Origin: an uncultured archaeon
GTDB taxonomy: Archaea > Asgardarchaeota > Lokiarchaeia > Sigyniarchaeales > SOKP01
Length of the DNA stretch: 19,874 bases
Assembly: GCA_964508365.1 (NCBI GenBank)
Contig: CAZDTP010000062.1
Location: 621-20,494 of the forward strand
Direction: 5' to 3'
Part shown: positions 1-19,874 of the stretch, piece by piece
How the letters are laid out: the number at the start of each line of letters is the position of its first letter
Position numbering within the stretch: the stretch's first letter is position 1
Position numbers and translations under genes: made by a program
The notes under the pieces: model-generated
What the model saw: only the letters and a program-made list of their open reading frames with translations
Database searches by the model: none
Told to the model about the DNA's origin: nothing

Positions 1-68
1 AAAAATCAAATTTATACTTATTCTTTTCTGTTGAGAGGAAGAAGTTTTTACGAAGTTATTTGAATTAA

Positions 69-1091
69 TTAATTCCAAACAATTTGCTCATATTTACATT
101 TATTACACTCAATAGATTCGCCTTTGAGGGGAAAATAGGTTAAAATATTCCCACAATATTTGCATTCCAGAGTATAAATTTGTTCTTCAGATTCTATTTG
201 ACCAAATATTATCATATCTTTTTCAAACTCGGTGATAAATTTTGTTAAGAGAGAAATGAGTAAGTGGGGATTGGACGAGGCTGCTAACCACTCTATTTTG
301 CGATCTAGTACTTGACAAATAATCAAAACATCGTTTCCTGAGACTAAATCAGTTCCGTAAAACCAACTAATTTTGTTGTCTTGATCTTTAACAATTAACT
401 GGAAGTTATTACTTTCAACAATTTTATTTATTTGCTCAAAAAAATTATTTTCATCAAAGAGATTGTCAATACCAATTCCGATGCTTTTAATTGCTTTTTT
501 TATCCAAGGCTTTTCAAGAAATTGTTTAATTTCTGATGAGGGTATTATTTTTCTTTCTATACTAAATGGATCAAACTGAATTAGGATGATATCAGTATCA
601 ATTGCCCTTACGAAATCAGCGTTGTTAATAAAAGTAACAAAGGATCTAATTGTACCTTTTTCTTCTAAGAAAAGGGGGCATAGATATAGGTTTATCTGTT
701 TCTTGGAATTTTTATCTAGGTTTTCAAATTCCATAACGACTTGTTGTTGTTCAAATTCTTTTTGATCGCTATTACTTTCATCTTCTTCAGATTCTAACGA
801 TTCTAGGATCAAAGTTGGTGGAGTGCTCCTACATAATTTAAAAAAGCTTGGAAATTTAATTCTAATTTTAACCTCTGTAATAGGATCGGCGCTCTGATTC
901 GTTATTAGTAAAGAATAAAGGTAATTTCCACCAAATGGGACTAATTTATAGACCATTTTTATTTTGTCTTCTTGATCCACATATTCCAACGGTTCAGGTT
1001 CAAATGGTTTTGACTCTTTTCCTGTAGTTTCATTAAATAGCATTAATTCATGGATATCTTCTTGACTTTTATCTTTATTTTTCCTTTCCAT
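69..1091 (-). CDS. Hypothetical protein; probable Ig-like beta-sandwich plus alpha/beta platform (adaptin/COP appendage-like) with C-terminal Zn ribbon
   Basis: 340 aa ORF. Alternating hydrophobic beta pattern at aa ~44-173 (YLYSLLITNQSADPITEVKIRIKFP), mixed alpha/beta at aa ~182-292, CKYC-x15-CNKC at aa 310-332. The fold call is inference. Confidence 0.6.
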   Translation of the reverse strand: MERKNKDKSQEDIHELMLFNETTGKESKPFEPEPLEYVDQEDKIKMVYKLVPFGGNYLYSLLITNQSADPITEVKIRIKFPSFFKLCRSTPPTLILESLESEEDESNSDQKEFEQQQVVMEFENLDKNSKKQINLYLCPLFLEEKGTIRSFVTFINNADFVRAIDTDIILIQFDPFSIERKIIPSSEIKQFLEKPWIKKAIKSIGIGIDNLFDENNFFEQINKIVESNNFQLIVKDQDNKISWFYGTDLVSGNDVLIICQVLDRKIEWLAASSNPHLLISLLTKFITEFEKDMIIFGQIESEEQIYTLECKYCGNILTYFPLKGESIECNKCKYEQIVWN

Positions 1092-1218
1092 GAATCATTC
1101 GCCGGTTTCTTAATAAAAAGATTATATTCGATTGTATAAAAAATATAAAACTATTTAGATTAATAATTTTATTTGACCTAGTTTTTTTTATAGACGATTC
1201 CTATTATATATAACCAGT

Positions 1219-1917
1219 ATGAATAAATTGAGCGAATTAGACCCATTATTTGCAAGTCCCACTATTAAACCAACATTCGATTATGTGCATATTATACTGT
1301 CATTATATCTTTTTGGTGAGAATACAGAAGGGATTGGTAGGTATCGACTTCAAAAAGAATTACAAATCGGAGCTGGAACTGTAAAATCATTATTTAATAA
1401 ATTGAAAAATGTTACCAATTTTATAATTGTTCCAAGCGAAGGAGAAACGAATGTTGGTGAATTACAGAGGAGAGGACATGTTTTAACTCAAAAAGGTTTT
1501 GAATTTTTAGCAAAAGTAAAAAGGAAGATTCCTTTATTGAAGAAAGCAGATTTGGAGTATTTACAAGATATTATAATTAAACAAGAAGATGTTAATTCGT
1601 ATTTCTGTTTAGTCAAAAAAGCCTCTACGAAGTTAAGTGATGGAATAGATCAAAGAGATGCTGCTATAAAAGTTAACGGCTCTGGTGCTACCTGTCTAGT
1701 TTATGATGGTGTTAACCTGTTTTTTCCCACAAAAACAGAATTTAAAGATGATAAAGATAATATCAAAATTAATCCTAAAACATTGAATTATTTTAAGTTG
1801 GAAATTGAAGATGCTAATGCTAAAATTGAAAAAGATGATGTAATTATAATAGGTTCGGGAGGTAACCATCAAAAGGCACGATTAGCTACTTTGAACGCTG
1901 CTTTAACTTTATTCTGA
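1219..1917 (+). CDS. Winged-HTH plus DUF4443 (PH0730-like, GAD-like C-terminal domain) putative transcriptional regulator
   Basis: N-terminal GIGRYRLQKELQIGAGTVKSLFNKLK HTH with wing (GHVLTQKG); C-terminal DGIDQRDAAIKVNGSGATCLVY and DVIIIGSG motifs typical of this archaeal family. Confidence 0.7.
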   Translation: MNKLSELDPLFASPTIKPTFDYVHIILSLYLFGENTEGIGRYRLQKELQIGAGTVKSLFNKLKNVTNFIIVPSEGETNVGELQRRGHVLTQKGFEFLAKVKRKIPLLKKADLEYLQDIIIKQEDVNSYFCLVKKASTKLSDGIDQRDAAIKVNGSGATCLVYDGVNLFFPTKTEFKDDKDNIKINPKTLNYFKLEIEDANAKIEKDDVIIIGSGGNHQKARLATLNAALTLF

Positions 1918-1925
1918 TTTTATAT

Positions 1926-2435
1926 ATGGAGTTAAATATGAGATTTGAGAAAGATATTGTTTTTAATATTAGTAACAATATAGTTGAAAAAATCAATAAC
2001 TGTATTAAATTAGCATCCCCTAACGAAGCTAGCGGTTTTATCCTAGGATATATTCAAGAAGTTAATAATAATAACCGTGATTTTAATTACAACTACTACA
2101 GTGTTTCTTTTCATTGTATGGAATCCAACAAAGGAAGCACTGTATCATTTTTATTAGATAATGATCAGAAAATTTTAGAGCTTTCAGAACATTTAATGAA
2201 AAATGAAAACCTGAAATTGATAGCAATTCTTCACTCTCATCCAACTGGAACAACTCCTAGTAGCACAGATAAACGTAACATGAAATATTACCATAATAGC
2301 GGTTTAAAGAAATTTACACACTTAATTTGGATCATTGTAGATTCCCGGAACAATGATATGAATGGGTTTATTTATTTGAGTAATAAGCTTACACAAATAA
2401 AACTTATTTTGAGTAATTATAGAAATTTATCATAA
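1926..2435 (+). CDS. JAB/MPN+ (JAMM) metalloprotease, desampylase/deubiquitinase-like
   Basis: Catalytic Glu in NEASGFILG and Zn motif HSHPTGTTPSSTD. Starts 8 nt after the upstream stop; alternative start at ATG 1938. Confidence 0.85.
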   Translation: MELNMRFEKDIVFNISNNIVEKINNCIKLASPNEASGFILGYIQEVNNNNRDFNYNYYSVSFHCMESNKGSTVSFLLDNDQKILELSEHLMKNENLKLIAILHSHPTGTTPSSTDKRNMKYYHNSGLKKFTHLIWIIVDSRNNDMNGFIYLSNKLTQIKLILSNYRNLS

Positions 2436-2555
2436 TAAACACCAATCTGTCAATTTCTACTTTAATATTGTTATAAACTTACTCACGTACTATTGATAAG
2501 TATTATTTAGAAAAAGCTAGATTTGAATTATTGTTCTTTGATAGTGTTTTACAGT

Positions 2556-3197
2556 TTATTGAACTTGTTTAAAACCAGTTTTATCAATCGTACATATTTG
2601 AAGGTTGAATCCGGATGCAGCATCTCTTTCTCGAGAACTTGATATTGCTGTTTCTATCAAGCTTATTCCTGCTGTTTTAGTTAATTTTGGTTTCCAATCG
2701 GCTTCTAACACTCCTAATGAAAATGGAGATCCTGAACCAAACGAAATGAATTTATCTTCTTCATATAGTGTCCCTAATAAATCAACACCATAAAGAATTC
2801 CGTTATTAGTTTTGTGTGAGAAACCTCCTACGATCATCATACACATGAAGTATGATCTTCCGCTAAATAAAATATTCCTTGTCATGCTTGCAATATACTG
2901 TGGATCTGGTACTTTATCTTCCTCTACTAGTTTTAATCTTGATAGAGCTTGTAGTTGATTAATAACATATTGGCAATCTGCAACTCCACCACTAATAGTG
3001 GCCGCTGTATAGTCATTTATTTTAAATAATTTTTGAGCTTCTTTGGTGGCTACAGTGTATCCCGCAGTAGCTTGAGATTCGGTACCGATTACAACACCAT
3101 CCTTTACAATGATCCCTACTGTGGTTGTACTCGATTTAATTATATTTTTTATAGAATCTTCATCTAAGTATGGATAATTAGATTTGTTCTCCATCAT
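2556..3197 (-). CDS. psmB: Proteasome subunit beta (Ntn hydrolase)
   Basis: 23-aa propeptide, then TTTVGI (Thr1), Glu17, Lys33 (QKLFKI), GGVADCQ, SFGSGS and RDAASG motifs. Confidence 0.95.
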   Translation of the reverse strand: MMENKSNYPYLDEDSIKNIIKSSTTTVGIIVKDGVVIGTESQATAGYTVATKEAQKLFKINDYTAATISGGVADCQYVINQLQALSRLKLVEEDKVPDPQYIASMTRNILFSGRSYFMCMMIVGGFSHKTNNGILYGVDLLGTLYEEDKFISFGSGSPFSLGVLEADWKPKLTKTAGISLIETAISSSRERDAASGFNLQICTIDKTGFKQVQ

Positions 3198-3378
3198 TTT
3201 TAACCAATCTACAAATGTTCTAAAATTAGTATATGATTTTTAATTATTATATTAAATAAATTAATTTTACCTATTTCTATTTTACTTTTAAAAATTATAA
3301 ACTTCTAAACGAAAAAATTTTAAAGATATAGATAATTATCGATTATATCATATTCGATTCGATGAGTGTCCTTTAATC

Positions 3379-3762
3379 ATGGCAAGAAGTCAAGCAAGAA
3401 GCAAACGAAAGTATACTGGAAAAAAATATAAGTATTTCCATAAGAAAAGGAAAAGAGAACTAGAGCGACCTTCCATCGAAACTCAGATAGGGCAGGAAAA
3501 GAAAAAGAAACAGCGTACTTTAGGAGGAAATTACAAACTTAAGTTATTCTCCTCAACTTTCATTAATGTCACTGATCTTACGACCAATAAAACCTCCAAA
3601 GTTAAGATTTTAAAATTCGAAAGTAATGCTGCTTCTAAGGATTTAAATCGTCGCCATATTCTTACTAAGGGTGCTGTAGTTGAAACCGAATTAGGTAAAG
3701 CAACAATATCTAGTCGTCCAGGTCAACACGGAATTTTAAATGGTATCTTAATTAGTGAATAA
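3379..3762 (+). CDS. rps8e: 30S ribosomal protein S8e
   Basis: RSKRKYTGKKY N-terminus, RTLGGNYK, ILTKGAVVETELGKATISSRPGQHGILNGILI; 127 aa. Confidence 0.97.
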   Translation: MARSQARSKRKYTGKKYKYFHKKRKRELERPSIETQIGQEKKKKQRTLGGNYKLKLFSSTFINVTDLTTNKTSKVKILKFESNAASKDLNRRHILTKGAVVETELGKATISSRPGQHGILNGILISE

Positions 3763-3855
3763 TCTTCTTTTTTATCTAGTGATATATACAGAAGATTAAT
3801 CTGAATAATCAGTACTAATTAAGATTTCAGATGTTTTTAATTGATATCAAGCAGC

Positions 3856-4227
3856 TTATTCTTGTATTTTGATATTCTTTATATTCGCTTTCTTACCTTC
3901 TAAAATTTCAGTGTTCTTACTTTGACAGTGTTTGCATTGAAATAATTGTAAACCGGTTAAGTATGATTCTTCGCTTAAAGTGACGGATGAATTTTTTCCG
4001 CAATCTCGGCATTTTATTTTACCAGGAAGCAGTTCGATTACTAATTCTGCGCCTTCAGCAATAGAACCAGTTGTCGCCATTTCAAATGAACGTTTGAGAA
4101 GGTCTGGCACTATTAATGTCAATTCGCCAATCTCAAGGTGAACTTCTGAAATCTTCTTGGCGTTATGTTTTATAGCTGTAGCTTCTGCAATTTTAAATAT
4201 ATTGTAGGCAAACGAGAATTCATGCAT
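3856..4227 (-). CDS. hypA: Hydrogenase maturation nickel metallochaperone HypA
   Basis: MHE Ni-binding N-terminus, VHLEIGELT, two CxxC pairs (CRDC, CKHC), ILEGKKANIKNI C-terminus. Confidence 0.93.
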   Translation of the reverse strand: MHEFSFAYNIFKIAEATAIKHNAKKISEVHLEIGELTLIVPDLLKRSFEMATTGSIAEGAELVIELLPGKIKCRDCGKNSSVTLSEESYLTGLQLFQCKHCQSKNTEILEGKKANIKNIKIQE

Positions 4228-4237
4228 AATAGCATAT

Positions 4238-4534
4238 TTATTTTTTTGTTTGAATTTTTTTTATTTCTTTAGCAACATCTATTAAAACTTTAGATTTCTT
4301 CGCACCCTTCGTGTCTATAGATATTCTACCAGGATCGTCCCACCAAGTTTTAGGATATTGATAACCTTTCTCGTAATGGGCTTCATAACCTAAGCGTTTT
4401 GCAGCGTTAAAAATATCATTTGTATTTATTTTTTCTATTGCATACTTCTTCGGTATGCGCCTTCCCTTTGATCTACTCCTTTTTGCTTCAAAATATTGAG
4501 GCCAAAAAATGATAAAAGGTTTTCTGGAGCGCAT
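4238..4534 (-). CDS. srp19: Signal recognition particle 19 kDa protein
   Basis: IIFWPQYFEAKRSRSKGRRIPK signature, YPKTWW, GRISID, KSKVLIDVA. Confidence 0.93.
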   Translation of the reverse strand: MRSRKPFIIFWPQYFEAKRSRSKGRRIPKKYAIEKINTNDIFNAAKRLGYEAHYEKGYQYPKTWWDDPGRISIDTKGAKKSKVLIDVAKEIKKIQTKK

Positions 4535-4728
4535 AATTCAACACAAGAACGATTTAATTTAATAAAATTATAAGAATAAAAAACCTCTAAAGAATTTAAA
4601 AATTATTGCTTTTAAAAAAAGGGATAATTAAACATAAATATAATTTGTGATTTTTAACTATACTAAATTCATACAAATTTATTTGATAATGTAAATGTAT
4701 GATTTTTATTACGAAAGAGGATACCAAA

Positions 4729-6264
4729 ATGAATTTAAGAGAATTAGTCAATAATCAAGCTAAAAAATACAAAGATAAAACTTTTATTTATTGGGAAGAT
4801 ATTACCATTTCATACTCCCAAATAGATGAATTAACTAATAAAGTAGCAAATTTTCTTTATGATCTTGGAATAAGAAAAGGAGATAAAGTTAGCGTTTATC
4901 TACCAAACATGCTCGAGTATGTCTATCTCTACTTAGGAATTCCTAAAATTGGTGCAGTAACTGGACCTGTAAACGCATTGTTTAAAGCGCGGGAAGTTAA
5001 ATATGTAGTGGATCATTCAGAAGCTAAAATAATCGTTACGATCCCTAAATTTATGGAAATTATTAAGGAGATAAAAGATGAACTTCCTAATTTGGAACAT
5101 GTTATTGTTATTGGAGACAAAGTTGAAGGAACATTGAATTTCTGGGAACTTATGGATAAATCGTCAAGTAACCCCCCACCAGAATTATCAATTAATGAAA
5201 AAGAGGACTCAGCTGCAATACTTTATACATCAGGAACTACAGGATTCCCTAAGGGAGTGCTACAGACCCATTTCAACATTCGAAGAGATGCGGAAATGAT
5301 CAAAGATTTCCTGAAAGCTCAAGAAAACTTTAGATTCATGCTAATTTTACCGTTATTTCATGTTAACGCTCAGATAGTCACAGTTATGGCTCCCTTTACA
5401 ATAGGTGCCAGTTGTATTTTAACTCCAGGATTTTCTGCCCAAACACACTGGGAAACAGTAGCAAAATACAAAGCTTCAACCTTCAGTGCGGTTCCGACTA
5501 TACTTTCAATCCTTCTTAAAATGCCTCACGAAAATTTGGATCTTTCTTCCCTAAAATTCGTAATTTGTGGAGCTGCACCTTTGCCAGTCGAAGTATTCAG
5601 GGAATTTGAAGACACATTTAAATGTAGGATTATTGAGGGTTACGGTCTTACAGAAGGTACGTGTGCATCTTCAGTTAATCCGATACCCACAGATACAGAA
5701 GATAGGCGAAAAATTGGAAGTATAGGTATACCTTTACCAGGTAATGAAATGAAAATTGTAGACAGTGATGGCAATGATCTTCCTCCAAACTCAAAAGGTG
5801 AAATTCTTGTTAAGGGCGATAATGTAATGAAAGAGTACTTCAAAAATCCAGAAGCGAACGCTGACACTCTTAAAGATAGCTGGTTGTATACTGGTGATAT
5901 TGGCCATATGGACGAAGATGGATTTTTCTACATAACCGATCGCAAAAAAGATATGATAATTCGAGGTGGAGAAAACATCTATCCAAGAGAAATCGAAGAA
6001 ATACTTTATTCACACCCAGCAGTCTCTTTGGCGACAGTTATAGGAGTACGAGACGATATTTATGGAGAACTTCCCAAAGCTTTCGTCGTTTTAAAAGAAG
6101 GAAAATCCGTGACTACCGAAGAAATTTTAAAGTTTTGTAAAGAAAATCTAGCAGATTTTAAAGTCCCAAAATATGTCGAATTTCGAGATGATTTGCTTAA
6201 AACCCCTACTGGTAAAATAATGAAGCAACCACTTCGCGACGAAGAAAATGCTCCAAGAGATTAA
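4729..6264 (+). CDS. Long-chain-fatty-acid--CoA ligase (ANL adenylate-forming family)
   Basis: YTSGTTGFPKGV, GYGLTE, TGD, DRKKDMIIRGGENIYPREIE and terminal TGKI. Start moved from 4699 to ATG 4729, which follows an AGAGGA RBS-like element. Confidence 0.92.
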   Translation: MNLRELVNNQAKKYKDKTFIYWEDITISYSQIDELTNKVANFLYDLGIRKGDKVSVYLPNMLEYVYLYLGIPKIGAVTGPVNALFKAREVKYVVDHSEAKIIVTIPKFMEIIKEIKDELPNLEHVIVIGDKVEGTLNFWELMDKSSSNPPPELSINEKEDSAAILYTSGTTGFPKGVLQTHFNIRRDAEMIKDFLKAQENFRFMLILPLFHVNAQIVTVMAPFTIGASCILTPGFSAQTHWETVAKYKASTFSAVPTILSILLKMPHENLDLSSLKFVICGAAPLPVEVFREFEDTFKCRIIEGYGLTEGTCASSVNPIPTDTEDRRKIGSIGIPLPGNEMKIVDSDGNDLPPNSKGEILVKGDNVMKEYFKNPEANADTLKDSWLYTGDIGHMDEDGFFYITDRKKDMIIRGGENIYPREIEEILYSHPAVSLATVIGVRDDIYGELPKAFVVLKEGKSVTTEEILKFCKENLADFKVPKYVEFRDDLLKTPTGKIMKQPLRDEENAPRD

Positions 6265-6436
6265 AAATTTATTTTTTATTTAATTTATAGATTTGTTATA
6301 ATTCTTATAGTATAGTTGCCTTTAATAACTTCGGAGATCATTAAAAATAAATAGAATTTATGATTTTAATTTATAAAAATGTTAGTTGGACTATTTTTTC
6401 TGTGTAAAGTATAAGGAGTACTTCCTTTTTTTAGAA

Positions 6437-6540
6437 GGGAGGGTGGTCTAGCTTGGTATGATACAGTAAAACGTTAAGTTTTACCGCTTAAGACTTGGCT
6501 GGGGGCCAAGTGGCCGGGGGTTCGAATCCCTCCCCTCCCA
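6437..6540 (+). tRNA. tRNA-Pro(GGG) with 30-nt non-canonical intron (6463-6492, position 25/26)
   Basis: Acceptor GGGAGGG/CCCTCCC plus A73; D arm GTCT...TGAT; anticodon arm CTTGG-CT-GGG-GG-CCAAG (anticodon 6501-6503); T arm GGGGG-TTCGAAT-CCCTC. CCA not encoded. Confidence 0.93.
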
Positions 6541-6714
6541 TTCAAATTTAAGTGAAAAGAAACACATTTTAAGATTTTTACCGTTTTTATTTACCAAATT
6601 TAAATTCACACATAAATTAAAAATATTAAATACTTAAGAGGAATATTCTATAAATTTTTAAGGAGAAATAGTCTATTTTTTATTTAATTAGCATTTGAAT
6701 TTTGGTGTGTCAAT

Positions 6715-7014
6715 ATGAGTAAACTTCAAGAAACCGATGTAGTAATGCGTATAACGGCAATTGCGAGTGGTATTATAGTTTTAATAGAAGCAGTTTTAAA
6801 AATAATAGGTGTTGCATTAGCACCATGGGGATGGGGGGCAATTGGAGGTGTTATTGCTCTTATCTTAGCTGTTCTTGTGATCTTACTAGGTATTAGGCCA
6901 ATTCATTACACTCCCGTTTTTTTGGGAATTCTCGGAGTAGGCGTTATCTTCTTTGGCGTATTGATAGGCGGTATCATAATTATTGTAGCTACTCTCCTTG
7001 GAGCAATAACCTAA
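6715..7014 (+). CDS. Small Gly-rich integral membrane protein (3-4 TM), unknown function
   Basis: 99 aa, almost entirely hydrophobic with GxxxG motifs; GGTG RBS-like element upstream; 11-T tract right after the stop. Confidence 0.75.
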   Translation: MSKLQETDVVMRITAIASGIIVLIEAVLKIIGVALAPWGWGAIGGVIALILAVLVILLGIRPIHYTPVFLGILGVGVIFFGVLIGGIIIIVATLLGAIT

Positions 7015-7025
7015 TTTTTTTTTTT
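7015..7025 (+). terminator. Oligo-T archaeal-type terminator
   Basis: 11 consecutive T immediately after the TAA of 6715..7014. Confidence 0.5.
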
Positions 7026-7170
7026 ATATTTATAAATAATGCTAAAAATGATACTTTGGTTTCTGGAAGAATTAGCCATTTAGCTATCGATTTATCGCAA
7101 AGGGACCGATATTTAAAAAGGAAAAAAAACATCCTAAAATTGAAATTTTTGAATAAAGATAGTCGATGCA

Positions 7171-7239
7171 TTTAAATAGTATGATTCGTATGATCATATT
7201 AACATGATCATATTAATATGATCATTTCAATATGAATTC
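7171..7239 (+). promoter_or_regulatory. TATA-like box followed by a 14-bp-period palindromic operator-like array
   Basis: TTTAAATA at 7171-7178; ATGATCAT at 7190, 7204 and 7218, degenerate ATGAATTC at 7232; GTG start at 7246. Confidence 0.65.
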
Positions 7240-7245
7240 TAAAAA

Positions 7246-7704
7246 GTGATTAAAATAACTGAATTTTCTGGTAAAAAAGGAAAATACTTTTTTGGCTCAG
7301 TAAAGCTTGGTGAACGAGGTCAAATTGTTATTCCCCTTAAAGCAAGAGAAATCTTTGGAATCGAAGCTAAAGATGAGGTATATATTTTTGGGGATTTAAA
7401 TAAAGGCTTGGGTTTAACAAAAAGTCTGGAAATTGATAGAAAAGAACTAGAAAAACATGAAAGTTATTTAGGTGCTGCTAAAGTCGGTGAAAGAGGACAG
7501 ATTGTTATTCCCCAAGATGCTCGAGAGATTTTCAAAATAAACTCTGGAGATTTAATCCTCGTATTTGGAGATATTGAAAAAGGCCTTGGCTTACTGAAAG
7601 CAACTAAATTGAAAAATTTTGCCCTAAAATTATTTCAAGCATTTGGAGGAGGTTTTGGGGATATTGAAGAAATTAATGGAAGTGATTTTAATGAAGAAGA
7701 ATAA
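7246..7704 (+). CDS. Tandem (double-domain) AbrB/MazE/SpoVT-family DNA-binding protein
   Basis: Two copies of G.(V/A)K(L/V)GERGQIVIP..AREIF.I...D....FGD..KGLGL, 59 codons apart; GTG start. Confidence 0.88.
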   Translation: MIKITEFSGKKGKYFFGSVKLGERGQIVIPLKAREIFGIEAKDEVYIFGDLNKGLGLTKSLEIDRKELEKHESYLGAAKVGERGQIVIPQDAREIFKINSGDLILVFGDIEKGLGLLKATKLKNFALKLFQAFGGGFGDIEEINGSDFNEEE

Positions 7705-8224
7705 AAAACAATCAAATATTGATTTTAGGTTTATGGCATTTTTCTTTAACATTCGTGATAAATTCCACCCCCCTATAGAAAAAATTAGAAAAGCTAATGT
7801 TAAACAAGGAGAAATAGTTTTAGATTATGGGTGTGGATCAGGAAGTTATACAATAGCTGCTCTTGAGAAGATAGGACCAAATGGGAAAGTTATTGCTGTA
7901 GATATTCATCCATTAGCATTGAAAAAGGTTAGAAAAAGAGGAGAAAAAAGGGGTTATACTAATATTGAAACAATTCAAACAGATTGTGCTACTGGATTAG
8001 ATGATGGAGTTATTGACAAGATAATTTGTTTTGATGTATTTCATGCCATCCCTAATAAAAATGATATATTAAAAGAATTTCATAGAGTTTTAAAACCAAA
8101 CTCAATACTTTCCTTTGATGATCATCATATGAATGAACATGAGATTATAGATTTCATTACTTCTAAAGGACTATTCAAATTGGCTGAAAAGAAGGATGAA
8201 CAATATAATTTTATTAAAATCTAG
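7691..8224 (+). CDS. Class I SAM-dependent methyltransferase (UbiE/Methyltransf_11-like)
   Basis: VLDYGCGSG motif I, VIAVDIH motif II, DVFH, EFHRVLKP. The start is probably ATG 7691, overlapping the AbrB stop by 14 nt, rather than 7643. Confidence 0.88.
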   Translation: MKKNKKQSNIDFRFMAFFFNIRDKFHPPIEKIRKANVKQGEIVLDYGCGSGSYTIAALEKIGPNGKVIAVDIHPLALKKVRKRGEKRGYTNIETIQTDCATGLDDGVIDKIICFDVFHAIPNKNDILKEFHRVLKPNSILSFDDHHMNEHEIIDFITSKGLFKLAEKKDEQYNFIKI

Positions 8225-8442
8225 ATGCAAATTATATGAGAACATCATAGGGTTCGGGATTTTTACTGCGAGAAAATAATTTTTTTTTTAATCCTATTTT
8301 TTTATTGTTAAAAATTAAAACAATCTTTTTTTGACAGTTTAAAAAACAATTTTCTTATACATATTAGAATTCCTAATTTTTAAAATTAATAAATGATTTC
8401 ATAAATTCAAATTTGAAATTAATATTAAAAGAGATTTAGCGA

Positions 8443-9090
8443 ATGTTACTATTACATAGACCAGAAGCCACTGAAATGGCTTTAGCGCTTCTTAGGAGTG
8501 GAGAGGTGTTTAATCTTTATGTCATCTTCATGCTTGTTGTAGTGCTCTATATATATTTCTCTGAGTTTCAAAAGAAGAATTTTAAAGCGATTGTAGCTGG
8601 ATTAACATTATACGGGATTCATTGGTTTGTAGAAATTATTAATTCTATAATTCAGTTTCTTTCTGGTCATGCGTTATGGACTGTCCCTAAAGGTACGGCG
8701 TATTTGATACTAGTAGGAGTAGGAATTGAATTAAGTTTAATGTTTGCAATAGTTGGCATTGTTCAGAGTAAATTACTACCTGATGATCCAAAAGAAAAAA
8801 TGTTTTCTATTGGAAGATTTGATATTCCTCAACCACTCGCAATAGGTATCGGTAATGCTTTTTTAGCTTCTGTTATTGAAATCTTTTTAATTTTCACTGA
8901 CTCATTTGTGTGGGTATGGGAGTGGTGGAACGCCATTACGGTATTCATATTCGTCTATATTCCATTCTTTGTCGTGTCCGCTTATTCGTATTACTGGGAA
9001 CCTAAAAGACAGCGAAATGTAATCCTTATAATGATCCTGATAGATGTTTCAATGATAGTCATTTTTGGATATATTTTGGGTTGGATTTAA
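8443..9090 (+). CDS. Multi-pass membrane protein of unknown function (~6-7 TM)
   Basis: 215 aa with repeated hydrophobic segments; polar and aromatic motifs HWFVEIIN, GIELSLMFA, WVWEWWN; 11-T tract at 9095-9105 downstream. Confidence 0.75.
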   Translation: MLLLHRPEATEMALALLRSGEVFNLYVIFMLVVVLYIYFSEFQKKNFKAIVAGLTLYGIHWFVEIINSIIQFLSGHALWTVPKGTAYLILVGVGIELSLMFAIVGIVQSKLLPDDPKEKMFSIGRFDIPQPLAIGIGNAFLASVIEIFLIFTDSFVWVWEWWNAITVFIFVYIPFFVVSAYSYYWEPKRQRNVILIMILIDVSMIVIFGYILGWI

Positions 9091-9094
9091 GCAA

Positions 9095-9105
9095 TTTTTT
9101 TTTTT
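9095..9105 (+). terminator. Oligo-T archaeal-type terminator
   Basis: 11 consecutive T starting 5 nt after the TAA of 8443..9090. Confidence 0.5.
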
Positions 9106-9249
9106 AATATTTTATCACTACTTACTAGAAAAATACTCTCTTTGTTCACTGTTTCACTAACTAATTGTATATCTAAATTGATTTTTTATAATGAATATTT
9201 TTAAATTTTAATATAACGAATTTATTCATGATTTTGGAGTTGATTTAAT

Positions 9250-10074
9250 ATGGATTTAAAATTTAATTCTGTAGTAAAATTAAATAACGGTGTAGAAATG
9301 CCTATTTTAGGACTCGGTACTTGGAAGCTTAGTGGCCCAAGTGCATCTAAAGCAGTGTTATGGGCGCTTGAATTAGGATATAGACTCATTGATACTGCCT
9401 CTTTTTATGGAAATGAAGAAAAAATAGGAGAAGCGCTCAAAATATCCACAATACCAAGAGAAGAGATTTTTATCACAACAAAAGTGTGGAATAGCGAACA
9501 AGGATACAAGAAAACTTTAAGTGCCATCGAACAAAGCCTTAATAAACTACACACCGATTATGTGGATCTTTACCTAATCCATTGGCCTGTAAGTAATTTG
9601 AGAAATGATACATGGAAAGCTTTAGAAAAACTTTACAAAGAAGGAAAGGCACGTTCTATAGGCGTAAGTAACTTTACGATGCGCCACTTAGAGGGACTTT
9701 TAGGAACAACCGACATAGTTCCCGCAGTAAATCAGTTTGAACTATCACCTTTTCTGTACCAGAAGGATTTAATCGATTATTGTCAAAACAAAAGTATAGT
9801 GGTCGAAGCTTATAGCTCTCTCATAAAAGGAAGAAAATTTAGTAATTCTGTACTACAAGAAATAGGTCAGAAATACAACAAAAGTCCTTCACAAGTATTA
9901 TTACGGTGGGGTTTGCAGCATAATATCATCCAAATACCCAAATCTGGGAAAAAAGAACACTTAGCGGAGAATGCTGATGTCTTCAATTTTACTTTGAGCG
10001 GAGAAGACATGAAACAATTGGATAATCTTAACGAAGATTTCAGACTGACTGATGATCCTCATTTGCTAAAGTAG
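9250..10074 (+). CDS. Aldo/keto reductase (DkgA/AKR5-like)
   Basis: GLGTW, catalytic tetrad D(TASF)Y, ITTKVW, LIHWP; SIGVSNF, NQFE and IPKS NADPH-binding motifs. Confidence 0.93.
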   Translation: MDLKFNSVVKLNNGVEMPILGLGTWKLSGPSASKAVLWALELGYRLIDTASFYGNEEKIGEALKISTIPREEIFITTKVWNSEQGYKKTLSAIEQSLNKLHTDYVDLYLIHWPVSNLRNDTWKALEKLYKEGKARSIGVSNFTMRHLEGLLGTTDIVPAVNQFELSPFLYQKDLIDYCQNKSIVVEAYSSLIKGRKFSNSVLQEIGQKYNKSPSQVLLRWGLQHNIIQIPKSGKKEHLAENADVFNFTLSGEDMKQLDNLNEDFRLTDDPHLLK

Positions 10075-10115
10075 ATCAGTAATTAAATTGCCAATTTCTT
10101 AGTGGAATTAGATTT

Positions 10116-10979
10116 TTAATGAGAACTTAGACTTTGAGCTAAAATAAGAGCTCCTCTGATTTCAGAGATATCTCCTACCCGGGAGGTATCAACAATTGCA
10201 CGATCAATATCCATATAAATCGCACCATATGCTTTACCTCCTCCTAAATGAACCAAAGTTCGGTATATCAAGTTTCCTGAAATCCCATTAGGAGCAATGA
10301 TTATATTAGTTTTTTCAGCGATCGCATTTTCAATTAAAATCTCTGAATGTTCAATCATTAGTGATGAATATTTATCTCTAAAATGGTCTACAACTTTTTG
10401 AGCTTCTTCAATACTATTATCTACCATCGGATTTCTTCCTATATCTCCAATTCTTCCACCACTTAATATACTTACTTTTGGTTCTAAATTCAATGTTTTT
10501 ATTTCCTTGATTGCTTTATTAACGAATAATATTTTGCTATCTAAGTCAATACATTCGTCTATACCCACGGGTCCGAAAAAAAACTGATACCCCGTATAAG
10601 TTTCTAACAGCGCTAGCCTATTAATTTCATGTATGTTTAGAATGGACAGAAGTCCTAGTAAGAATTTATTTGAGCTTAAATTTCCTCTCACAACGCTTGA
10701 AATTTCATTTCTTTTGAGGTAATTGAGAATTTCAGATGTGGGTTCATCTGATTCAACTAAAATAATATTTTTTTTATTTTTACTAAAGAGTTTATTATTA
10801 GCAATTTGATCTATTGATTTTCTACTCCCGAAGAAAAAAAAAGAATTACATTTTGGGTCTAAAATTGATATAGTGGCTTTTAATATTTTAAGATTATGAA
10901 CCTCTGAATCACCTAATCCAATACCTATTTTGCCTTCGATACCTTTGGCTTTTTGATAAATTTTTTCTAATATACTCAT
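10116..10979 (-). CDS. mtxX: MtxX/Mmp4 (methanogenesis marker 4)-like protein, phosphotransacetylase-like fold
   Basis: VVRGNLSS, FFFGPVGIDE, VSILSGGRIGDIGR, IIIAPNGISGNLIYRTL and IVDTSR motifs recognised from the MtxX family. Confidence 0.75.
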   Translation of the reverse strand: MSILEKIYQKAKGIEGKIGIGLGDSEVHNLKILKATISILDPKCNSFFFFGSRKSIDQIANNKLFSKNKKNIILVESDEPTSEILNYLKRNEISSVVRGNLSSNKFLLGLLSILNIHEINRLALLETYTGYQFFFGPVGIDECIDLDSKILFVNKAIKEIKTLNLEPKVSILSGGRIGDIGRNPMVDNSIEEAQKVVDHFRDKYSSLMIEHSEILIENAIAEKTNIIIAPNGISGNLIYRTLVHLGGGKAYGAIYMDIDRAIVDTSRVGDISEIRGALILAQSLSSH

Positions 10980-10997
10980 CGAATTTCTTGGATTTTG

Positions 10998-12101
10998 TTA
11001 AATAATATTGAATACTAAAAACGCAATTATAATCGTTAACGCATTGTAAACACCGTGGGTTATCATAACTGCAATTAAATTTTCTTTCCTCCAATAGTAA
11101 ATTAGCCCTAATAATAAGGAAATCGCAAAAAAGGGAAAAAAGTTTAAAAGTAAACTCACTATAAAAGATGTTAATGATTCGGGAAGGAGGAAAATTCCAA
11201 TAAGGTGAATAGACGAAAAAATTAGAGCTGTAATTAGAATACCCCCGATATTCCCAAGACTTCGTACTAAACCCTTTTGTAAAAATCCTCTGAAAAGCAC
11301 CTCCTCGGATGTTCCTATTATTAATATCATTATAAGGACTAACCAGATGATACTGAATATATCAGAAGATGTTATGAAAACATCTACTTCACCAGAAGTC
11401 CCAAGAATATCATATACTATTTCGTATCCAAAAATAATGGTTAATATAACCTCCATTAGAAAAGATACACTTAACACTAAAAATACTCCAAGAATCGCAA
11501 AAACTGTACCTATAAAAATTTCTTTCAATATTCCTTTGATATTAAAACCTTTAATGGTAAATCCTAAAAGGATCAATCGATTATTCAAGTTTGGCTTTTT
11601 TAGGTACTTGCCAATATATAACATTGGAACAATAAATAAAATCAATTCGATAAAGGAACTAAAAATAATTAAATAAGGATTGGTTAAGATATCATCTATA
11701 GCAGCTAAGCTAAATGAAAAAAATACAAATACGATAGCTACTAGAATTGTTACGAAGTTCATTAAGAGAAAAGCCACTGCGGTCATACCAATAGACGCGG
11801 AGCTACTCCATAACTTTTCTTCTTTTAGATTCAAGAGATCGTCCTGTGAGAGTTTCTTTCTTAAAGGCTTAGGAGGTCTGAAACTGTAAGGCTGGTAAGT
11901 ATTTGGAGCGGGTGTAACTAAGGGTATTGTGTCTTTACGAGGAGGCATCCTCATATGTGTGTTGATGTAGAATAAATCCACGCCACATTTGGTGCAAAAT
12001 TTAATATTCTTCACTTCCGGGATTTTAGTTCCACATATAGGACAAAACAACCATCTTAGCTTAATTTCGTTCGAATTGTCTATTTTATCATTCTCATTCA
12101 T
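10998..12101 (-). CDS. CPBP (CAAX/Abi) intramembrane glutamic protease with N-terminal Zn ribbon
   Basis: CPICG-x10-FCTKCG, Pro-rich linker, many TM segments, SEEVLFRG, FSSIH and HGVYN CPBP motifs. Confidence 0.88.
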   Translation of the reverse strand: MNENDKIDNSNEIKLRWLFCPICGTKIPEVKNIKFCTKCGVDLFYINTHMRMPPRKDTIPLVTPAPNTYQPYSFRPPKPLRKKLSQDDLLNLKEEKLWSSSASIGMTAVAFLLMNFVTILVAIVFVFFSFSLAAIDDILTNPYLIIFSSFIELILFIVPMLYIGKYLKKPNLNNRLILLGFTIKGFNIKGILKEIFIGTVFAILGVFLVLSVSFLMEVILTIIFGYEIVYDILGTSGEVDVFITSSDIFSIIWLVLIMILIIGTSEEVLFRGFLQKGLVRSLGNIGGILITALIFSSIHLIGIFLLPESLTSFIVSLLLNFFPFFAISLLLGLIYYWRKENLIAVMITHGVYNALTIIIAFLVFNII

Positions 12102-12196
12102 TATTACATCAAACTAAGATTTCATGATATATTTGTTTTAGTTTTATTATTATTTCTGGTTTAAAAGTATAACGCGTATTTAATAGTTATGTCATT

Positions 12197-13975
12197 TTAA
12201 TGTGTAAAGTAGCAAATTAGTGTTTCATTTTCCCAAGCAATAGGGTTTACAAACCCAAATCTTTCAAATTGGATGGGTTTATTTAGGGGTACATTTTGAA
12301 GATTTTTTTCTCCATATCCCTTAGATACTATTCCATCGGGTTTTATGATTGAAACTTTTACATTATCTTTTTTAGGTACCCAATGTATTATACTATAATC
12401 CCGATTTAGATCAGAACTGTGGAAAAGAGCTTGAATTTTGCTATCCTTTAAATTTATGGATGTTATTTGTATATTTAAAAGATCCTTTAAGCGTACTATT
12501 TGACCGGCCTTAAGATTAACGAAATCTTTTCTAGATATTAGAATTAACAACTTATTATTTGTAGCGTCAACTCTAATTTTTCGTTTTCCTTTCTGAGGAT
12601 CAGTAGGGAGTAGCATAGGTTCAGCTATAAAGATAGTATTCGGAGCATCGCTAATTTCAATAGTCCCTGGATTTTCTACAAAGAAATATCGATTTGAATG
12701 TGCATCAATAATATCCTTATTCTTGGAATATAACCAGTTCACCGAAAAATTAATAGCATTTATTGACAATCCTAAATCCAGTAGAGATTCTTTTAAAGCT
12801 TTTGGCTCAATTCCTCTCATTTTTAACGATTGAAGGCTCCACGTACGAGGATCATCCCACCCAGTATAGGTGCCATTAGCAATATTGTTTCGGGCCATAG
12901 TTTTACTTAATAGATTTTCTTCATTTTTACTCAAACCCGAAAAGTTCAAGCGTCCGTAATGGATAAACTCTGCCTTTTTCCATTTGAAATGGTCCCATAT
13001 AAAATCCTCTATTAAATCCTCTTTAACTAAATCAGATCCTCTAAGTATGTGAGTTACACCAATGAGATGATCATCAATTGCCCAAGAAAATTCCAACATC
13101 GGCCAAACCAAATATTTAGTACCTACACGTGGGTGTTCTGCTTCGGATATTCTCATTATAATCTGATCCCTTAGGGCAGGATCCTTTTGTTTCATCCCAG
13201 TTTTCAACCTTACAACAACTTCCGTTTCATGATATTTCCCTTTTAACATATTCTTCCACTCTTTTAAGTTAAAAGTTGAGGTTTGATTTCTGTGTGGACA
13301 ATCTTGTTTACGATCTTTGTACTTATTTTTAAATTCAGCTGCGTTGCAAAAACACACATATGCCATATTATCCTGAATAAGTTTTTCGCAGTATTCGTAA
13401 TAAATTTCAAGTCGATTACTTTTATAATAGACTTTTGAATACATAATTTCTAACCACTTTAATCCATCCTCTATTAAATCATAAGCTTCAGGGAGCACAT
13501 ATTTAGCTTTAGAGGTATTTCTTAATGATTTTGGACTTCCGATCGTATCATCAAAGAAAAGTATTAAGTCTCCGTTGTATTTTTTGGTATATTCGCTGTT
13601 CAGGATCACCATTCTTGCGTTTCCAATGTGTAAAGCCCCACTTGGGTATGGTGCTAAACGCATCACGATTTTATCGTAATTCTGAGCATTAGGTAATTCT
13701 GGTAGTGTTTTCTTTTCTTCTTTTGATGCTTGTTTCTCTAAAGCATCAGGCTTTAACTCAAGTAATTTTACTTCTTGTTCTTGAAGAGTTAATTGAGATA
13801 TTTCTAAGATTATCTCATCTAGAATCGGTTTTATGCCTTTTATTTGAGATCTGAGCTCCGGGTTTTGTCCAATCAGTTTTCCTAACACAGCTTTTACATT
13901 TGGTTTACCTCCAAATTTCACTGAATTTTCAAGGCAAAAAATCCATAACAATCGCGTTATTTCCGAATTTTCCAA
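12197..13975 (-). CDS. gltX: Glutamate--tRNA ligase, archaeal type
   Basis: N-terminal archaeal extension; RLAPYPSGALHIGNAR (HIGH motif), DPALRD, AIDDHLIGVTHILRGSD, GWDDPRTWSL, QFERFGFV; TTG start with GAGAGG upstream. Confidence 0.96.
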   Translation of the reverse strand: MENSEITRLLWIFCLENSVKFGGKPNVKAVLGKLIGQNPELRSQIKGIKPILDEIILEISQLTLQEQEVKLLELKPDALEKQASKEEKKTLPELPNAQNYDKIVMRLAPYPSGALHIGNARMVILNSEYTKKYNGDLILFFDDTIGSPKSLRNTSKAKYVLPEAYDLIEDGLKWLEIMYSKVYYKSNRLEIYYEYCEKLIQDNMAYVCFCNAAEFKNKYKDRKQDCPHRNQTSTFNLKEWKNMLKGKYHETEVVVRLKTGMKQKDPALRDQIIMRISEAEHPRVGTKYLVWPMLEFSWAIDDHLIGVTHILRGSDLVKEDLIEDFIWDHFKWKKAEFIHYGRLNFSGLSKNEENLLSKTMARNNIANGTYTGWDDPRTWSLQSLKMRGIEPKALKESLLDLGLSINAINFSVNWLYSKNKDIIDAHSNRYFFVENPGTIEISDAPNTIFIAEPMLLPTDPQKGKRKIRVDATNNKLLILISRKDFVNLKAGQIVRLKDLLNIQITSINLKDSKIQALFHSSDLNRDYSIIHWVPKKDNVKVSIIKPDGIVSKGYGEKNLQNVPLNKPIQFERFGFVNPIAWENETLICYFTH

Positions 13976-14126
13976 GGTTTAAACCTCTCTGAGGATTATT
14001 AATATGGATGTATAAAATTATATGCTATTTGAGTATTAATAATAAACCTTATCAAAAAAAATAAATCATTATTAAGGTGAATATTAGCACAAAAACATTG
14101 TAGCGTTTGTAATTAAAAAGAAATAT

Positions 14127-14423
14127 TTGGTGTTAAAGATCTATTATCGTGGTTACATACTCATTAGACTAAAGGTAATTGGAACTGAATGGGAAGTTGT
14201 AAAAAGATTAACAAATTTAAAATCGAATAATCCAGATGAAGATTGGGCAGTGACTTACACAACTCCTGTTTATGGCGGATGGGATTTAGTAGTAGAATGC
14301 AAATTTACTAAACTTCAAGAACTTGATAAAATCATAGCTTATATTCGCGTTGATGATGATTTGTCTAGCTGGATCGAGGAAACCACTACATTAGTTTCTA
14401 GTAAGCCTGATTATCCTAGGTAA
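14127..14423 (+). CDS. Stand-alone Lrp/AsnC ligand-binding (RAM) domain protein
   Basis: GYILIR...VYGGWDLVVECK...ELDKII..IR...IEETTTLV pattern; no HTH; TTG or GTG start. Confidence 0.8.
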   Translation: MVLKIYYRGYILIRLKVIGTEWEVVKRLTNLKSNNPDEDWAVTYTTPVYGGWDLVVECKFTKLQELDKIIAYIRVDDDLSSWIEETTTLVSSKPDYPR

Positions 14424-14527
14424 CTAAAATATTTAGATTAATTCTTTTTTTGCTATAATCGATGAATTATTTGAATTATAATCTTGGAGAATTCTAATAC
14501 ATCTCTCTAATACTTAATAGAGAAATA

Positions 14528-14555
14528 AAGTATTTTAACTTTGAAGTATTTTAAC
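14528..14555. repeat. 12-bp direct repeat AAGTATTTTAAC x2 upstream of tRNA-Arg
   Basis: Exact copies at 14528-14539 and 14544-14555. Confidence 0.6.
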
Positions 14556-14573
14556 AATTATTCACGAAAATTT

Positions 14574-14676
14574 AGCCCAGTAGTCGAGTGGATAAGACGC
14601 TTGCCTGCGAAGCAAGTGATCAGGGGTTCAATCTTCCTAAAACTTCTTAAAGAAGGAATAATTCCCCTCTGGGCTA
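14574..14676 (+). tRNA. tRNA-Arg(GCG) with 30-nt intron in the T-loop (14632-14661, position 58/59)
   Basis: Acceptor AGCCCAG/CTGGGCT plus A73; D arm GTCG...AGAC with A20; anticodon arm CTTGC-CT-GCG-AA-GCAAG (anticodon 14607-14609); T stem AGGGG/CCCCT, spliced loop TTCAATT; BHB motif present. Confidence 0.92.
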
Positions 14677-14684
14677 CTTCATCT

Positions 14685-15464
14685 CTAACATATGTATTGT
14701 AATACTTGATCTATTGATTTAATTGTTATTAGATCGGGTATATTAATTTTTTTTTCATAGGGGAACTCATATACTCTCTCTTTTAAGATAATTTGCATAC
14801 CCACTCTATTAGCGCCGACTATGTCAGCAGCCTCATCACCTACCATTATACAATGTTCTGCATCGTTTTTCGTCAATCCCATTCTCTTTAATGTATAAAA
14901 AAATATGTCTGAAATAGGCTTTCTTTTGCCATATTTAGCAGAAGTTACAATAACATCAAAAAATTCTTTCATTTCATTATTTTTAAGTATATTTTTTATA
15001 GTTTTATGATTAGGATGATTGGATATAAGCCCAATTTTTAAGTTTGATATTTTAGATAAAGTTTCTAAAGTAAATCTCGTTCTATCATCGGGTTTCCATT
15101 CTTCTTCTTCACAGGAATGATACAAATCCGCAAGTTTTTCTAAGAATTTTTCTTTTATTTTCTCTTCTTGAATTTCGTAGCCTTTTTCTTTCAACAACTC
15201 TAATGCCGTCTTAAACAATAAAGTGGTTGGGAATTCATCTTTTGTTTTCAATGCTAGTCTAAAATAGGTAGCTCTCTTTTTGTTGAAAATTGTCATGAAA
15301 TCTTCTAGAATTTGGTCTTTATCTTCTAATATTTTCTCTTGCTTGAGGAATTTAATAGATTTTGACATTCCTCTTCTGAAACAATCAAGATATTTCTCAA
15401 CTGAGGGGTTCTCAAAAGAAAAAAGTGTAAAACCAAAGTCAAATATGATTCCCCTTACTTTCAT
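14685..15464 (-). CDS. HAD-superfamily hydrolase (subfamily IA)
   Basis: Motif I IIFDFGFTL, motif II LISN, motif III KRKP, motif IV VGDEAADIVGA; helical cap domain. Confidence 0.88.
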   Translation of the reverse strand: MKVRGIIFDFGFTLFSFENPSVEKYLDCFRRGMSKSIKFLKQEKILEDKDQILEDFMTIFNKKRATYFRLALKTKDEFPTTLLFKTALELLKEKGYEIQEEKIKEKFLEKLADLYHSCEEEEWKPDDRTRFTLETLSKISNLKIGLISNHPNHKTIKNILKNNEMKEFFDVIVTSAKYGKRKPISDIFFYTLKRMGLTKNDAEHCIMVGDEAADIVGANRVGMQIILKERVYEFPYEKKINIPDLITIKSIDQVLQYIC

Positions 15465-15595
15465 TCTAGATATATAAATTACTTGAAGGATTATTAAACT
15501 ATCTCTCTAAGATTTTTAATGAGAAATTATGCCTAATATTAATAATTTAATAGATATATAGAAGATTGAACTAAATAATTATTTTCATTAAGATT

Positions 15596-16126
15596 ATGTC
15601 GATGGACAAGTGGCTGGATGGTAACGAAACCAAAGAAAACAAAAAAAAAAGAAATGAAATTTATAGTAACTTATCAAATGAAGAAAAAAATGATTTAAAG
15701 GAAAAAAAAATCCGCGATTTAGTAAAAAAAGACAAAACTACCACTAGTTTTGACGAAAGTAGAAAGGATTTTTTAAATAAAGTTTTAGAATTTAGAGATT
15801 GGTTAGATAATCGAGCATATATAAAAGGAGACATTGAAAGAATTCAAACCTGGGTAGAGAATCTATACTCCATGATTGATGCTAGCTTAAATTTCCATAA
15901 TAAAACTAAGCTTAATAATGGAGAAGAGACCTTGATTAATAGCTATAAATCTATACCAGTCAAATTTTTAGATGAAAAAACGCGGATTGCATTGAATAAA
16001 AAGTTGAGAGGAATAAAGAAAACTAACTCAGATAATTATTATTTGCGAAAAATAAATAATGTTGTTAAAGAAAAATTAAAAGATGCGGAATATTATGAAA
16101 TTTTAAGAGCCATATTAGAGAGTTGA
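15596..16126 (+). CDS. Hypothetical helical, Lys-rich protein
   Basis: 176 aa ORF ending 7 nt before the next gene; no family recognised. Confidence 0.7.
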   Translation: MSMDKWLDGNETKENKKKRNEIYSNLSNEEKNDLKEKKIRDLVKKDKTTTSFDESRKDFLNKVLEFRDWLDNRAYIKGDIERIQTWVENLYSMIDASLNFHNKTKLNNGEETLINSYKSIPVKFLDEKTRIALNKKLRGIKKTNSDNYYLRKINNVVKEKLKDAEYYEILRAILES

Positions 16127-16133
16127 ATTTAAT

Positions 16134-17222
16134 TTGAAATTAGTTTGTCCAATTGCAGGTGTAGGAAAACGACTTCAGCCATTTACTTATTCAAAACCTA
16201 AGGCGTTCCTAAAAGTTGCAGGAAAAAGGTTAATTGACCACATATTAATTAAACTAAAAAAAACATTCCCAAAAAATACAGAAATTGCCTTTATTGTTGG
16301 CTATAAAAAACGACAAATATCGGAATATATTAAAGAAAATTTTTCTGATTACTTTAATCTTGAGTTTATCGAACAGAAACCATTTGGTTATTTAGCAGAT
16401 ACTCCATTTTTTAGCGGTCTTGGAGATGCCATTTTACTTGGAAAGGATTTTATAAATAATGACGATTGTTTCATTTTTCTAAGCGATAGACTTCCAATGG
16501 AAGACTATTCTTCAATTCTATTAACCTATCATCAGGGTGAATGCGACGGAGTAATAAATATTAAAAAAGTGGATAACCCTAAGTTTTACGGAGTTACGGT
16601 AATAGATGATGATGTTAAAATAAAAAAAATAGTGGAAAAACCACAAGAATTTATTTCTGATTATGCTGTTTCTGGAGCTTACCTTTTTGGGAAAAAAATA
16701 GTGAATAGATTGTTTGAGCTTTTAGAGGTACAAAGCAAGGTTGAACTCGAAAACGGGAAAGAGCATCTTTTTACCCCAATAATAGAACAGCTTATTAGCG
16801 AAGGGATTGTGTTTAAAGGGAATATAATGCAGAATGAAATACTGGATTTCGGAAGACCAGAAACATTACTTGAAGGAAATCGATACTTATTATCTGAAAC
16901 CAAATTAAACGATCCACTATTTGAATCAAAATCCCAAAAAGGAAATATTGTAGACTCTAAAATCGTTCCTCCGGTTTTTATAGGAAAAAATGTGAGCATT
17001 AAGAATTCAGTAATAGGTCCTAATGTTTCTTTAGGAGATGATTTATATCTCGAAAAATGTATCCTCTCCGAATCTGTAATCGGAGATGGGGTATTCCTAA
17101 GAAAAATCATTTCATCTAACAGCATCATCGGAGATTATTCGATATTGGAAGACCTCATAAAAAAAAATATAACTATCGGAGATTCTTCTTATATTACGAC
17201 TTCAAAAATAAAATCTTTTTAA
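16134..17222 (+). CDS. Sugar-phosphate nucleotidyltransferase (RmlA/GlmU-like) with C-terminal left-handed beta-helix repeats
   Basis: AGVGKRLQPFTYSKPK, GLGDAIL, EKP, DFGRPETLLEGN, then hexapeptide repeats (VFIGKNVSIKNSVIGPNVSLG); TTG start. Confidence 0.9.
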   Translation: MKLVCPIAGVGKRLQPFTYSKPKAFLKVAGKRLIDHILIKLKKTFPKNTEIAFIVGYKKRQISEYIKENFSDYFNLEFIEQKPFGYLADTPFFSGLGDAILLGKDFINNDDCFIFLSDRLPMEDYSSILLTYHQGECDGVINIKKVDNPKFYGVTVIDDDVKIKKIVEKPQEFISDYAVSGAYLFGKKIVNRLFELLEVQSKVELENGKEHLFTPIIEQLISEGIVFKGNIMQNEILDFGRPETLLEGNRYLLSETKLNDPLFESKSQKGNIVDSKIVPPVFIGKNVSIKNSVIGPNVSLGDDLYLEKCILSESVIGDGVFLRKIISSNSIIGDYSILEDLIKKNITIGDSSYITTSKIKSF

Positions 17223-17237
17223 GAAATTAAAAAAAAA

Positions 17238-18668
17238 TTAATTAAATGCTGGGCGTTTATCTTGCCACGGTGAAACATCTTCAAAAGCTTTTGAGACTTG
17301 CAGGACTGTTTTTTCATCAAATCGCTTCCCAACAATTTGCATTCCAATTGGTAACCCCAAATTACTCCATCCAGATGGAATAGAAGCAGCAGGAAGGCCT
17401 GTCATGTTAAAAGGGTATGTGTACGTCATCCAACTCATAATACTCAAGTCCTTTTTCCCAATTTTTGGAAATGTTGTCCCTGATTCTAACCAACCTGGTT
17501 TTATCGCTGGACAAGGTAATGTTGGCGTGATCAAAATGTCATAATTCTTAAAATATTGATACATAACTTCGTAAATTTGTTTCCGTTGCTCTCTAGCCTT
17601 TCCAAGATTCATAGCACTGTTATCTAAACCTAATTTTATTGATCCAATTAAATATGGGGTAAGTTCTTCAGGTCTATTATTAAAATCATTTACATGATCA
17701 TAGGCATAACCAAAAGTGACCTCTGTTTTAAATGTGGATTCGGATTTTCGTATTTTTAAGTTTGCCTCTTCTACATCCCAATCAAATTGCTCAAACTTTT
17801 GAATACCATTAAGAACACTTTCTTTAACTTCATCATCGAGAAGCTTCCCAAAACCTAAGGTCATTGAATAACCAATCTTTAATTTTTTAGGTTTATCTTC
17901 AAGTATTTTAACATAATCAATGTCGTCGTCAGGGAAAGAATTGTTGTCTGCGGGATGATGACCTTTCATAACATTTAACATAAGAGCTGCATCCTTTACG
18001 TAACGAACAATTGGACCGTAATGGTCCATTGAGTAAAATGCGATACCAATCCGGGGATAGCTTGGAATTCGACCATAAGTAGGTTTTAAACCATAAACCC
18101 CACAACAGCTACTGGGAACTCTAATTGAACCCCCTCCATCTGATCCTAGTGCTAATGGTCCTATACCGCTGGCAACGGAACAAGCAGCGCCTCCACTAGA
18201 ACCTCCTGAATTTCTCTCTAAATCCCATGGATTAAATGTTTCTCCAAAGATTTTATTATTTGTAAGAGCGACGGCACCAAACTCAGGCGTATTTGTTTTA
18301 CCAAGTATGACACAACCAGAAGCCATTAATCTTTGAACCGCGATATCATCTTGTTCTGGGATAAAATCTTCATATAATTTAGAACCAAATGTAGTTCTTA
18401 TTCCTTTAGTTTGCATTAGATCCTTAATTGATGTTGGAATTCCATGCAATAAACCTAATTTTTCGCTCTTTTTAACTGCTTTATCTGCTTTTTCGGCTGT
18501 TTCTCTTGCTAATTCAAAAGTAGGAGTACAGTATGCGTTTAACAGAGGATTGATTTTCTCAATTCGTTCGATTATTGTTTCTGTAATTTCAGTTGATGAT
18601 AATTCTTGAGTTTTGATTTTTTCTCGCATCTCTATTGCTGACATAAAGCAGATATCTTCTTTATTCAT
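17238..18668 (-). CDS. Amidase signature family enzyme
   Basis: Catalytic Lys (SIKD), GKTNTPEFG, GGSSGGA, GSDGGGSIRVPSS, GLKPTYG, GLPIGMQIVG. GSDGGG rather than GSDTGG favours a generic amidase over GatA. Confidence 0.92.
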   Translation of the reverse strand: MNKEDICFMSAIEMREKIKTQELSSTEITETIIERIEKINPLLNAYCTPTFELARETAEKADKAVKKSEKLGLLHGIPTSIKDLMQTKGIRTTFGSKLYEDFIPEQDDIAVQRLMASGCVILGKTNTPEFGAVALTNNKIFGETFNPWDLERNSGGSSGGAACSVASGIGPLALGSDGGGSIRVPSSCCGVYGLKPTYGRIPSYPRIGIAFYSMDHYGPIVRYVKDAALMLNVMKGHHPADNNSFPDDDIDYVKILEDKPKKLKIGYSMTLGFGKLLDDEVKESVLNGIQKFEQFDWDVEEANLKIRKSESTFKTEVTFGYAYDHVNDFNNRPEELTPYLIGSIKLGLDNSAMNLGKAREQRKQIYEVMYQYFKNYDILITPTLPCPAIKPGWLESGTTFPKIGKKDLSIMSWMTYTYPFNMTGLPAASIPSGWSNLGLPIGMQIVGKRFDEKTVLQVSKAFEDVSPWQDKRPAFN

Positions 18669-18871
18669 TGTATTTTACCTTATTAGAATTAATTTTGATA
18701 TATTATTGATAATTTAAATTTACTAATATAAATTAATATCTTTGTTTAGATAAGACAAATGTAAAATTCCGAAATCAAATTTTTAAGTTTAAAAAAATTA
18801 TTATTCTGCAATTTACTACAGAAAATATTCTATTAAAGAAACTATCGTAAAACCTAAAAACGAATTTTGAT

Positions 18872-19561
18872 GTGAAAGTGAATCAAAAATTAAAAGTAAT
18901 TTGCATAATAGGAATTTTAAATTTCGTTATCTTCAGTTCTTGTTTTAGTTTAATTGGTAAAGCAACTCCAGATCATGAAATTGGTTTTACTGAAGGAACC
19001 GAATTAATATGGGAGATTACAGAACTAGACTTAGAAAGTTATAGAAGAATTATTGGAATTGATCCTAATTATGAATTAGGAGATCAAATAAGAATGATTA
19101 TAAGAGATATCGGGACCTCTTCAGGATCTTGGATACTTTCTGTAGAATTTTGGGATTATAAGACTGATTGGGGATTGAGTGGTGATACATTCAATTTCTA
19201 TATCGGAAATGATCCAGAAGATTATGATGATTACCTATTCGTTCTTACACCAGTAGAAGATTATTTAGAACAAGCTATATTAACTCTACCTTCTGAATAT
19301 TATAGAACCGGCTTATCAATATTCAAACAAGGTAAAAGCGACACTGGAATTGATTATGTATGGGAAAAGGAATTTGATCCAAGAGGGCTTCTTATAGTAG
19401 AAACTTATTACGATGAGTTTGACCAAATCATAATAAGATGGGAAGGACAATTTCGGATTATTCCTTTTGGTATAACTTTTATCGGTTTTACTATATTTGC
19501 GATTATTGCTATAATAGTTGTTTCTATAAAGAAGAAAAATCTCAGAATTAAAATTGTATAA
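18872..19561 (+). CDS. Secreted/surface protein with signal peptide and C-terminal TM anchor
   Basis: Basic-hydrophobic N-terminus, acidic extracellular domain, C-terminal IPFG-TM-KKK; GTG start. Confidence 0.8.
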   Translation: MKVNQKLKVICIIGILNFVIFSSCFSLIGKATPDHEIGFTEGTELIWEITELDLESYRRIIGIDPNYELGDQIRMIIRDIGTSSGSWILSVEFWDYKTDWGLSGDTFNFYIGNDPEDYDDYLFVLTPVEDYLEQAILTLPSEYYRTGLSIFKQGKSDTGIDYVWEKEFDPRGLLIVETYYDEFDQIIIRWEGQFRIIPFGITFIGFTIFAIIAIIVVSIKKKNLRIKIV

Positions 19562-19599
19562 TCATCAACATATTGATTATAAGGTATTATTGAAATAAA

Positions 19600-19874
19600 T
19601 TAAAATTTAAAATCTTTTTGCCACTGTTTATACCCAATTTGCCAAAGTTTTAATCTAGGTTTATTTACTTTACTATCCACTTCAATTCCGGATTGGGGAT
19701 GGGTCATAATATTATGATAACGCTCATAATATTCTTCTGCACTCGAAATCCCTTCAATCATATTTAAAATCGCTTTTTCCGTAAAATACAAGATTAAATC
19801 TGGTTTAATGTCAGGCTTAGTTTTTGTCATCTCTAGCGATTTTTCATTCTTTTTGAATAAAAAGAAGTTTAGTT
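19600..19874 (-). CDS. 3' part of a gene truncated by the window edge; possibly SCP2 (sterol carrier)-like
   Basis: The frame stays open upstream of ATG 19830 to the window end (LNFFLFKKNEKSLE-MTKTKPDIKPDLILYFTEKAILNMIEG). PDLILYFTEKAILNM resembles the SCP2 strand-helix motif; the product call is weak. Confidence 0.45.
   Translation of the reverse strand, partial: LNFFLFKKNEKSLEMTKTKPDIKPDLILYFTEKAILNMIEGISSAEEYYERYHNIMTHPQSGIEVDSKVNKPRLKLWQIGYKQWQKDFKF

Follow-up and report, generated by a model that had tools for sequence, protein, structure and literature searches.

Ear (appendage) domains serve as the interaction hubs of the eukaryotic clathrin and COPI coats, and the origin of these domains forms a part of the question of eukaryogenesis. 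The same question is raised by a gene (69..1091, minus strand) in the stretch of Lokiarchaeial DNA analysed here, referred to below as the window (19,874 nucleotides, AT-rich, ~30% GC). In an initial annotation made from the sequence alone, its product was read as a free-standing ear fused to a zinc ribbon. Is this protein (below, the ear protein) indeed related to the coat appendages, and in which cellular process could it take part? We consider it likely that the ear protein is a soluble, trunk-less counterpart of the AP/COPI appendages furnished with a zinc ribbon and operating as an interaction hub in the Asgard ubiquitin-like/ESCRT-type network.

The gene starts with ATG, ends with a stop codon at 69–71, and encodes 340 aa; its open reading frame is free of internal stops according to both the ORF list and the translation. 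The product is predicted to be soluble, since no transmembrane segment reached the threshold in a Kyte–Doolittle hydrophobicity scan. That the ORF is a genuine gene conserved in Lokiarchaeia-type Asgard archaea, and not a product of chance, follows from the 180 homologues of similar length found at E ≤ 1e-3 and the 67 related cluster representatives retrieved when 1.84 billion such representatives were scanned with HMMER without filters. The best 120 of the 180 homologues display 48–94% identity to the ear protein, originate from Lokiarchaeota/Promethearchaeota MAGs, and are all named just “hypothetical protein”.

As judged from species representatives of the phylum, about 34 of the 41 genomes of the window's family, its own genome counted, and all three genomes of the sister family possess a full-length orthologue (E < 1e-79); the genus g4 (four genomes) harbors only longer relatives of the protein. 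A search of the ESM Atlas with a homologue of the ear protein returned the family itself plus one Thorarchaeota cluster, and nothing else. The named loci all belong to Promethearchaeota, evident mislabels excepted. One such record (L033, DATKTW010000045.1) is titled “Candidatus Nanopelagicaceae bacterium” and carries a 94%-identical orthologue together with the full Lokiarchaeial synteny, so the label of this MAG is evidently wrong.

The AlphaFold2 model of the ear protein, obtained from an alignment of 54 sequences, is characterized by a pLDDT of 87 and a pTM of 0.81. The N-terminal tail (aa 1–33; 993..1091, minus strand) is disordered in the model (pLDDT 33–39) and variable in sequence, save for one short hydrophobic motif (aa 14–21; 1029..1052, minus strand) whose L16 and F19 are invariant in 31 orthologues (alignment A1). 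Judging from this conservation, the segment may represent a candidate linear motif for binding of a partner or for self-binding. The tail is followed by an Ig-like beta-sandwich (aa 34–180; 552..992, minus strand), which corresponds to the beta-rich block recognized initially: DSSP assigns strands across aa 35–180 of the model. The acidic loop pointed out in the same block is also there, at about aa 97–117 (741..803, minus strand); it is a low-complexity segment (block pLDDT 54) and a lineage-specific insertion of the close relatives, being length-variable or absent in the distant orthologues (A1).

The sandwich passes into a platform of the TBP-like, helix-grip type (aa 181–297; 201..551, minus strand), composed of a linker helix, a strand, a helix, four strands, and a long helix. 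By DSSP on the model, these elements are H185–193, E198–206, H214–227, four strands within 231–272, and H275–295; the alpha/beta block recognized initially is thus present, and it opens with a helix. The “F...W helix” noticed at the same place turned out to be half conserved: F191 is kept (96% in A1) and W196 is not. The conserved residues of the platform include W243, Q260, and E267. The chain ends with a C4 zinc ribbon (aa 298–340; 72..200, minus strand) made of three short strands (pLDDT ≥94), with two CxxC knuckles borne by beta hairpins in the predicted model. The CxxC-x15-CxxC signature seen in the translation is C310-x2-C313-x15-C329-x2-C332, and all four cysteines are invariant across the 54 aligned family members, at identities down to 17%. 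In profile searches, the ribbon weakly matches the LysW, eS27, and RPB9-type ribbons. When aa 176–340 were modelled alone, the pLDDT increased to 96.7 and the pTM amounted to 0.89; the latter value suggests that the ribbon is rigidly packed on the platform, at least as far as the prediction goes. Overall, 340 aa accommodate a 33-aa tail, the sandwich, the platform, and the ribbon, in agreement with the idea of a stand-alone ear with a zinc ribbon and no trunk.

The relationship to the coat appendages is indicated mainly by the structure. A Foldseek search of the PDB with the whole model yielded, as the top matches, the appendages of COPI beta and gamma, AP2 beta2 and alpha, and BBS7 (E from 1.7e-9 to 1e-5). 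The best of these was the beta-COP appendage (9QPQ_H, E 1.7e-9), with gamma-COP (1PZD), AP2 beta2 (1E42), AP2 alpha (1W80 and others), and BBS7 among the other leading ones. The alignments to 9QPQ_H, 1PZD, 1E42, and 1W80 are about 270–283 columns long and hence cover both subdomains. VIA aligned 192–221 residues spanning residues 31–294 of the model, and in a filter-free VIA search both subdomains were aligned only by the beta2, alpha, and BBS9 appendages. In the predicted model, the sandwich comes first and the platform second in one and the same chain, which is the order characteristic of appendages.

The platform was also compared separately, using the model of aa 176–340 against 48,161 representative chains with VIA and without the Foldseek prefilter. 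The four highest ranks were occupied by adaptin and COPI platforms: AP2 beta2 (3H1Z_A, 824–937; Z 12.6, rmsd 2.6 Å over 107 residues), the AP4 beta appendage (2MJ7; Z 12.2, 2.6 Å over 114), AP2 alpha (1W80_A, 825–938; Z 12.0, 2.7 Å over 106), and gamma-COP (1R4X_A; Z 10.1, 2.5 Å over 101). Thus, the by-eye comparison of the second block with the beta2-adaptin platform was borne out. The Roco COR (Z 9.7), KA1 (9.1), and Bet v1-like (about 8) domains, which came next, were considered as alternative fold assignments and rejected: they match the platform alone, at Z ≤ 9.7, below the adaptin and COPI platforms. The initial annotation would have had to be abandoned if the prediction had shown no sandwich-plus-platform arrangement or if its best matches had been generic Ig folds only. 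The arrangement is predicted and the best whole-length matches are to AP2, COPI, and the BBSome, so the ear-like reading of the fold is supported at the level of the model.

The sequence-level evidence for an adaptin appendage is weak but consistent. The Alpha_adaptinC2 model (PF02883) aligns to aa 42–124 of the ear protein with E 0.089 and 13.5 bits vs. the gathering score of 27.6, and no adaptin model reached its Pfam gathering score on this protein. Still, no other Pfam family is hit as often in the alignment of 54 relatives: Alpha_adaptinC2 matches 22 of them, always weakly, the best E being 0.001. In the whole 4.07-Mb genome, it was found at E ≤ 1 only in the ear gene (on two redundant contigs) and in a paralogue of 790 aa; this genome-wide result is taken as a hint only, since sub-threshold matches to the same model turned up in 4 of 14 control bacterial genomes as well. 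The model of the platform, B2-adapt-app_C (PF09066), when run over the whole genome, matched nothing at E ≤ 1. Whether the query was the ear protein itself or the profile of the family, searches of PDB sequences returned zinc-ribbon proteins and noise but no appendage.

These observations leave some room for a convergent look-alike, i.e., a generic Ig-like domain combined with a generic helix-grip/TBP-like domain which share neither ancestry nor mode of action with the coat appendages; such a protein could be, e.g., a binder of small ligands or nucleic acids with the zinc ribbon as the functional part. The TBP-like/helix-grip platform is a widespread fold, and the sandwich proved to be structurally generic in the filter-free search. 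Convergence would also accommodate the sub-threshold character of the adaptin matches and their occurrence in bacterial controls, as well as the outcome of the platform-only Foldseek search, where nothing matched at E ≤ 1e-3 and the weak list was headed by Bet v1/MLP-like ligand binders, with Bet v1-like, KA1, and BamC entries mixed with appendages. It would likewise fit the mutual orientation of the subdomains: two-domain superpositions of the predicted model on solved ears gave an rmsd of 12.7–15 Å and a TM-score of 0.25–0.39, vs. about 2.6 Å for each subdomain superposed alone, so the predicted interdomain orientation differs from that in the solved structures. However, a chance resemblance does not readily explain why four adaptin and COPI platforms head the filter-free search with a gap to the rest, why the domain order and the linker helix agree with those of the appendages, and why the appendages alone are aligned across both subdomains. 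The homology to an appendage fused with Vps28-C (see below) additionally places the family in a trafficking-type context. Taken together, convergence appears unlikely, and the kinship with AP/COPI appendages is the preferred interpretation.

The paralogue mentioned above resides in the same genome, on another contig (L030:4044–6416, minus strand; contig C1 of G000). The family profile matches it with E 2.9e-21 over profile positions 11–330; pairwise BLAST of the two proteins is only marginal (E 0.015), so it is from the profile match that paralogy is deduced. According to Pfam, the matched region is preceded by winged-helix (wH) repeats of the PCI/E3_UFM1_ligase (UFL1)/DDRGK type and followed by VPS28-C, and the N-terminus of the protein bears a ribbon of the CxxC-x9-CxxC pattern. 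Like the ear protein, the paralogue is predicted to be soluble and possesses the homologous sandwich and platform. The two differ in what surrounds this pair of domains: an N-terminal zinc ribbon and long wH repeats vs. the 33-aa tail in front, and Vps28-C vs. the zinc ribbon after the platform. No Pfam match to Vps28-C or the steadiness box was found in the ear protein.

The appendage–zinc-ribbon unit is also reused as a C-terminal cassette of longer relatives, detected with profile E-values from 1e-33 to 1e-40. The protein of 853 aa encoded at L089 (G198:C220:40–2601, plus strand) has a Ras/Roc GTPase before the cassette (Pfam Ras E 4.2e-29), so this fusion directly joins two modules of the trafficking type. 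TPR repeats precede the cassette in P0183 (537 aa), and a weak TPR match (E 5e-4) is found at the same place in L091 (574 aa). Four more relatives are receptor-like, with the cassette positioned after the last predicted transmembrane segment and ectodomains, where present, of SBBP beta-propeller/TSP3 repeats or an ABC_transp_aux/GIFT-like domain. Thus, L088 (G040:C44; 1077 aa) displays a beta-propeller/TSP3 ectodomain, a hydrophobic segment, and the cassette; in L087 (G039:C90; 1258 aa), the second hydrophobic segment (aa 559–577) is followed by UFL1/DDRGK wH repeats and then by the cassette; L090 and L092 (653 and 414 aa) have only one or two N-terminal hydrophobic segments before it. In these membrane-anchored relatives, the cassette is the predicted cytoplasmic end. 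In the shorter relatives, the cassette is preceded by a weak PCI-like wH domain. Against this background, the ear protein of the window is the minimal, stand-alone form of the family, i.e., the cassette plus a disordered tail, and a general role of the cassette as an output or hub module is supported by its position after small GTPases and receptor-like membrane regions in other members. In a Thorarchaeota-like family, we also observed two adjacent genes for proteins of 618 and 758 aa (L031:6810–8666 and 8761–11037; G046:C7), both starting with a zinc ribbon and giving partial profile matches, either to the platform and zinc ribbon or to the sandwich; pairs of this type occur in G081 and G140 as well.

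How does the family relate to the systems described so far? In the predicted model, the ear protein follows the same sandwich-then-platform order as AP2 beta2 and alpha, COPI beta and gamma, and BBS2, BBS7, and BBS9; AP4 beta, in contrast, has a platform only. The large subunits of AP and COPI carry their ears on a HEAT/ARM trunk with a hinge, whereas the ear protein is devoid of both and, unlike the AP/COPI ears, is extended by the C4 ribbon after the last helix of the platform. Its subdomains are also predicted to be oriented differently from those of the AP/COPI ears (rmsd 13–15 Å for the model), and its identity to the AP, COPI, and BBSome appendages is 8–16%, below the Pfam thresholds. 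Since the sequence scores remain sub-threshold and there is no trunk to which the ear could be attached, we call the protein an appendage-like module and refrain from classifying it as a coat subunit.

Appendage domains of adaptins have been reported in Asgard archaea as “not fused to each other” (Eme et al., PMC10307638), and fusions of Asgard Vps28/Vps23 with the C-terminal domains of adaptins and COPI and with UFL1 were described by Liu et al. 2021 (10.1101/2020.10.19.343400). Makarova et al. 2024 (10.1101/2024.02.06.579148) documented Vps28-C together with an adaptin appendage region in Asgard proteins, as well as archaeal proteins combining an appendage with a zinc ribbon, and put forward an early archaeal origin of the appendage. 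The 790-aa paralogue displays the wH–appendage–Vps28-C architecture described in the latter two studies. The same authors described Meth_adaptin of methanogen-type archaea, in which the appendage (IG + TBP) is combined with a zinc ribbon or, via a TM linker, with a GOLD domain (10.1101/2024.02.06.579148). By description, Meth_adaptin and the ear family are alike in uniting an archaeal appendage with a zinc ribbon and in having membrane-anchored variants with a cytoplasmic appendage. They differ in that Meth_adaptin has an extra N-terminal domain and is encoded beside Vps4/ESCRT-III, whereas the ear gene is located outside ESCRT loci. Given that ear-like domains of Asgard archaea and archaeal appendage–zinc-ribbon fusions have already been published, the advance made here is incremental; a description of this particular stand-alone Lokiarchaeial family was not found in the main texts of the articles.

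The neighbors of the ear gene are conserved. Upstream, an AT-rich intergenic stretch of 127 bp (1092..1218) with TATA-like boxes, which are likely to belong to promoters, separates it from the divergently oriented gene of a DUF4443/PH0730-like wHTH protein (1219–1917, plus strand; Pfam E 5.2e-18), followed after 8 bp by a JAB/JAMM gene (1926–2435, plus strand; Pfam E 4.7e-11). The gene psmB, coding for the proteasome beta subunit, converges on this pair, and the genes of S8e, HypA, and SRP19 lie beyond; the DUF4443–JAB–psmB block (window 1219–3197) is conserved across the family. The survey of homologues and their surroundings, proposed along with the initial annotation, comprised 49 full-length loci from named genomes; in 46 of these, the sequence available upstream of the ear gene extended over about 670 bp or more. 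The DUF4443 gene is upstream of the ear gene and divergent from it in 45 of the 46 (directly adjacent in 42), and the synteny persists even where the ear protein is as little as 41% identical. In three loci, the two genes are set apart by an insertion of roughly 1.2 kb, and in a locus of the sister family (L029) they are about 6.6 kb apart. In almost every locus with a sufficient length of downstream DNA, the ear gene is followed by an archaeal histone gene of the same orientation, at a distance of ~0.4–1.8 kb (about 3.9 kb in one locus); an example is the gene of a 69-aa histone-fold protein at L026:6573–6782, minus strand. A conserved antisense “ORF” of 70–76 aa starting with MSSRVTFF was dismissed as a shadow of this histone gene, and the conserved stretch downstream of the ear gene gave nothing when scanned for Rfam families and tRNAs.

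This neighborhood invites an explanation in which the ear protein is an accessory of the ubiquitin-like/proteasome system and not of membrane trafficking: as a receptor or scaffold, it could cooperate with the JAMM isopeptidase, the proteasome beta subunit, and the DUF4443 wHTH protein, the last of which might regulate the ear gene via the 127-bp intergenic region shared by the two genes. The persistence of the histone/ear/DUF4443–JAB/psmB block in 45 of the 46 loci, down to 41% identity, speaks in favor of this scenario, as do the UFL1/DDRGK-type wH repeats of the UFM1 pathway in the paralogue and the ability of zinc ribbons and NZF fingers to bind ubiquitin-like proteins (cited in Makarova et al., 10.1101/2024.02.06.579148). 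Yet the genes of the ribosomal protein S8e, HypA, and SRP19 show an equal degree of synteny, the ear and DUF4443–JAB genes are divergent and not co-transcribed, and their proximity is broken by the 6.6-kb separation in L029 and the insertion in three loci. Moreover, all the genomes possessing this gene order come from the order of the window, so the conserved neighborhood may reflect inheritance of the gene order rather than functional coupling. On balance, this explanation seems improbable. It should be mentioned that no ESCRT gene adjoins the ear gene either, its neighbors being those of the histone, DUF4443, JAB, and psmB.

Returning to the appendage-like hub as the preferred reading, the following mode of action can be proposed. 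By analogy with the eukaryotic ears, the ear protein would most likely serve as a hub of protein–protein interactions, its platform and/or sandwich binding short linear motifs of partner proteins. The zinc ribbon, if docked on the platform as modelled, would provide a second contact surface, either additional or composite. We infer that the most plausible place of action would be the Asgard ubiquitin-like/ESCRT-type network of sorting or degradation; this is indicated by the Vps28-C and UFL1-type domains of the paralogue and, to a lesser degree, by the JAMM/proteasome neighborhood. It is tempting to speculate that the ear protein and the paralogue could interact with each other through the ribbon of the former and the Vps28-C of the latter, since both occupy the same position after the platform, and the zinc finger of yeast Vps36 binds Vps28-C (summarised in Makarova et al., 10.1101/2024.02.06.579148). 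A bolder version holds that the ear protein is a near-universal core component of Lokiarchaeales physically connecting clients that bear motifs or ubiquitin-like modifications with ESCRT or the proteasome, perhaps through a ribbon–Vps28-C contact, and that it retains the pre-eukaryotic, trunk-less state of the appendage which was later recruited into coat adaptors; we regard this version as unlikely. The ear gene, being compact, highly conserved, and coding for a soluble protein, should express easily and offers an entry point to the question of what archaeal ears bind.

The beginning of the window bears traces of a partial tandem duplication, which involved the 3' third of the ear gene and the DNA downstream of it (C62:1–395 vs. 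window 1–395). The extra copy lies before the start of the window, on the far side of a gap of 100 N at C62:521–620, and has a DNA identity of 86%; with its stop codons and the replacement of three of the four zinc-ligand cysteines, it represents a decaying fragment. In another genome of the same genus (L024:7630–7887), the repeat unit is 1.1 kb long, includes the histone gene, and displays 90% identity. Around this tandem repeat, a second contig of the MAG, C101:634–3224, is 100% identical to C62:621–3211 (G000; L001 and L002). Judging from this identity, the MAG probably has a single ear gene, which appears twice through assembly redundancy.
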